From IMG/VR virus record IMGVR_UViG_3300025317_000002, positions 19,117-83,116 of that record: 64,000 nucleotides of DNA; one strand, given 5' to 3'. Every line of letters begins with the position of its first letter. The stretch's first letter is position 1. Shown in pieces: positions 1-64,000 of the stretch. The position numbers were made by a program, and so were the translations under genes. The notes under the pieces are model-generated. The model was not told the origin of the DNA, made no database searches, and worked only from the letters and a program-made list of their open reading frames with translations. This stretch comes from a virus.

Positions 1-2
1 TC

Positions 3-281
3 CTCCAGGGAGAACCTATCTCCCAAGTGCTCGACGCAATTCTTCTCGAAGACGGAGCCAAAGTTGATTTCAGGGTAGTAAGAGAAGACGACTCCTCCTG
101 GAAGGTTTACAGAGTCAGTATCCTCCCTGGAAGATCCAGACCTAAATCCGAGGAGCTTGGAACATTTACCTCGGAAGAAGAAGCCAATACATTCGCGATT
201 TCTATGACAAAGGGAGTAGGTAAAGCCTACTTCCAGACCAAATTCGGCTCCGGTGCCGTCAGAACCCTAGACATAGATTAG
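3..281 (+). CDS. hypothetical protein, probably 5'-truncated by the window edge
   Basis: Frame is open from base 3 to the TAG at 279-281; no recognisable motif. Confidence 0.6.
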   Translation, partial: LQGEPISQVLDAILLEDGAKVDFRVVREDDSSWKVYRVSILPGRSRPKSEELGTFTSEEEANTFAISMTKGVGKAYFQTKFGSGAVRTLDID

Positions 282-290
282 GAGAATCAT

Positions 291-854
291 ATGGCTGTTG
301 ATAACATGTCGGCTCTCCACATTGCTCAAGGTGGCGACAACGGAGAGTATGAACCACAGCGAGCAAATAACTACAGAGTCGAACTCTACTTGGACGATAT
401 TCCAGGGGCACAAGAGGTGATCACGCTCTCTATAATCGCTGGATTTCTTCCTACAGAGTCAAATGAGATTATCCGGATCGATTATCTGAATGAGTATGTG
501 AAGGTCGCAGGTAAGGCTGCTTGGGAGAACGGCCAGCTTGAGCTTGTGGATTATGCTGATCGGCCTACAGCCAACTCTATCCGAGCCTGGCGGCAGAAGG
601 TCTACGATCCCCAAAACGGTAGAATCGGACTTGCCAAGGCCTACAAGAAACCAGGCTCCATCATTCTCATAGCTCCAGATGAATCAACTACAAGAGAGTG
701 GCAGCTTATTGGCTGCTGGCCTGCTCAGGTCAACTGGGGCAAGCTCGATATGGCGGCAAGAGACGCTTTAGTTCGAATGGTCATTATGCTTTCTTTCGAC
801 AAGGCTATTTTCGTCCAACCTCTTCCCGCCAAGAACTTTAGCCTCTCGGCTTAA
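291..854 (+). CDS. tail tube protein (T4 gp19-like)
   Basis: AGGAG RBS; motifs 'VKVAGKAAW', 'IRAWRQKVYDPQNG...YKK', 'WQLIGCWPAQVNWGKLD'; lies upstream of chaperone and tape measure. Confidence 0.85.
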   Translation: MAVDNMSALHIAQGGDNGEYEPQRANNYRVELYLDDIPGAQEVITLSIIAGFLPTESNEIIRIDYLNEYVKVAGKAAWENGQLELVDYADRPTANSIRAWRQKVYDPQNGRIGLAKAYKKPGSIILIAPDESTTREWQLIGCWPAQVNWGKLDMAARDALVRMVIMLSFDKAIFVQPLPAKNFSLSA

Positions 855-892
855 CATCTAACCTGACACCTCTTCCTACAAGGAGAAGCACC

Positions 893-1702
893 ATGGAAGA
901 AACAGTGGAGTTCCAGGAATTGGAATCCAAACCTATCCCTTTACCTACCGTTACCCTCCCCTCTCGAGGCATTCTTTACGGGGAGAGTGCCCCGGATGGA
1001 GTTGTAACGGTGTTTCCAACAGGCACAAAAGAGGACAAACTATTTGCCTCGATTACCAGAACTTCTGGAGAAGAGATCTACAATCGAATTTTTAGCTCCT
1101 GCATCCAGCCAGCCATAAACCCAACTGAGCTTATTGCAGGAGATAGAACATTTCTCATGCTTTGTATTCGAGCCATCTCCCACATCTACCCTTATCAGTT
1201 TCCTACGAGATGCATAATGTGTGGCTGGCAGGACAAGTTCGAGATCTCAATTCATAAGGATCTTCTCACAGAAGAAAGAATCAAGTATCTTCTAGAAGGC
1301 TTTACAGAACCCTTTGAGGTCGAGCTTCCTTATTCCAAGACGTCTGTGCAATGCAAGCACCTTCGTGGTACTGATCTTCAGGCCATTGCTTCCTATGGAG
1401 AAAATAGAGTTAAGTTAGGTCAAGATGCAGAAGAAGCCAAATACATCTATCGCTTCGTCAAGCATATTGTCTCGATCGAGGGGAAACCCAAAGTATCCCT
1501 ATCGGATAAGCTCAGCTTCGTGGAGGGCCTAAAATCAATTGACACGGATGCGCTCCGAATGGGAATCAACAAGAACTACTGTGGCGTAAATACCACACTT
1601 CGCCCGACTTGTAAGCGGTGTGGCTACATAGACGAAATTCGGCTTCCGATCTTGCCGGAGTTTTTTCGTCCTACCCTCCGAGGTGTATTCGGCGATTCTT
1701 GA
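893..1702 (+). CDS. tail/baseplate hub assembly chaperone (T4 gp26-like)
   Basis: 'VTLPSRG..Y', 'GDRTFLMLCIRAIS', two CxxC pairs, C-terminal 'LPILPEFFRP'; located between tube and tape measure. Confidence 0.7.
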   Translation: MEETVEFQELESKPIPLPTVTLPSRGILYGESAPDGVVTVFPTGTKEDKLFASITRTSGEEIYNRIFSSCIQPAINPTELIAGDRTFLMLCIRAISHIYPYQFPTRCIMCGWQDKFEISIHKDLLTEERIKYLLEGFTEPFEVELPYSKTSVQCKHLRGTDLQAIASYGENRVKLGQDAEEAKYIYRFVKHIVSIEGKPKVSLSDKLSFVEGLKSIDTDALRMGINKNYCGVNTTLRPTCKRCGYIDEIRLPILPEFFRPTLRGVFGDS

Positions 1703-1838
1703 TCGAGAGTACGCCCTCGCACGTCACACAAGCTTTACCTACGCGGACATGGAGGGGATGACGTTTCAAGAGCTAGATGCTTTCTATAAGAGGCTCGCCA
1801 GGGAAATGGAAGAGCGCAAGAAGAAAATGAAGGGCTAA
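1662..1838 (+). CDS. small gp51-like chaperone extension; overlapping +1 frame not shown in the ORF track
   Basis: +1 frame reads FFVLPSEVYSAILDREYALARHTSFTYADMEGMTFQELDAFYKRLAREMEERKKKMKG*; fills the gap exactly up to the tape-measure ATG. Confidence 0.65.
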   Translation, partial: FFVLPSEVYSAILDREYALARHTSFTYADMEGMTFQELDAFYKRLAREMEERKKKMKG

Positions 1839-1839
1839 G

Positions 1840-4026
1840 ATGGCCGTTGAAGAGACCGCAGATTTCATGGGCATGAACATCGATTTCAACCTGAGCACTT
1901 CAGGTTCCTTCGAGCACATGCATCAAGCTGTAGATCTCTGGGACGGAATGCTTGATACCTTCTCAGACGTAACCAGACGTGCTGGCTTCACCAAGGACTC
2001 CATCAACAGCCTCACAAATTCTTTCGGCGACCTCTTAGACGACCTTCCTACCGTTGCTGAGATGCTAAAGGGCGTAAAGGACGTCCTTCCTGACATAGGG
2101 GTTGGCTTATTTGGACTGTTGCATCCGAAGATAGTGGAAGCTGCTGCAACGCTCCAGGAGCAGATCATCAACCTCAAAAACACTGCCCAAGGCATGGAGG
2201 AAGTAGCTGATTCCTTAGCCAAGGCAGCGAGAGATCTGGCAGCGGAAACAAAGGGAGTCTTTGACCCCGTTGCTACCCTCCAGGTGGCTCAGTTTTGGGC
2301 CAATCAAGGAGAGCAGATCGATGAGGTCATTCTTAAGCTTGTCAAATACGGAGAGGTCTTCAGCCAGGTTACGCACCAGAATAGATTTGCCACAGCCGAC
2401 TTTATGAGGGAACTCAAAACTACGCTCGGTATGTCCGAGACTGAGCTTGTAACTCTCCTTGCAAGCATCAACGCAGTCAAGAGTCTGAAGGGAATTCCAG
2501 GTTTCATGCCAGAAGACATTCAGCAGATCCTAAGAGCTAATGTTGGGGCACTGGGCATCATCAATCCTGAAGCCAGGACGAAAGCGATGGGAGACATTAT
2601 CGGTATGGCGGGAGCACTCAAGGCCGCAGGATTTACTGGGGATGTAGGGGGCATCTTCAACCAACTCTTAGTCGGTCTTCAGGCCCCATCAGAAAGTGCG
2701 GGATTCCAACGCATTGCGAAGCCACTTTCAATTGCTGGAGTGCCAATTGAGCCTATGCAGCGAGCAATGGATCGAGGAGACGTAAGAGAAGTCCTTGAAC
2801 TCTTTATCACAGGCCTTCGGGATTTGCTAAACACCACTGGAGGTGCTGGAAAACTTGCCGGCCTCACTAATGTAATGGGGATGAGCCCAGAAGAGGCTGC
2901 TAAGTTCGCAATGGTTCTTCCCCGCTTCGATCCAAAAGAAGCAGACAGAGTAATTGAAGTTTGGCAAAATATCAGCAAGAACATGCAACTTATGCTCGAG
3001 CAGTTTGACAGAACTCAAACAGGTTTCAATAAGGCTGTAGAGAGAAACAGAAATCTCATGACTCTCATCCGTCAGGATCTTGGAGTCGAGACTTTGAATC
3101 CCCTTACTTACGGACTAAATACCATAAATGAGCTTCTCGTCAAACTCCACACCTGGCTTGAGAAGCAAGATGAAGCAACTAAGAAAAACATTATAAGCTT
3201 CATTGGTTGGGGTGAAGCCATCTTAGGTCTCGTGGCTTCAGGCGGAGCACTTCGCATTCTGACTGGAGTTCTTGGAGGAGGAGCTGCTGCAGGTGGAATC
3301 TTTAGCCTTGGAGTTCTTGGGATGCTTATCGCTATTACGGCTGCCTTGACTGCAGGATACCTGGTTTGGAAGAACTGGGAGACAATCCTTCCTGTTATTA
3401 CAGCTCTACTTGGAAAGTTTAATGACAAAGCACTTGAAAACCCAGACTTTAATCCGCTTGGCCTCGGTGCAGTCTCTAGGAGTATGGATAAGTATATTCG
3501 AGAACAGATTGCTGCTGGAAACAAAGATCCTAATATGTGGGGTTGGGTTTGGGACACTCTCAAAGAATACTCCAATGTTAGGCCAGAAAATTCTCAAGAA
3601 GCCAGGATAAGAGGAGAACAAGAGAGAGCTTATCAACTAGAACTGGACAAGAGATACGGAGAAAAGCATGGCACAGGAGATTACTTTGATGAGCAAGGTT
3701 ATCATGCTCCTACAATTGAGGTCAAAATTGAGCCTGTAATACCAGATCCATTTCATCCTGGAAGAGTTGTAACCCCCTCAGAGCTGGCACCAGGAATCTT
3801 TGAAGACCTCAAATCTCTCCTTCAAGGAAACAATGTTTCCAAAGAGACAATCCAGAAGTTCGAAAAAGCCATCTCGGAAAATGCTGCTGCTTCCAAGGAA
3901 CACACTGAAGCAGTAAAAGCTGTTCGCCAGGCTCTTTTGGAAGAGGGAATTCTAATCAAGAGCAATCAGACAGATATACTCTTTCATTACGCTAGTATGC
4001 CCTCAAGACCCTATGTTCCATTCTAG
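1840..4026 (+). CDS. tape measure protein
   Basis: Long helical Ala/Gly/Leu-rich protein with hydrophobic segment 'ALTAGYLVWKNWETI'; canonical position after chaperones. Confidence 0.8.
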   Translation: MAVEETADFMGMNIDFNLSTSGSFEHMHQAVDLWDGMLDTFSDVTRRAGFTKDSINSLTNSFGDLLDDLPTVAEMLKGVKDVLPDIGVGLFGLLHPKIVEAAATLQEQIINLKNTAQGMEEVADSLAKAARDLAAETKGVFDPVATLQVAQFWANQGEQIDEVILKLVKYGEVFSQVTHQNRFATADFMRELKTTLGMSETELVTLLASINAVKSLKGIPGFMPEDIQQILRANVGALGIINPEARTKAMGDIIGMAGALKAAGFTGDVGGIFNQLLVGLQAPSESAGFQRIAKPLSIAGVPIEPMQRAMDRGDVREVLELFITGLRDLLNTTGGAGKLAGLTNVMGMSPEEAAKFAMVLPRFDPKEADRVIEVWQNISKNMQLMLEQFDRTQTGFNKAVERNRNLMTLIRQDLGVETLNPLTYGLNTINELLVKLHTWLEKQDEATKKNIISFIGWGEAILGLVASGGALRILTGVLGGGAAAGGIFSLGVLGMLIAITAALTAGYLVWKNWETILPVITALLGKFNDKALENPDFNPLGLGAVSRSMDKYIREQIAAGNKDPNMWGWVWDTLKEYSNVRPENSQEARIRGEQERAYQLELDKRYGEKHGTGDYFDEQGYHAPTIEVKIEPVIPDPFHPGRVVTPSELAPGIFEDLKSLLQGNNVSKETIQKFEKAISENAAASKEHTEAVKAVRQALLEEGILIKSNQTDILFHYASMPSRPYVPF

Positions 4027-4056
4027 GGAAATGGAACATACTTAGAGGAATAGGGA

Positions 4057-4614
4057 ATGCCAAATCTCACTTCTGCATACATTGTCGATCTCGACAATCC
4101 TCAGGACAAGCTGGAGTTCCAGTTCATGCCTCCTGAGATCGAAGAAGACAAGATTGCAGATTGGGAACACTTTACCATCATCGGGAGATCTGAACCTGTC
4201 CAAGGTTGGGGCTCGAGTGGACCCAGAACATTCAACTTGACTTTGAGATTCATTGCAGGTGACTTAACTCCTGAGGAAGTCAAACAAAAGGTTGACTTTT
4301 GCAGGTCACTCGTTTATCCTGATTATGCGGCAAACCTTACCCCGCCTCCTGACCTTCTCTTGATTGTGGGTAAGCTATTCTCGTCTCAAGTGATCTGCAA
4401 GAGCTACCGAACCAAGTATATGTCTCCTTGGGATACGATAACTCTTCTTCCCTATCAAGCTGAGGTTACTTTCACCTTCGAGGAAGTCAACCAGTTCCCA
4501 TTTGGAAAGAAGGAAGTGAGATCAGGTAGAGACATATCGAGACAACCTGTAATCCAAAAGGACGAACCTATTAAAAACGTTGATTTCGCAATTTCAACAG
4601 AAAATCTGGCTTAG
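4057..4614 (+). CDS. tail tube initiator / contractile-tail tube-like protein
   Basis: 'FQFMPPEI.E.K.A.W....IIGRSEPVQ...SGPRTFNLTL.F' and 'PP.LLL..G' patterns; follows tape measure. Confidence 0.7.
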   Translation: MPNLTSAYIVDLDNPQDKLEFQFMPPEIEEDKIADWEHFTIIGRSEPVQGWGSSGPRTFNLTLRFIAGDLTPEEVKQKVDFCRSLVYPDYAANLTPPPDLLLIVGKLFSSQVICKSYRTKYMSPWDTITLLPYQAEVTFTFEEVNQFPFGKKEVRSGRDISRQPVIQKDEPIKNVDFAISTENLA

Positions 4615-4616
4615 AC

Positions 4617-5183
4617 ATGATCATTGCACTAGACATTCAACATCTAAATAAACCTCCTTCGGCTTCTAACCCCAAGAGTTCTAAAGATAGAGGGGTAGCT
4701 TACGGCACTTTGACCGAGGTAGACATTTCGACCGTCTATGCCAACCTCGCAAGGCAGCTTCTCGATAAAGCAGGTCATACTGTCTACATGGGATTTACTG
4801 GAGAATACTCAGAGAGACAGTCTCTGGCGGTCAGGATGAAAACAGATGTCTACATCGCCTGTCATGTCAATGCTGGAAAGGGATCTTATTCTCTTATCGA
4901 GATCAAGAAGAAGTCCTCTGGAAAAGATCTTCCCTATGCTCAGATTCTTCTTGACGCACTTCTATCCAAGCTCGGAACAAAGAAAGCTTCAACTCCCATC
5001 TGGGAACTCCAGGAAGGGGATAGGGGGTTTAGTTGTATCTCAAACACACAGATGGTTTCCTTGCTCCTCGAACCCTTCTTCATTGATAATGATGAATACT
5101 ACAAGAAGGTGCTCACAGGTGAACTCCAAGAACAAATTGCCCAAGCGATATTGGAGGCCGTAACAAAATGGAGCCAAAAGTAG
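4617..5183 (+). CDS. N-acetylmuramoyl-L-alanine amidase (Amidase_3 family)
   Basis: Zn-ligand/catalytic pattern 'IALDIQH...E...IACHVNA...LLEPFFIDN'. Confidence 0.8.
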   Translation: MIIALDIQHLNKPPSASNPKSSKDRGVAYGTLTEVDISTVYANLARQLLDKAGHTVYMGFTGEYSERQSLAVRMKTDVYIACHVNAGKGSYSLIEIKKKSSGKDLPYAQILLDALLSKLGTKKASTPIWELQEGDRGFSCISNTQMVSLLLEPFFIDNDEYYKKVLTGELQEQIAQAILEAVTKWSQK

Positions 5184-5545
5184 AATTCCCGAATGAAACC
5201 AAAGCAGAGATCCTCAAATCTCTTGAGGATGCACTTTTAAATTCTGCTTCTCAGTATAATCTTTCTCTTCATGAAGTAAAGAATCTCTTTTTCACAGGGT
5301 TAGGGGAAGCTGAAAAGCTTGAAGATCTCTATTCTAAAGAAGAAGGAGACCTGAAATCCCTAGAGTGGCATAGGGCCATGAAAAGTAAACTCTCCCCTGA
5401 GCCGTGGTATGAAAAAATTCCGGGTTGGATCATTGACCTAGTTAAAGTCGTTGCAGTAGGAGCAGTAAAAGGCTACCTCCTAAGAGACCACTACTCTTTC
5501 TTCGAAGAGGCAAAGCGTCATGAGCACACCAAGAAGACTTCATAG
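5168..5545 (+). CDS. hypothetical protein
   Basis: ORF tightly overlapping both neighbours. Confidence 0.55.
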   Translation: MEPKVEFPNETKAEILKSLEDALLNSASQYNLSLHEVKNLFFTGLGEAEKLEDLYSKEEGDLKSLEWHRAMKSKLSPEPWYEKIPGWIIDLVKVVAVGAVKGYLLRDHYSFFEEAKRHEHTKKTS

Positions 5546-5912
5546 ATTCGGTAAGGAAGAAACAACCTTCCTACGAACCGTAACAGCGGATGATACTATC
5601 CCTCCAATTGAAGGTATGTTTCAAGCTGAAGCAGAGGGATACGAAGAGACCAATTATTATCTCAAGTTTGCCAGCACTGACTTTGTCGTAACGGCTCATA
5701 TCTATATTTGGGTGGAACCGGAAGCCTTCGTAACGGGTAGTAAAGCAAGTCATCCTGATTTTCCGATTCTCTTTGTGGACCCTATTCCTGGGATCAAAGA
5801 CTCGACGCTTCTCACAGTAAATTCCAGAGGAAAGAAAACCGCGCTTCTTCTTACAAAGGACTCTGGGACGAACATGAGCGTCAACATCTATTTCGATGGT
5901 AACAACTATTAG
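5520..5912 (+). CDS. hypothetical (probably virion) protein
   Basis: Beta-rich ORF in the operon with GAGG RBS. Confidence 0.55.
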   Translation: MSTPRRLHRFGKEETTFLRTVTADDTIPPIEGMFQAEAEGYEETNYYLKFASTDFVVTAHIYIWVEPEAFVTGSKASHPDFPILFVDPIPGIKDSTLLTVNSRGKKTALLLTKDSGTNMSVNIYFDGNNY

Positions 5913-5929
5913 AAAGTCTGGAGTATCTT

Positions 5930-8900
5930 ATGTGGCCGCTTGTAGGATTCATCTCGAATTATCTCACAACTCCTGAGGGAGACAAGAGATACACCAAGCT
6001 TGTCTCTTTTGCCGTTTCCAAGTCCGATATCCCTTCCCTTAAAGCTGTTCCGGCAGCGGAAGCTACTCCTGTAGGGGACGTTTACATTGACCACCAGTCT
6101 AGGTGGGTGGAAAATGTTACTGGAATGACGACCCCTACTATCCCAACGATTGCACAGCAAGGAACTCCAGGAAGTGCAACTTATGGCTACCAGGTTGCTG
6201 CTGTTAGTGCGAATGGGGAGACTCCTCTTTCTCCGGAAAGAGAAACTACAACAGGGCCTACCACTCTCAACGGAACAGATTTCAATAGAATTACTTGGTC
6301 CGCAGTGACAGGAGCCACATCCTACAAAGTTTACCGAACCACGTCGTCTGGTTCAGGCGACCAGACCACACTTGGTTTGATTGGAACCATCTCTGCCCCC
6401 ACAACTCAGTTTGACGACCAGGGAGGAGTCTCCACCGCAGCTATTCCTCTTGGCCGTGGTTCCCATTATGTCTTTGATGCTCAAGCCACAGCAGTTTCAG
6501 ATGGCATTCTTGCAGTTAGGCCGGATGATATTGCAAATGATACCATCCCAGGCCGCTGGATTCAAACTCCCTTTGAAGTAACAATTGATCATAATCTTCT
6601 TGATAATCTCGATCAAGGAGACAAGCATACCCAATATACTCTTCTTGCGGGTCGTTCCGGTACAGCCAACGACATAATTCTTTCGACCACGGCTTCTGGC
6701 AAACTTTCTGGTTCTTCTGCTTCTGGTCAAGGGCTTACGCTCCAATCTACAATACATGGAACTAAAGGCCCAATCTCATTTGGGGCCAGTTCTTACAATG
6801 AAGTAAATGACTATGTGATATTTGGTGGATCTGCATCCCTTGCTAACGTATTTAGTATAAAGACATCTGGTACTCTTGATTCTGCTACTGCCCTTTCTAT
6901 TGCAGGTCTTAATATTGAGCAAGCTTTAGCTGCTGGCTCAAATAACAATGAACGCGTCTATGCTATGCGTGTGGTGCCGTCATTTCTTGATCTTACTAGA
7001 ACAGGAATGGCCCACTATGGGTTTGTATGCTCAGATGGACTTTCGGGGTTCCAGACTCTTACTCCTACAGCAATTCTAGAAATAGTATCTAGTCAAGTAT
7101 CAGGAACCCAAAATGCGATTACTTCTGGATCAAGTACAACTGTAACTACAACTGCCAATGCTTTTGCGAACGTCCATGTAGGTGCCCTTATTACAGCTAA
7201 CTCTCTTACAAGAATGGTGGTGGCAAAGGCGTCTACTACATCTCTTACAGTAGACACAGCAGTAGATTGGGATAACACCGGAGCGGGGTATGCATTTACC
7301 TTCAAAAACCCCATACTCAATCTGACCGATACCTCAACAGTTCTTGCCTTTCTTGCAACAGATGGCGGATTGGCTATTCGAGAAACAAGTGCGGTCTATA
7401 AAATAGCAAATCATGGGCGTGTCTACACAAAGGATGTTTCTGGCATTACCGAGTTGTTCTACATGGATAGTGCGGGGGCAGAAGAACAAATTTCTTCTGG
7501 GGCAGGAGGGCCGGTAGAAGGTTCTGGCACGTTAAATTTCCTTTCCAAGTGGACTCCGGATGGAAATACTATCGGCGATTCTCAGATAGCTGATAACGGG
7601 ACAATTGTTTCCATTACAAAGAGTGGAGCAGGAACTCTCGATCTCTTCCGATTTGCTTCTTCCCAAACTGCTGCAAATAATAGTGGCACAAATATTTTAT
7701 TCAATGCACTCCGGACCACTTCTGGAACTACGGATGTAGCAAGCGTAGCAGGACTTATCACCGACATTACAGATAATGCCTACAAGGGAGCCCTCCTTTT
7801 CAAAACATCCAATAATACTGCTCCTGCTGAAGTTGCCAGATTCGATTATCTGGGCAATCTTCTATTTGCTGCTGGAGAGACGGGAAATATAGGAGCGGTC
7901 GGAGCGACAAGACCGGATAATGTTTATGTCAAAACCTCAGTCGTAATTGGTTCAACTACAACAGTCACTACCGATACTGTAGCATTTTCGGCTGGTGGCA
8001 CTGTATCTACAGTAGGAGCAAATCTTCTTGTTAATCCTGGAAACTCTATTGTCTCATTTGGAGGAAATACAGCTTCCTTTCCTGCCTTAAAAAGAAATGC
8101 GACTGCTCTTAACTTTCGTCTTGCAGATGACTCTGCTGATGCTCCTTTTACTTCTGGATCTGGAACTCTATCTGGCCTTCTCTCATTTTCAGGTACTACT
8201 CACGCTGGATTACGGCTCAATACTCTTACTACTACACAGAGAGATGCCATCTCTCCTATTGCTGGGGATCTCATCTATAACTCTACGACCGCCCAGTACG
8301 AGAAGTATGAGGGAGCAGCTTGGAAGTCTCTCGGTCCTACTGGAATTGCAAGTGGAGTTGGAGTTTTAAATTCACCAGCTTATTGGAATGGCACAGACAC
8401 GCTGGCAGGAAACTCTAATTGGGTATGGGATAATACTAATGTTAGGATGGGGGTTGGAAAATCGGTTCCATTAGCACCTCTTCACACTTTAAAATCCGCT
8501 GCACCTTCAACACAAACTTTTAATTTTGAAGATGGGACTGTTCAGGGTTGGACCGGGGATTTTGTTCCTGGTAATACAGACCCACATGGTGGATCATGGA
8601 TGATTGAAACGGGTACGTCATCATCCAATACTTATAATGCATCATATGCATCCATTACTGTAGGTCAATCATCTACGTTTTCTGCATGGGTGAAGGGGGG
8701 TAGCACCGGAAATTGGTATTTAGTTGTGGATGGGGTGCAGCAGGCAAGTACAGGATCTCATGGTGAATGGGATCAAATAAGTGTTGCTTTGTCTGAAGGA
8801 ACTCATTCGTTAGGGGTAAGAATTATCCGATCTGGAGGTGGAACAGCGAATGCGCGGATTGATGATATAACAGTAACGAATACTACTCCTCCTGACTACA

Positions 8901-11900
8901 CAGCGGTTAACGCTTTATTTGAAGGGTGGGTAGGAATAGGTGGCACCACATCCCCGGATGGAATACTAGAAATCGCTCCTCCGGCACAATCGAGGTCAGT
9001 GGAAACTCCGTTTTTAATTGTGGATGGGGCGGAGAATCTTCTTACTCTGACTGACAATATCACAGATCAGAGATGGCTATCGATTCCTGCCCCTACTATC
9101 TCCATTTCAAGTGCAAAGACTGTAACAAGAGGAACATCTCTTTACATTGGGGGTGCTCCTTCTAATTCTGGTGCGGGAACTCTTTCTGCTGCATATTCCA
9201 TATTTTCGGATAATGGACTTGTCCGATTCGATAGAGAGTCTATTGGGGCTACACCAACCGATGGAATTCAACTCCTAAACAATACCGCTGCTGCGGACGG
9301 AGCCCAGCAGTATGGACCAGCCCTTCACCAAGGGGGGTATGGCTGGAAGACAGATGCCACTGCTGCTTCTCAAGCAGTAGATTGGATGCTATATCCTACT
9401 GCTGTTCAAGCCGCGGCGAATCCTACATCTGTCTATAATTGGGATTTCTCAGTAAATGGTGGGGCCTATGCTACCAAGCTGTCCCTATCATCGGCGGGTC
9501 TCTTGACTTTAACCCAAGTTAAGATTACTGGGGGGACCCCCGGCATTGATAAGATTCTTACAGATTCAGATGGAACTGGCTTAGCAGTATGGAAAACTCT
9601 AGGAGAGTTAGGAACGGCAGTAGATAAAGTAGGGACTCCGGTAGATGAGCAGGTAGCAATCTGGACTGATGCTAATACTATTGAGGGCAAAACACTTACT
9701 CAAACGGCCAATCAAGTACTTATTGTTCAAGATGCAACAACCGTTACTTTTTCTACTCCTCAAAGTATTCATACTGCTGCTACTCCTCAATTTGCTAAAT
9801 TAGGGCTTGGGCTGGCGGCTGGATCTGAAGCATTAGATATACTAGGTAGAATAAAGTTTGGGATGAGTCGAGCTGATGCAACTCAGAAGGATGCTTATTT
9901 GCTTGTTCCTCATTATACTAATGTTGAAGAGGAGCTTCTAGCATTCTATGGAACATCTTCTGCTACTGGTAATACTCTGGTATTTGGGGGTGGCGGATCG
10001 GCTTTTAATGCCGCAACTGTAATATTATTCAAGACAGCAGCAAATACTACTACTCTCAATGGAACAGAACGATTGAGAATTGATAGTACTGGATTACTAA
10101 AATTTTCTGCCTATTCTACAGGCATTCTCCATTCTGACGCAGATGGAGATATTACCTCGTCAGCTACTAACCTAGCAAGCGCAGATGTGACTGGGCTTCT
10201 TCCCCTGGCGAATGGGGGATTGAATGCTAACTTAACAGCTTCTAACGGTGGAATTTTCTATTCTACTGCAACTGCCGGAGCTATTTTAGCAGGAACTGCT
10301 ACGGCTAACAAAATTCTCCTCTCCGGCTCTAGTGCGGCTCCTGCATGGTCAACAGCTACGTATCCCACTACGACTACAATCAACCAAATTCTTTATTCTT
10401 CAGCAGCTAATACAGTGGTAGGACTGGCTTCCACTGCCAGTTCCATTTTAGTGACCGATGGAAGTAGTGTTCCTTCTCTAGCAACCGATATACCCACTGC
10501 TATAACGATTGGGGGAGCTTATATTTACAGAGCAAGTGGAACGGATGTTTCTCTAGCTGATGGAGGTACTAACGCTTCCCTAACTGCTGTAGCTGGGGCA
10601 GTAGCCTACTCTGGGGCCTCCGCAATAGTTTTTAATGCTGCTGGCAATAGTGGTGAGTTTCTAAGAAGTGGAGGTACTGGTTCACCCACATGGTTTGATC
10701 TTTTCACTACTGCTAATACATTTACAGCAGCACAGACAATAAACAACGGAACAACTCCAGCAGATAATCTCATTCTTACAATTGCGGCAATAGGCGTTGC
10801 TGGAACAAGGGATTCTCATTCCATTAGGTTTACTGGGGCATCCGATGATGGATTTGCTCATATTGTAGATTGGAAGCTCTTCAATGACGTTACATCTAAT
10901 GCCGGAGCTTCTACTTTTACATTTCAATCAAGAGTGGACGTAGCAAGTCTTACAACGAGATTTTCCTGTACCGATGCTGGTATATTTAATCTTATGTCGG
11001 GAGGTGTTTACCAAGTCAACGGCATAGCAATAAAAGATCTTGCAGAGACATTCCAGAACAAGACCCTTGACAATACCAACACCGTCAACCTTAAAGACAC
11101 TCTTTTTACACTTGAGGATGATGGTGATTCCACCAAGAAGCTTCAGTTCCAGCTCTCCGGAATCACAACAGGAAACACAAGAACACTCACAGTCCCGAAT
11201 GCAAGCGACGTTATCGCAGTTCTTGGGCTTATTCAAACGTTCCAGAATAAGACGCTGGACAATTCGAACACTTTCAATGCGAAGGATACGCTTTTCACCC
11301 TGGAAGACGACGGGGATGCAACCAAGAAGCTCCAATTCCAATGTTCGGGGATTACTGGCGGACAAACTAGAACTCTTACTGCCCCTGATGCTTCAGGAAC
11401 CTTAGCCCTCTTGGGTTTAGCCCAAACATTCTCTGCCGCGCAGACATTTTCTTCGGATGTTTCGTTTGGTGGAAATATTCTCTTTACTGGAACAGCCAAG
11501 GCATTTGAGATAAAGACCAGCTCTGTTCTTGTAGAGGATAACCATATCTACTTGAACTCTGGGTATACTGCTGATACAGCGCAGACAGGTGGTTTTGTGA
11601 TCAATTATGACCCGACTACAACCACTGATACGGTAGCTGCAACAGGATTTGTCGCAGGAGTAGCTTCTACCAGTAATCCTACCGTGATTACAACTGGATC
11701 TGCAACTTTTTCGGCGCATGATTTGATTCAAATATCTGGGGCAGAGAACCCAAATAATAATGGACTCTTTGAAGTTCTGACGCATACTGTAACAACACTT
11801 ACCATAAAAGGTATTGGAACAACTGCGACTACTCAAGATTGGGTTCAGAATCAGTTTGTAACTGATACGACGGTTGCGGGATCAATTTACAAAGTTAATG

Positions 11901-13477
11901 TTTCTGTTCTTCGATGTGGGTCTGATGGAGTATGGGAGGTAGTAAAGGGTTCATCTACGTCTGGGATGTCTTTCGTAGACCTAGTGGATCTTTCTTCATC
12001 TCAAACTTTGTCTTCTAAAGTATTGACTGCTCCAGACATCAACGCAGGCACAGCAGATTCACTCACCAGTCTTTCTATTCGGGATACATCAGCGGCATTT
12101 GATGTTACCTTCGCTGCAACGTCTTCTTCCGCTCTTACTGCTGGAAGAACAGTGACCTGGGATGTAATAAATGCAGCAAGATCTATTAAGCTTGCTGGCG
12201 ACATTGACATTGCCCATAATTTTATTACATCAGGGGCTTACGCCCTGACTTTGACTACTACAGGGACTACTGGAGTCACGCTTCCTACTACAGGAACTCT
12301 TGCAACACTCATTGGAATAGAATCGCTTCAGAACAAAACCCTAGATAACACCAATACTCTTGAACTAAAAGACACACTTTTTACACTCCAGGACGATGGA
12401 GACGCTAACAAGAAAGCCAAGTTTCAATGCTTTTCTATTACATCCGGTCAGACAAGAACCTATACTCTTCCTGATGCGTCTGATGATATTGTTGTAAGAA
12501 CTCTTGCCCAGACTATTGCTACAAAGACTTTCGATAATACTAATACTTACAATGTGAAAGATACTCTCTTTACTCTTCAAGATGATGGGGATGCAACAAA
12601 GTTGGCTGCATTCCAATGTTCCACGATTGGGACTGGAGTGACCAGGACATTTACTTTCCCTAATGCTTCTGGAATCTTTGCACTTTCTCAAGCAGCGGAG
12701 ACATTCATTTCGCTTAACCTTTCCGCTAACTCTAATCAGATAGTTTTTGATTCTGATGGTGCCGCTTCAGGAACTCTAACTTGGTCCCCCACAACATCTG
12801 GAAAGACTCTTACACTTCCAGATATTACAGATACAGTGGTTACAAAGACATCCTCTGATACGCTGACCAATAAGGTTCTAAGTGATGCAACTTGTAAGTT
12901 CGGAGACGATGGAGATATTACTAAAGCATTGGTATTCTCCTTGGGTGGAGCGACTACAGCCAAAACCCTAACTCTGATCTCGTCTCATACAGATAATCGA
13001 TCGATTACCTATCCGGATGCCACAGATACGCTGGTCGGAAAAGCCACTTCAGATACCCTCACAAATAAGTCCTTCGACTGTGACGGAACCGGAAATGCTC
13101 TTACTAATGTGAATGGAAATGAGCTAGATCCCAGTGCTGCAACCACCGGAGCTTACGGGATTCCTATCATAGTCCCCATCGTCAATTCTGGTTCTACAGA
13201 CATCAATGTCTTCGGTGGCAACGTACCATTCAAGTTCCGTATCATTGATGTTTGGGCGGTCAACACAAAAGCTGGAAATGCGGGGAACTGGAAATTGACT
13301 GATGGCACAAATGACATCACCGGCGCCGTTACTTATGGTGCTAGTGACAAAGCTCTTACAAGAACAGCAGAAATCGACGACGCCCAGCATGACATGACAG
13401 GTGAAGCCCTACACCTTATCAATTCAGATGGCACAGATACCGCGATTGTTTACGTATCCGTATTGAGAGTTGACTGA
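5930..13477 (+). CDS. giant mosaic tail fibre / virion adhesin (2515 aa)
   Basis: Thr/Gly/Ser/Ala-rich; FN3-like module, 'LTTTQRDAISP.AG.LIYNSTT' fibre motif, 'ERLRIDSTG' motif, CBM-like segment, internal ~63-aa repeats. Confidence 0.8.
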   Translation: MWPLVGFISNYLTTPEGDKRYTKLVSFAVSKSDIPSLKAVPAAEATPVGDVYIDHQSRWVENVTGMTTPTIPTIAQQGTPGSATYGYQVAAVSANGETPLSPERETTTGPTTLNGTDFNRITWSAVTGATSYKVYRTTSSGSGDQTTLGLIGTISAPTTQFDDQGGVSTAAIPLGRGSHYVFDAQATAVSDGILAVRPDDIANDTIPGRWIQTPFEVTIDHNLLDNLDQGDKHTQYTLLAGRSGTANDIILSTTASGKLSGSSASGQGLTLQSTIHGTKGPISFGASSYNEVNDYVIFGGSASLANVFSIKTSGTLDSATALSIAGLNIEQALAAGSNNNERVYAMRVVPSFLDLTRTGMAHYGFVCSDGLSGFQTLTPTAILEIVSSQVSGTQNAITSGSSTTVTTTANAFANVHVGALITANSLTRMVVAKASTTSLTVDTAVDWDNTGAGYAFTFKNPILNLTDTSTVLAFLATDGGLAIRETSAVYKIANHGRVYTKDVSGITELFYMDSAGAEEQISSGAGGPVEGSGTLNFLSKWTPDGNTIGDSQIADNGTIVSITKSGAGTLDLFRFASSQTAANNSGTNILFNALRTTSGTTDVASVAGLITDITDNAYKGALLFKTSNNTAPAEVARFDYLGNLLFAAGETGNIGAVGATRPDNVYVKTSVVIGSTTTVTTDTVAFSAGGTVSTVGANLLVNPGNSIVSFGGNTASFPALKRNATALNFRLADDSADAPFTSGSGTLSGLLSFSGTTHAGLRLNTLTTTQRDAISPIAGDLIYNSTTAQYEKYEGAAWKSLGPTGIASGVGVLNSPAYWNGTDTLAGNSNWVWDNTNVRMGVGKSVPLAPLHTLKSAAPSTQTFNFEDGTVQGWTGDFVPGNTDPHGGSWMIETGTSSSNTYNASYASITVGQSSTFSAWVKGGSTGNWYLVVDGVQQASTGSHGEWDQISVALSEGTHSLGVRIIRSGGGTANARIDDITVTNTTPPDYTAVNALFEGWVGIGGTTSPDGILEIAPPAQSRSVETPFLIVDGAENLLTLTDNITDQRWLSIPAPTISISSAKTVTRGTSLYIGGAPSNSGAGTLSAAYSIFSDNGLVRFDRESIGATPTDGIQLLNNTAAADGAQQYGPALHQGGYGWKTDATAASQAVDWMLYPTAVQAAANPTSVYNWDFSVNGGAYATKLSLSSAGLLTLTQVKITGGTPGIDKILTDSDGTGLAVWKTLGELGTAVDKVGTPVDEQVAIWTDANTIEGKTLTQTANQVLIVQDATTVTFSTPQSIHTAATPQFAKLGLGLAAGSEALDILGRIKFGMSRADATQKDAYLLVPHYTNVEEELLAFYGTSSATGNTLVFGGGGSAFNAATVILFKTAANTTTLNGTERLRIDSTGLLKFSAYSTGILHSDADGDITSSATNLASADVTGLLPLANGGLNANLTASNGGIFYSTATAGAILAGTATANKILLSGSSAAPAWSTATYPTTTTINQILYSSAANTVVGLASTASSILVTDGSSVPSLATDIPTAITIGGAYIYRASGTDVSLADGGTNASLTAVAGAVAYSGASAIVFNAAGNSGEFLRSGGTGSPTWFDLFTTANTFTAAQTINNGTTPADNLILTIAAIGVAGTRDSHSIRFTGASDDGFAHIVDWKLFNDVTSNAGASTFTFQSRVDVASLTTRFSCTDAGIFNLMSGGVYQVNGIAIKDLAETFQNKTLDNTNTVNLKDTLFTLEDDGDSTKKLQFQLSGITTGNTRTLTVPNASDVIAVLGLIQTFQNKTLDNSNTFNAKDTLFTLEDDGDATKKLQFQCSGITGGQTRTLTAPDASGTLALLGLAQTFSAAQTFSSDVSFGGNILFTGTAKAFEIKTSSVLVEDNHIYLNSGYTADTAQTGGFVINYDPTTTTDTVAATGFVAGVASTSNPTVITTGSATFSAHDLIQISGAENPNNNGLFEVLTHTVTTLTIKGIGTTATTQDWVQNQFVTDTTVAGSIYKVNVSVLRCGSDGVWEVVKGSSTSGMSFVDLVDLSSSQTLSSKVLTAPDINAGTADSLTSLSIRDTSAAFDVTFAATSSSALTAGRTVTWDVINAARSIKLAGDIDIAHNFITSGAYALTLTTTGTTGVTLPTTGTLATLIGIESLQNKTLDNTNTLELKDTLFTLQDDGDANKKAKFQCFSITSGQTRTYTLPDASDDIVVRTLAQTIATKTFDNTNTYNVKDTLFTLQDDGDATKLAAFQCSTIGTGVTRTFTFPNASGIFALSQAAETFISLNLSANSNQIVFDSDGAASGTLTWSPTTSGKTLTLPDITDTVVTKTSSDTLTNKVLSDATCKFGDDGDITKALVFSLGGATTAKTLTLISSHTDNRSITYPDATDTLVGKATSDTLTNKSFDCDGTGNALTNVNGNELDPSAATTGAYGIPIIVPIVNSGSTDINVFGGNVPFKFRIIDVWAVNTKAGNAGNWKLTDGTNDITGAVTYGASDKALTRTAEIDDAQHDMTGEALHLINSDGTDTAIVYVSVLRVD
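11046..13080 (+). repeat. four to five ~63-aa intragenic repeats (QNKTLDNTNT..LKDTLFTL.DDGD.TKK..FQ.S.IT.G.TRT.T.P.AS)
   Basis: Tandem pairs near 11046/11235 and 12320/12510 with 189-nt spacing, plus a diverged copy near 12860. Confidence 0.85.
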
Positions 13478-13478
13478 G

Positions 13479-13619
13479 ATGGGGATGTGGGAGGGGACTA
13501 TTGGTTTTGAGACTTCCACCGCAGGAACATTTCTTCTGCAGTGGGCTCAGAACGCATCAGATGCTAATAATTTGATGATTCAACGTGGATCATCTCTCAT
13601 TACTAAGAAATTGGCGTAA
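13479..13619 (+). pseudogene. orphan C-terminal fragment of a tail-fibre tip domain
   Basis: Reads MGMWEGTIGFETSTAGTFLLQWAQNASDANNLMIQRGSSLITKKLA*; 'GT..LQWAQN.S.......GS.L' is a C-terminal signature of phage minor tail proteins. Confidence 0.6.
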
Positions 13620-13685
13620 TCCATGTTCGTCTAGATATACGATCAGATTCCGTTCTATCAAGAACCTTAGAAAGCGATCTAACAT

Positions 13686-13701
13686 AAGCTCAATTGAGCT
13701 T
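13686..13701. promoter_or_regulatory. perfect 16-bp palindrome, candidate operator
   Basis: AAGCTCAA|TTGAGCTT about 40 nt upstream of the receiver-domain gene. Confidence 0.4.
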
Positions 13702-13740
13702 CATGACAAGTTACATGATTGATAAAAAGAGGGACTGGTC

Positions 13741-14193
13741 TTGAATCCAAATATCCTCGTTGTGGAGGATGATCAAGTATTTGTGCTCCTAATTCAGAAT
13801 TATCTGAGCAAAAACAGCTACAGATTTGACCATGAGTCTACTTTTGCCGGAGCTTTAAAAAGATTAGGCCAGAATGTCTATGAGGCTATCCTCTTAGATC
13901 TCGTTCTTCCCGACTCATTTGGATTAGAAGTCATTAGGGGGATAATGGAACTATGTCAAACAACTCCTATCATTGTAATAACGGGGATAGAAGACTACAA
14001 CCTTGCTTCCGAAGCAATCAAGATCGGCGTTGAGGATTGCTTGTTTAAGACAAACAGTCTTTTCTCGGGACATATTTTAGATGGAATTATCAAGAATTCT
14101 ATCACAAGGTTTGAGAGGCACAAAAGAATGACCCAAGAATTCAACAAGCTAAAGAGTTTAGCAAATATTATTGAAACAAAGATGAATTGTTAA
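13741..14193 (+). CDS. stand-alone response-regulator receiver (CheY-like) protein
   Basis: 'ILVVEDD', phospho-acceptor 'LLDLVLPD', 'PIIVITG', 'G.ED.L.K'. Confidence 0.9.
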   Translation: MNPNILVVEDDQVFVLLIQNYLSKNSYRFDHESTFAGALKRLGQNVYEAILLDLVLPDSFGLEVIRGIMELCQTTPIIVITGIEDYNLASEAIKIGVEDCLFKTNSLFSGHILDGIIKNSITRFERHKRMTQEFNKLKSLANIIETKMNC

Positions 14194-14606
14194 TTATCAC
14201 GGAGCTTTGGGTGGAAAGACAACAAATAGTGGATCAAGAAACGCTCAACAATCTAGCTTCAGCGTTGTCTTCAGCGTGCAATCTTATTCAGGATCTCGGA
14301 GAAGAGATAAAGAAAGGAAGAGAAGATAACCGGGAGAGTGCTATCCAGATAGCCCTCATCAATCACAATGTCAAGGACATGACCGAAACTATAGCTTCGG
14401 TCTTAAAGTATGTTCGAGATGGAAATGGTAAACCTTCTCTTCTCTCCAGAGTAGAGTTCTTGGAATCAAAAGAAATAGTCGGGAGAGAAAAGATCAGAGG
14501 ACTTTGGATATTTCTAGCGGCAACAGTTGGAGGACTGTTTGGATTCATAGGACAAATTATTTCAAGTTGGTTTTCCTCTTATAGTGGAAAACCTCCTATT
14601 CCATAA
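14187..14606 (+). CDS. coiled-coil protein with C-terminal TM helix (holin/XhlA-like architecture)
   Basis: 'GNGKPSL.SRV..LE' then hydrophobic 'LWIFLAATVGGLFGFIG'; true start may be the GTG at 14229. Confidence 0.55.
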   Translation: MLIITELWVERQQIVDQETLNNLASALSSACNLIQDLGEEIKKGREDNRESAIQIALINHNVKDMTETIASVLKYVRDGNGKPSLLSRVEFLESKEIVGREKIRGLWIFLAATVGGLFGFIGQIISSWFSSYSGKPPIP

Positions 14607-14616
14607 GGTAAATATA

Positions 14617-14955
14617 ATGCCCAAAGAAGAAAGTACTGGGATCAACGTCTCGATATCGATTAAACAACTTATCATGATTCTTACGATTTTTACAGGGGTA
14701 AGTATTGGAGGAAATAGCTTCCTTTCTACCTTTGGAGAGAAAGCTCAAACAATACACTCTTTTTTGGAGAAAGATCTTACTAACCTCGAAGTCAAAGTAG
14801 ATACACTTAGTAAAGATTTCAAAACCCTAACGGCTAAAGTCGAGGAGATCTCTTTTCTAAACCAGAATCTCCTCATAGAAAACAACAAAGTTCTGGAGAA
14901 AAACATTGACCTTACTGAAAGGATATGTGCTACCTCCAGAAGGCAAACAAAATAA
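14617..14955 (+). CDS. membrane-anchored coiled-coil protein
   Basis: ATG at 14617 after AAGGT; N-terminal TM 'LIMILTIFTGVSIGG' then heptads. Confidence 0.55.
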   Translation: MPKEESTGINVSISIKQLIMILTIFTGVSIGGNSFLSTFGEKAQTIHSFLEKDLTNLEVKVDTLSKDFKTLTAKVEEISFLNQNLLIENNKVLEKNIDLTERICATSRRQTK

Positions 14956-14966
14956 GGAGAAGTATT

Positions 14967-15242
14967 ATGGTTGATAACAACACACTTCAGGAACAGGAAA
15001 CCAAAACTCGCTCTGAATTCGATGATCTTTCAAAAGCTTATCAGGATCTTATGAATCAAGCTCACTCTCATCAGGTTCAAGCTCAGAATTTCCAAAAGAG
15101 AGCAGAAGGATTCGTGCCAAGAATTCAGCAGCTCGCGGGCAAGTTGGAAACCTATGCTGAGATTAAGCTCCTAAATAGCGCTGAGACCAAAGAGACGCAA
15201 GAGCACAAAGACGTTCCTGCATCTCCGGAGTCCATTCACTAA
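14967..15242 (+). CDS. small coiled-coil hypothetical protein
   Basis: AAGGAG RBS before ATG at 14967. Confidence 0.6.
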   Translation: MVDNNTLQEQETKTRSEFDDLSKAYQDLMNQAHSHQVQAQNFQKRAEGFVPRIQQLAGKLETYAEIKLLNSAETKETQEHKDVPASPESIH

Positions 15243-15252
15243 GTTTCAATCT

Positions 15253-15320
15253 GGGCCGGATACCTCGACGGAGGGAAAAGTCAGAACCCTACTGGCCTTT
15301 CGGCCCTAAAAACATAGGGC
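15253..15320 (+). ncRNA. structured cis-RNA (three-way junction with possible pseudoknot) leading the GIY-YIG gene
   Basis: P1 GGGCCGGA/TTCGGCCC; P2 CCTC-GACG-GAGG; P3 GTCAG/CTGGC with loop AACCCTA complementary to downstream TAGGG. Confidence 0.55.
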
Positions 15321-15333
15321 TCATCAAAGGGAG

Positions 15334-16431
15334 ATGAAAATGCAGCAGATATATCTATACGCACTAAGTGATGATTTAGAACCTGAGAATTACAGATACA
15401 TCGGAATAACGAAAAATCCCCATCAAAGGCTCCAGAAACATCTCTTGGAAGTGAAAAGGGACTTGAAGACTTATAAGACAGATTGGATACGAAAGACCAT
15501 TACAAATGGTTCAAACTTAAAAATGACTATTATCGAAGCACATACTGACTCTGATCAGGCAAAGCAACGTGAGCGTGAACTAATTGCTCTATACAAAGAA
15601 AGAGGCTATCGTCTTACGAATGCTACTGAAGGAGGAGATGGAATTTCAAATCCCTCTATGGAAATCCGCAAAAAGATAGGAGATGGAAATAGAGGAAAGG
15701 TTATGTCTCCAGAAGCTCGCTTAAAGATTGGTTTGGCTAGTATAGGAAGAAAACGCACTCCTGAAGCAAACGCAAGAATAGGCTTAGCTCATAGAGGAAA
15801 AACTATTTCTCTAGAAGCAAGAAAGAAAATGAGCGAAGCTCATAAAGGGAAGTCTCTATCTGAGGAACACAAGCGACACATCCGAGAAGCTCGAGAAAAC
15901 ATGTCTCCGGAGATGAAAGAGAAAATACGACTTAAACAGGTAGAGGCATTAAAAAATAGAGTCATAACTCAGGAAACCAGAGAAAAAATGAGACAGGCTC
16001 GTTTAGGCAGAAAATTCTCTGAGGAGACTAGAACTAAACTATCGAGAGCTAAGCAGGGTCGAAAACTTTCTGAAGAGACAAGAAAGAAAATGAGTGAGGT
16101 CCAAAGGAAAATTCAATCTCCTGAACGTAGCTTACGAATAAGCTCAAAGCTTAAAGGACAAAAGCGGTCTTCAGAATTTTGTCAACGGATGAGCCAAGCT
16201 CGTAGAGGTAAAATAAAAGTTGACTTAACAGGTCAAACGTTTACTCGTCTAACTGTGATTAAGTTGGACTCAATAACTAAAGATGGGCATACTCGTTGGT
16301 TATGTCAATGCAGTTGCGGAAATCAGAAAGTGGTTTGCCGTTGTAATTTACTCAAGGGAGGTATAAAAGGATGCGGATGCTTATTGAAGGAAACTAACGA
16401 AAATCGTAGGAAGGTGAAAAATGAGCAATAG
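15334..16431 (+). CDS. free-standing GIY-YIG homing endonuclease with NUMOD3 repeats
   Basis: 'IYLYAL...YRYIGIT..P..RL..H', 'LTNATEGGDG', repeated 'S.E.R.KMS.A.KG', C-terminal 'W.CQCSCG...GCGC'. Confidence 0.9.
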   Translation: MKMQQIYLYALSDDLEPENYRYIGITKNPHQRLQKHLLEVKRDLKTYKTDWIRKTITNGSNLKMTIIEAHTDSDQAKQRERELIALYKERGYRLTNATEGGDGISNPSMEIRKKIGDGNRGKVMSPEARLKIGLASIGRKRTPEANARIGLAHRGKTISLEARKKMSEAHKGKSLSEEHKRHIREARENMSPEMKEKIRLKQVEALKNRVITQETREKMRQARLGRKFSEETRTKLSRAKQGRKLSEETRKKMSEVQRKIQSPERSLRISSKLKGQKRSSEFCQRMSQARRGKIKVDLTGQTFTRLTVIKLDSITKDGHTRWLCQCSCGNQKVVCRCNLLKGGIKGCGCLLKETNENRRKVKNEQ

Positions 16432-17038
16432 AATTATCAGTGTGCATCGCGCATGCGTGGACGTGATCGAGTATTTCGACTTTGATGGCACCACACTTCT
16501 CCAAGGTAAAAGCGACTTTACCACTCTAGTCTTAAAAGATGGAGTCAAAGTCACAAGCCCAACCCCTATCATAAATGAGCTTGGAGTTGCCCCTAATCCC
16601 GTGGATGCTACACTCCGTGGTCTCTACAAGTTTGCGCTTACCCCAGACTCCAAAGGAAACTGGTTCGTCCGTGTAGTGCTTGGAACTACGGGAAGAGTAT
16701 GGACACTTGGCTTAGAGGTCACAGGAGAAAGCATTGCGACCGTAGTCTATGAAGGAACGGTTTCCGAGAACTCGGGAAGCGGAACAAGCTTCAAAGACAC
16801 CAATGCAGGAAGTGTGGGTAACCTCTATAAAGGCTGCGTGGCAGTTGTCATGACTGGAAGCACTCTTAGATACATCGGCCAGGTCATTGCCTACAGCGAA
16901 TCTAACACTACCTTCACTGTAAATCCTGCTGCTCCAGGAAGCTATACCTTCATGCAAAACGATACCTTCTATCTTCTCTCCAATCTCGTGGCTGCTGTCA
17001 CAGGGCAGGTATTTCGGTCTCCTGGAGGCCCCACTTAA
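16421..17038 (+). CDS. hypothetical virion structural protein
   Basis: Beta-rich, in morphogenesis operon. Confidence 0.55.
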   Translation: MSNRIISVHRACVDVIEYFDFDGTTLLQGKSDFTTLVLKDGVKVTSPTPIINELGVAPNPVDATLRGLYKFALTPDSKGNWFVRVVLGTTGRVWTLGLEVTGESIATVVYEGTVSENSGSGTSFKDTNAGSVGNLYKGCVAVVMTGSTLRYIGQVIAYSESNTTFTVNPAAPGSYTFMQNDTFYLLSNLVAAVTGQVFRSPGGPT

Positions 17039-17047
17039 GGAGCGTCT

Positions 17048-17581
17048 ATGCGCTACACATTCGATATAGGAGAGCCTGTTCCTATCGTGGTGGAGGTCAA
17101 GGACCTGAATACTGGTCTTCGCCTGGAAGACCTCTCCGACGGAAATCCAGGAGTCACAGTCAAGGTCTTGAGTCCTGCCAGGGCAGTCATTGTCTCTGCG
17201 GCTAAAATGGTAGAGATTGAGAACATGAAGGGCCACTATGAATATGTTGTCCCTGGAACATCCATCACTGAAGCTGGGCTTTGGGTTTACGACGTGACTG
17301 GAAACAACGTGAACGTGGAAAACAAATCTGGTTCTTTCCTTGTGGCTCCTATTTGGATCACAACGCTCAAGAAGATATTCGGACTTGCACATGGCAATAT
17401 TCACGAGGACAGTCTAACTTATGACCCCCTCGTTCCGAACAGAAAAACAGGTTCCCGTATTCGAATCTACTCTCAGGCCGCTTCCGTAGGCACAGACAAC
17501 GATGTGCTCGCAACTTATACGTTTATTGCCACCTACTCTGAAGATGGCCTTGTAAAGACATTCAGTTGTAAGGAAACCTAG
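17048..17581 (+). CDS. Ig-like virion protein, paralog of 17584-18144
   Basis: 'G.YEY' Ig-like N-terminus; C-terminal ~70 aa align with the next gene. Confidence 0.6.
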   Translation: MRYTFDIGEPVPIVVEVKDLNTGLRLEDLSDGNPGVTVKVLSPARAVIVSAAKMVEIENMKGHYEYVVPGTSITEAGLWVYDVTGNNVNVENKSGSFLVAPIWITTLKKIFGLAHGNIHEDSLTYDPLVPNRKTGSRIRIYSQAASVGTDNDVLATYTFIATYSEDGLVKTFSCKET

Positions 17582-17583
17582 TC

Positions 17584-18144
17584 ATGGCAGCATCTAGAAT
17601 CTATTTTCCTCGTCAGGTCAAGAAAAGTGAGTCCTCAAAGTTTAGAGTATTCATCTCGAATAGCTCAGATGATTCTGCTAAGACAGGTATGCTTTACACA
17701 GATGCTACAATCTACTACGCCAAGGCTTCAGGAGCTGCTATCCAAAAGGTAATTCAAGCTTCAGAGTGGGCTGAGATTGGAAACAACATGCAGGGCTGGT
17801 ATGACATTATCTTCTCTGCATCAGATCTTAATACCCTGGGCCAATTTATCTTTCGGATCACAGGAACCGGAATCAACATGGTCGAAGTAGGGGGAATCGA
17901 AGTAACAGATGCACACTTAAGCGACCTTGCTAGGATCTTAGGGTTGTCTCATCATAATTGGAAAGAGCTTTCAGTAGTTTATGATGCAGTAAATCCTCAA
18001 CGTAAGCTGTCTTCTACGATCAAGCTCTACCCAACTGCGGCAGATGTGGATACAGATACAAATGCATTTGCTTCGTATACATTCACCGCTACCTATGGAA
18101 ATGATGGGCTGCCTTCTGGATTCTCTTTCAAGAAGGTAACTTAA
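17584..18144 (+). CDS. Ig-like virion protein, paralog of 17048-17581
   Basis: Shared 'I.GL.H.N......YD...P.RK..S.I..Y..AA.V.TD....A.YTF.ATY..DGL...FS.K'. Confidence 0.6.
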   Translation: MAASRIYFPRQVKKSESSKFRVFISNSSDDSAKTGMLYTDATIYYAKASGAAIQKVIQASEWAEIGNNMQGWYDIIFSASDLNTLGQFIFRITGTGINMVEVGGIEVTDAHLSDLARILGLSHHNWKELSVVYDAVNPQRKLSSTIKLYPTAADVDTDTNAFASYTFTATYGNDGLPSGFSFKKVT

Positions 18145-18145
18145 T

Positions 18146-18769
18146 ATGTCTTCTGCCCACACCCTCACAACAGGAATTTGGCACCACAATGCTAATATCT
18201 ATTCTTCGGGTGGGCACTTCATCGATGCCGAATATGCAGATGACACGCTAAAGCTAAATCCACCCCCCCTTCCTCCTGGAGTAGATATATCTCACTCCAG
18301 AAATCTCTACGGAATCACGGATCTCTCTTTCCTCCGAAGTGTGGTTTCCGAGATGGCATTCTTATACTGGCCGATTGTAAAATACTATAGGCTAAATCGG
18401 TCTCAAACAATGACAGATTCTCTTTATGGCAAGGCCAAGGAGTATATATTTCTTCCCTCGCTTTCTATCAACATGTTTGTTATTTATGAGGAATTACCAG
18501 ATCCACATACCAAGTTCGGAACAGACGCAACAGAGAAGGTTGAAGCCTGGATTCCGTGGAAAGCCCTAATTGACCAAGACTTCGTTCCCGATAAGGGAGA
18601 TAGATTTAGTTATGCAGGATATGAGTTCCTGGTTACGGGAGTTTCTGCCCAGGCAAAATCTGAATATATGACCTCAAATGCCTTCACCTACTTTACCATA
18701 TTTGCGGAGATGGCTCATCCTGGATATATCTCCGAGGATGCTACAAACGTTGGGCGAATTAAAGCATGA
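18146..18769 (+). CDS. neck / head-closure protein (T4 gp14-like)
   Basis: 'VKYYRL.....D.LYG.A', 'KFG.D', 'P..GD......Y.F.V..V'. Confidence 0.55.
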   Translation: MSSAHTLTTGIWHHNANIYSSGGHFIDAEYADDTLKLNPPPLPPGVDISHSRNLYGITDLSFLRSVVSEMAFLYWPIVKYYRLNRSQTMTDSLYGKAKEYIFLPSLSINMFVIYEELPDPHTKFGTDATEKVEAWIPWKALIDQDFVPDKGDRFSYAGYEFLVTGVSAQAKSEYMTSNAFTYFTIFAEMAHPGYISEDATNVGRIKA

Positions 18770-19242
18770 GCACCTGGAAACCCAAACAAGGAGACCACTT
18801 CACAAGCAGAGGCTACGTGACAAATGACGAGCAGGTCTATACCTCGTGGTTTCATATCCCAAGTACCTCAAATATTGTAACTCCAGCTAGGGCCAGCTTT
18901 GTCTCTGAAAGCTTGGGGGAGCTTATTCAGGTCCTTGATCCTGTGGACATTCCGGTAGATTCAACTTTTAGAACTACAGATCTTTATGACGAGGAGGGAA
19001 GACGGTTCTTTGACCATTTGTCGATTCTAGATATTCTCCCTCACCCAACAGATTTACTTGTCTCTGTTTTATCTGGTGAGGAAAATAGACTTGATCTCTT
19101 TGCGTTCAGGGTATACCAAAACGACAACCTTTGGCCAATTATTGCCATCGCCAATGACATCTATGACCCATTTTATCTGAAACCTCGGACGATTCTGAGG
19201 GTGCCTTCACTCTCTAGAATCTACTCGGAGATTCTACCTTGA
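18766..19242 (+). CDS. baseplate wedge LysM-like protein (T4 gp53 / P2 gpX-like)
   Basis: 'RLDLFAFRVYQNDNLWPIIAIANDIYDPF.LKP...LRVPS'. Confidence 0.75.
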   Translation: MSTWKPKQGDHFTSRGYVTNDEQVYTSWFHIPSTSNIVTPARASFVSESLGELIQVLDPVDIPVDSTFRTTDLYDEEGRRFFDHLSILDILPHPTDLLVSVLSGEENRLDLFAFRVYQNDNLWPIIAIANDIYDPFYLKPRTILRVPSLSRIYSEILP

Positions 19243-20609
19243 GTAACGAAATTCGAGATTTCGTTCTTCCTTTACACCTTACTCCCATAGTCTACATGAC
19301 GCTGGGAGAAAAGAATCTCATGACAGTTCCCCCTCAATGGATTCAGTCTCTCGAGTATGAAGACAACATGGGAGAAGGTGGAGGGGACACTTGGTCTGCA
19401 ACAATCCTAGACCAGACCTTTAACGAGGTAGAACGGGCTATCATTTCCTCAGGGGGGATAGGCTCACTTTCCTGGGGTTACTTGAATGGGCCCATTACTC
19501 CCCTTCGCAAGATTCAAGTTATCGACTGGATGCCGCGGCTAACGACAAAGGGAAGGCTTCTTACAATCCGAGGATTTGATCTATCGTGTCAGATGCGTTG
19601 GTTCTCTGCTTTTGAGGATGATGGTACTACTCCAAAGAACAAGCAAGAGTTCTCTGGAATAGGTTATCATGGCAAACCTTCGGAAGTTGTGGCTAGAATT
19701 GCAAGCGAATACCAGGAAGAAGGGATTCTCTCAGATTCCAACCCTGAGATAGAGGATACGCAGTCTATACTGGTAGATGACTACACCAAAGAAGAAGGTG
19801 ACAAGAAACCAATGGACTTTGTCCAGGAAAGAGATATGACAGACGAAGCTTTCATAAAGAGTCTCATTCCTCTTTCCAGATCCGTGGATTACGATCCAGA
19901 AGATAAAAATGCCAAGCTCATAAATACATACTATCTCTACTTTACGCCAGACAAAGTAGGAAAGCCAATCCTGCACTTCCACCCCCCGAGGTTTGATGCC
20001 CCTGTTCACAGGCGCTACAACTTTCGAGGTCAAATTGGCTCCATAAAGAGCTTCGAGCCAAACATAAATGGAATGCTAATCGGCATGCTCGCAGGAAACA
20101 TTACCTTCTCTGGTATGGATTCTTATACTGGAGCTTTCTACGAGGTTTCTGTCACATCAGAAGGTCTGACTGTAAGAGAAGATGGAAAAGTGAAGCGACA
20201 ATCCACAAGAAGACTTGCCATAGGAAGTATGGCTCTGAATAATCCCTACAGAAAGAGAGGAGGAATCTCTGCACTTTATCCATCTCATTTTAGCACTTCC
20301 GAGGAAGCGGAAAGAGCGGCTATAGCTTTATGGGAAGCTTGGAATATCCGAACCTTTCAAGCCAAAGCTACAATCATGGGAGACCCAGAGCTAATTGCAG
20401 GAGACATGGTTTATCTCAATATTCTTCTTCCCAATGGAATTCCAGATTATACTTCTGGAAAATATCTAGTCATGAAAGCGATCCATCATGTGCGAAAGGC
20501 GTTTACCATGTCTTTGGATTGTCTGTCCTCTCATGCGAGATCAGGTAACCAAGTAGCAACAGGACCAGATTTCAAGGTTGTAACTGGGCCAAGGAGAGTC
20601 TCCAGGTGA
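19239..20609 (+). CDS. baseplate hub protein (gp27 / P2 gpD / Mu gp44-like)
   Basis: C-terminal 'ATIMGDPELIAGDMV.L........SGKYLV.KAIHHV...FTM.L'. Confidence 0.75.
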   Translation: MSNEIRDFVLPLHLTPIVYMTLGEKNLMTVPPQWIQSLEYEDNMGEGGGDTWSATILDQTFNEVERAIISSGGIGSLSWGYLNGPITPLRKIQVIDWMPRLTTKGRLLTIRGFDLSCQMRWFSAFEDDGTTPKNKQEFSGIGYHGKPSEVVARIASEYQEEGILSDSNPEIEDTQSILVDDYTKEEGDKKPMDFVQERDMTDEAFIKSLIPLSRSVDYDPEDKNAKLINTYYLYFTPDKVGKPILHFHPPRFDAPVHRRYNFRGQIGSIKSFEPNINGMLIGMLAGNITFSGMDSYTGAFYEVSVTSEGLTVREDGKVKRQSTRRLAIGSMALNNPYRKRGGISALYPSHFSTSEEAERAAIALWEAWNIRTFQAKATIMGDPELIAGDMVYLNILLPNGIPDYTSGKYLVMKAIHHVRKAFTMSLDCLSSHARSGNQVATGPDFKVVTGPRRVSR

Positions 20610-21739
20610 CTGATCCTACTTCTCAAAAGAGATACTACTTTGGGTTTTTCAAAGGGAGAATCGAAGACAACGTCGATCCGAGAAATCTGGGAAGACTAAA
20701 AGTCAGAGTCCCGGAAATTCATGGCCCTGAAGTTCAAATTCCCAACGATCAGCTTCCTTGGGCAAGACCAGCCTTCAAAGGGCAATATGCTTATGATGTG
20801 CCTGATCCTGATGGAGTCGTCTGGGTAGGATTTGAGCATGGCTTAGCAGATAAGCCCGTCTGGTTTGGGTGCCTTCCTCTTGAATATGAACCAGAATTTG
20901 AGCCAGTTCCTCCTCCTGTTATAGGGCCCGTTGCAACAGCAGAGACAGAAACAACAGGCACACAAACAAGCCAGGCCCAAACAAATACTGGAACCCCAAC
21001 TTTAAATGGAGTAATAGCTAAGAGCTCCTATGACTATATCATAGACACCGGTGTTACGAGTTTTCAATTTGGACCTATTATTGCCTTTCTCCTCAAATGG
21101 ACAACGAACAAAGAGACCAGTTCTCCTCTTTGTCTAGCCGATACAGAAAACGGCCCAAAGCCAGGTATGACAATTGAATTTGAAGGAGGTAAAGCAGACG
21201 GATTCCAATCCGTCATTACACAAGCTATAGGGAACAAAGTGGAGTTTGAATCCATCCAATATGCACCAGATATAGGAAGTGTCTACAAGATCTATAACAA
21301 AGGAAATCCCCCAATCCCGAAGAGACTAAGGACTTATGACGGAACGGGCGACAAGTCAGGAGTACTCCCAGTTGGAAAGTTTGTGACTCCAACCCGACAT
21401 GCTCCTTACAGTAAGGTGAACGGAACTGTCAACAAGGAAACCAAGGTCGTTCAAACCCAAGCAATAAGCAAGGAGCCTGGGGGGGAAACACAAGTCTTTG
21501 AGAACAACCAAGGTGGTAGGATCGAACTGAATGCCACAGAACAAAGCGCAGAAGTGAGTTCAGCTCAAGATGTAATGATTAGAGCTGGAAAGAATACGGA
21601 AATAACAGCAAACGATATTCTTCTTATAGACGGAGGAGACGGCACCATCATCATTCATGCTAATAAGGCAATTTCCATTGTCGCTCCAAGCGTTACAATC
21701 AACAAGAGAAAAGTAAGAAACGATACTACGGATATATAA
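20606..21739 (+). CDS. baseplate central spike (gp5/gpV/VgrG OB-fold)
   Basis: 'GRIEDNVDPRNLGRLKVRVP.IHG....LPWARP...VWVGFE.G...P'; beta-helix-like C-terminus. Confidence 0.85.
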   Translation: MTDPTSQKRYYFGFFKGRIEDNVDPRNLGRLKVRVPEIHGPEVQIPNDQLPWARPAFKGQYAYDVPDPDGVVWVGFEHGLADKPVWFGCLPLEYEPEFEPVPPPVIGPVATAETETTGTQTSQAQTNTGTPTLNGVIAKSSYDYIIDTGVTSFQFGPIIAFLLKWTTNKETSSPLCLADTENGPKPGMTIEFEGGKADGFQSVITQAIGNKVEFESIQYAPDIGSVYKIYNKGNPPIPKRLRTYDGTGDKSGVLPVGKFVTPTRHAPYSKVNGTVNKETKVVQTQAISKEPGGETQVFENNQGGRIELNATEQSAEVSSAQDVMIRAGKNTEITANDILLIDGGDGTIIIHANKAISIVAPSVTINKRKVRNDTTDI

Positions 21740-22653
21740 TGGCAGATACATTTGATAAGATAGTTCAAGTTTCAGTCCCATTGGGGGCTGATTTTAATCT
21801 CAATACTGAAACTGGGTCCCTAGATCCTGAGTGTCCTTCTATAGCTGATTTTGAGGAATTTCTCATTAGAAAGATCAAGTTTCCTGGAGGGTTTGATATC
21901 GACCCTATTACCGATTTTACGGACAAACACTTTACGAAATGCACCTATGTCATCGATCTCACAAAACAAATTCAGCCCATTTTGGTTGCACTCCAGCCAA
22001 TCTTCAAGATTATGGAGTGCATTGTTAAAGTGCTAGATTGCATAAAGGCTATCAAAAAGGCTGTTAAGCCTCCAAATCCAAGGAAGATTACAAGTGCCCT
22101 CAAAAATCTGGCAGAATGTATCAGCGTCTTAGAAATATTCTTTCCGCTTCTCTCAGTGCCTCCTATGCTTTTATCCTTGATTGATACTTTCATTTTGGTC
22201 ATGCAATGTTTGCAGGAATACATAACAAACACCTTGACATTTCATGTAGATTTTTCTAAGATGGCTCAAGACGCCCACAAATGCTCTAACGTTTCCACAG
22301 AAGAAAATCCAGTTCTCCAGGCTCTTCTTTGTTCTTGGAATGAGATTGTTCATGGTTTCAACAATCAGATGCTCTCCATGCAGATGCTAAATACTCTCGT
22401 TGTTCTCTTGAATACCATGATTGATGTAATTTCGCAGATGGTGGATAAAGAACCCAAAGCACATTTCCCCTCTTTCGATGCTTTTGGTAATATTGGAAGC
22501 GGTGATATTCTAGATCTTATCGATTCGGATAAAGTCAAGGCTTTTCAGGATAAGCTGGTAGATATTGTAAGAGAAATTGACAAAATCATTGTTGTGCTCT
22601 CTACTCTCAAGGACTTTATCTTGACATTTAGTGTTGTAAAGGAGGAATCCTAA
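21739..22653 (+). CDS. hypothetical helical protein in baseplate cluster
   Basis: Translationally coupled (TAATG) on both sides. Confidence 0.6.
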   Translation: MADTFDKIVQVSVPLGADFNLNTETGSLDPECPSIADFEEFLIRKIKFPGGFDIDPITDFTDKHFTKCTYVIDLTKQIQPILVALQPIFKIMECIVKVLDCIKAIKKAVKPPNPRKITSALKNLAECISVLEIFFPLLSVPPMLLSLIDTFILVMQCLQEYITNTLTFHVDFSKMAQDAHKCSNVSTEENPVLQALLCSWNEIVHGFNNQMLSMQMLNTLVVLLNTMIDVISQMVDKEPKAHFPSFDAFGNIGSGDILDLIDSDKVKAFQDKLVDIVREIDKIIVVLSTLKDFILTFSVVKEES

Positions 22654-23033
22654 TGGCTGCTCCAATTGGTCCAGGGTTTCCTTTTAAATATGGACAGGGG
22701 GGATACTTTAACGTCCAAAAGAGGTCAAGCCTTATCAAGGCATCCCTCAAGCAGATTTTTGGCACCAAAAGAGGAGAACGAGTTAGAAATCCAAGGTTTG
22801 GATCGAGAATCTATCTTCTCGAGTTCGAACCAAACGATGACATCTTCATCGCTCTGGCAAGTTTCTACGCCTGGGAGGCTGCTTCACAAGAACTGAGAAT
22901 CATTACAGATGACATTCAAATCATTCCGGATACCGGAGTTACAGGTCATGAAGGAAGAATTGTGATCAATTTCACAGAGAAAGAGACAGGTATTCCTGAT
23001 GATTTTATCTACACAGTAGCTCGAGGTATATGA
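22653..23033 (+). CDS. baseplate wedge gp25/gpW-like protein
   Basis: 'IKASLKQIFGTKRGERVRNPRFGS.I..L.FEP'. Confidence 0.9.
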   Translation: MAAPIGPGFPFKYGQGGYFNVQKRSSLIKASLKQIFGTKRGERVRNPRFGSRIYLLEFEPNDDIFIALASFYAWEAASQELRIITDDIQIIPDTGVTGHEGRIVINFTEKETGIPDDFIYTVARGI

Positions 23034-24514
23034 TGAGCGCAAAACCTATTGTATATCTGGCAAAAGACTTTGACGCCATCTTGAACGACCTCCAGATTCA
23101 GGCTCAGGCAATCTTCCAGAAATATGGACTCAAAACCTGGAATGATTACCTTCCTAGTAATCATGGCGTGGTCAACCTCGAGGCATTTGCTCGAGCAATG
23201 GAGTTTCTTCTCTATTATCAGGATAGGCAAGCCAACGAATGCTTTGGAAGTAGAGCTAAAATTCGAAAGAATATTATTGCGCTTCTCAAATGGATTGCCT
23301 ACCAGATGCATACTCAAAAGAGCGCAACAGTCACAGCTACGATCACTCGCCCCACACCTCACACGAAAAACATCTTGATGATCGACTCTGATGGTGTTTC
23401 CCCTATCTTAGCTAAAACTGAGACAGACGGAGCTATCTTTCGGGCAACAGATACGACCAAAGTTCTAGTTGCAGGTGCAAATTCTATTGATATCCCCTTT
23501 AAGCATTCTCGTTCTGAGGCAGAGGCATTCATCTCGAATGGCACGGCCAAGCAGACCATCAAGCTTTCTCAGACTCCCTTCCTTCACGACAACACAACTG
23601 TCGTTACGGTAAATGGTAAGACCTGGACTCTAAAAGAACACTGGCTCGCTTCCAAACCGGAGGACAAACATTATCTTATTTCCATCAATGGAAAAGGAGA
23701 GGGTATTGCTGAGTTCGGAGATAATGTCAACGGAATCATCCCTCCTCTAGGGTCTACAATCGAAATCGTCTATGAGTATGGAGGGGGCTCTCTTGGTAAC
23801 ATTCAAGTAGGAGAACTAACCAAGATCATCTCTTCCATTAAAGATATAGATGGGGCCGTTCAAACCCTCACGATTACAAACAAAGTAGAGGCTACCCCTG
23901 GTTCGGATGAAGAGACCATTTCCCATGCACGAATCTCTGGGCCGGCTACTCTTCGCACAAATTTCAGGTCTATTTGTAACGACGATTATATCACAAATGC
24001 ACAATCTGTGGCCGGAGTAGCCAGAGCATTTGTCGTCACTTCCAAAACTGACCCAACTGTCTTGGAAAATACTGTCTTGGTCCTCGTGTTGCCTACAACT
24101 TCTTCCATCAAACCATCAGATGACCTTCTCACTCTCGTGAGAGCCACGCTTCTCACTACCTATCCTGGAAGAGCAACAGGAGAGATCATCATCTTGGGAT
24201 TTACTGAACTCTTTGCTAACCTGAGTTTCTCTATTACCCTGGACAGCAGTGCCAATACACCCGTCAAAAAGTCAATTGTCGAGGCACAGATTCGAGCCGC
24301 CATTGCCGGACTCGTAGATTACAAGGCTCAAGATGAAGATGGAAATTTCAAGCGTCCTATGGGACAAACGCTCTATCTTGATGAGATAGAATGCGCGGCA
24401 AGAGTAACAGGAGTTAAAAGTGCAACGCTCACAAACCCAACAGTACCTATCACGCCAAAGCAGACAGAGCTTATCTCCATTCCTGCTTCAGCGGTATCGC
24501 TCAGCTTCGTATAG
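23030..24514 (+). CDS. baseplate J / gp6-like wedge protein
   Basis: 'Y..KDFD.I...L', 'FGDNVNG.IPP.G..I...Y..GGG..GN', 'G.DEET', 'R.I...DY'. Confidence 0.9.
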   Translation: MMSAKPIVYLAKDFDAILNDLQIQAQAIFQKYGLKTWNDYLPSNHGVVNLEAFARAMEFLLYYQDRQANECFGSRAKIRKNIIALLKWIAYQMHTQKSATVTATITRPTPHTKNILMIDSDGVSPILAKTETDGAIFRATDTTKVLVAGANSIDIPFKHSRSEAEAFISNGTAKQTIKLSQTPFLHDNTTVVTVNGKTWTLKEHWLASKPEDKHYLISINGKGEGIAEFGDNVNGIIPPLGSTIEIVYEYGGGSLGNIQVGELTKIISSIKDIDGAVQTLTITNKVEATPGSDEETISHARISGPATLRTNFRSICNDDYITNAQSVAGVARAFVVTSKTDPTVLENTVLVLVLPTTSSIKPSDDLLTLVRATLLTTYPGRATGEIIILGFTELFANLSFSITLDSSANTPVKKSIVEAQIRAAIAGLVDYKAQDEDGNFKRPMGQTLYLDEIECAARVTGVKSATLTNPTVPITPKQTELISIPASAVSLSFV

Positions 24515-24523
24515 GAGGCTATC

Positions 24524-26626
24524 ATGGCTATTAACTTAGACAGGTTCCATCAACTTGCACATCGTTTTACCAATGCCTTTGGGAGCGATGCACTCTTCAT
24601 CTGCGATCTCATGGTTCAAGTTGTTGACCCTCTTCTAGATGGAAGAGATTACCTGATAAGGCCACTTGCCACATCCATCACAAATGTCGCAAACATGTGG
24701 GACGGAAATGAAGGCACCTATGCCACATTTACAGATGGGGGAATGTTTGCTCGTCTTTTCAAGCGAATTCTTCTCATAGATGGGGTGGGCCTAGCCAAAA
24801 CGGGAGGAACTCCTTATTTCAATGCAAATTACTCTCTCTATTACCTAAACCCTCAAAGCAATGGCGATCCAGACGTAGAAGCCAACTGGGTTTTGATTAG
24901 TATTTCTCCTGGAAATATTTCAACTTCAGGAGGAGTTTATCATTCATTTGGACCCTTTTTCACCAGAGGAATCAGATTAAAGAGAACAGGAGGCATCTCT
25001 GGCACAAATGACGGTGTTGGGGAATTTCATATCTATAATTCTTCCCTTGGCCCAGGAGGATTCGTCTCTATAGGAAATGCAGAGAATAGTGCCGACAGCG
25101 ACTTTGAGGCAGATCTCTATCTCCCTGCCCCTAATGCAACTATGATGACAAACGCCCCTCCCCTCTCTAACTCTCTGGCAGAATCCTATATGGATCTTGG
25201 AGCAGAAACCCGAGTTCAGGAGCTAAGAGCCTATTATGAATCTCCATCGAATACGATCCTCTCTGCCCACGTTCGAGCAACCGCAAGTGACCCTTGGGCA
25301 GCCCTTACCTTCTCAGACCATCTTATACAGGTCAATGCAGACATTCAAGGACTCACAAGTTTTTCTCTGAATAACGTTGTTCCGGATTCCAGCAATTGTA
25401 TTCAGCTTACTGCGGGACAAGTTGCCCTTATTCCCATTCTCAATCCAGAAGCAAGCAGCACATTCTCTTTGATTTCTGGAAGACATACTATTCCAGGTCA
25501 ACTAACAAAGATAGAACTCTGTCTTTATGCAAATTTCGTCGGAGCCCAAGGAAGAGCATCTACACAAATTTACGTCGTTCGGAGATCTGTTGATGGAAAA
25601 TATTATCGAATTACTCAAGGAAACAATCTACCCCTTGCTACAATCGGAGTAGCAAATAATGTTGACGCTTTTGATCTATATACCTTTGCTACAACCGGCT
25701 CGGGCTCATTGGGATCTAAGTATGTGTTTGCTACCAATGGAACTGTAATTACAGGTGTGAGACCAACAGATTATATTGCAATCTATAATCATGCAACTTA
25801 TGATGGAAACTCCGGACAACCTTTAAGTATTGCAGTTCCTTCCGCAGCAGGGAAATCATTTGTTGCAATTGGGACATGGAGCGTTCATGATACTCGTGTA
25901 GCTCCGAGTGGGCTAACAGCAGAAGACGCAACCGCCAACCCCCAAATCAAGATCTATGGAATTTCTTACAGAAAGGCAACTCTCTCGGCCAAAAATATTC
26001 GCTACCTCAAGATTTCTCACGGACAGCTTCAAAATGGTGAATACCAAGGGCTCTATGCGATCAAGCCTATGAACAAGGACTCAACCACCTCACCAGATGC
26101 CTCCGGCAATCCTGACCTCATCGATTACTTCACAAGTGCGGATGTGGAGATTACAAGCCCCCTTGTCGTCCCAGTATCCAATTTTGGAGATGGCTCTCCC
26201 GTTGAGATCAAGGTCAAAAACCAAGGCACGATCAGTAAAACTGGTATTGTCGTTTCCATTGACCCAGATGGTACAGAGGGCTCTTTCTACTCCAAGATTG
26301 CCACCCAAGATGTTACAGGTCCTTACATTGGGCATTGTAAGAATAATGGATTCACATCTTGCACAAAGGGAAATACAAATTTCCAGAAGGTCATGGATAT
26401 GAGCAAGGGAATTGTTGGATGTAGCAGATTCTGCACACAACAAAACGGTGGAGGAACTGGGGGATTTGAGGTCGATACTTCTTCTCCCACTTCTATGAGC
26501 CCAGTCACACAAGGAAACACAAAATCGATCTGGGTAAGATCTCATATCCCGAACAATGGCTCCAGTCTTGGGGGAACCAGAAAGGCCAAAATCAGAACGT
26601 CTTGGATATCGAGTTCCTTGGATTAA
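24524..26626 (+). CDS. hypothetical baseplate / receptor-binding protein
   Basis: GGAGG RBS; beta-rich with discoidin-like segments. Confidence 0.55.
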   Translation: MAINLDRFHQLAHRFTNAFGSDALFICDLMVQVVDPLLDGRDYLIRPLATSITNVANMWDGNEGTYATFTDGGMFARLFKRILLIDGVGLAKTGGTPYFNANYSLYYLNPQSNGDPDVEANWVLISISPGNISTSGGVYHSFGPFFTRGIRLKRTGGISGTNDGVGEFHIYNSSLGPGGFVSIGNAENSADSDFEADLYLPAPNATMMTNAPPLSNSLAESYMDLGAETRVQELRAYYESPSNTILSAHVRATASDPWAALTFSDHLIQVNADIQGLTSFSLNNVVPDSSNCIQLTAGQVALIPILNPEASSTFSLISGRHTIPGQLTKIELCLYANFVGAQGRASTQIYVVRRSVDGKYYRITQGNNLPLATIGVANNVDAFDLYTFATTGSGSLGSKYVFATNGTVITGVRPTDYIAIYNHATYDGNSGQPLSIAVPSAAGKSFVAIGTWSVHDTRVAPSGLTAEDATANPQIKIYGISYRKATLSAKNIRYLKISHGQLQNGEYQGLYAIKPMNKDSTTSPDASGNPDLIDYFTSADVEITSPLVVPVSNFGDGSPVEIKVKNQGTISKTGIVVSIDPDGTEGSFYSKIATQDVTGPYIGHCKNNGFTSCTKGNTNFQKVMDMSKGIVGCSRFCTQQNGGGTGGFEVDTSSPTSMSPVTQGNTKSIWVRSHIPNNGSSLGGTRKAKIRTSWISSSLD

Positions 26627-26640
26627 GATAGAAAGCAAGG

Positions 26641-27201
26641 ATGTCAATTCAAACGACAGACTATGTCGAATATGGGTTCTCGATTGTTGAGACGCAGGAT
26701 GTTCTCAACGCTGAGTTTTCTTGTGTTGAAACAGGAGATGCCCAAGAATTCATATTCTCTGGAATTGAGACTGCGGATGTTTTGGACCTTACCTTCTTTG
26801 GGGCCGAGACGACAGATGTTCTGGAAGCATCCTTGGGTTGTTCGGAGGATATTGAGCCTCCCTTGGTTTTAAATGAAATTCCACTTCGAGGCTCAATCAA
26901 CAATTCTCCAACAACAAACATTGCGCTTTCCATTAGGGACCTTGGAGATTGTCCTACTGGGGTAAACATCAAAACTGTCAAAATCTATGTCAATGACCTC
27001 TTGGCTTTTGATGGAACCGTCTCAGATGTTACGGAAGGCACCGTGTCTAGCTGGGTGAAGGGAATTCAAAGCGGCTTCGATGGCCCAGCCAAGGATGCCT
27101 ATGCAGATGGAAATGGAATTCGGGTTGTGCTCGACCCTCTTGGACCATTTCCTCCTGCCAGTATCGTCACAGTTAGAGTTATTGCCTCAGATAAGGGATA
27201 A
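26641..27201 (+). CDS. Ig-like virion protein with short acidic N-terminal repeats
   Basis: Repeats 'ET.DVL...F.' x4-5 followed by 'D..PP.V....P' Ig-like domain. Confidence 0.55.
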   Translation: MSIQTTDYVEYGFSIVETQDVLNAEFSCVETGDAQEFIFSGIETADVLDLTFFGAETTDVLEASLGCSEDIEPPLVLNEIPLRGSINNSPTTNIALSIRDLGDCPTGVNIKTVKIYVNDLLAFDGTVSDVTEGTVSSWVKGIQSGFDGPAKDAYADGNGIRVVLDPLGPFPPASIVTVRVIASDKG

Positions 27202-27326
27202 CATTGGAAGAAACAAACTCATTTGAGCTTACAGTTGAAGAATTTCTGAAAGGGTTTTATTAGAGAATTTCCCGAAGACATCTCATCGAAGACTTAAAGA
27301 GGCTTTTGGAAGAATAGAGAACCATA

Positions 27327-28166
27327 ATGGCTGTGAACATCCTTGACTACGTATACCAATTTTCCATTATTGGAGTTCCTGAAGAGGAAAATGTTGACGA
27401 TTGTCCAAAGGGTGCTTTCGGAGATTGTGGCGAAATCGACTACCCAGGAAGACTTCTTTACGACCTCTATCCCCAACTCTACAAAGATGCAGATGAAAAG
27501 GAAGGTTCCCCTCTTCGCGCTCTCTTGGATGCAATTGACTATGCTTTCGCCCTGGCTTACAAATCCGTAGCAGCTTTTACCTGCATCATTGATCCTGACG
27601 CTGCCCCCGCTCAGTTTCTGGAGCACTTTCTATTATCTCTAGGAGATCCGTTCGGATATGTTACCCAAAGTGCAGATTGCACCAGAAAGAGGAAGATTGT
27701 CAAATCCCTCACTAGACTCTACAAGTATAAGGGCACAGTTCAAGGAGTAGAATATGCCCTGAATCTTCTTCTTGGGCTCAGAGCCAAAGTCAAATCATTC
27801 TGGAGGGACTGCTGGAAGGTAGGAGAAACAGAAATGGGAAACGAAGACTTTGTTCTAGCTCCGGCTTCAACTACATGGCTCCTTGGAAGAGGGAAACTTG
27901 GCACAACTACTAAACTTAGAAGCAGAATTGCTAGAAAGTTTATCTACACCGCCCAGATCTTTGTAGATGCAACCAAGAATAATGAGACAGATGGCTATAT
28001 AAGGAAGATCATCGAATTCATGCTTCCTGCAGACGACAGATATCTCCTCACATATTCTCTAGGTTCAGTTTCACCTGGAATTGAGACATTTGAGGATTAC
28101 TATGAGCTTCAGGTTGTGCCAGAGACGCTGCTTAGCGCAACCGAAACTTACGCGAATTATACCTAA
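27327..28166 (+). CDS. baseplate/tail protein I (P2 gpI / gp7-like)
   Basis: 'LYPQLY..AD....PL..LL', 'DPD.AP.QFL..L..SLG', 'LYKYKGTVQGVEYAL'. Confidence 0.8.
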   Translation: MAVNILDYVYQFSIIGVPEEENVDDCPKGAFGDCGEIDYPGRLLYDLYPQLYKDADEKEGSPLRALLDAIDYAFALAYKSVAAFTCIIDPDAAPAQFLEHFLLSLGDPFGYVTQSADCTRKRKIVKSLTRLYKYKGTVQGVEYALNLLLGLRAKVKSFWRDCWKVGETEMGNEDFVLAPASTTWLLGRGKLGTTTKLRSRIARKFIYTAQIFVDATKNNETDGYIRKIIEFMLPADDRYLLTYSLGSVSPGIETFEDYYELQVVPETLLSATETYANYT

Positions 28167-29146
28167 TGGCAAACACATATTGGCATGGCGCAAAAACTTC
28201 ATTTGTAGGAGTAGTTCCAAAGACTACCACCCTCCAATTCCTTCATCGAGAATTCACTGCTGAGCTATCTCTTGCTTTAGCTGCAGGAACCGAGCTTGGA
28301 ATTGGAAAGTATCGTTACAAGATCTCTTATGCCAATTCCCTTGGAGAATCGAAACCGAGCTTTGCTTCTACCGAGCTTAAGACCAAGACCAAGCAACAAC
28401 GAATTTCGATTTCCAATATTCCGCTCGGCCCAAGCGGCACACAATCCAGGAAGCTCTACCGCACGGAAGTGGATGGGAAAGTTTACAAGTATTTAGCTAC
28501 AATCGGAGACAATACCACTACCACTTATTCAGATCAAACAGCAGACTCCACACTTGGTGGAAACCTGTCTGACCCTATTCCTGGTGAGAATCGGGCAATA
28601 GAAGTTAGACATGGACTAGGCGCAAACATTATCATTTCCTACAGGAAAAACGAATATTTACGTACCTGGCAGTTAAGCAGCAAGATATTTGTCTCCGCTT
28701 GGATAAAGGATTTGGAAGGTGCTGGGCTCTATCTTTGCATCCAAGGAGGAGGAGCGGACAGCCCTCTTCCAGGATACCCGTCTTACTACATTATTCGAGA
28801 AGCCTCTGATTGGAAGCTCAAGAAGGGAAACTTTCCAGCTTACACTCCAGCAGCGACAACACTTCTTAGCTTGGTACCTTCTTTATCTCTAACAGATGGC
28901 TATTACAATTTTGGGCTGGCAGTTGAGACAAGAAATTCCACGGTATTTCTAGCTCTCTACGAAACGAAGATTCTAACACCAGAGTCTTTCTATGACTACA
29001 AGGAGATGCCAGATATGCGCTATGAGGATGCAAGTTCCCCTTACCTTTCTTCCGTAGGAGCAGGAATTGTGTCTTACAGCGCATCGGGAAACGTCAGTCA
29101 CATATTCGACCACATTCTCCACACGGAGAATTTTGAGATAAGGTAA
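28166..29146 (+). CDS. virion protein with FN3-like module
   Basis: 'YRYKISYANSLGES.PS...RKLYRT...YLATI.DNTTTTYSD' resembles the N-terminal module of the giant fibre. Confidence 0.6.
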   Translation: MANTYWHGAKTSFVGVVPKTTTLQFLHREFTAELSLALAAGTELGIGKYRYKISYANSLGESKPSFASTELKTKTKQQRISISNIPLGPSGTQSRKLYRTEVDGKVYKYLATIGDNTTTTYSDQTADSTLGGNLSDPIPGENRAIEVRHGLGANIIISYRKNEYLRTWQLSSKIFVSAWIKDLEGAGLYLCIQGGGADSPLPGYPSYYIIREASDWKLKKGNFPAYTPAATTLLSLVPSLSLTDGYYNFGLAVETRNSTVFLALYETKILTPESFYDYKEMPDMRYEDASSPYLSSVGAGIVSYSASGNVSHIFDHILHTENFEIR

Positions 29147-29150
29147 TTAA

Positions 29151-29807
29151 ATGGCTCTCGTTGATCTTATAGAACTTTCCTCTGGTTCAACTCGGGCAAT
29201 CGAGGCAGGAGTTGGCCCAGGAGGTATCGATGTAATCAAATGGACTCATGAGCCAACGAGCCCTGAAGGAGGAGGCAGAGCCCTTGTGGTTCGAAAATCG
29301 ACTTCTCTTGTTTCCTGGGAAAATATGACAAGTGGCCTTATTGGGTCCTGGATTCAAGACACAAATGGAGGAGGACTTATAGGGAGACTCCTCCCAGTTT
29401 CCATCTCCGCTCAGGGCTACTACCTCCTTCGCTCAGATGATCTCGCAATCAAGGGGGACAAATCTTACAGGTGGGGTTTGGTTCGAGGTTACCCAAAGCG
29501 AGACGTCTCTTCAGAGAAAGTTCTAGCGGTCTTTGATACAATTCCTACTTTGGCAGTAGAAGGCTATGTAAACTTAGGGCTAGAAATCTGGAATGATACT
29601 TATCTGAGAGTAAATATCACCGTCAAGCAAACGAACGTAACTAACCCCATATATAGTGACTATAGGAACGTGATCTGTGAGTTCCAGGATATAGAAGGGG
29701 TTAGGCTTACCCGAGGGGGAGTCTGGGGAATCTTGGGAGTATCTTCCTCCACCTCTGCTCAAACTACAACAAGACATGGAAACACCGTTTGGTTTCTGTC
29801 AAGCTGA
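29151..29807 (+). CDS. hypothetical virion protein
   Basis: Weak similarity to the C-terminal part of the preceding gene ('GY.N.GL', 'I..WI.D..G.GL'). Confidence 0.55.
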   Translation: MALVDLIELSSGSTRAIEAGVGPGGIDVIKWTHEPTSPEGGGRALVVRKSTSLVSWENMTSGLIGSWIQDTNGGGLIGRLLPVSISAQGYYLLRSDDLAIKGDKSYRWGLVRGYPKRDVSSEKVLAVFDTIPTLAVEGYVNLGLEIWNDTYLRVNITVKQTNVTNPIYSDYRNVICEFQDIEGVRLTRGGVWGILGVSSSTSAQTTTRHGNTVWFLSS

Positions 29808-29816
29808 GAGTCCACC

Positions 29817-31490
29817 ATGCAAAGACAAAAATACTACCACGATCTCGAAGTCGATGAATTTATCTTAAACGAGTTTCAGGACAACATCGAGAAAACCACC
29901 CACGATAGGACCAAGTATTTAACGGGCTTTGGTCTTGTAGTAAAGAGCGCCACTTCTGAAGTTCTTCCTTATGCGGATACCCCTCCTGATTTCGGGGTGA
30001 AAATTCCCGCTCTTCAGGGATGCGACATCTTAGGTAGACTCACCCAGCTTGGTGCTATCTCCGATCTTTCTCTCGCTAAAGTAGGCTTTACTGAAATTGG
30101 AGCCTTCGTGGGAATCGGAACAGGGACTACTGTTACCTTCCCGGAGACCGGAAAAACCAAGTGGCTAACTATTCTCATTCACTACACTACAAAAGAATCT
30201 GACAAGAAGTATGATGGATTTGGTCAACCAGTCTACTTCAAGCAAGAAGAGTCTTTTCGTTTCGAGATTCGAGAAGGTGCCAGCGCTGCAAATGATGTAA
30301 ACGGAGCATCCCAAGCCGTAAGACCCACTCTAAATACTTCTACGGAAACTGGACTTTTCTTGGCAGATGTTCTCATGGTTCCTGGAGAATCGACGATCAC
30401 GAATACCAGAATTGACGTAACAAGGCAGAGCTACCTATATCGTCAAAGTGCCCTTTCGCTTGAGCATAGCCCAACTGGAATCCATGACGATGCGAAGCTC
30501 GGGCAGAGATTCTTGAGGCTCGCAGGGACACTCACTGGTTACCCTGTGACTGGAAACGTCGAGATCTCTTCCGGTATTACATTCGACGGCTACGACATTT
30601 CGAATTTGACCAAGGAGCATAATGCAGACGGCACGCACAAAGGTAGCATCACCTTTGCTAAGAACACTCATGATGGAATCGATGGAGGACCTAAACTTCT
30701 TCAGGCCAACACGCACGAAGATCCAGACACAAATACCACAGGAGCTATCCATCATACAATTGGGCCACTCTCTTCTCAGGTCTGCTCCGGAGATGGCACC
30801 TACAACAACGTTTTCAAGCTCGATCGAGATGGCTCTAGCGCAACTGCTCCTGATCAATACGTAGAATTTCGCTCCGGGGGCCAAACATGGGGCCACCATC
30901 TGTGGTATCGAAGCGCATCCGGTGTGCTCTACGTCAAGGATAGGGATAGTGGGAACGAGCCCTGGAGACTTGGAAGGTGGAGAGAAGGGGAGCGGCTCTA
31001 TATTGTTCCTCTTACTTCTGTAATCAAGAACGTAAATTCCACAGCGGATTTTACTTACATTGAGGGAGGGGGAATAGGTGCAACAGGCTCCGGAACTGGA
31101 TTTGCTAATCCACAAGGAGGAATTGGACCATTTTTCTTCCCAGATGGCTTTAAGCTTGTTTCTGTTTCCATCCAAACCAGAATTGTAGAAGATGGTGCAG
31201 GTGGCCCTGGAACTCCAACAGCTAGATTTATCATGCAAAGGCATACCAAGACAAATGATGTTACCACATGGGGAGTGACAACCATCTTGGATGTTTCTCA
31301 TACCATCACTCAAAATACGAGCGGAGCGGTAAGATATTCCCTCTTGACTGGAGAAGAGTTAGTAGATAATTTCAACAAGCAATATTCCATGAAAATTGAA
31401 ATATCAGGACTTAGTATAGTTAGTAGTGACTTAGTTCAGATCATGATCATTGCACTTGGTGTCATTCCCAATTCCTCTTCCACCGTTTAA
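29817..31490 (+). CDS. tail fibre protein, paralog A
   Basis: After baseplate genes; His-rich 'EHNADGTH', 'HHTIGP' motifs; colinear with next gene. Confidence 0.65.
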   Translation: MQRQKYYHDLEVDEFILNEFQDNIEKTTHDRTKYLTGFGLVVKSATSEVLPYADTPPDFGVKIPALQGCDILGRLTQLGAISDLSLAKVGFTEIGAFVGIGTGTTVTFPETGKTKWLTILIHYTTKESDKKYDGFGQPVYFKQEESFRFEIREGASAANDVNGASQAVRPTLNTSTETGLFLADVLMVPGESTITNTRIDVTRQSYLYRQSALSLEHSPTGIHDDAKLGQRFLRLAGTLTGYPVTGNVEISSGITFDGYDISNLTKEHNADGTHKGSITFAKNTHDGIDGGPKLLQANTHEDPDTNTTGAIHHTIGPLSSQVCSGDGTYNNVFKLDRDGSSATAPDQYVEFRSGGQTWGHHLWYRSASGVLYVKDRDSGNEPWRLGRWREGERLYIVPLTSVIKNVNSTADFTYIEGGGIGATGSGTGFANPQGGIGPFFFPDGFKLVSVSIQTRIVEDGAGGPGTPTARFIMQRHTKTNDVTTWGVTTILDVSHTITQNTSGAVRYSLLTGEELVDNFNKQYSMKIEISGLSIVSSDLVQIMIIALGVIPNSSSTV

Positions 31491-31500
31491 GGATTAAGCC

Positions 31501-32988
31501 ATGAATAGGCAACAATATTATCTTGACAGGAAACCCTCCCCTGAAGATCTCAAGGAACTTCAGACTTATACTGAAAATGCTATGAACCAGCGTGCGGCTG
31601 ACATCTCAGGCTACGGTCTCAGGGTAAAGAGCGTTGTCTCAGAAGTTGCACCGGAGGGCAACCCAGATACAACTATGAGCATAAAGTTCGCCACCCAAGG
31701 CGAAGTAGTTGCTCTTGATTATCAGGGAAGACGGATCACCATCCCAGCTCTTGCCACAATCTCCATCGCCAAGCCAGGTAGTACTCCTACTGGACAGCTC
31801 AATGCCTCCGTCACCACAGCCGGGGTTGGAGACATCACAATTCCTCTTACTGGCCTCTACAAGTATATTACGGTTCTTATGCACTATGATACTTTGGGGA
31901 CCGGGACGAAGAAGGATAAAGACGGAGTGGATGTGAACTTCAATTTGCTGGAGTCCTTCTACTTCGAGATCAGAGAAGGTGCAGAGGGAGCTTCGCCCAG
32001 CCCAGTTATCTATGATCCTAAGGTGGATGGCATTCTTCTTGGAGATGTTCTCATTGGAAACAGTACTCTAGGATCTCCTCAGCAAATCACAACTTCTATG
32101 ATCTCAACCTCCAGGCAAAAGCACATCTACCCTGCCAACACTTATCCTATAGGCCACAATCCAGATGGCTCACACAAGGACCCCTTCAACATTTCTTATT
32201 CCACGAATACACATAAAGGAGGAATAACAGGTCCCATACTTGATCAAGTCGATACTCATCAGAATGCAGATACCAACACAAGCGCGTCTTCCATTCATCA
32301 CACTATTGGGCCTTCTTCCACCCAAGCATGCTCTGGAGCCGGTACACACGCCCAAACATTCAGCACGGACCTTATTGGTACATCAGAGCCAGGTCCAGAT
32401 CAGTTTCTTCGAGCAAGAAAGGGCTACAACAGCCTAACAGAGATTCCAACGTGGTCCTATATTCAGTTTGAAGGGACTACCGGTTACTGGAAGGTTCTGG
32501 AAAATTCTCTATCGTGGAGACTGGGAAAATGGAAAGATGGAGTGAGGAGCTATACGGTCCCTCTTGTTTCAGGAAAAACTAGACTAGCACCAGGTAGTCC
32601 TATCTTTATCTCAGCAGCGGGAGGAAGGCTCCAAGCCCAATCAAGCTTTGGGGCATCTCCTTATGATCCTCAAGAGATCATAGGGCCCCTATTCTTTCCA
32701 GATGGATTCAAGCTTGCGACCTTGGATATGAATGTGACGATTGTTGGGTCTGGAACGGCAACAGCGAAGCTCATGAGGACGGCTAAATCTGATTTTACTT
32801 CCACTCAGATTGGAATCTGTACGGCCAGTGCTTCAGGAAATGCAGCTCAGGACGATTTTGCGGACCACACGGTTGATAACGTAACTTACCTCTATTCTAT
32901 CGATGTGCTTACCACTAATAATAACGGTACGATCACTTTCAACTGGGTTTCTATCGGAATTGAAGCCAACTCGAGCAGCACGATCTGA
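31501..32988 (+). CDS. tail fibre protein, paralog B
   Basis: Shares 'M.RQ.YY', 'ESF.FEIREGA', 'IHHTIGP.S.Q.CSG.GT', 'WRLG.W', 'FFPDGFKL', 'NSSST' with paralog A. Confidence 0.65.
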   Translation: MNRQQYYLDRKPSPEDLKELQTYTENAMNQRAADISGYGLRVKSVVSEVAPEGNPDTTMSIKFATQGEVVALDYQGRRITIPALATISIAKPGSTPTGQLNASVTTAGVGDITIPLTGLYKYITVLMHYDTLGTGTKKDKDGVDVNFNLLESFYFEIREGAEGASPSPVIYDPKVDGILLGDVLIGNSTLGSPQQITTSMISTSRQKHIYPANTYPIGHNPDGSHKDPFNISYSTNTHKGGITGPILDQVDTHQNADTNTSASSIHHTIGPSSTQACSGAGTHAQTFSTDLIGTSEPGPDQFLRARKGYNSLTEIPTWSYIQFEGTTGYWKVLENSLSWRLGKWKDGVRSYTVPLVSGKTRLAPGSPIFISAAGGRLQAQSSFGASPYDPQEIIGPLFFPDGFKLATLDMNVTIVGSGTATAKLMRTAKSDFTSTQIGICTASASGNAAQDDFADHTVDNVTYLYSIDVLTTNNNGTITFNWVSIGIEANSSSTI

Positions 32989-33225
32989 TCATTTCTCAAT
33001 CCAATGGCATGTCTTGTAAATGCTTCTTCTTAGTTTTCCATCCTTATCGATCTTTCTTACCACCACAAAAGGAACCCCTCGTTCGAAGAAATGCTGTGCC
33101 CAGTTTCGGATGATCCATTCTTCGTTGGCATCGCAATCCTGAATGAGTCGATTCTGATCCCACATTCTCACTTCGTTTATTGTATTATGGCAATTGATGT
33201 CCTTCGCATCGATTTCTTCATACAT
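32989..33225 (-). CDS. hypothetical protein
   Basis: Last gene of - strand operon; GGAGG RBS. Confidence 0.6.
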   Translation of the reverse strand: MYEEIDAKDINCHNTINEVRMWDQNRLIQDCDANEEWIIRNWAQHFFERGVPFVVVRKIDKDGKLRRSIYKTCHWIEK

Positions 33226-34111
33226 GGTGGAACAACCTCCATTCTTGCACAGCCGAAAGCATTTCTCTCACGGACTTGATTCCCACTCCTTTTACTTTTA
33301 GAAGCTCATCTCGAGAGAATTTGCTTAACTCTTCCCAGGATTTGATTTTAGCATTCTGAAGAAAAGCACAAGTTCGTGTGCTCCAATAACTCCAGTTTGC
33401 TACATCAGGTTTAGCATTCTCTTTGAGCGATTTCAAGGCAACGTCTTTGAATTTCGTATGATGTCCCCAATCATCCTTACGAGAAATTTTCTCTTCAATT
33501 ATAGAAAGAATCTTGCCAAGATCAGACTCCTCATTCCAATCTACCTTCACGAGCTCCGTGACTGAGCCCATATAGCTTACGTAGCCTTGATAGGCATCTT
33601 CCAATCCCTGAAGGTAATCCAGAGTCAATCCAGCTTCCATGCTCCGCCCTCGCTTTCTGGCCCTGGCCAGAGCAACTTCTGGCCTCACATCCAGATAGAT
33701 GACAAGATCAGGAAGTGCGACCTTATCTCGAAGCAAAGTCAGAACCTGCTGATAGATTTCCATGTCGGAATCAGAGATATGCCCATCCCTCGCAAGGAGG
33801 AGCGAGAAACAGAAGTCTTCACAAGGGGTTCTATCCACAATAATTCCTGGATGGTAGAGCTTCATGGTTCGAGCAATGTTGCTTAGCTCAAATCTGGCAG
33901 CTAGAAAAGCCATCTGAAGAATGAAGGCGCTTCTGGTCTTGGTGCAGGTTCCAGCTTGGAGATCCTGGTAAAATTCCTCCAGGTGTGGCCGAAGCGCATC
34001 TACCGGCTCAGGAAGCATAGGCCAGCCAAGGTGCCTTTGAAGCTCCTCACAGAGGCTCGATTTTCCCGAACCCAAAAGGCCAGCAATTCCGACATAGAGC
34101 CCTTCAGACAT
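33218..34111 (-). CDS. deoxynucleoside kinase fused to an RNA polymerase alpha-CTD-like domain
   Basis: P-loop 'GLLGSGKSS', 'EPV', 'DRTPCED', 'RGRSME'; C-terminal 'STRTCAFLQNAKIKSWEELSKFSRDELLKVKGVGIKSVREM'. Confidence 0.85.
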   Translation of the reverse strand: MSEGLYVGIAGLLGSGKSSLCEELQRHLGWPMLPEPVDALRPHLEEFYQDLQAGTCTKTRSAFILQMAFLAARFELSNIARTMKLYHPGIIVDRTPCEDFCFSLLLARDGHISDSDMEIYQQVLTLLRDKVALPDLVIYLDVRPEVALARARKRGRSMEAGLTLDYLQGLEDAYQGYVSYMGSVTELVKVDWNEESDLGKILSIIEEKISRKDDWGHHTKFKDVALKSLKENAKPDVANWSYWSTRTCAFLQNAKIKSWEELSKFSRDELLKVKGVGIKSVREMLSAVQEWRLFHHV

Positions 34112-34132
34112 ATCTATTTCCCCCTCAATAAA

Positions 34133-35119
34133 TCAGAATGCAATAATAGTTTCAGAGGCAACCAGAAACTGAAACAACCTCGCCATACCAAGCCCAGCTC
34201 CGGATCTTGGATAATATCCCTGCTCAAAAAGCTCGAGATAGGGCTCAAAGTAACAAAGCACACGATCAGGATTAAAGCCCTTCTCTGATGCCAAATCTTT
34301 TAAGTGCAAGAGCATTGGAGAATCAAGAAGCTTCTCTCTCAAGATCCTTGAATCTGGTTCTCGCTCCGACCCACCAATTGTCTCTCCAGGTCCAACCTTA
34401 TCTGTTTCTGCTTCTCCAGGGAGGAGCAGATCGACGCAATCCACTTCACCTTTGTGCTCAAGAGATCTAGAACGCCTCATATTCCAGAACTTGATGCTTT
34501 CCGGGTAATGTGTGACCTGAACGATGCCATAAGTCTGAGTAAGAATGTTTTCCGCTTTGGCGTCGAGATCATCTCCATATTCAAGTTCAAAGCACTTGTC
34601 TTTCAGAGTTTGGATCGCCTCCTTGTAAGTGATTCTGGAAAATCCTCTTCTCCAGTGAGTATAGAGGGACCAATGCTGCCTTCTATTCAGAAGCTTGGAT
34701 CTTAGCACTCCTTGAATCACATAAGCAAGAAGATCTTCGTTGTAGTTCAGAAGATGTTCCAGATTTCCATCCAGGAATTCATACTCAATGAGTTCAAACT
34801 CCGTTTTATGGCGCCCGTCATCCCATTTACGCTCCTTCCTGAAGGATCTCCCTATGATATAGGCTCTGGATAAGCCACTACTCACCAGAAAATGTTCCAT
34901 ATCGAGCTGGCCAGTCTGACGTAGAATAGAAAATTCAGAACCACTCTCCACATAGAACAAATTAGCTACTACCTCGCACCCTCCAGAGATATTGACAATC
35001 TCGTTCAGGAATAGCTTCAGAAAGCCCTTGGAGTCCATCCACTCCTCAACCAGCTTCATGACATAGGCTTTAAGCTTTAGCTCATCCATAAGCGTCAAAC
35101 CAGAAAGCCCTACATTCAT
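34133..35119 (-). CDS. class II aminoacyl-tRNA synthetase-like protein (AsnRS/AspRS catalytic domain only)
   Basis: 'LRQTGQL', motif 2 'SFRKE...RHKTEFELIEYE', 'HYPESIKFWNM', 'DLLLPG...GETIGGSERE', motif 3 'SGAGLGMARL'; AGGAG RBS before ATG at 35119; no N-terminal OB fold. Confidence 0.85.
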   Translation of the reverse strand: MNVGLSGLTLMDELKLKAYVMKLVEEWMDSKGFLKLFLNEIVNISGGCEVVANLFYVESGSEFSILRQTGQLDMEHFLVSSGLSRAYIIGRSFRKERKWDDGRHKTEFELIEYEFLDGNLEHLLNYNEDLLAYVIQGVLRSKLLNRRQHWSLYTHWRRGFSRITYKEAIQTLKDKCFELEYGDDLDAKAENILTQTYGIVQVTHYPESIKFWNMRRSRSLEHKGEVDCVDLLLPGEAETDKVGPGETIGGSEREPDSRILREKLLDSPMLLHLKDLASEKGFNPDRVLCYFEPYLELFEQGYYPRSGAGLGMARLFQFLVASETIIAF

Positions 35120-35120
35120 A

Positions 35121-36230
35121 TTATTCTCCTTCCTCCTTGCAACGTTCCAACCAAATATAGCCACATCCTCCACATTTCCGGTGGAGATGCTCCCCCTTTA
35201 CTCCAAATTGTAGAGCACAAAGAGAACTTTCATCTACTCCCGCACAGTAAACCGAGGTCTTGATTCCGTCCCACCCACATTTTCCGCATGGAGTCCAATT
35301 CGATAAAGGGGGGAGATCAAGATTGTTGAGAAATACCATTCTCCAAGATAAAAGCCTTCGCCTCTTCTCCTCGTAGGAATGCCCATCCCATTTATCTGGA
35401 TAATTGGGAAGAAACTCAAAGAGATCCATATTACTCTCTTCGATTAACCAGCTTACTTGCCCATTAGGAAGTTTCATGTAAAGGCTAGAATACAAACCAG
35501 AGTTGGAAAGTTGACTGGGTAGGATATAAGTCCCATCGGTATTAGCTGCTTCCAAGATAGCTTCCTTGTATGTCTGGTAAGCCGTATAAGCATCCTCTTC
35601 TTTCTCGAAAGTGCCAATTATTTTCTTCTTCCCGCCAATACTGGCATAAGCTCGGTATCTGCTCCCGTGCAACTCATAACCTTTCCCTTCAAAGGCTCGG
35701 TTTAGCATCTGCCCACGCTTCGTGGCAAGCCGAAGGTTCTGTCTCGTATTATTTAGCGGATTTCTGTCTATATGATCTACGGTATAACCATCAGGAATGC
35801 CTCCAAACATTCGTTTGGCAATCTGCACATGAAGATACTCGTCTGTAGTATGGTTTCGCACATAGCCTTTGTGAATGACAAGAGGGGAGCAGATTCCTAC
35901 ATCACAAAGCGATACTTCAATCGAAACCTCTTCCTTTCCATCTGGGCTAACTACTCTAAGGGAGGTCGGAGTCCAATCTACCCCGCCTTCCTTTGTTCTT
36001 CTAGCTACTCCAGTCTCCCAGCCTAAAGATAAAACCAATCGGGACAAGAATGCCAGAATCGTATCTCGATCCCAGCTTAGCTCACCTCGCAATGCCTGAA
36101 AACTTACAGCTTCCTCTTTTTCTTCAGGCTTGACTTCCAAGAAAATCTCCTTGGGATGTGTGACTTGGCACATCACACAAAGTCCATCTTCTACAGCTTG
36201 AGCCCCATGACACATCTTACAAATGTCCAT
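35121..36230 (-). CDS. chimeric protein: WDGH-signature phage protein with in-frame HNH-AP2 endonuclease and terminal Zn ribbons
   Basis: HNH 'VDHIDRNPLNNTRQNLRLAT', AP2-like 'YRAYASIGGKKKIIGTFEKEEDAYTAY', then 'LPNGQVSW...YPDKWDGHSYEEKRRRL'. Confidence 0.75.
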   Translation of the reverse strand: MDICKMCHGAQAVEDGLCVMCQVTHPKEIFLEVKPEEKEEAVSFQALRGELSWDRDTILAFLSRLVLSLGWETGVARRTKEGGVDWTPTSLRVVSPDGKEEVSIEVSLCDVGICSPLVIHKGYVRNHTTDEYLHVQIAKRMFGGIPDGYTVDHIDRNPLNNTRQNLRLATKRGQMLNRAFEGKGYELHGSRYRAYASIGGKKKIIGTFEKEEDAYTAYQTYKEAILEAANTDGTYILPSQLSNSGLYSSLYMKLPNGQVSWLIEESNMDLFEFLPNYPDKWDGHSYEEKRRRLLSWRMVFLNNLDLPPLSNWTPCGKCGWDGIKTSVYCAGVDESSLCALQFGVKGEHLHRKCGGCGYIWLERCKEEGE

Positions 36231-36253
36231 GAATTTCCCAGATGTCCGAAGCT

Positions 36254-36883
36254 TTACTTTAAATTTACATTCAGCTCGTATAGTCTGCCAGATTCAATAG
36301 TAAGAGAATTCTCGTATTTAGAATATCCAGATACCTCTACTACGAGAATGTAAGATCCAGGATCAACAGGAAATGAGTATTTAGACCCAAGTATTCGAGA
36401 CTGGCCTCTCGGAACCCTGGTTATAGGGTCCAATAAGCTAATAAGAGCATCTTTTACCAACCTACCATCAGATGTAGTAATAGCAAGTTTTACAGTTGCT
36501 CTATCGCCGGCATACGCAGAATTTACTAAACCAAAATCAAGTAAGCTTCTGTTTTCAACAGGATTCAGCATCTCGGACCCTAAAGAAGGTGTGGGTGTAT
36601 AAGGCGTGCCAGCCATGAGTACACCCAATATTCCCATTCCCCTCATAAAGGATTGTTGTTGAGAAGATGGGATAAATACCAAAGCACTAATAGCGGTTAT
36701 CAAGATGATCAAGAATATAGAATAAACCGGAGGAAAGTATATTTGGAGGTTCTCAGACACCTTCTGGGAAATTTGTACTATTGAACTGGCAGGGCCCTTT
36801 TGAATTAGATCTATTATTGACATGACAAAAGCTCCACTACAAGCGCTGAGTAGTAACCACAGAGTTTTCACTTCATTTCCCAT
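36254..36883 (-). CDS. membrane protein with C-terminal carboxypeptidase-regulatory-like beta-sandwich
   Basis: Three hydrophobic helices; 'G.YSFPVDPGSYILVVEVSGYSK'. Confidence 0.65.
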   Translation of the reverse strand: MGNEVKTLWLLLSACSGAFVMSIIDLIQKGPASSIVQISQKVSENLQIYFPPVYSIFLIILITAISALVFIPSSQQQSFMRGMGILGVLMAGTPYTPTPSLGSEMLNPVENRSLLDFGLVNSAYAGDRATVKLAITTSDGRLVKDALISLLDPITRVPRGQSRILGSKYSFPVDPGSYILVVEVSGYSKYENSLTIESGRLYELNVNLK

Positions 36884-37581
36884 TTCGGCACAAGTTTTGG
36901 TTCAACAAGAGTAAAATCTTCGAAGCGGGTTACCTGGCTACAATCTGAGCAGGCTCCTTGGAGTAGCGACCCTTCCCCATTTCGAAGCCTAGTCAGCTTA
37001 TCCCCGATATAGCCACCACAAACCGTGCAGCAGTAATAGTGAATCAACTCGGCTGACAGTTCAAAAGCTTCTTCCTGAAATTTAGGAGGAAGGATTGCTT
37101 CCTTTTCCTCAAGCTCTTCTTCCTTCTCTTTGGGAGCGAGAAGCCCCTCAGCCATGCTCCGCGAGACTTGAACTTCAAATCCTGGAGAAATACTAGAGGA
37201 AGTTGGAGTTACAGTAGTTCCAGAGATCTCGAGTAAAGTAGGAAGCACAGCTTGCTCGGAAGATATTGATTCAAGTTCTACCTCGGTTTTATTTTCCTCA
37301 GAAAGAAGAGTAGGTTCAGACGAGGCGTGGGGGGAAGCAAATGTCACTTCCTCTTTGGGATCTCCCTGTTCTAGCCCTATCTGATTAGCCAAGGCATCTT
37401 CCACTTCCTTGGCACAAACATTCCAGATTTCTTGAGTAAGCCCCACCTTGGTAAAGAGGAAATGGGTAAGAACTCTCACCTGCCCATCCAAGGCAATATA
37501 GGCTCTGGCTAGTTCCTGGATGACCTCTTTTCGATTTGGCAGTTCTTTCCTCTTATTCAACGGTTTATTTCGATTTGCCAT
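36868..37581 (-). CDS. hypothetical protein with C-terminal Zn ribbon
   Basis: CxxC...CxxC; low-complexity acidic linker. Confidence 0.6.
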   Translation of the reverse strand: MANRNKPLNKRKELPNRKEVIQELARAYIALDGQVRVLTHFLFTKVGLTQEIWNVCAKEVEDALANQIGLEQGDPKEEVTFASPHASSEPTLLSEENKTEVELESISSEQAVLPTLLEISGTTVTPTSSSISPGFEVQVSRSMAEGLLAPKEKEEELEEKEAILPPKFQEEAFELSAELIHYYCCTVCGGYIGDKLTRLRNGEGSLLQGACSDCSQVTRFEDFTLVEPKLVPKWEMK

Positions 37582-37593
37582 AGTGCTTCTCCT

Positions 37594-37800
37594 TCAGACA
37601 ACTCTTGTGTACCCCCATCTATTCCCATTTCTTGAACAAGATTTACAGGATTTGGGTTTCGTGTTTTCATAGGCCCACTTATCGATTGATCTCTCTCGCC
37701 CACACGCACAACGAATTACATATTGCTTCTTACCTTTTGGACTGAGTTTTGCCTCTACAACCTCATAGAGACCAGATTTCGACCCAACTACTTCTTCCAT
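37594..37800 (-). CDS. small Cys4 domain of the type found on phage HNH/AP2 endonucleases
   Basis: 'VGSKSG...V......Y..RCACG.E..I.......KSCKSC'. Confidence 0.55.
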   Translation of the reverse strand: MEEVVGSKSGLYEVVEAKLSPKGKKQYVIRCACGRERSIDKWAYENTKPKSCKSCSRNGNRWGYTRVV

Positions 37801-37819
37801 AGGACAGCTCCTCTAGAAA

Positions 37820-38134
37820 TTACAGGATAGGTTTTTCATACTTACAAATATGATGCCCCTGTCCACAAAGATAAGAGATTCTGAATTGAAAGTTATCTAT
37901 CCCAGACATCTTCTCTATCTCATAATTCATAACGCGAAGTCTGGAGGTTAAGCCTCTTTCCAAGCAAAGAGGACATTCTTTCTTGTGTTTGCAGCATGAG
38001 CCACAAATCGTAGCTCCATTTCCACAAATATCACAATCTATTCTCCAAGAATTTGGTTCCTCAAGAATACTACCGCACAGCCTACAAGAAGCTTTAGTAG
38101 AATTTTCAAACTCAATAAAATCTATCTGGGACAT
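37820..38134 (-). CDS. Cys-rich Zn-finger protein
   Basis: Four CxxC pairs. Confidence 0.55.
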   Translation of the reverse strand: MSQIDFIEFENSTKASCRLCGSILEEPNSWRIDCDICGNGATICGSCCKHKKECPLCLERGLTSRLRVMNYEIEKMSGIDNFQFRISYLCGQGHHICKYEKPIL

Positions 38135-38142
38135 TGTTATCT

Positions 38143-38745
38143 CTAGGCATTTGGGATCATTGTCATATCTATTGAAGCTCGATTGGTTTGAGCTTCCTGA
38201 ATCCAGGCCATCGTATAGGTGGCTAAAAGGGAGTCTCCTTCAAAGATTCCTCCTGTAGCCATATGGAATTCGTCTTGACTCTTCCGAAACTCCTGAATAA
38301 CAAGCTCAAGTCTAAGAATATCCAGAGATCTCAAGATGTCTTCTAGGGAGATAAGAATAGAATGAATTCCTACTCGAGTAGAAGTCCAAGCTAAATAAGT
38401 TACTCCAAGTTGCATGTAGGTTTCATCAGGGGAAGCAGGATTGGTAAAAGTCAAAACTCTTCTTACATCCGGAGAATAATTTCTACCATTTAGTTCATTT
38501 GGTTTGGACTTAAAAAGCCACTCTGAGAACTCCTGAATCCAAGCTATCTTGGATATCGACACGTTGTAAGTTGAGGCAGCATAGAGATCAGAGTGAACAT
38601 CACCATTCCAGATCTCAGGAGTCGGGGAAAATAGTTTTATGATGTCTACAATTTGTACAAAGTCTAAAAGAGGACCTTTGTTCTCCATTGCTTCTTTCGC
38701 CAGGCTTTTCATAAGTTCTACCATTTCTTGAACATAGTTTTTCAA
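38143..38745 (-). CDS. hypothetical protein
   Basis: ORF coupled to upstream gene; GAGGAGG RBS. Confidence 0.55.
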   Translation of the reverse strand: MKNYVQEMVELMKSLAKEAMENKGPLLDFVQIVDIIKLFSPTPEIWNGDVHSDLYAASTYNVSISKIAWIQEFSEWLFKSKPNELNGRNYSPDVRRVLTFTNPASPDETYMQLGVTYLAWTSTRVGIHSILISLEDILRSLDILRLELVIQEFRKSQDEFHMATGGIFEGDSLLATYTMAWIQEAQTNRASIDMTMIPNA

Positions 38746-41700
38746 GAACCCTCCTCAAGTGGTGTTATTTTATATTTCAACAAGAAATGTGTATCATGTT
38801 TATCGAGCTCGACAAGAAGATTTTGGATCTCGACTCCATCTCGTGGGGCCCAAGCGAGCCTAAGAGGGCTCTTATCTATCGTAACTGGAAATTCAAATGT
38901 AATCTCTACAGAGCCTTCTGCATAGGTAAGCCTCACCTTTGAAACACCTCGATTGATATTAGAAATTTCGGGGTCTTCCTTCCCATCTACAAAGACAATA
39001 TGAAGTTCATCCTGAACGGAAAGAAGTGGGATACACTCATAGACTACTTCTGGAATAATAGGCCCAGAAGGAGGCCTATCTAACCAAATTTCAACAGCAA
39101 TGGACTCGTCTTGACTAAGATCATAGACCCTTCTTTCTCTTGGCTTCTTATCCAAATTCAGTCCCGTGATACGATCCTGGTCGTTCCAAAAGGTAAGTGG
39201 ACAGCTTAAAGACAAGAAGATCTTTGATTCTAGGTTAAACGAGACATCCCTCAATTCTGAGAAGGCTGAAGTTACAATCTCACCTTTATCCGTTCGTCCT
39301 ACTAGATGGTTATTTGGAATTTCCTTCCAACCGGGAAGCGTGCAAACTCCGTCTGCTCCTTTTTGGATGGTTGGATTCTTGGAACGATGAGTGTTGTTAA
39401 TAAAGCGGGAAATGATAGAGGCATACCATACTCCACGCTTCACCTGGAGAGATAAGGAAGTAAGGCCTGCTCCTCGGTAACCTCTATAGATCGAATTCGT
39501 AGGGTTGGTGAATGTGCAAAAGACCGCAGAATACTTAGGTCTGTGAAAGACAAAGAAATCTTCTTCCCCTGGGTCACCAAAAACATGTTCGGATCGAAGC
39601 CCTAATGTTGCAGGAGGTTCCCATTCCTCCGAATTTGGATTTAGTTCCTCACTCTTCTGAATCAGAGTTTCCAGATGGTCATTGTAATGAAGAAATACTG
39701 AGAGTGGATTGAAGTGTATCCATTTGTGCCACTGATTTCCTTCAGATCTCTTTTGACCTATCTCTCCCTTGGAGATAAACATATAGCCTGGACTAGCCAA
39801 GGTGCCTTCTATAGCTCGGGTAAGCCTTGATTTGAACTTCTCATAATCAGGATAGAGTTGTTCGAATCTTCTCTTAAGAAATGGCCAGGAATTTAGCTCA
39901 AATTCTGGAACGGAAAGATAGGGCACCGCAGCGGTTGAGCCATGCTCCTGCCAATAGGTGAAGCTATGAAGTGTGTTGGTCCGGTTGTCATAGCTATTTC
40001 CTGCAACATAGTTATTTCTCTGAAATCGCTTACTCCAATGTAAACCTTGAACTTGAGCTCGAAGGGAAGCAAGTTTCTGGATAGTTGCCCCAACTCTCTT
40101 TTGATAGACGGGATCTTCAATTTCTTCAGCAAGATTGAAAAGTTCAACTAGGTGGTCCATCATGAGCCCCATATAGGAACTATTAATCGTACCATCCATG
40201 AGCCCAACACCTGAAGAAGCAAATCCCTTAGTTCCTCCCGCAACACCAAAATTGGCTCTAGACTTTAGATCAACCAGAAGCTTCGTCCATTTTTCTCGAA
40301 TATTTACTACTTGCTGTATGTCCCTAACGCCAAATTTATTGAGGAGCCCAAGAAGGCGGGTAACAAAGCAAACGGCAGCCAGATCCATATCTGTTTCCAT
40401 GTCCCCAATCGAGAGATAATTCGTCTCGCTTGACGGGGCATGAAGAACATAGCCCATCTTTTCCAGTGTTCGGAGCCAGGCCATCTTCACTGGATCTGGA
40501 AGCGAAGAGTTACACATCCTCGTGAGAACAAAAGCGGAATAATTTAGATTGAAGCCAAGCGTCTTGAAAAGATAGAAACTCGATAGAGAAACGGAGTTCG
40601 AGATAAAGAGAAGATCTAAAAGGGACACAACAAGAACTCGGTTCAGAAGCTCATCTTGATAAGAGATAACTGGATTTGCTTTATCCTGCCAGGTACCAAA
40701 GTATGCTCCAATGGTTACAATATCTGGACGCACAGGAAGATGAATCGAACCTTCTTTGAAGACGCTCTCCCAAGTAAAAAGCTCAGGAGGAAGGAGCATG
40801 AAGTCTTTCAGGATTCCAAGGAGATTAGAGCCACCGTGAAGAGATCCTAGCATGTAAGCTGTCTTCCAGAGCCCAAATTGCTTATACCAGATTTCTCGCT
40901 TTTCTAAAGAGAAATCAAGTGCATCCTCTAAAATCTCAAAATTCGCTTTGTCTGAGGTGAGTTTCTTGAGATAAGCAAACAAAATTTCCTCATTCTCATC
41001 TTTCGGATAGAAATCTTTTGTATCTGGATCATACCGAAAGTAAACTTGATTTCCAAGAGTCTGAGTAACAGAGGAATTCTGAATATTAGGTTTGAAAGCA
41101 TATCCTCCTACCACATCCTGAAGATAATTTTCCTTCTTGAGATCATAAAGATCCCCCCCTTTCTGATCAAAAGTCCATTGTGCTCGAAGCCCGACTCGAA
41201 GTGAATTTGCTTGAGCTAAAGATGGTACCCTCCGAGAATCAACATTTCTATCTTCTCCACTATAGAGCCTAGCAAATTCTTGCCCAGAAAGAGAACGCTC
41301 ATAGATCCGCAGATCATCCATCCAGAATCCCACGGAACCATATTGGGTTTTGTTTGACCCACCACAACCAAGCATAATTGGAGTTGTAGGCTGGATAGTA
41401 GATGGAAAACTACTATTAGCTAGAGTTAAGATCAGATTTGATTTTCTACCATCTACGAAGAAGGCTAAGGAATCTTCCTCCCGATTGAGAGAAATAGCTA
41501 AATGGTACCAAACATTAGGCAAAAGCATTATAGACCCGAAAGTTGAGTAAAATGGATCGGCCCAAAGATCAGGAGTAATTCCACGATTTGCATCCGGGGC
41601 ACGAAATCCCACCACAAAAGCTCCAAAACCGAGGGAGAAGATCTTACCAACCTCAGAACCTATTTTCTTGATTGGGATGCACTTTCCTGTATAAGAAAGC

Positions 41701-41906
41701 CAGAAGGCTACGGAAAAGCTTCCCTGGTTAGGGGAGAGTCCTCCTTCTTGAAAGGAAGCTAAGGCTTCCTTGGGGAGGAGAAGGTAATCTTCAACGATTC
41801 TGGTCTTAGGAAGGTGGACAGCGTAATTTCTCTCCAGAAGATTATCCACAGGTAACTTTCTAACCAAATTTCCCCCGATCAGGCTTTCATCCCGACTACC
41901 CGGCAA
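38742..41906 (-). CDS. large protein with N-terminal LamG/concanavalin-like domain
   Basis: 'SFSVAFW', 'NVWYHLAIS......FFVDG', 'MDDLRIYERSLS..E...LY'. Confidence 0.7.
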   Translation of the reverse strand: MPGSRDESLIGGNLVRKLPVDNLLERNYAVHLPKTRIVEDYLLLPKEALASFQEGGLSPNQGSFSVAFWLSYTGKCIPIKKIGSEVGKIFSLGFGAFVVGFRAPDANRGITPDLWADPFYSTFGSIMLLPNVWYHLAISLNREEDSLAFFVDGRKSNLILTLANSSFPSTIQPTTPIMLGCGGSNKTQYGSVGFWMDDLRIYERSLSGQEFARLYSGEDRNVDSRRVPSLAQANSLRVGLRAQWTFDQKGGDLYDLKKENYLQDVVGGYAFKPNIQNSSVTQTLGNQVYFRYDPDTKDFYPKDENEEILFAYLKKLTSDKANFEILEDALDFSLEKREIWYKQFGLWKTAYMLGSLHGGSNLLGILKDFMLLPPELFTWESVFKEGSIHLPVRPDIVTIGAYFGTWQDKANPVISYQDELLNRVLVVSLLDLLFISNSVSLSSFYLFKTLGFNLNYSAFVLTRMCNSSLPDPVKMAWLRTLEKMGYVLHAPSSETNYLSIGDMETDMDLAAVCFVTRLLGLLNKFGVRDIQQVVNIREKWTKLLVDLKSRANFGVAGGTKGFASSGVGLMDGTINSSYMGLMMDHLVELFNLAEEIEDPVYQKRVGATIQKLASLRAQVQGLHWSKRFQRNNYVAGNSYDNRTNTLHSFTYWQEHGSTAAVPYLSVPEFELNSWPFLKRRFEQLYPDYEKFKSRLTRAIEGTLASPGYMFISKGEIGQKRSEGNQWHKWIHFNPLSVFLHYNDHLETLIQKSEELNPNSEEWEPPATLGLRSEHVFGDPGEEDFFVFHRPKYSAVFCTFTNPTNSIYRGYRGAGLTSLSLQVKRGVWYASIISRFINNTHRSKNPTIQKGADGVCTLPGWKEIPNNHLVGRTDKGEIVTSAFSELRDVSFNLESKIFLSLSCPLTFWNDQDRITGLNLDKKPRERRVYDLSQDESIAVEIWLDRPPSGPIIPEVVYECIPLLSVQDELHIVFVDGKEDPEISNINRGVSKVRLTYAEGSVEITFEFPVTIDKSPLRLAWAPRDGVEIQNLLVELDKHDTHFLLKYKITPLEEGS

Positions 41907-42088
41907 ATTCCCTTCCAGTCCTTAAGTCTAGCAATCTTGATTGCCTCTTTCCGGGCATCACAGATAGTACCTGAAACCTCAACCCGTTCTTTGCCAATTT
42001 CAAATACCCACACCCGGTGGGGACCAATATAGGCAAAGCCTCAAGGAGATTTACGAGGTTTCGATGATATCAATTGATCATTTCCCAT
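41879..42088 (-). pseudogene. small ORF interrupted by in-frame TGA
   Basis: MGNDQLISSKPRKSP*GFAYIGPHRVWVFEIGKERVEVSGTICDARKEAIKIARLKDWKGICRVVGMKA*. Confidence 0.35.
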
Positions 42089-42104
42089 TATCTTTATCTA
42101 GACG

Positions 42105-42902
42105 CTAACTTTTTCTATTTGGGCCAAATGGCTTTTCGTAGTAGAGTGCACAGACACACTGGGGAAAACAACGTAGCGATAAGGAACCGGGCACAGTTCC
42201 TAGAGAATATGAATTATAGGGAGAATTTCTTTCCATTCTAAGACAATCAGGACAATAGAATTCAGCTTCCTCTCTTACCCAATGAAATCTTACTTCGCCG
42301 CCAAGCGCGTTGGTAATGGAAATTACCCTGAAGACAAGTGCGATTCCCTTGAAAGCCGACAAATAGAGATCTAGATCTGGGGAAGCTCTGCTCCCTAAAA
42401 TCCGAGTAATTTCCTTGGACAATTTTGGAAGGGTAAGTTGAAGCTCCTCTTGAAATCTAGGATGTCTTACTAGGGAAGAAGAAGGCCTCTCCCCAAAGAG
42501 GGGAGGGATTGGGAAAAGGGGTTTGTCCTTGTCTACAAAGAGAGCCAAGGCCAAAAACACCCGGTTCAAGATTTTGAAGACATCCGAGCCTAGATTCGAG
42601 CGGCTTCCTATTATAGGATCTGATCCATAGACTTTCTCCTCCGCATCCACATTTACAAAAAGGAGATCTTGACTTGGAGAGAGATTCCTTTCTTTATCTT
42701 CTAAGGGAATCCTGGAAGGACTGACTCCGAGAAACTTCACGCGAAGTTGAAGAAGAGAGGAAGCTACCCTCTTCAACTCTAAATCCAAATTAGGAGGAAC
42801 TAAGATTTTCTTCTTATCCAAGAAGGAGGAGTTTTTCTTTGCTTTCGTCTGCATTCTCAAATTTCCTCCCTGGTATTCTACATTGGCAGGAATATCGAAC
42901 AA
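42105..42902 (-). CDS. putative head morphogenesis protein (MuF/SPP1 gp7-like C-terminus)
   Basis: 'FHW......YCPDCL......PY.......PG....C...CVCAL'; downstream of portal. Confidence 0.55.
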   Translation of the reverse strand: MFDIPANVEYQGGNLRMQTKAKKNSSFLDKKKILVPPNLDLELKRVASSLLQLRVKFLGVSPSRIPLEDKERNLSPSQDLLFVNVDAEEKVYGSDPIIGSRSNLGSDVFKILNRVFLALALFVDKDKPLFPIPPLFGERPSSSLVRHPRFQEELQLTLPKLSKEITRILGSRASPDLDLYLSAFKGIALVFRVISITNALGGEVRFHWVREEAEFYCPDCLRMERNSPYNSYSLGTVPGSLSLRCFPQCVCALYYEKPFGPNRKS

Positions 42903-43002
42903 CTTCCACAGGATCTACTTGCCCTTTGAAATTACGTGGCATATATACAGGTCCCCCGCAGTAAGGGCAGCTTGAAACTTGCTTTAACTCTTCATTCTTC
43001 AT
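42814..43002 (-). CDS. small Zn-ribbon protein
   Basis: GAGG RBS before MKNEEL; 'CPYCGGPVY...YSCQC'. Confidence 0.5.
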   Translation of the reverse strand: MKNEELKQVSSCPYCGGPVYMPRNFKGQVDPVEVVRYSCQCRIPGRKFENADESKEKLLLLG

Positions 43003-43339
43003 TGTCTTTTTCCTCTTTCTTTTTCTCACACCTAATTTTTGGCCCCTCCTTCCAACCATAAACCAATCTTCCCTCTCGAACAAGTCGAGTTAGCTTTCGT
43101 CCCGGAATTATCTGAACTTTAACTCTCTCCCCAAGGTGGATGATTCCATTTGGGGTTGATTTGGTAATAGGCTTAGCAACAATCGGTCGAAACAAAAAGT
43201 CTCCACGTAGGAAAACGTAGTTACCTTGAGCCAGGGTTTCCATAATGACTTCCAGAGTCTTGTTGAGAACAGTCAAGACTTCTTCAAAGGGAATTGTGGT
43301 TTCCTTGGAAACTTGTTTGGCTAACTCACGTCTACGCAT
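42992..43339 (-). CDS. HU/IHF-family DNA-binding protein
   Basis: 'RRELAKQVSKET......V..VL....E.I...L.QG..V.LRG..F'. Confidence 0.8.
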   Translation of the reverse strand: MRRRELAKQVSKETTIPFEEVLTVLNKTLEVIMETLAQGNYVFLRGDFLFRPIVAKPITKSTPNGIIHLGERVKVQIIPGRKLTRLVREGRLVYGWKEGPKIRCEKKKEEKDNEE

Positions 43340-44960
43340 GAAGATCCGCCTTTTCGGGATCAAAGGAGTTAACGGAGCCTGGAGCAGGTAAAATATCCCG
43401 CCTCACATATTTTCCGCCACTGATCCTTCCCCTACAAGCTGCATCTAACTCTGTCAGATCTTTAAGGTGTCCAAGCCTTTGCACAAAATCTGGATCTTCA
43501 TCCAAAACATCCGCCACGATTTGGTTGGCCTTTTGCAGGTCCTCCATTGGCATATTCTTAGCAATATTGGAAGGGGCTCCAAGAACTGCCTTCGGGTCTG
43601 GAAATACTCTTTTTATCATCTCGTCTTCCATTCCCAGAATATTGGAGAGAATATAGAGCGTCCAAGTTGCAGGATTTAACATAAGTTGTGTGCCAACATT
43701 GAAGAGACGTTCCGCCACTCCTACTTTGATCTGTAGAGTTTCTAGTCTCTGCGTCTCAGCGAGCTGGGAGACAACCGTCATCATGAGCTGATAGATCAAG
43801 TGCTTTGGAATAAACCCTCGTGCAGCCATGTGAACGTCAATTGTTCTTCGAAGCCCGATTATGACTGCCTTTTGCACTTTGAGAATCGTTCTGGCATAGC
43901 GAATATCCTGCTGGGCTAAGCTTAGCCTAGTTACAAATGCTGCTGGAAGATCTGATTCCTGAGAAAGATAAACACGAGGAACCTTGAGTCCAGCATACAT
44001 ACGAGACTTGAAGTAATCGATTCCTCCAAGATCCCTTCCTCCGACTGTTCCGGGAAGCTTGACTACATCCGAAGTTGAGCCTGACATAACTGGCCACCAG
44101 ATATCGTCATCATAAATGGAGGCCAGCCAGTTGCTTTTGAATTCTCCGGTAACCGGATCAATGTAATTTCGTTTCTTGTAAGCCGAACGCCATCTCTTAA
44201 TAATACGCAGACGTTCTTCGGGAGTGGCGTTACCAGTATCGATCTTGTAGAGAAATCTGTCAGGTGCTCGAAGAATCTCGTAGATGAAGACATTATCTTC
44301 TAACATCTTGACCCGCTTCCAGTTATCCCGAATTGGAAGAAAAAGAGAATCTCCGTAGATAGAATCTGGAGTTCGGGAGGGAAGGATATAGTGTGTAAAC
44401 TCCCAGGGGTGAAGCTCCTTGTCAATTTTTGGCATAGGAACGGAAGAAACATCTCCCGAATTTATGATTTTGTAGCCTTTTGTATTTCCCATGAAATCAA
44501 CATTTTTCATTACATCTCTCGCTGGAAAATACTTAGCTCCGTAAACACCATCTCTGACAAAGAGCATGTCGAATACGTCCCCAAACTTAGCAAGGGTCCT
44601 GCAAAGAGAAGGAAGCCGCGAATCGATATTAAGAGAAGCCAAAACCCTCTCCCCTTCCTTAAGTATTGTCTTCTCTTTGGCATCGATCCAAGCGGAGGAT
44701 TGGTGTTGTGGGTCAATCTGAATAGCATCTTCCGCTACCAAATCCAAGAAAGCAGAAGTATCAGGATACTGATCCATGGCTTCATAATCCCGATACATCT
44801 GCAATCTAGAGAAATCTGGTTGGAACTGAGATTGAAGCCACTCATAGACTCCTCCCTGATAGAGAGCACTTCCATCCATACTGGGAGGAAGATCTGGCTT
44901 ACGGTAAGCAAATGTCTTGACAAGAGCATTAGACCAAACACTAGGATGACCGGAAACCAT
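43332..44960 (-). CDS. portal protein (T4 gp20-like)
   Basis: 'YRDYEAMD', 'LEDNVFIY.I.RAP.R..Y.ID.GN', 'DD.W.P......DV..LPG', 'IDYF..R.Y.GLKVP..YL'. Confidence 0.9.
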   Translation of the reverse strand: MVSGHPSVWSNALVKTFAYRKPDLPPSMDGSALYQGGVYEWLQSQFQPDFSRLQMYRDYEAMDQYPDTSAFLDLVAEDAIQIDPQHQSSAWIDAKEKTILKEGERVLASLNIDSRLPSLCRTLAKFGDVFDMLFVRDGVYGAKYFPARDVMKNVDFMGNTKGYKIINSGDVSSVPMPKIDKELHPWEFTHYILPSRTPDSIYGDSLFLPIRDNWKRVKMLEDNVFIYEILRAPDRFLYKIDTGNATPEERLRIIKRWRSAYKKRNYIDPVTGEFKSNWLASIYDDDIWWPVMSGSTSDVVKLPGTVGGRDLGGIDYFKSRMYAGLKVPRVYLSQESDLPAAFVTRLSLAQQDIRYARTILKVQKAVIIGLRRTIDVHMAARGFIPKHLIYQLMMTVVSQLAETQRLETLQIKVGVAERLFNVGTQLMLNPATWTLYILSNILGMEDEMIKRVFPDPKAVLGAPSNIAKNMPMEDLQKANQIVADVLDEDPDFVQRLGHLKDLTELDAACRGRISGGKYVRRDILPAPGSVNSFDPEKADLHA

Positions 44961-46945
44961 TAGTTGTATTCCTTGTAGACCCATGAGTGATCATGAAGAT
45001 CATTCCAGGTAGAACTAACTGGATGAGACTTGATCTGGGCAAACGTTTGAGGGTCATTCAAAACTGGATGCATGCCTTTGTCTTCCAGGGCATGATAGAT
45101 TGCCCCCGAGAGTGTATCGGCTGAATCTTTTGACCCCTTTCCTTCGAAGTAGACTTTCTTCTTCTTCTTGTCATGTTTCAGGTGACTTAGTTCTCTAAGA
45201 AGAATAGGGTAATCATAGTAGCGAATCATTCCCTCCAAGATAGCTTGTTTGGTATGGACATAGGGAACATCCGTTCTTTCCAAGGAGAGGTGCCCCGCAT
45301 AAGCCGTGCTGTGTGAAATCTTGTTGGGAAGTTTCTTTTGAAAGAAGGTAAATCCATCTTTAACCAAAGTCTGGACGGCAAATTCAAAATTCCATCTATC
45401 AAGCGTCACTACCCGGATTGGCATCCCCATTCCGCGAAGATATAAGATAAAATCCAGGATCTTGGCTAGATCTGTTCTCATTCCTTCAATCGAGGGGATA
45501 TTCAAAGTAAGATCCATCTCGATTTCCGGGGCCATCACACTGTAGAGTGTACCATCCGGTCTAACTCGTTCTATATTTTTAAGCCTGCAGATATGAAGAA
45601 CTGTAAATGCTGCTGCACATTCTGTAGAGGCAAGATCAATATGAATTGCTCTTGGAGAACTTGGGCATTTGCAGATAACATAGCCTCCTACTCTTCTTTC
45701 AAAGAGTAGGTCGTATTTGAAGGCATCCTTGATGTCATAATCACACCCCACAGGAAGAGGTAAAGTTTCCACGGTAAAAGGATGAACCAAACTAGGATCA
45801 ATACAAGCTCCAATTGCATTTCGATCAGGAATGAGGAGTCTGTCTGGTAAAGTTGAAATCCCGGCAGAATTCTGGAGAAACTTATCTGGATCAATCAAGG
45901 CCTGGTGATAATGCTCAATGGGAGGGGTGATTAGACGATGGAGATTTTCTTCAGTCAGAACCTCCTCGTCAGATAAAATTCGAGTTGACTCAATCCCATC
46001 CCCAGCCAACATCCTGAATTTTTCTCCAGAATATGTCCCCTCCTCTTTCATATCCCAGATAGCAAATGCACTCTTGTGCGTAAGATAAGCAAGTTCGGGA
46101 TGGGATTTTAGCCGATCTAAATGCTCTTCCAGAAAGGAGGTCGTAAGGTCTGCAGAAGAAACAAGACACAAGAGTCCAGGAATTTTCCTACCTCGACGGA
46201 TGAATCTATTTTCAAGACGGGATTTGAGCTCAACATAGATGTTGTAGGCTACCCCTCGTTCCTCTACTGTCGCCCCATGTTTGTAGGCTGAGACCTCATC
46301 GAGTATCCCCCACATTATATTGAGACCCAAAGCGTGAAGCGTTTTGGAACCCTCGATTACACGAATATTGTTGGGAAAGAAGATTCCATCATCTCGAAGA
46401 ACGGCGGGGAAATTTTCTCTGAAATAAGGAGATTGGTGTGCGATGTTATGAAAGTTTACAAGATCGACAAGTTTAGACTGCTTTAATGTTGCATTGAAAA
46501 GGCCTCCCACAATCATGGAACCTGGGGCGAGCCCATAGTATTCCTGTGGGTTTCGAAGACAACTTGCTTCACAGATCTTATAGAGAATCGCCATGAAGGA
46601 AATAGTTGATTTTCCAGTAGAGTTACCTCCTGTCAGGATCCACTCTACAATACTACCTGAAACTACTTGCTCAAACTCTGGAATCCAGGCTTTACGAGCA
46701 AGATCAAAATATCCTCCCAGATAATACTTATCCAAGAGAAATGTAAGGGGGTTTGGAGGTTTTCTGGTATAGTCTCTTTGCCAGAGTCCCTTTAGAAGAT
46801 CGGACTCACCCTCCTCAAGCCATTGCCTAAGAATCTTTACTACCACCTCTCTCTCCATATCCGAGAGGCGATTCAGAAGCTCCATGTCCCCACTTTGGAG
46901 TTCTTGAGCAAGTTTATCAATCTTCTTTAGATCCATTTTCTTCAC
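44960..46945 (-). CDS. terL: terminase large subunit
   Basis: Walker A 'GGNSTGKST', Walker B 'GILDEV', nuclease 'IHIDLA', C-terminal 'SKDSAD'; adjacent to portal. Confidence 0.85.
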   Translation of the reverse strand: MKKMDLKKIDKLAQELQSGDMELLNRLSDMEREVVVKILRQWLEEGESDLLKGLWQRDYTRKPPNPLTFLLDKYYLGGYFDLARKAWIPEFEQVVSGSIVEWILTGGNSTGKSTISFMAILYKICEASCLRNPQEYYGLAPGSMIVGGLFNATLKQSKLVDLVNFHNIAHQSPYFRENFPAVLRDDGIFFPNNIRVIEGSKTLHALGLNIMWGILDEVSAYKHGATVEERGVAYNIYVELKSRLENRFIRRGRKIPGLLCLVSSADLTTSFLEEHLDRLKSHPELAYLTHKSAFAIWDMKEEGTYSGEKFRMLAGDGIESTRILSDEEVLTEENLHRLITPPIEHYHQALIDPDKFLQNSAGISTLPDRLLIPDRNAIGACIDPSLVHPFTVETLPLPVGCDYDIKDAFKYDLLFERRVGGYVICKCPSSPRAIHIDLASTECAAAFTVLHICRLKNIERVRPDGTLYSVMAPEIEMDLTLNIPSIEGMRTDLAKILDFILYLRGMGMPIRVVTLDRWNFEFAVQTLVKDGFTFFQKKLPNKISHSTAYAGHLSLERTDVPYVHTKQAILEGMIRYYDYPILLRELSHLKHDKKKKKVYFEGKGSKDSADTLSGAIYHALEDKGMHPVLNDPQTFAQIKSHPVSSTWNDLHDHSWVYKEYN

Positions 46946-47447
46946 TATCCAGAGGAAGATCTTCGTTTCTTTTCTCGATAGAAGCCAAAAGTTCTTTTAT
47001 GACTTGTCTGGTGTTGTCTCTTTGTTGTGGTTTCAGAAGATCAAGCTGGGGATTATGGAGATGAAGATGAAGCTCATCATGCTGGGCTTTCTCTTTTGTG
47101 ACATTGTCTGCTGTTAAAATCTTCTGGACAAACTCGAGGCGTATCTTCATGGTGTCACTCATGGCTCTAAATGCCTTCACCTTGTCTTTGTAGTCGGCCC
47201 CAGCAATCCCGCTATAGACTTCAGATTCAATGGTATCTAGCTCATCCATCATTCGAAGGATTGAAATCATGGTTCTCTGTGCAGCCCCAACCAAGGAAAC
47301 AGAAAGCTTGAACTTATGAGCTTCTAGAACTTCCTCGACAGCTTGTCTCGCCATCTGGTCCGTAATTCCACCACGAAGCCATTTACGGATAAGCTCTACT
47401 TTCTCATCTAAAATCTTGGGAGAAATTGTTCTCGGATCGTCAGCCAT
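46917..47447 (-). CDS. possible terminase small subunit
   Basis: Helical protein immediately upstream of TerL; positional inference. Confidence 0.4.
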   Translation of the reverse strand: MADDPRTISPKILDEKVELIRKWLRGGITDQMARQAVEEVLEAHKFKLSVSLVGAAQRTMISILRMMDELDTIESEVYSGIAGADYKDKVKAFRAMSDTMKIRLEFVQKILTADNVTKEKAQHDELHLHLHNPQLDLLKPQQRDNTRQVIKELLASIEKRNEDLPLDSEENGSKED

Positions 47448-47862
47448 TTTTCGGGTCCTGTAGTTTCATCTTTTGAAGCTTTTTCTTAATCTTCTGATAA
47501 TGAGAGCCCATCTTTTTTGAATTTATAGAATCTAAGGAATCATAATCTTCCGTGAGAAGGGAACTGGTTTGCTTGGGATGCTCCACAGATAGTCTAGCAT
47601 GAATATCAGCATCTCGAATGGCCTTGAGGATATCTTCCATATAGGGTATCTTAAGAGTAGTACCTGCGAAGCGCTCCAGAAAATCCAGAAACTTCTCTTT
47701 ACCTAAGAACTCATAGATCTCAGGGACCAGACTATATTTCGTACAAACAAAAAATATGGCTGTTTGAAGCACATTAAGATTAGATGCTCTTTGTTTATCG
47801 ATCAGCCGAATGGGCTCCCTATCCTTCTCCAATTGTCTCTCAAAGAATTCAACTCTACTCAT
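47440..47862 (-). CDS. Mor-like DNA-binding protein
   Basis: 'E.LG.E.FL.FL..FAGTTLKIP' resembles the Mor/C activator core. Confidence 0.45.
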   Translation of the reverse strand: MSRVEFFERQLEKDREPIRLIDKQRASNLNVLQTAIFFVCTKYSLVPEIYEFLGKEKFLDFLERFAGTTLKIPYMEDILKAIRDADIHARLSVEHPKQTSSLLTEDYDSLDSINSKKMGSHYQKIKKKLQKMKLQDPKNG

Positions 47863-48688
47863 CTGCGTTTCCTATCATGTCTATTACACCCTCAAGATCA
47901 AAGGGAACCTCGGAAGGATCAACTTCATCCATAGCATCCGAACCAGGGCTAAAGGTCTCATGAATTCTTCTTAGCTTGGTATCCCAGATTTCAAATCCCC
48001 AAGCATGCGCTCTAAGATATACCCGGATATGATAAGTAATATAATCCATGAAGAATTTGAGCTGAGTGAAAGTAACATCATACTTTTGTTTCAGAAGCTC
48101 TTTGTCAGCCTTTTCTCCGTTTTGAAACAGGCATAGAAGCTCAAGACAAAGAGAACGCTCATGCCCCTCGAATCTCAAATTCTCTGCAATTTCCTGCACC
48201 AGATTTTGGTTGACCTGAAAAGCATAGTAAGCATTCTCAAAATCGAGATGCTTTTCGAGTCTCCCGTAAATGGGCGGGTAGTTATTCCAAGCAAAGTCAA
48301 TGAGATTTAAGAATTCCTTAAGTTCCTTTCGAATCACATCCCGAATGATGAAAGAAATTCGACCCCACATATAATGAGTGATAAGCTTATTCTGAAGAAC
48401 AGTTGGTTCACAGAATATGAAGTACTTCCAAAGTTCAAGTAATACTCTACTCTCAATTTCTGCCTGAAACTCTGTCTCAAATGCTCGGCATCTCTTCCAA
48501 AGCTGCTTTCGAACTAAGGGAAGCCAAGCCAGATATGCTTCCTCAGCGGAAGCTTTTCCTGTGAAATAGGCAATGTAGAGATCAGTCGCCCTTTGTGCAT
48601 CTTTTATGTCAAAGCGAGCTGCAAGATGCTTGCGAAGTGCAGGCACTTGAGCCTCAAAGTTATATCTTTTCAAATCTGAGCGTGGCAT
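47855..48688 (-). CDS. hypothetical protein (possibly divergent sigma-like)
   Basis: Helical; weak resemblance to sigma region 2. Confidence 0.5.
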   Translation of the reverse strand: MPRSDLKRYNFEAQVPALRKHLAARFDIKDAQRATDLYIAYFTGKASAEEAYLAWLPLVRKQLWKRCRAFETEFQAEIESRVLLELWKYFIFCEPTVLQNKLITHYMWGRISFIIRDVIRKELKEFLNLIDFAWNNYPPIYGRLEKHLDFENAYYAFQVNQNLVQEIAENLRFEGHERSLCLELLCLFQNGEKADKELLKQKYDVTFTQLKFFMDYITYHIRVYLRAHAWGFEIWDTKLRRIHETFSPGSDAMDEVDPSEVPFDLEGVIDMIGNADE

Positions 48689-48694
48689 ATCTTA

Positions 48695-48723
48695 AGCATA
48701 GCATATTTTCGACTTTAGGTCTA
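48695..48723 (-). promoter_or_regulatory. candidate sigma70-type promoter
   Basis: TAGACC-17 nt-(TGc)TATGCT, ending 6 nt before the ATG at 48688. Confidence 0.4.
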
Positions 48724-48782
48724 TGTCTTCTTTGGATGGGGATGAATTTGGAGAAAATAAGGAAGAAGGGAGAGGAAAGGGA

Positions 48783-49214
48783 TTAGGAAGCCTTAGTTCC
48801 ACATTCAGGAAACTTAAGCTCAAGCCAAGTCATAATATAGCCAACAAGACTGGTTGCCTTGGGTATATCTGGATTCGAGGTAAACCCATTGGGGCTAAAC
48901 TCCAATCCCTTCAGCCGACTTGAAATTATCTGAAGAGGAATTCCATATTGGAGAGCAAGGGAGGCAAGAATAGCAAACGTATTCATCATTCCCCACATGG
49001 GAGAGCCAATTTTATTCATAAAGATGAAGATTTCCCCCGGCCTTCTATCTTCATAGAGACTAACTGTCAGATATCCTTCATAACCCTCAATAGAGAATTT
49101 ATGCGTTACAGATTCTCTTTCCATGGGAAGCTCTTCCCGATAAAGAGCATGGCCTTTACCAGAAAAAGCATTCTGATTTTTCACAAGGATCAGTTTTGAA
49201 ATCATTTTAACCAT
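48783..49214 (-). CDS. stand-alone TSCPD domain (class II ribonucleotide reductase NrdJ C-terminal module)
   Basis: 'RESVTHKFSIEGYEGYLTV.LYED.RPGEIFI.M.K.GS...G....FA...SLALQYG.PL...F.P.G.T.NPDI..ATS...YI..WL..KF'. Confidence 0.85.
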   Translation of the reverse strand: MVKMISKLILVKNQNAFSGKGHALYREELPMERESVTHKFSIEGYEGYLTVSLYEDRRPGEIFIFMNKIGSPMWGMMNTFAILASLALQYGIPLQIISSRLKGLEFSPNGFTSNPDIPKATSLVGYIMTWLELKFPECGTKAS

Positions 49215-49780
49215 TCCTTTCGAAGCGAAATTCTTGTTGGAACTTTCTTCATACGTAACCCCTCTTGAAACAATTCTTCTCCTAGATACTTGAGAGATAA
49301 CGCTCTAGTTTTTTCGTCTTGAGTTACGATCCACCAGGCTGCTTCTCCTTTACGCTCTATTCCAGATCGATATTTCTGAATAACGTTTGCAACATACTTT
49401 TCAGAGGCACCAGTCTCCTTAAGCTTTTCCAGAAGCTCTGGATAAGTAATACCTTCCAAAAGAAGCTCATGGATCTTAAAGACCGTTGTCCCTTCTCCAA
49501 ATGGATTTACTGGAATCTGACTTTGAACTTGAGAAGAACTATCTGGAATCTGATGAATTACTCTTAAAATTGCACGGAGGAGATGTGCTGGAATTACTCC
49601 CTCTCTTCCGAGATCCATGCCAAGCGTGAGAGCAGCATGCTTTCCTTTTGGGAGATGGAGATCTCGCAATGCTCGAACAAGAAGATCCGATCTTCCCTTG
49701 TAATTAGATTCCAAACGAGAAATGATAGTATCTATTGTCGTTTTCATCTTTTGTTCCAAGGCTTGAATGCTTTGATCCAT
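49202..49780 (-). CDS. hypothetical protein
   Basis: ORF in operon; start uncertain (alternative ATG at 49747). Confidence 0.55.
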   Translation of the reverse strand: MDQSIQALEQKMKTTIDTIISRLESNYKGRSDLLVRALRDLHLPKGKHAALTLGMDLGREGVIPAHLLRAILRVIHQIPDSSSQVQSQIPVNPFGEGTTVFKIHELLLEGITYPELLEKLKETGASEKYVANVIQKYRSGIERKGEAAWWIVTQDEKTRALSLKYLGEELFQEGLRMKKVPTRISLRKEWLK

Positions 49781-50100
49781 TCCGTTGTGGGAAACGTTCC
49801 TTTAAAACAAAATGCTCTATCATCAATTGTAAGATGTGCTGGGAGCTTCTGAGTTGGAAAATCAAGCTTCTCAACGAGGGCACCATGCTTCTTAAGATAA
49901 ACAATCATAGCTGGGAGTCCCCTCTTGGAACAAGAACGACTGGAATAGATTGCCACATTAAAATGTTCAACCATCTCGCAGAGCCATTCGATTGTACCTG
50001 GAACAGGTAGACCTGGAATAGCAGCATTCCCAAGCCAATCTGGACTATAGTTATGCAAAACCGAATCAAAATCGCACAAAATAGTCTTTCTAAATGACAT
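49744..50100 (-). CDS. HAD-superfamily phosphatase / nucleotidase-like protein
   Basis: 'ILCDFDSVLH', 'IYSSR', 'K.PA...IDDRA'. Confidence 0.8.
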   Translation of the reverse strand: MSFRKTILCDFDSVLHNYSPDWLGNAAIPGLPVPGTIEWLCEMVEHFNVAIYSSRSCSKRGLPAMIVYLKKHGALVEKLDFPTQKLPAHLTIDDRAFCFKGTFPTTEWIKAFKPWNKR

Positions 50101-50126
50101 AATTCATCCTTTCTCTAGAGAAATAA

Positions 50127-50246
50127 ATCTCCCTAACTTGACAATGCATTGTCAAGCTAAGAATTGATATAAATGAAAGTATGGGAAACGAATCATAGAA
50201 CCCACACTTTTCTTAGCTTGGCTTGATTTATATCAATTCTGGGAGA
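50127..50246 (-). ncRNA. long bulged hairpin A
   Basis: Perfect 15-bp arms 50160-50174/50226-50240; inner stem AAAGTGTGGG/CCCATACTTT; outer ATCTCCC/GGGAGAT; 20-bp palindrome 50137-50156. Confidence 0.55.
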
Positions 50247-50358
50247 TGGCGACAGCAAGAGGAATCGAACCTCACTCACCTGGTCCCCCAGATGAAGCCA
50301 CCAGACTAGACAAAATCTTTGGCTCCGGAGCTACTTGATTTTGCCTTGTGCTGCTGCC
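50247..50358 (-). ncRNA. tRNA-like RNA 3 (112 nt, 8/4 acceptor/T geometry, GCCA end, non-canonical lower half)
   Basis: GGCAGCAG/TTGCTGTC acceptor; GAGG-TTCGATT-CCTC T-arm; two internal hairpins in place of D and anticodon arms. Confidence 0.7.
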
Positions 50359-50488
50359 TTTGTGCAGGCACGCCGACCTGCGTCACCCGTCAATTGAAAA
50401 CGTAAACATAAGTCAGAACAGGGAAACCTGACTTTATTGTTTGACATTCCTGGATTTGGTAGTCCAGGTAGGCACACCTTGTGCCTAG

Positions 50489-50628
50489 AGGCAGCCTCCG
50501 GAGTCGAACCGACCTTGATTTGTTTAGACACGTTTAATCAAAGGGTAAGCCTGCTTTCTCGCAGCCGAATTCATGTCCGCCTCAGATTCTAAAGTCAGCA
50601 GGTATTTGCCCCATGCTCCCAGGCTGCC
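50489..50628 (-). ncRNA. tRNA-like RNA 2 (140 nt, 8/4 geometry, expanded central arm and long variable-like arm)
   Basis: GGCAGCCT/AGGCTGCC acceptor; TCGG-TTCGACT-CCGG T-arm; CCTGCT/AGCAGG and CTTTGATT/AATCAAGG stems; followed by TCTA rather than NCCA. Confidence 0.65.
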
Positions 50629-50632
50629 AAAA

Positions 50633-50710
50633 TCTCTCATGCTTGAGAACCAAAAGTAGCTAGGGGTAAGATATTCTTATGGGTAACATATCTTCTGTAA
50701 GCATGAGAGA
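50633..50710 (-). ncRNA. long bulged hairpin B
   Basis: TCTCTCATGCTT/AAGCATGAGAGA 12 bp; inner AAGATAT/ATATCTT. Confidence 0.5.
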
Positions 50711-50726
50711 ATTCGTTCAAATCAAA

Positions 50727-50842
50727 TTCCCTTATCATCTGTCGAAGTGAAGGTAAGAGCTTCTAGGTTGTTTTGGGGGACCTTACCTTCCTTACTTCGT
50801 CTCAAACCACCATCCGCGAAACTACGACTGATGATAAGGAAA
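50727..50842 (-). ncRNA. long bulged hairpin C
   Basis: CCTTATCATC/GATGATAAGG, CGAAGT/ACTTCG and GAAGGTAAG/CTTACCTTC stems. Confidence 0.55.
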
Positions 50843-50911
50843 TGGTGGGGATGTCAGGATTCGAACCTGATAAGGCCTAGACATGTCTCCCGTTCCAACA
50901 GTGTCATCCCC
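50843..50911 (-). ncRNA. tRNA-like RNA 1 (69 nt, ACCA end, no anticodon loop)
   Basis: GGGGATG/CATCCCC acceptor; TCAGG-TTCGAAT-CCTGA T-arm; mini D-like hairpin CTGT-TGGA-ACGG; palindromic AGACATGTCT where the anticodon arm should be. Confidence 0.7.
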
Positions 50912-50948
50912 CATATTTACTACCAACAAACCGGACACTTGATACTCA

Positions 50949-52727
50949 TCAAACAACGATCTCTGACGCCCCATTTACCTTTCTGACATGCCAGATAACT
51001 GGAATGGAGCTTTTCACAATAGGATTGTGGGAAGTGAGAATCACAGTATCATCAAAGTATCTCAGGATATAAGAGAGAATGCTTTGAATTCCTTCTGGAT
51101 CAAGCGTATCTAAGACCTCATCTAGAAATAAGAAGGGCAACTCGACTCCCGCTCGGAGTGCAAACTCTCTTAGAGAAAGCTGAACCATGAGATCGACTCT
51201 CCGTTCTTCCCCAGAAGAGAGAGATTTATAGAGATTCTCCTCCCCATCTATGAGAATCGAGATCTTTTCCCTCTGGGCACCGCTTTTGAGACTGGTTGTT
51301 GATTGAAGCGAGACAAGAAACGTTTGAAGCTCCTGGGAAAGAGTCTTCAGGAATCCATTCAGAAATTCAATCGAGCTATCCAGCATATAGCTTCTAATAT
51401 TGATAAAGCACTCTTTGACGTAAGACATAAGGTCCACAGACCTACTCAAAGACTCTTTCTCAGATTTCAGAGCTTGAATTACGTTTTCTTTCTCGGTCAA
51501 CTTAGCTTGAAGCTTCAGTTTAAGTTCTATAAACTCTGTCTTCTTGGAATTGTCTTGAAGAGATTTTTGCTTCAGACTAAGTTCTGTTCTAAGGCTCGTA
51601 ACCTTAGCCAAAGCTTCTTGATACAATATCTCGTCTTCTCGCATTTTGAAGGTATGCCCATCAATCTTTTGTTCCAAGATTCTCAACTCTTGAAGGAACA
51701 CGGCACTCTTTTGCAGAAGCATACTTTCCGATCTAATACATGTTTCAAGCTCAAAAGCAAGTTCCGCAACAAGCTTGGTTTGATTCTCCGGAGTAAGGGA
51801 TGCCCCACAAACCAGGCAAGTTTTGTTTTCCAGGAGTCTAGCTCGCTTCTTCTCTAAGACTTCCACCTTAGATTTTGCCTTTTGTGCATCTTGCAAGGAT
51901 GTGTTAGACATTCGTTCGGAAAGGCTCTTCTTTCGGAAGAGAATTTCCCACTCCTCCTGAAATGCTTTTCTTTGAGCTGATCTATCTTTCAGAGTTAATT
52001 CTGCAAGGTTTAGCTCTGCTTTGAGCTTATCTATTTCTTCAAAGAGCAGTTCCCGTTCAGAAGACATAACACTTCTAAGCTTTGCCTCAAGTTCCTCCAG
52101 ATGTAACTGTGCTTCTTTGGCCTCTACCTCCAGAAGCTCAAGTTTCCTGAGAACTGAAGACATAAGCTCGGATTTCTCCTCCAACATCTCCTTGGATTTC
52201 AGGATAAGTCGATCATAGATGGTGAGGCCCAAGATAAATTCCAAGGTCTCTTTCCTCATTTGGTCGGTGAGACCGGAAAACCTCCAGTTTACCTTGTTCG
52301 AGATGAAGGAAAGTTGAAAGAGTAGATCCGGATGCGTCCGAACGAGACGCCGAATGAGATCATTTGTCAGCGTCGCAGTATCCAAGGAGAGATCTTGAGG
52401 AGGTTCGCTGCCCACATCAAAGAACGTAACGCCATGCTTGATAAAACCATTGGATGAAGCTTTTCCGCGAAAGCGATTGACCTGGTAACGAGAATTACCC
52501 TTCTCAAAGAAAAGAACTACTTCAGAATTAAATTCCCCTCGGTGGAGAATGTCGTTTCCTGAGATGCCCTTGGAAGTAACCCCAAAGAGAGAATAAGGAA
52601 CAAGATCAAGAAGATTGCTTTTTCCTTCCCCATTCTTTCCAGAAAGCAAGATTACACTCCGAGGGAAATCCAAAGAGATCTCCTTAAAAGACATAAAGTT
52701 TGTGGCTGAGACAGATCCTATCCGCAA
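50949..52727 (-). CDS. sbcC: SbcC/Rad50/gp46-like SMC ATPase
   Basis: Walker A 'GKNGEGKS', coiled coil with CxxC hook 'CLVCG', signature 'LSSGE', Walker B 'LFLDE'. Confidence 0.92.
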   Translation of the reverse strand: MRIGSVSATNFMSFKEISLDFPRSVILLSGKNGEGKSNLLDLVPYSLFGVTSKGISGNDILHRGEFNSEVVLFFEKGNSRYQVNRFRGKASSNGFIKHGVTFFDVGSEPPQDLSLDTATLTNDLIRRLVRTHPDLLFQLSFISNKVNWRFSGLTDQMRKETLEFILGLTIYDRLILKSKEMLEEKSELMSSVLRKLELLEVEAKEAQLHLEELEAKLRSVMSSERELLFEEIDKLKAELNLAELTLKDRSAQRKAFQEEWEILFRKKSLSERMSNTSLQDAQKAKSKVEVLEKKRARLLENKTCLVCGASLTPENQTKLVAELAFELETCIRSESMLLQKSAVFLQELRILEQKIDGHTFKMREDEILYQEALAKVTSLRTELSLKQKSLQDNSKKTEFIELKLKLQAKLTEKENVIQALKSEKESLSRSVDLMSYVKECFINIRSYMLDSSIEFLNGFLKTLSQELQTFLVSLQSTTSLKSGAQREKISILIDGEENLYKSLSSGEERRVDLMVQLSLREFALRAGVELPFLFLDEVLDTLDPEGIQSILSYILRYFDDTVILTSHNPIVKSSIPVIWHVRKVNGASEIVV

Positions 52728-53782
52728 AACTCAGCCTCCGTGAAGGAAACCACATGACTCATTGCATCAAAGACTTCTTGCCAAGAGAATGGAATATTTT
52801 CAAGCTTCTCAAGATAATTCTCACAGTTCTCGATGATTTGATGCCCAGGAGAAACATAGGTTTGTCTTGGAGCCTGAACAATAGGCTTGTCGAACTGAAA
52901 GTCGATTCCTCGAAAGGAAGCAAGCTTCTCTCGCACAAGCTGAGACCTGGCTTTCAGCTCTGGGCTGAAAATCAACCTCAGATAGGTCTTTTCAGGTTCA
53001 GGATAAGAGAAAGTCAACCTCTCAAGAAAAGCTTCAAGCTCAGATTTCGTCTCTAACTTTACAGCCCGAAACTCTGGTGCTACAGAATTCACTACTCGAA
53101 GAATTGCCTTTGTATTCGTGTCATAGAGACAAATTCCTCTTCCCGTGTCTTTGTCCCCAAAGGTCTGATAGAGAGCGGAGCCTACAATCTCAATCGAACC
53201 AAGCCTAAGATGCGGGTGGATATGCCCCCCGAACATTTGAGTTCCCTTCCAATCACTTGGATTCAAGCCCAACTTCTGGACGGGCTTGGGTTTGAGGGTG
53301 CCTTGAACATCCTGATGAATAAATAGCGTATGGGCTTCCTGGGAGAGGATCTCCTCTATTGCCTTATTCATCTGGAGATCATCCCTAATAAAGGGAACAA
53401 ACCCACATCCTGATTTGTGAAGAGTAGGTTTGGTCGGAATGAAAGCGAAGCCTGAGAATGGGGAGAGAGAGTTGATTTCTTGGGAGAAAGTATCGTGGTT
53501 GCCAGGAAGGACCACATGCTCAGCTTGAACTTCCTGGCAGGCTTGAGAGATACCTTTCATAAAGTCTCCAGCCGCTGAGAGGGAAAGAGCACTGATATAG
53601 TGGTCATCATGAAAAACATCCCCACAGCAGACAACGAGACCCGGCTTATGAAAACGAATCATCTCAGAAATCCAAGCTCCGGTCTCTAGAATCTCCAGAA
53701 TTCGAGTTGGATAGGACTTCGTAGGCTTGGAAAATTCTGGATGCTCTCCGATATGAATGTCACTATAGATAAGGATCTTCAT
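52718..53782 (-). CDS. sbcD: SbcD/Mre11/gp47-like nuclease
   Basis: 'SDIH', 'GDVFH', 'GNHD', 'GHIH' metallophosphoesterase motifs. Confidence 0.9.
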   Translation of the reverse strand: MKILIYSDIHIGEHPEFSKPTKSYPTRILEILETGAWISEMIRFHKPGLVVCCGDVFHDDHYISALSLSAAGDFMKGISQACQEVQAEHVVLPGNHDTFSQEINSLSPFSGFAFIPTKPTLHKSGCGFVPFIRDDLQMNKAIEEILSQEAHTLFIHQDVQGTLKPKPVQKLGLNPSDWKGTQMFGGHIHPHLRLGSIEIVGSALYQTFGDKDTGRGICLYDTNTKAILRVVNSVAPEFRAVKLETKSELEAFLERLTFSYPEPEKTYLRLIFSPELKARSQLVREKLASFRGIDFQFDKPIVQAPRQTYVSPGHQIIENCENYLEKLENIPFSWQEVFDAMSHVVSFTEAEFCG

Positions 53783-54132
53783 GGCGAGGGAATAGCCTCC
53801 AGCACATAGAGCGTTTCTTTATCCAAAGAGCCAGAGGCAGCAAGCCTCACCCCTGGAATATAGACAGGCTCCCCAGTTGACTCAGAGCGAACTGTTGCCA
53901 CCCCATGCTCAAGCCCGAGGACAAAGCTCACCACTCGTACAATACAGCCTACATTTGGGATCTCGTAAGCGAAAGTCGAAACCACTCTCGCATCTGCATT
54001 TTCCTCATCCTCATCTCCTGGAATCTGGTAATCCTTTTCTCCGTAAGAAATTCGCTTCCAGCTATGATTGCCTAAAGTCTGAAGATCAGACTCTGTATAT
54101 TCTTTCCATTTACTGACAAGTTGTAATACCAT
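53779..54132 (-). CDS. hypothetical protein, paralog of 56029-56418
   Basis: Shared 'AYEI...G..V......SE' pattern. Confidence 0.6.
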   Translation of the reverse strand: MVLQLVSKWKEYTESDLQTLGNHSWKRISYGEKDYQIPGDEDEENADARVVSTFAYEIPNVGCIVRVVSFVLGLEHGVATVRSESTGEPVYIPGVRLAASGSLDKETLYVLEAIPSP

Positions 54133-54134
54133 TT

Positions 54135-54662
54135 CTAATCCTTAGTCTGACGGCCATGCCAAGTCCGTCTAGCAAATTCAGCCATAAGAAGAGCATCAGA
54201 TCTGTTGTGATCATCCTTCTTGATTCTGATTCCTCGTTTGAGATTGGTGGTAGGAAAAAGAGAGTAAGCTCGATTGATTGAAGCGGCCTTCGTATCTTCT
54301 CCTGAGACAGCAAGCTCACGTTGCCAAGCAGTTGGGCGAACGACTATGAAGGACCAGTTGAGAGTTGTTAAGATTCCAATAATCAGACCAAAGCCCTCTC
54401 CAGTCGAGAAAGCAGATACGGCTCCTTGTTTGGGAAATACCTGTTGTTTCTCCACGACAGTTAAAAGAGGAACAAAGCCCAAAGGAATTTCAGAAACAGG
54501 AGAAGCAGGAATAGGAAGAAAAGATAAGAAGAGGTCTCGAAGTGCAGCCGGAACAAAGTTGCTTCCAACAACAGGCATATCCTCAAGGTAAATCACACAC
54601 TGAGTATCGTCTATAACAGCAACCGCACCGGATTTACCCGGATCAACTCCGATGAAGAACAT
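54135..54662 (-). CDS. ruvC: RuvC-like Holliday junction resolvase
   Basis: 'IGVDPGKSGAVA', 'VVEKQ', 'SAFSTGEGFG', 'V.P..W', 'RSDALLMA'. Confidence 0.85.
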   Translation of the reverse strand: MFFIGVDPGKSGAVAVIDDTQCVIYLEDMPVVGSNFVPAALRDLFLSFLPIPASPVSEIPLGFVPLLTVVEKQQVFPKQGAVSAFSTGEGFGLIIGILTTLNWSFIVVRPTAWQRELAVSGEDTKAASINRAYSLFPTTNLKRGIRIKKDDHNRSDALLMAEFARRTWHGRQTKD

Positions 54663-54688
54663 TATCCCACCTCAATTTTATAGCCAAA

Positions 54689-55303
54689 CTAATAGTCATC
54701 CAAAAACCTAGAGGCAACTGCTTCACGGATCTTGAGATGAACCTTGGCAATCGTTTCTTCCCCATCTATTGCCAACCATGTTCTAGGGTGGTCTACCACA
54801 AAGTCAATATAGAGGCTTCTCACTTTTCCAAGGAAACCCATATTAGACTCATATTTATCGTTGATCTCACTTTTCCCTTTTCTCTCCATGGAAACAGAAG
54901 GGTCGATGTCTAAATAGATTGTGAGATCTGGATTCGGAAGAAAAGCCTCTAGTTGATCAATCCAGGCAGTTGGAACTTCTCCCCTTGCGCTACTATAAGC
55001 CACAGCGGATGCCTTGTAGCGATCTACAAGCACAAAATCTGTATATTGAAGCGAGGCACAAAGATCAGGCAAAGCTTCATATTTGTTGGTGGTGTAGAGT
55101 GTAGTAGCTGCTTCAATGGGAAGTGAAACGGAGCCTTGGAGATAAGATTTGATAAGTAATCCTGTTTCCGTCTGATAGTTGGGAAACTCAAAGAGACTTA
55201 CACTTAAATCTAGACTTTCCAGGTAGCTTTGAAGAAGTCCAACCTGGACCATTTTACCTGCCTTATCGATTCCCTCGAATGCAATGAATTGGGCTTTTTT
55301 CAT
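54689..55303 (-). CDS. tmk: thymidylate kinase
   Basis: 'FIAFEGIDKAGK', 'FP.Y', 'VDRY..S.VAYS', 'PDLTIYLDI'. Confidence 0.9.
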   Translation of the reverse strand: MKKAQFIAFEGIDKAGKMVQVGLLQSYLESLDLSVSLFEFPNYQTETGLLIKSYLQGSVSLPIEAATTLYTTNKYEALPDLCASLQYTDFVLVDRYKASAVAYSSARGEVPTAWIDQLEAFLPNPDLTIYLDIDPSVSMERKGKSEINDKYESNMGFLGKVRSLYIDFVVDHPRTWLAIDGEETIAKVHLKIREAVASRFLDDY

Positions 55304-55749
55304 TTGGTCTTCTCAAATAGGTCCTGGGGGTCCAGGGGATTCCAATTGCATACTCTACAGTAGAGCCAACCCTTCATTGTGTCAAAGAGCCATGCACAAC
55401 ACCTCTCACAACGCAGATCTTTTTCATCTCCAATTTGTAAATTCTCAAACCAAATCTGACAACTCTTCCTGCATTCTGAGCAAACCATATGATAGAGGTA
55501 GCGATCTTCGATTGGATTTTGCTCACACCCAAAGCACCTTATTCCCATCTCCCTTGCAACCTGAAAAACAGTATCATGAAGAAGGGCAGTAGCTCGATCT
55601 TGGGGGTCAACTGTTCCAGTTTGATATTGGACAATACTCCCTTCTGTCTTGGTCAACCTCCCAGAGAGGTAATAAGAAACAGCTTTCCTTCCAAGAAGAT
55701 CCCCCGCTTCCTTCCAGGAAGAGTATATTTTCTCCACAGTAGGAGTCAT
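55300..55749 (-). CDS. Zn-finger hypothetical protein
   Basis: Several CxxC; GGAG RBS before ATG at 55749. Confidence 0.55.
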   Translation of the reverse strand: MTPTVEKIYSSWKEAGDLLGRKAVSYYLSGRLTKTEGSIVQYQTGTVDPQDRATALLHDTVFQVAREMGIRCFGCEQNPIEDRYLYHMVCSECRKSCQIWFENLQIGDEKDLRCERCCAWLFDTMKGWLYCRVCNWNPLDPQDLFEKTK

Positions 55750-55940
55750 AGTTTCTCCCCTTCCCATTCATAAATCTGTCGATAGATTCCATCCTCAGAG
55801 GCGATAGTTTCCATATAGCGATGTGTGGCTTCATCATGCCCATTTAGCCTTTCGCAACGCATGGAAGGATCTCCTGGGTTCTCATGAAGACAAAGGGGAG
55901 ACAATTTCTCTCTTAAATTCTCCAGATAATTATTGCTCAC
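55746..55940 (-). CDS. hypothetical protein
   Basis: GAGGAG RBS; ATGA coupling to next gene. Confidence 0.5.
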   Translation of the reverse strand: MSNNYLENLREKLSPLCLHENPGDPSMRCERLNGHDEATHRYMETIASEDGIYRQIYEWEGEKL

Positions 55941-56028
55941 GACATACTCCTCAACGTCTCCTCCGAGAAAATAGTCCTCGGTTCTAGTCAGCTCCCAGGC
56001 CTCTACGAATTCTCGAAAGATATGACTC

Positions 56029-56418
56029 TCAAACAGCGGAGTTCCCTTTCCCTGAAGCCAGCTTTGACTTTGGAGGGCTTCTTCGAGAAACCTCTTTTTC
56101 TCTTGGAATCTTGGCGATTACAAGAAACATCTTCCCTTCAAGGTTCCGTTCTTCGAGGCATGCCCACTCCATCGTTACAAGTGTCTCAGACATAAATCTT
56201 GGCTCGGGAGAGCTATCTTGCGTCTGACTCAAAGAGGGCCCATAGATCATCGTGAGTGTTTTGACCAAGAGGCCACCTCCCTCTATTTCATAAGCATACA
56301 TCTCTGATGTGGCAAGGGGGGTCTTATCTTCCGGGTCATAGACAGTGCCAGAAGAAATAAGCTTCCAGGCCAGGCCATCTGGCATTGGAGAATATTTAGA
56401 AGTGCTTGCATCATTCAT
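56029..56418 (-). CDS. hypothetical protein, paralog of 53779-54132
   Basis: See paralog. Confidence 0.6.
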   Translation of the reverse strand: MNDASTSKYSPMPDGLAWKLISSGTVYDPEDKTPLATSEMYAYEIEGGGLLVKTLTMIYGPSLSQTQDSSPEPRFMSETLVTMEWACLEERNLEGKMFLVIAKIPREKEVSRRSPPKSKLASGKGNSAV

Positions 56419-56599
56419 CTCTGTAATCTAGCTCCTCTTGTGCGGCATCAACCAACCAATCTTTTCCTTCGACGTTATCTACGACCCATCGCAGATAATC
56501 TGAAGGAATCTCTTCCAGTAGTTCCCCTTTGTGTTTACCAAAGGGCATTCGGACTCCCTCGTCAGAGTCATCTTCCAACTTGAGTTCGTATTCGTCCAT
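56411..56599 (-). CDS. DUF3820-like small protein
   Basis: 'MPFGKHKGE.L.EIP.DYL.W'. Confidence 0.75.
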   Translation of the reverse strand: MDEYELKLEDDSDEGVRMPFGKHKGELLEEIPSDYLRWVVDNVEGKDWLVDAAQEELDYRDE

Positions 56600-56628
56600 A
56601 CATGACCTCTATTCTAAGATAGCACAGG

Positions 56629-57798
56629 TTATTCAGATTTAGAAGCTTCCTTTACTTTCTTGCCTGCGACCATATCCAAACCTAAGTCACACCTCATCTT
56701 CCAATCTTCCTCGACTTTCCTTTTGACGTAGCCAAAGAGGATCGGATCGGAAAACTTCTTTCTAATCTCCTTCTTCTGAATAGGCATTGGTTTTTCTTCG
56801 AAACCATGAAGATAGTACCAAGCCCCCTCTCTCGTAACAACCTTCGTGACTGGAGACTCCAACAGATAGTAAAATGCTTCCAGCTTTTGGTCGATTCCTC
56901 GGTCAGACATGAGAGGGAATCGGCAAGAACCATAGGGTCTTCCTACTCGACTCTTAGAAACTGTAGCCTGGACAATCCTCCCAGGTACATCTCCAGCTTC
57001 CTGGAATGGAGTTTCTGCTCTGAGGGAGATTCTCTGGGAGGAGGCATATTTAGGTCCAAGACCTCCATAGACTACATCGGCCTTAAAGAATGTATTTCCT
57101 ACATCCTGGTAGACTTGGTTCAGAATTACTAGAGAGGATTTCTTGACTCCCAGAATTCCCGTAACTTGCTTTAGACCTTTCTTGATAATGATGGCATGCC
57201 GGCCCATCCCATCCTCAGATGTAACACCAGATGGCACAACAATCACTTCCTCCCCCTCTTCCAATATATTCTCTATCCCCTTCTCAGAAGGCATTCCCTT
57301 CTTGGAGACTCTTACTCCAGCTTTCTTCAGAGCAGACTTTTTGGCCTGCTGAAAGAGCTTGACTCCCCCTTCCGGAGTAAAGGCCAAAGAATCGATAACG
57401 ACCAAACTTGGATCTGTGAGAGAGCCGAGATAAGTCAGGATCACAGAGAAGAGTTCAGCAAACGAGCTCGGATTTGCGACCGCAACGCTTCTCAAATCAA
57501 CTCCAAAAGCTTCAGCTCGTTTCTTGTCAAAGGTATACTCGGTGTCCGCATAGAAGATCGAGCCCCCAAACTCTTGCATGGACCTCATAAGATGAAGTGC
57601 CATCGTGCTTTTTCCGACCCCCTCACGACCATAGATCTCGGTCGTCTTTCCTCCTGCTACTCCTCCCGAAAGGGCAAGATCTAAGAGGAGAGAACCCGTC
57701 GAGAGGCGGTAAGGCACATCAGATGGATGATCCGAAGCACCCCGCCTTACGATGGGTTCTTTCATGAGGGTGTTGATTGAATCAACAAGATCCTTCAT
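56629..57798 (-). CDS. recA: RecA/UvsX-like recombinase
   Basis: 'STGSLLLDLALSGG', Walker A 'GREGVGKST', 'DTE', Walker B 'VVIDSL', 'ILNQ', 'GG...KYASS.RI'. Confidence 0.92.
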   Translation of the reverse strand: MKDLVDSINTLMKEPIVRRGASDHPSDVPYRLSTGSLLLDLALSGGVAGGKTTEIYGREGVGKSTMALHLMRSMQEFGGSIFYADTEYTFDKKRAEAFGVDLRSVAVANPSSFAELFSVILTYLGSLTDPSLVVIDSLAFTPEGGVKLFQQAKKSALKKAGVRVSKKGMPSEKGIENILEEGEEVIVVPSGVTSEDGMGRHAIIIKKGLKQVTGILGVKKSSLVILNQVYQDVGNTFFKADVVYGGLGPKYASSQRISLRAETPFQEAGDVPGRIVQATVSKSRVGRPYGSCRFPLMSDRGIDQKLEAFYYLLESPVTKVVTREGAWYYLHGFEEKPMPIQKKEIRKKFSDPILFGYVKRKVEEDWKMRCDLGLDMVAGKKVKEASKSE

Positions 57799-57816
57799 GT
57801 TGTCCTCCTATAATCC

Positions 57817-58809
57817 CTAAAACGGAATCTCGTCTTCCGGAAACACTGCTGTGAGTTCAACTCCTGCTCCGTGCAGGCAAGGAACCACATGAGGACACGC
57901 CTGGCAATTCCTTTCATCTTTCAGTTCAGGAGTAAATTCCTCAAAGCACTCCTTAGGTTTGGCTTTTCCCGTCTTGGACATCTGGACAGAAGGGACCGGA
58001 TTGGCAGAACGCGATCCAAACGTCTGACTCCCTCCCTCTCCCCTATTTCCAAGTCTTGCCTTGATCTTGCCCGCCGCAGTTCGAAGCGCGCGGATATACT
58101 CATCATCCGGGGAGCGATAAAGCTTGTCGAGATTCACGAGCTTAGAGAGAAGCTCCGCTCTAGCCGCCTTGGAATCCGCAATCGGAGTCCGATCTGGCAA
58201 AAGGTTAGGATCGTAGCGTGTATCGTGTTGGGTTTTTCCTTTCCTCTCCAGCGAAACATCGAATCCCGTTTCCGGATGGGTGATATTTCCGATCTTGGGC
58301 TTCTTAATCTGGGAGATCAGCCACTCGTAAACAGTAGGGGGGAACTCATAGATAACCCAGTGATCTGTATGAGTCTCCCCCGTGGGAGATTCCAGAACGA
58401 GAATATTGGTCGTGCCGCGAAACTTGGCTGACATTCGCTTTACCTGCTCTTTGACTTCCTCTGAAGCTTCAGAAGAAACAGAGATCAAGGTATCACAAAT
58501 TGGACAGACAAACCCAGCCCCTTCAAAAGTCAGCGCAGGACAAGTCAGCTTGTTTCGGAGGGTATTTCGGACAGTTACCTCAGGAATTCCGAAGTGCTTG
58601 TAAACCTTCTTCACGAAAATCCCATCTTTGGACCAAGGAGGTCCGAAGCGAATCACAGAATCTCCAGGGGGGGGCGTCCACCAGACAAGAGATTCCCCAT
58701 CCGGAGCCACCCTGCCCTGCCTGAAGGATTCCCGCTTGGTTTCTCTTTCTTTGATCTCCTTTGCTTCCTTGTCAAGAAACTCGCTGTTCAACTCAAAATA
58801 GTCAGACAT
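57817..58809 (-). CDS. single-stranded DNA-binding protein (T4 gp32-like)
   Basis: 'IRF.PP', 'H', 'CP......CPIC', 'THPETGFDV', 'TRY', acidic tail 'EDEIPF'. Confidence 0.8.
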   Translation of the reverse strand: MSDYFELNSEFLDKEAKEIKERETKRESFRQGRVAPDGESLVWWTPPPGDSVIRFGPPWSKDGIFVKKVYKHFGIPEVTVRNTLRNKLTCPALTFEGAGFVCPICDTLISVSSEASEEVKEQVKRMSAKFRGTTNILVLESPTGETHTDHWVIYEFPPTVYEWLISQIKKPKIGNITHPETGFDVSLERKGKTQHDTRYDPNLLPDRTPIADSKAARAELLSKLVNLDKLYRSPDDEYIRALRTAAGKIKARLGNRGEGGSQTFGSRSANPVPSVQMSKTGKAKPKECFEEFTPELKDERNCQACPHVVPCLHGAGVELTAVFPEDEIPF

Positions 58810-58838
58810 ATTTCACCTCATGTTATGGTTCTTTTGGC

Positions 58839-59288
58839 TCAAAAATCTACGCCTTCTTTGCGTCTATTGATCGAGCACTGTTCGAGCATGGAACGTTTAA
58901 GGTCAATGAGCTTACAAAATCTAGTCATAGCTGCCTCAGCATCCAACAGCTTGGATTCTGCTTCATGAAGAGTCTGAAACTCGGGCTCAAGAATCGTAAG
59001 AGAACGAATCATTCCCTCTGTAGCAGATTTGCCATATTTCTCTTTGAGAGCCAGATAAGTCTTGGCTGAGAACCCTTCAATTTCTCCTTGAGCTTTCCGT
59101 AGCTCCCCTTCAATTTCAGAAAACTTGCTATAGAGCACAAATCCTATTCGAGGAAGAAGGAGGATCTCTTCATCCAAATCTTCCTCCGCGATATGAAGAA
59201 TTCGGATAAGCTCTTCCTGAAAGGGTAAAAGTAGCTCAGGAAGCTTAGACTCCTTAAGCAAGTTGTCTACGGCTCGAGAAAGATTCAT
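58839..59288 (-). CDS. UvsY-like recombination mediator
   Basis: Helical; 'K.ATE..I...','K..ML.Q...N.RKE'; between Pol and SSB. Confidence 0.55.
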   Translation of the reverse strand: MNLSRAVDNLLKESKLPELLLPFQEELIRILHIAEEDLDEEILLLPRIGFVLYSKFSEIEGELRKAQGEIEGFSAKTYLALKEKYGKSATEGMIRSLTILEPEFQTLHEAESKLLDAEAAMTRFCKLIDLKRSMLEQCSINRRKEGVDF

Positions 59289-62118
59289 GATACTTTTTCT
59301 CTTGAGTGGAAGTAAGTGTAAGTAATTTGTCGTCCGCTTGAAACATTTGAGTCTTGAGGCAAGCCAGGGCATCAACGGAGGAGACGCACTCGAAAATTCT
59401 CCTCAAAACCTCATGCTCTCCAGATAAGGTCGCCTTGTAGCTCGAAAGAGATCCAAGTTCTGAAATAAGCTCCAAACTAGAGACCTCGACATGCTCACCC
59501 AAGCTCGTGCCGATCACGGCGTCGCCTTGGATAGGAACCAAAAGCCAAGGATTCTGATCGAAGGTCCAGACCTCCATGAGATACTTGAGCTTATAGAGAA
59601 CGGGCAAGACCTCTTTAGGAGGACAATCCACAGAGAAGGAATCGTGCACCGTGGCAAAGAGCTTGGATTGAAGACCAAGCTTCTCAACCCATTCCGAGAA
59701 CTCCTGAAGAATACTTTCCATCAATTTGGCTGCCGCGCCCTGAATAGGAAAGTTTCCCGCTTGATTCTCTCCACTCTTCCTCGCTTTTCTATTGGCGGAT
59801 TTAATGTCTACCATGATCCGTCTGTGCCCTGTAGGGGCGTAGACCATCCCTGTTTCACACGCCTCATCTACAGCACTTTGCATGTAACTCTTAACACCTG
59901 GAAACATCTCAAAGAAAGATGCAATGAGTGCTTCCGATTCTTCAAGAGTAAGCCCAGTTTCAGCGGAAACTCGGATAGGACCAGCGCCATACCCGATGCC
60001 AAAATTAAGTGTTTTCCCTACGGATCTTTCCCTTGAAGTAATATCTTGCTCTTCTTTCTTGTAGATACAACTAGCTGTGAAACGATGAAGATCCCTCTTC
60101 TGAATGAACGCATCAATCATACCTTGTTCCTTGGAAACAGAAGCCATTACCCGAAGCTCCATCTGAGAAGCGTCAATGGAAGCGATAAGCCAGTTCCGGA
60201 AACGGGGCACAAAAACTGTCTTAATAATATCTCCCTTAGGGATTTGTTGTAGGTTAGGATTTGAACAAGAAAATCGCCCCGTTCGGGTAGCGCCAAGATT
60301 AAACTTAGCATGAATTAAACCATCTGACTTCACATGAGTAATAAGCTTGGACCCAAATGCGCTATGAAGTTTTGTGGTTTTACTGTAATTATTTATGAGT
60401 TCAATGATCTCTTTTACTTCCTTGATATTGTAGCCTAAAGACCCGTCCGCCATCCAGATTGCATCTTCTTTTGTAATTCCAAGATCTGTAGGATTGGCCC
60501 CACTACAAAGGGCAATGATCTTATCTCTTGTATCTTCATCAGTAGATGGCTCACAGGTCTTCTCTGACTTTCTGAAAGCAGGAAGCTTAAGCCCATCAAA
60601 GAAAAGCATTCTAAGATGTCTCGTAAGATGGGACTCAAAGGATTTACCTAGTCTTCTTTCAACTCGCCTCACAGAATCAAATGTAGAAAGTTGACGTTTG
60701 ATGTCAATGAGCCTCACCTGATATTCTTCATCTACCAAAGCAAGCTTATCTGGATCAATCTTGACTCCATTTCGCTCCATCCGCACGACAGATTTGATCG
60801 AACGATTCGAATACTTGTAGTAGACCCCATAAAGCCCCTCCTCTATCAACTTCTTCTGTAGATAGACAAAGAGGCGATACGTTGCATCAGCATCTTTAGC
60901 TGCATAGGGATAGAGAATCTCAAGAGGCACGTTCCCATAATGTCTACTCTCTTTCTTGAGACTCGCTAAGACACTATGCACGGAGGATTTCCAACCCCCC
61001 ATCCCTAGAATGCTCGCTGCCATATCCTCCAGCCTGTTCGAACGAGAGTTGTCATAGAGCGTATGGTGAGCCAGCATCGTATCGAATAAAACAGAGCGAA
61101 TTTGGATGCCATAACGCTCAGCCAGAAAAAGCATGTCGAAACCAATATTTGCATTTATGACGGGAACCAAATCTAGAAGCTTAGCCAAGACACTAAGAAC
61201 CCGCTTCTGAGAGAGGGAATCCGAGATAGGAGAGTCCTTGTGGAAAATAGGAAGAACAACTCCTTCCTTCTCCCTCGTGGAAAATCCGACACAAAGAAGA
61301 ATACCGTTTGGATCATACGCATCCAGAGTAGTCGTTTCAATGTCAGCGACGATCCCAGGAATCTCACCCGACCGATAACGCTTTACGACCGACCGAGCAT
61401 ACTCCTCGAACTCTGAAGGGGTCTTGAGCATAGAGTAAGACGTACCATCATCTGAAACCTTTCCTCCCACAAACTTCCAGGCATGAGCAAGATCCTCCAT
61501 AAGGAGTGTATAGGCATTCCCATGACCTTTCCCACCTTGGCGAAGAACAAAGGAAGGATGAAGTGCTGGAATTACCGTAAACTCACCTTGTGGGTAAGGA
61601 GATGCCTTAAGTTTGACTTTTAGTTCTTTTCCCCGCATGACGGTGATTTGCTTTCTACCAGTAAGAGCCCCCATTGCAGTATTACCTAAAGTCACAATAA
61701 CCTTAGGATTTAGAGTCAAGATCTCATCATGAAGAAATGGAATGCAAGCATCAATTTCATGCTTCTCGGGAGGCCTGACCCCATAACCATTATGTGCAGA
61801 GGGTTTGCAACGTATCACATTCGTCCTTCGAACGGCTACTGGAGGAATTTGAAGCGTCTCCAAGATTTCATCGAGAATCTTCCCTGCTGGCCCAATGAAT
61901 GCCTCCCCCTTCTTATCCTCATCTGTTCCAGGGCACTCTCCCACGAGAAGAATGAGAGGTTGATTGGAGCCACGAGGGGTAACCATTATTGTCTTAGCAG
62001 ATTTTCCAAGAAGACAACGGCAACTTACCTTTGAACAGGGATTGATAGGTGCCCAATCTGGAGTAAAACTAGAAGAGACTTGAGGTGAAAATTCAAGATA
62101 CTCGATTGGAAAAGCCAT
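59254..62118 (-). CDS. polA: family A DNA polymerase with N-terminal family-4 uracil-DNA glycosylase domain and 3'-5' exonuclease
   Basis: UDG 'VGECPG..ED..G..F.GPAG', 'HPSFVLR'; exo 'DIET', 'YAAKDADAT'; pol motifs 'DASQMELRV', 'KTLNFGIGYG', 'TVHDS'. Confidence 0.95.
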   Translation of the reverse strand: MAFPIEYLEFSPQVSSSFTPDWAPINPCSKVSCRCLLGKSAKTIMVTPRGSNQPLILLVGECPGTDEDKKGEAFIGPAGKILDEILETLQIPPVAVRRTNVIRCKPSAHNGYGVRPPEKHEIDACIPFLHDEILTLNPKVIVTLGNTAMGALTGRKQITVMRGKELKVKLKASPYPQGEFTVIPALHPSFVLRQGGKGHGNAYTLLMEDLAHAWKFVGGKVSDDGTSYSMLKTPSEFEEYARSVVKRYRSGEIPGIVADIETTTLDAYDPNGILLCVGFSTREKEGVVLPIFHKDSPISDSLSQKRVLSVLAKLLDLVPVINANIGFDMLFLAERYGIQIRSVLFDTMLAHHTLYDNSRSNRLEDMAASILGMGGWKSSVHSVLASLKKESRHYGNVPLEILYPYAAKDADATYRLFVYLQKKLIEEGLYGVYYKYSNRSIKSVVRMERNGVKIDPDKLALVDEEYQVRLIDIKRQLSTFDSVRRVERRLGKSFESHLTRHLRMLFFDGLKLPAFRKSEKTCEPSTDEDTRDKIIALCSGANPTDLGITKEDAIWMADGSLGYNIKEVKEIIELINNYSKTTKLHSAFGSKLITHVKSDGLIHAKFNLGATRTGRFSCSNPNLQQIPKGDIIKTVFVPRFRNWLIASIDASQMELRVMASVSKEQGMIDAFIQKRDLHRFTASCIYKKEEQDITSRERSVGKTLNFGIGYGAGPIRVSAETGLTLEESEALIASFFEMFPGVKSYMQSAVDEACETGMVYAPTGHRRIMVDIKSANRKARKSGENQAGNFPIQGAAAKLMESILQEFSEWVEKLGLQSKLFATVHDSFSVDCPPKEVLPVLYKLKYLMEVWTFDQNPWLLVPIQGDAVIGTSLGEHVEVSSLELISELGSLSSYKATLSGEHEVLRRIFECVSSVDALACLKTQMFQADDKLLTLTSTQEKKYHESFSSRRQLA

Positions 62119-62205
62119 AAAACATACCTCCTTCTAGAAGGTTCATGAGGTCAATTATGTGATTTCTTTTATAGACGCCAAATATATTTATTTGGGCCAA
62201 GGAAT

Positions 62206-62715
62206 TTAAAGAGTCAAAAGGGAATTCAAGATAAATCGATCATGGAGAAGAAATACACGAGTGTGGACTTGCTTTCGAGTTACTACATAGGTCGAAGCAA
62301 GAAACCCCATTCCGATTGAGTCTGGAAAATATAGCATGAAATCGCAATCATTGGAGATAGCTAAAGTCAAGGCGGCATAGTTTCTGAGGATTTCTCGGCT
62401 GGGAAGCTTACCTAGAAGATCCATTCCCTCGAAGGTTTCAATTGCAGAAACCGAAGATGGAATAATTCGCCTCGTGAAGGAATCTTGAGTAGGTGGGGAA
62501 TTTCGAGAATAGAGAACGATGGTCTGTGTAACACCTGGAATAAGAGAGAGTTCCTGTAAAATTTCTTTTGGAAATAGGTCCTCAATAAGGAGAGCTTTCT
62601 TATCGCGGAGGGAAAGAGCAAAGATATAGTTGAGAATTCCCTCTTTGCACTCCAAAGGACAGTCTAAGCCAGGAAGAATAGCAACCCGCTTCACACTTTG
62701 GATAAGATCTTGCAT
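62206..62715 (-). CDS. hypothetical protein
   Basis: Alpha/beta pattern; no firm motif. Confidence 0.55.
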   Translation of the reverse strand: MQDLIQSVKRVAILPGLDCPLECKEGILNYIFALSLRDKKALLIEDLFPKEILQELSLIPGVTQTIVLYSRNSPPTQDSFTRRIIPSSVSAIETFEGMDLLGKLPSREILRNYAALTLAISNDCDFMLYFPDSIGMGFLASTYVVTRKQVHTRVFLLHDRFILNSLLTL

Positions 62716-62718
62716 CGC

Positions 62719-62916
62719 TCAAGCCTCATCTAGACAAGTTCCACAGATATAGCCGTGGCAGATAAATGGGTGGAGATTCTCAAGTCTCTTCCAGTTTCCA
62801 CAGATAACACAAAGAATCTGGAGGGAGTCTTCTCTTACCTCTATCTTAATTTTCTGGGAGATGAGATCTAACCGTTTCAGATTTTCAAGAAGCCCAAGTA
62901 ACATTGTTCTATCCAT
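62719..62916 (-). CDS. small Zn-finger protein
   Basis: GGAG RBS before MDRTMLL; CxxC...C...CxxC. Confidence 0.5.
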   Translation of the reverse strand: MDRTMLLGLLENLKRLDLISQKIKIEVREDSLQILCVICGNWKRLENLHPFICHGYICGTCLDEA

Positions 62917-63352
62917 GAGAGCCTCTCCTTGGGCTATAGGTAGCCATGATATAAGACAAGACATCTGCAAGATTTCGGTCTACCTTGAACTTGAGAACTG
63001 GTCCTAATCTGGAAAGTGCATCTTCGAGATCCAAGATAGTCACAAACATTCCTAGAAACATTTCAAAATGAGCAGGACGTGGAGTAGGAATAGAATTGGG
63101 ATAAAGAAGAATGAGTTTGTTTCTCCCATAAGCATAACCAATTTTGGGAAGAAGCTCCTCATTATCTCCATCTGTTACTACCAAGACGAGATCGCTTAGT
63201 TCAATGTTATTTAGTTCATCCTGGAGAGAACCTGGGGTTCTAAAATCTCTGGAGGAAGTATGAGAGAACCCAAATTTGAGAAGAGACCCCTTAACAAGGG
63301 GAAAGCTTTTGGAAGATCCAATGATTACATGGGCGAGAGGAGTATCTTGCAT
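62909..63352 (-). CDS. nucleoside 2-deoxyribosyltransferase-like fold protein, possibly inactive
   Basis: 'DEL..IE.SDLVLVV.DG......KIGYAYG.NK.I.LY'. Confidence 0.5.
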   Translation of the reverse strand: MQDTPLAHVIIGSSKSFPLVKGSLLKFGFSHTSSRDFRTPGSLQDELNNIELSDLVLVVTDGDNEELLPKIGYAYGRNKLILLYPNSIPTPRPAHFEMFLGMFVTILDLEDALSRLGPVLKFKVDRNLADVLSYIMATYSPRRGSHG

Positions 63353-63355
63353 AAT

Positions 63356-64000
63356 CTAGCCCCTTCCAAGAGACTGAAGAATAGTCTTTGGAATTACTTC
63401 TTCCATTCCAGAACTTTGAAGGACTTTAGCAACCTTCTCCTGAACTCGTTGCATGAGACGTTTGGCACTAGATTTTGAGATTCCAAGAACCTCAGCATGA
63501 ATCTCGATGGAAGGATAATCCCTCTTACAGAGACCCTTTACCATCTGAGATTTCTTCTCATAAAGATCCCAGCTTCGAGAGTTTGTGTTGACCCTCTCAT
63601 GAAACAATATCGCTTCTTCAGGGTCCAGAGATTCAAGGATGCACTCTAGGATTTGGACGAGCTCAAGACTATGAGGTTGAAGAGTAACATCTGAAACCTC
63701 AATCTTTTCATCCTCAGTCATAATATCGAAAGAAAATTCCCTGTAACTATGAGACCCTCTTCCTCTCGTATATCTTGCCTTGGCTCTTCTTATGTCTCTT
63801 GCTACATAGTTAAGCCGCCAAAAGACAGCACGTTTAAATTTCATCTCAAGATCTTCAATATTTCCCTCTTCAATTCCCTTCAGCATAATATAAAGAAGCT
63901 TACGGCCTTCTTGCTCAAGATCTTCTGGTGTGAGATAACTACATTCGGATTTTCCCGAATAGGGGGCATATTTTCGAGCGGCTTGAACGATGGTCTTTTC
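63356..64000 (-). CDS. sigma-70-family RNA polymerase sigma factor, 5'-truncated by window edge
   Basis: Frame is open to the edge: 'EKTIVQAARKYA...LTPEDLEQEGRKLL' (region 2) and C-terminal HTH 'HAEVLGISKSSAKRLMQRVQEKV' (region 4). Confidence 0.75.
   Translation of the reverse strand, partial: EKTIVQAARKYAPYSGKSECSYLTPEDLEQEGRKLLYIMLKGIEEGNIEDLEMKFKRAVFWRLNYVARDIRRAKARYTRGRGSHSYREFSFDIMTEDEKIEVSDVTLQPHSLELVQILECILESLDPEEAILFHERVNTNSRSWDLYEKKSQMVKGLCKRDYPSIEIHAEVLGISKSSAKRLMQRVQEKVAKVLQSSGMEEVIPKTILQSLGRG

What the first reader, a model, noticed from the sequence alone, without database searches (positions are those of the whole stretch)
50127..50911. ~790-nt structured non-coding array: three non-canonical tRNA-like RNAs alternating with long hairpins
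Seen on the - strand, 5' to 3': tRNA-like 1, hairpin C, hairpin B, tRNA-like 2, four small hairpins, tRNA-like 3, hairpin A. Each tRNA-like unit has a clean acceptor stem and a TTCGA T-loop, but the three lower halves differ from each other and none is a normal cloverleaf. A hairpin starts immediately after each 3' end. This is the only long ORF-free stretch in the window. Known: RNase P, RNase Z, CCA enzyme and EF-Tu read the acceptor/T half, and phages carry large ncRNAs (GOLLD, ROOL), Y RNAs and tmRNAs near tRNAs. Inference: either tRNA mimics/decoys, or tRNA-like punctuation that lets host nucleases release cargo small RNAs, or one new large ncRNA.
Basis: partly seen in the sequence, partly recalled or inferred. 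Interest (0 to 1): 0.85.

Follow-up and report, generated by a model that had tools for sequence, protein, structure and literature searches.

The report
Anticodon-less tRNA-shaped RNA array in phage
An uncultured groundwater phage carries, in its one long gene-free gap, three RNAs that keep the top half of a tRNA but have no codon-reading arm, each followed by long hairpins; they resemble the decades-old, still unexplained stable RNAs of phages T5 and T4.

Summary
The 848-nt gap at 50101-50948 is the only long ORF-free stretch in the window. Its minus strand carries exactly three units with a 12-bp acceptor/T branch and a UUCGA T-loop: 7/5, 8/4 and 8/4. No such cluster appeared in 300 shuffles. 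Long closed hairpins follow each unit.

None is a decoding tRNA:
- ARAGORN finds nothing and Rfam gives no match near threshold.
- No single-intron removal rescues units 1 or 3.

The closest known things are the annotated stable RNAs of T5, where tRNA-like RNA1 and RNA2 are directly followed by ~105-nt closed hairpin RNAs, and T4 species 1 RNA. Their roles are unknown. Homology to T4 rnaC was tested with a covariance model and not found.

Units 2 and 3 have the 8/4 geometry, variable-arm hairpin and U73/G73 of allo-tRNAs, but no anticodon.

The phage has no close relatives. I have no covariation and no expression data.

This scan has noted similar arrays on other phage DNA.

Verdict: a real, modular, tRNA-framed ncRNA array; a new variant of a known but unexplained kind.

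The parts
50843..50911 (-). Unit 1. 69-nt tRNA-like RNA: 7-bp acceptor (50911-50905 with 50853-50847), 5-bp T arm (50870-50854), A73 and encoded CCA. A 34-nt core replaces the D arm, anticodon arm and variable loop.
   Evidence: Scanner hit. Constrained fold -20.2 against MFE -21.9 kcal/mol. Best Rfam match is tRNA-Sec at 18.8 bits (cut-off 47), with tmRNA_permuted at 18.6. ARAGORN calls it only at 70% of its threshold.
50726..50843 (-). Hairpin C: Y-shaped closed hairpin that starts at the last base of unit 1.
   Evidence: Minus strand -38.7 (z -3.1); plus strand -43.7 (z -5.9). Inverted repeat I2 is 87% complementary over 23 nt.
50629..50714 (-). Hairpin B: long closed hairpin that ends 1 nt before unit 2.
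   Evidence: Minus strand -24.6 (z -4.7); plus strand -26.7 (z -4.0). Repeat I5.
50489..50628 (-). Unit 2. 140-nt tRNA-like RNA: 8-bp acceptor (50628-50621 with 50497-50490), 4-bp T stem, T loop 50508-50502, discriminator U, no CCA. It has a D-arm-like hairpin (4-bp stem, 13-nt loop), about 52 nt of middle insert, and a variable-arm-like hairpin 1 nt before the T stem.
   Evidence: Scanner. Constrained fold -43.7 against MFE -46.3. Its 5' part resembles the unit in L072/L083.
50359..50487 (-). Spacer with four small hairpins: 50487-50469, 50468-50449, 50448-50399 and about 50392-50363.
   Evidence: Minus strand -43.6 (z -3.2); plus strand -37.9 (z -1.6).
50247..50358 (-). Unit 3. 112-nt tRNA-like RNA: 8-bp acceptor with 2 G-U pairs (50358-50351 with 50258-50251), 4-bp T stem, T loop 50269-50263, G73 and encoded CCA. 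Inside are a 10-bp rod arm, a 4-bp mini-hairpin, and an 8-bp arm capped by a GNRA-type tetraloop 2 nt before the T stem.
   Evidence: Scanner. Folds (z -3.2). An alternative longer form starts near 50388.
50127..50247 (-). Hairpin A: three-way closed hairpin that starts at the last base of unit 3. Its last arm (50163-50130), with the T-rich tail to about 50120, looks like an intrinsic terminator just before the ribosome-binding site of the 118-aa gene.
   Evidence: -46.5, z -9.1. Terminator-like site. A competing perfect 11-nt pairing joins 50220-50210 with 50163-50153 (I9).
50949..52727 (-). Upstream gene, SbcC/Rad50-like ATPase. No sigma-70-like promoter was found between it and unit 1 on the minus strand.
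   Evidence: Pfam AAA_23, SMC_N and Rad50 zinc hook. Promoter scan.
49744..50100 (-). Downstream 118-aa gene.
   Evidence: ORF list. Weak PHROG hits only.

Best explanation
The gap encodes a row of separate structured RNAs read from the minus strand.

How it is probably made. It is most likely transcribed by read-through from the SbcCD operon and stopped, at least in part, at the terminator-like arm of hairpin A. The three units keep only what tRNA-maturation enzymes read: a 12-bp acceptor/T branch with a standard T-loop, and in two of three an encoded CCA. I infer that host RNase P cuts at each unit's 5' end, and that the tRNA 3'-end machinery trims or cuts at each 3' end. This would free three stable, tRNA-shaped RNAs that cannot decode, plus the closed hairpin RNAs between them. 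That matches the layout of the annotated stable RNAs in the T5 tRNA region (RNA1 then RNAI then RNAIII; RNA2 then RNAIV).

What the products do. This is unknown, as it is for T5 and T4. My best guess is that the tRNA frame serves two purposes. It is a processing and stability chassis for the variable inner modules, and its free acceptor ends may occupy host factors that act on tRNA acceptor ends.

Shown: the anatomy, its non-randomness, that the units are not canonical tRNAs, and the likeness of layout to T5 and T4.
Inferred: transcription, processing, stability and function.
For: - Three units and only three in 83 kb, all on one strand within 0.7 kb. In 300 shuffles, none had two or more within 1 kb.
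- All three have exactly 12 bp in the acceptor branch although it is split 7/5, 8/4 and 8/4. The allo-tRNA paper says EF-Tu recognises this 12-bp branch (passage read).
- The acceptor stems have no mismatch, while the inner parts are replaced by other well-paired helices: a 10-bp rod and an 8-bp arm with a GNRA-type loop in unit 3.
- The structure is modular: pairs limited to 150 nt keep -279.6 of -289.8 kcal/mol.
- The hairpins are far more stable than shuffles, with z from -3.1 to -9.1.
- Hairpins begin 0-2 nt after each unit's end.
- There is a terminator-like site at the 3' end.
- T5 annotation lists RNA1 (144 nt) and RNA2 (125 nt) as 'tRNA-like stable RNA with unknown functions'. They are directly followed by RNAI, RNAIII and RNAIV (103-107 nt), which fold as closed branched hairpins.
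- The T4 rnaC family folds as acceptor-like stem, long rod, hairpin and T arm, with 13 of 43 pairs showing compensatory change.
- These known RNAs also escape Rfam: T5 RNA1 scores 24 bits, RNA2 and RNA3 give nothing, and T4 rnaC scores 17.5 bits to tRNA-Sec.
- Other phage and metagenome loci hold un-called long tRNA-like units.
Against: - No RNA evidence of any kind.
- No relatives. The flanking proteins find none in viral contigs. The nearest SbcC homologues are 23% identical. The four distant SbcC loci carry no such unit (0 of 4). So covariation cannot be tested.
- Four other runs hold only identical sequence.
- No promoter was found.
- The 83-kb record holds no canonical tRNA, unlike the T4 and T5 clusters. 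CheckV estimates the record as 39% complete.
- The T4 rnaC model does not recognise the units: best 12.2 bits, E about 0.6.
- The tRNA-like fold is not the MFE of any unit. Mean pair probability of the acceptor and T pairs is 0.63, 0.64 and 0.32.
- Hairpins B and C fold as well or better on the plus strand.
Confidence: 0.55

Rival explanations
1. Cis-acting structured spacer. The hairpins, above all hairpin A with its terminator and a competing pairing, control read-through or mRNA stability between the SbcCD operon and the downstream genes. The tRNA-like units serve only as cleavage or stability signals for the flanking mRNAs.
For: Terminator-like arm with a T-run just before the next gene's ribosome-binding site. 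A perfect 11-nt alternative pairing overlaps the terminator's 5' arm (I9). All neighbouring genes are on the same strand. No separate promoter was found.
Against: About 850 nt with three full acceptor/T units is far more than a terminator or attenuator needs. An 11-nt perfect inverted repeat in 950 nt is expected by chance about once in ten tries (my estimate). No known riboswitch or leader family matches.
Confidence: 0.15
2. Decaying tRNA genes: remains of a former tRNA cluster without function.
For: No expression or conservation data. Unit 1 is called tRNA-Asp(GUC) by ARAGORN at 70% of its threshold. The 3' half of unit 1 matches ordinary tRNA-Tyr, Val, Met and Leu genes of many phyla: 39 loci found, 20 examined.
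Against: The acceptor stems have no mismatch (7, 8 and 8 bp) and the T arms are intact, while the centres are replaced by new, well-paired helices rather than eroded ones. All three keep a 12-bp branch. Phage genomes seldom keep 850 nt of dead DNA; the other gaps here are 290 nt or less.
Confidence: 0.1
3. DNA-level element, such as a replication origin or recombination site made of inverted repeats inside the replication/recombination module.
For: It lies among SbcCD, a RuvC-like resolvase, RecA/UvsX-like, gp32-like and PolA genes. Both strands fold far better than shuffles.
Against: T-loop motifs and acceptor pairing occur on one strand only: 3 hits against 0. The minus strand folds 28 kcal/mol better overall. 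No iterons or tandem repeats were seen among the direct repeats.
Confidence: 0.07
4. Working decoder tRNAs of unusual build, with introns or extended arms.
For: Unit 2 contains a 7-nt stretch that some deletion variants let ARAGORN read as an anticodon loop; 28 of 5451 single-deletion variants are called. Irregular and 8/4 tRNAs exist in phages.
Against: - ARAGORN with the intron option finds nothing at default threshold.
- 0 of 160 variants of unit 1 and 0 of 2568 of unit 3 are called.
- The unit 2 calls need a roughly 60-nt deletion in the D region and give mixed anticodons.
- The window reads as long ORFs under the standard code, so no suppressor is needed.
Confidence: 0.05
5. One large ncRNA of about 800 nt, of the GOLLD or ROOL kind, with tRNA-like domains.
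For: The global MFE contains 29 pairs that span more than 200 nt. T5 has a 719-nt 'RNAX' next to a tRNA.
Against: Long-range pairs add only about 10 kcal/mol and vanish from the centroid. No Rfam large-RNA family matches.
Confidence: 0.05

Closest known systems
Phage T5 stable RNAs: RNA1, RNA2 and RNA3 (tRNA-like) with RNAI, RNAIII and RNAIV (GenBank AY543070 annotation)
   Same: - tRNA-like RNAs of 73-144 nt with acceptor and T arms but an expanded or altered middle.
- They are directly followed, 0-18 nt on, by closed branched hairpin RNAs of 103-107 nt.
- They escape Rfam's tRNA cut-off.
- Their function is annotated as unknown.
   Different: - No sequence likeness: blastn of the gap against 50,697 phage records found nothing.
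- The T5 RNAs sit among 20-odd canonical tRNAs; none is seen in this 83-kb record.
- T5 RNA1 keeps a normal D arm and a 7/5 branch; units 2 and 3 here are 8/4.
- The T5 RNAs are annotated as stable RNAs; nothing is known of expression here.
Phage T4 species 1 RNA (rnaC) and species 2 RNA (rnaD)
   Same: rnaC is 139 nt. It folds as acceptor-like closing stem, long rod arm, hairpin just before the T arm, and T arm. That is the same plan as units 3 and 2, at the same size. Its role is unknown (PMC3014915 passage; PMC12685909 passages).
   Different: - A covariance model of the rnaC family (4 sequences) gives only 12.2 bits, E about 0.6, on the window, and that comes from unit 1's acceptor and T arm.
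- rnaC has two conserved U-U mismatches in its closing stem and a 7/5-like branch.
- rnaC lies in the T4 tRNA cluster.
Allo-tRNAs and other 8/4 tRNAs (Mukai et al. 2017, PMC5389517; passages read)
   Same: An 8-bp acceptor with a 4-bp T stem giving a 12-bp branch, a long variable-arm hairpin, and discriminator G73 or U73. The paper reports them in soil and sediment bacteria and in phages, describes 'polycistrons of irregular tRNAs', and says some may be non-translating regulatory RNAs.
   Different: Allo-tRNAs have a real anticodon arm and decode in E. coli. Units 2 and 3 have no 5-6 bp stem with a 7-nt loop at that place. The allo-tRNA D arm (long stem, tetraloop) is not seen; unit 2 has a 4-bp stem with a 13-nt loop.
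tmRNA tRNA-like domain
   Same: Unit 1 has an acceptor stem, a loop with G runs, a T arm and an ACCA end, and no anticodon arm. It gives a weak Rfam match to permuted tmRNA, 18.6 bits.
   Different: Position 3:70 is G-C, not G-U (read from the sequence). ARAGORN makes no tmRNA call. There is no messenger-like domain. The score is far below the cut-off of 47.
tRNA-like punctuation in eukaryotic systems: MHV68 TMERs and MALAT1 mascRNA (recalled, not tested)
   Same: As recalled: a non-decoding tRNA-like unit is cut by RNase P or RNase Z, and this frees the adjoining hairpin RNA or transcript end.
   Different: Those are eukaryotic polymerase III or II transcripts and are unrelated in sequence. 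Here processing is only inferred.

Membership tests
Canonical tRNA (RF00005 / ARAGORN) | Called as a cloverleaf by ARAGORN at default settings | tested here: not met
   0 genes in the window. 0 in the gap with the tmRNA, intron and mitochondrial options. Weak calls appear only at 70-80% of the threshold.
Canonical tRNA (RF00005 / ARAGORN) | RF00005 score of 29 bits or more | tested here: not met
   No RF00005 match up to E = 10 in 49900-51100. 0 matches in the whole 83-kb record.
Canonical tRNA (RF00005 / ARAGORN) | 12-bp acceptor/T branch with a UUCRA T-loop | tested here: met
   7/5, 8/4 and 8/4.
Canonical tRNA (RF00005 / ARAGORN) | 5-bp anticodon stem with a 7-nt loop, directly or after removal of one intron | tested here: not met
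   Constrained folds. Deletion scan: unit 1, 0 of 160; unit 3, 0 of 2568; unit 2, 28 of 5451, all needing an implausible deletion in the D region.
Allo-tRNA (8/4 or 9/3) | 8/4 or 9/3 split of a 12-bp branch | tested here: met
   Units 2 and 3 are 8/4. Unit 2 can also be read as 7/5 with a G-A mismatch.
Allo-tRNA (8/4 or 9/3) | Long variable arm and G73 or U73 | tested here: met
   A hairpin lies 1-2 nt before the T stem in both units. The discriminators are U (unit 2) and G (unit 3). The criterion comes from the PMC5389517 passage.
Allo-tRNA (8/4 or 9/3) | Anticodon arm with an anticodon; decodes | tested here: not met
tmRNA | Rfam or ARAGORN tmRNA call; G3-U70; tag reading frame | tested here: not met
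   ARAGORN finds none. tmRNA_permuted scores 18.6 bits against a cut-off of 47. Position 3:70 of unit 1 is G-C. I did not search for a tag frame beyond ARAGORN.
T4 rnaC (species 1 RNA) family | Match to a covariance model of the family | tested here: not met
   Model R1, built from T4, IME523, KM16 and KaAlpha. T4 itself scores 158.7 bits; the best window match is 12.2 bits, E 0.57.
T4 rnaC (species 1 RNA) family | Plan: closing acceptor-like stem, long rod, hairpin before the T arm, T arm | tested here: met
   rnaC; units 3 and 2.
T5 tRNA-like stable RNAs with adjoining stable hairpin RNAs | tRNA-like unit immediately followed by closed hairpin RNAs of about 100 nt | tested here: met
   T5 coordinates and folds. 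Window layout.
T5 tRNA-like stable RNAs with adjoining stable hairpin RNAs | Sequence homology | tested here: not met
   blastn (word size 11) of 50050-51000 against the phage collection gave no match. I built no T5-specific model.
T5/T4 stable RNAs | Accumulates as a stable processed RNA in infected cells | not testable with these tools
   No RNA run is listed for this DNA. The host is unknown.
Bacterial Y RNA / YrlA | Rfam match; Ro (TROVE) gene nearby | tested here: not met
   No Rfam match. None of the 30 ORFs scanned with Pfam is TROVE, RtcB or an RNA ligase.

The most novel reading that the evidence does not exclude
Units 2 and 3, and perhaps unit 1, are chargeable but non-decoding amino-acid carriers. 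They keep exactly the features that anticodon-blind charging needs: a 12-bp 8/4 branch, a variable-arm hairpin, G73 or U73, and a CCA end. They would be aminoacylated either by the host seryl-tRNA synthetase or by the phage's own AsnRS-like enzyme, which lacks the anticodon-binding domain (34133-35173). The charged product would then feed a non-ribosomal reaction, or tie up EF-Tu or host factors that attack tRNA acceptor ends. That would be a phage-run aminoacylation system uncoupled from the genetic code.
Probability: 0.07. Interest if true: 0.9.

Novelty: new variant of a known kind. Interest (0 to 1): 0.55.

Why it matters
Phages T4 and T5 have been known for decades to make stable tRNA-like RNAs whose role is still unknown (annotations).

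This locus shows the same design in a very distant, uncultured groundwater phage: a tRNA acceptor/T frame, no anticodon, and adjoining closed hairpins. Two things differ. The chassis is 8/4 and allo-tRNA-like, and the array lies outside any tRNA cluster.

Other un-called units turned up along the way, and earlier notes of this scan describe similar arrays. Together these suggest that non-decoding tRNA-framed RNAs are a recurrent phage device, not a T-phage oddity.

If so, the old question of what T4 species 1 RNA and the T5 RNAs do could be approached by comparison. It also raises a testable question: are such RNAs processed, CCA-tailed or even charged by host enzymes?

Tried and rejected
**Relatives of the phage**
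- The search for related loci with SbcC, the 118-aa protein and RecA found no relative in viral contigs.
- The search for homologous proteins with SbcC found only its own cluster plus two proteins at 23% identity.
- An alignment-based scan gave 4 distant loci. None of the 4 has a tRNA-like unit or an ARAGORN call near SbcC.
- The portal protein matches GenBank phages at 29% identity or less.

**Sequencing runs**
- No RNA holder is listed.
- Four DNA runs laid on 49400-51600 gave only identical pieces and no variants. Short 33-40-nt matches at 50838-50879 come from other organisms' tRNA T arms.

**Pattern scans**
- An acceptor/T pattern with long spacing gave 7 viral loci and 71 metagenome loci.
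- Of the 71 metagenome hits, 22 overlap ARAGORN calls, and none resembles unit 2 or 3 overall (normalised alignment score 0.21 or less).
- Only L072 and L083, which are one family (2 of 78 hits), share unit 2's D-arm-like hairpin.
- A scan of viral contigs for that motif gave 103 hits. All are coding repeats, and none of the 103 closes into a unit.

**Origin of unit 1**
- The exact 3' half has no match in 185,579 species genomes.
- With the T stem left free there are 39 loci. In the 20 I examined, the matches are tRNA-Tyr, Val, Met or Leu, or are un-called, so the sequence is not diagnostic.

**Other ideas dropped**
- No T4-type late-promoter word occurs in the record.
- A word shared by hairpins B and C (D4) sits in different structural contexts, so I treat it as chance.
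- A passing likeness of a 10-nt word in hairpin A to a recalled CRISPR repeat end was dropped, because no matching stem-loop is present.

**Literature**
Searches found no paper that describes anticodon-less tRNA-like arrays in phages beyond T4 and T5. The library lacks most subscription journals. Miller et al. 2003 is not held, and supplements were closed.

**Neighbouring proteins**
Pfam, PHROG and NCBIfam scans showed no RNA-processing enzyme.
Full report
**Setting.** The window is bases 19117-83116 of an 83,116-bp IMG/VR virus record that CheckV rates 39% complete. The same DNA is held by groundwater and soil metagenome runs. The gene content is that of a large tailed phage:
- T4-type portal, family A DNA polymerase with a UDG-like domain, gp32-like and RecA/UvsX-like proteins
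- SbcC and SbcD, a RuvC-like resolvase, deoxynucleoside and thymidylate kinases
- a class II aminoacyl-tRNA-synthetase core without an anticodon-binding domain

All genes from about 33 kb to 64 kb lie on the minus strand. The finding lies between the SbcC-like gene (50949-52727) and a 118-aa gene (49744-50100).

- With ORFs of 100 aa or more, the 848-nt gap at 50101-50948 is by far the longest uncovered stretch; the next is 290 nt.
- I wrote a scanner for the minimal tRNA top half. It looks for a UUCRA loop closed by at least 4 pairs, followed at once by a 7-9-nt strand that pairs (at most 2 G-U) with a strand 40-170 nt upstream, 12-13 pairs in all.
- Over the whole 83-kb record and both strands it returns exactly three hits, all on the minus strand and all in this gap: 50911-50847 (7/5), 50628-50490 (8/4) and 50358-50251 (8/4).
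- In 300 dinucleotide-preserving shuffles of the record, the mean was 0.57 hits, and no shuffle had two hits within 1 kb on one strand.
- All three branches have exactly 12 pairs.
- Units 1 and 3 encode ACCA and GCCA ends. Unit 2 has discriminator U and no CCA.
- The minus strand of the gap folds at -289.8 kcal/mol (z -5.45); the plus strand folds at -262.1 (z -3.92).
- With pairs limited to a span of 150 nt the minus strand still reaches -279.6. The stretch is therefore a row of local modules.
Hairpin C (50843-50726) and hairpin A (50247-50127) start at the last base of the CCA of units 1 and 3. The first small hairpin starts 2 nt after unit 2.
- Each hairpin block is much more stable than its shuffles: z -3.1, -4.7, -3.2 and -9.1.

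Two cautions apply. Hairpin C, and marginally hairpin B, fold as well or better as plus-strand RNA. For each unit the tRNA-like fold is 1.7-3.3 kcal/mol above the MFE.

**What the units are not.**
- *Canonical tRNAs.* ARAGORN finds no tRNA or tmRNA in the window. It finds none in the gap with its intron, tmRNA or mitochondrial options.
- *Any Rfam family.* At gathering thresholds Rfam finds only an unrelated int-alpA RNA at 15253-15319. A permissive scan of the gap gives nothing above 22 bits. The tRNA-related matches are tRNA-Sec at 18.8 bits and permuted tmRNA at 18.6 bits, both on unit 1, against cut-offs of 47. RF00005 finds nothing in the whole record.
- *tRNAs with one intron.* I removed every single segment of 5-99 nt in silico. 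None of 160 variants of unit 1 and none of 2568 of unit 3 became an ARAGORN tRNA. For unit 2, 28 of 5451 did, but only through a roughly 60-nt deletion in the D region and with mixed anticodons.

**Anatomy of the units** (constrained folds).
- *Unit 1* has only 34 nt between its acceptor and T stems. That leaves room for a small loop with G runs and a 13-nt linker, and no anticodon arm.
- *Unit 2* has a D-arm-like hairpin (4-bp stem, 13-nt loop), about 52 nt of further small helices, and a hairpin 1 nt before the T stem.
- *Unit 3* has a 10-bp rod topped by a small hairpin, a 4-bp mini-hairpin, and an 8-bp arm with a GNRA-type tetraloop 2 nt before the T stem.
- A hairpin at that last place is where type II tRNAs carry the variable arm.

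**Known things it resembles.** The earlier notes of this scan pointed to the stable RNAs of T5 and T4. I checked both myself.

*T4.*
- The GenBank record annotates rnaC (species 1 RNA, 139 nt) and rnaD next to tRNA-Arg.
- rnaC folds as a closing acceptor-like stem, a long rod, a hairpin and a standard T arm.
- Four family members give a consensus with 43 pairs, 13 of them with compensatory changes.
- A review states that the roles of RNAC and RNAD are unknown (PMC3014915, passage). A 2025 paper says the same (PMC12685909, passages).

*T5.*
- The record annotates RNA1 (144 nt) and RNA2 (125 nt) as 'tRNA-like stable RNA with unknown functions', and RNA3 (73 nt) as 'putative tRNA-like RNA'.
- RNA1 is followed without a gap by RNAI (107 nt), then RNAIII (106 nt), then tRNA-His. 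RNA2 is followed by RNAIV (103 nt).
- RNAI, RNAIII and RNAIV fold as branched hairpins closed by their own ends, like hairpins A and C here.

*Both.* These known RNAs are as invisible to Rfam as the units here. T5 RNA1 scores 24 bits to RF00005, RNA2 and RNA3 give nothing, and T4 rnaC scores 17.5 bits to tRNA-Sec.

The layout 'non-decoding tRNA-like unit, then closed hairpin RNAs' is therefore a known phage design.

**Membership by descent is a separate question, and it fails.**
- blastn of the gap against 50,697 phage records finds nothing.
- My covariance model of the rnaC family scores 158.7 bits on T4 but only 12.2 bits (E about 0.6) on unit 1. It finds nothing on units 2 and 3.
- T5 RNA1 scores no better against that model (13 bits). 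The three sets share a plan, not detectable ancestry.

**The 8/4 branch.**
- Mukai et al. (PMC5389517, passages read) describe allo-tRNAs with 8/4 or 9/3 branches, long variable arms and G73 or U73.
- They note that these elements are what seryl-tRNA synthetase needs.
- They report 8/4 tRNA-Ser and tRNA-His in phages, and 'polycistrons of irregular tRNAs' in soil metatranscriptomes.
- Units 2 and 3 meet the branch, variable-arm and discriminator criteria. They lack the anticodon arm, so they are not allo-tRNAs in the working sense.

**Relatives and look-alikes.** The phage is isolated.
- Three proteins find no relative in viral contigs.
- The nearest SbcC relatives are 23% identical.
- None of the four distant SbcC loci has a unit beside the gene.
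- Four other runs carry only identical sequence.

Pattern scans for the acceptor/T words of units 2 and 3 with long spacing gave 7 viral and 71 metagenome loci. Most are chance or ordinary tRNAs; 22 of the 71 overlap ARAGORN calls. Several are long, un-called tRNA-like units:
- a 108-nt one in a 253,664-bp complete phage, far from that phage's 37 tRNAs
- a 65-nt one (plus ACCA) with the same 34-nt core length as unit 1
- others from Hainich groundwater and soils

One family, L072/L083, shares with unit 2 the D-arm-like hairpin, beyond what the pattern imposed. The 4-bp stem, the 13-nt loop length and a 7-nt loop word are the same, and unit 3 shares part of this. In L083 that unit sits beside a tRNA-Ile and a 152-nt tRNA with a roughly 85-nt insert at the anticodon loop. 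This hints that units 2 and 3 belong to a wider 8/4 lineage. The family therefore stays at two independent members, too few for covariation.

**How it most likely works.**
- *Shown:* the anatomy, and the parallel with T5 and T4.
- *Established knowledge (recalled):* bacterial RNase P, the 3'-end enzymes, CCA-adding enzyme and EF-Tu read the acceptor/T half of a tRNA. For E. coli, the standard model of polycistronic tRNA processing is RNase E just after each CCA, RNase P at each 5' end, and exonucleases at the 3' end. I saw this in the abstract of PMC2190699 in a search listing.
- *Inferred:* the gap is transcribed with the SbcCD operon, since no sigma-70-like promoter was found on its strand. 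It is cut at the six unit borders. It ends, at least in part, at the terminator-like arm 50163-50130 with its T-rich tail.
- *Expected products:* three tRNA-shaped RNAs that cannot decode; a two-hairpin piece of about 215 nt; a piece of about 127 nt with small hairpins; and hairpin A.

What they do is open. I favour a chassis role for the tRNA frame (processing, stability, perhaps CCA tailing), together with occupation of host factors that act on acceptor ends. The cis-regulatory, pseudogene, DNA-element, odd-decoder and single-large-RNA readings are kept as rivals with the odds given.

**Novelty and score.**
- The kind is known from T5 and T4. This scan has noted similar arrays on other phage DNA. 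Those notes are unchecked AI notes, apart from the T5 and T4 points that I verified.
- New here: the 8/4 allo-like chassis without an anticodon, the position outside any tRNA cluster in a replication module, and the lineage.
- I could find no paper describing such arrays beyond T4 and T5 in the held library. One survey mentions tRNA-like candidate RNAs in IMG/VR in general terms (PMC10690425, passages). Supplements were closed and may list more.
- With neither conservation nor expression shown for this locus, I rate interest at 0.55.

Noticed in passing
window 15253-15319 (+): An int-alpA RNA (RF02996, 45.9 bits) lies directly upstream of a 365-aa ORF at 15334-16431. This suggests an integrase-type gene and a temperate lifestyle.
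   Followed up: no
window 34133-35173 (-): A class II synthetase core most like AsnRS. It aligns to residues 135-414 of 1x54, has no anticodon-binding domain, and in motif 3 has alanine where the aligned AsnRS has glutamate. It lies next to a deoxynucleoside kinase fused to an RNA-polymerase-alpha-CTD-like tail. It is 15 kb from the array, and no link between the two was shown.
   Followed up: partly
window 50153-50163 and 50210-50220: A perfect 11-nt pairing overlaps the 5' arm of the terminator-like hairpin (50163-50130). This could be a terminator/antiterminator pair in front of the 118-aa gene.
   Followed up: partly
L007 3463-3570 (-) = G001:128086-128193: A 108-nt un-called tRNA-like unit (7/5, ACCA) lies 21 nt behind a small gene in a complete 253,664-bp phage. 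It is 30 kb away from that phage's cluster of 37 tRNAs.
   Followed up: partly
L005 1014-1082 (+): A 65-nt tRNA plus ACCA whose anticodon arm is replaced by a 13-nt linker. Its 34-nt core is the same length as unit 1's. It lies in an ORF-free stretch of about 800 nt before a terminase gene. RF00005 scored it at 40 bits, but it was not listed.
   Followed up: partly
L083 2937-3884 (+): A metagenome contig with tRNA-Ile(UAU), a 120-nt 8/4 unit whose D-arm-like hairpin matches unit 2, and a 152-nt tRNA with a roughly 85-nt insert at the anticodon loop.
   Followed up: partly
L003 1911-2001 (-) (phage T4 rnaC): The 3' acceptor strand of T4 rnaC can also pair with an internal 7-mer, giving a 91-nt tRNA-like form. 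Unit 3 likewise has two possible 5' partners.
   Followed up: no
L047 1496-1520 (-), L037 5765-5789 (+), L053 7256-7280 (+): Bacterial genome loci with a T arm, acceptor 3' strand and ACCA, but no 5' partner within 220 nt and no ARAGORN call. In L047 a full tRNA 5' end follows 3 nt later.
   Followed up: no
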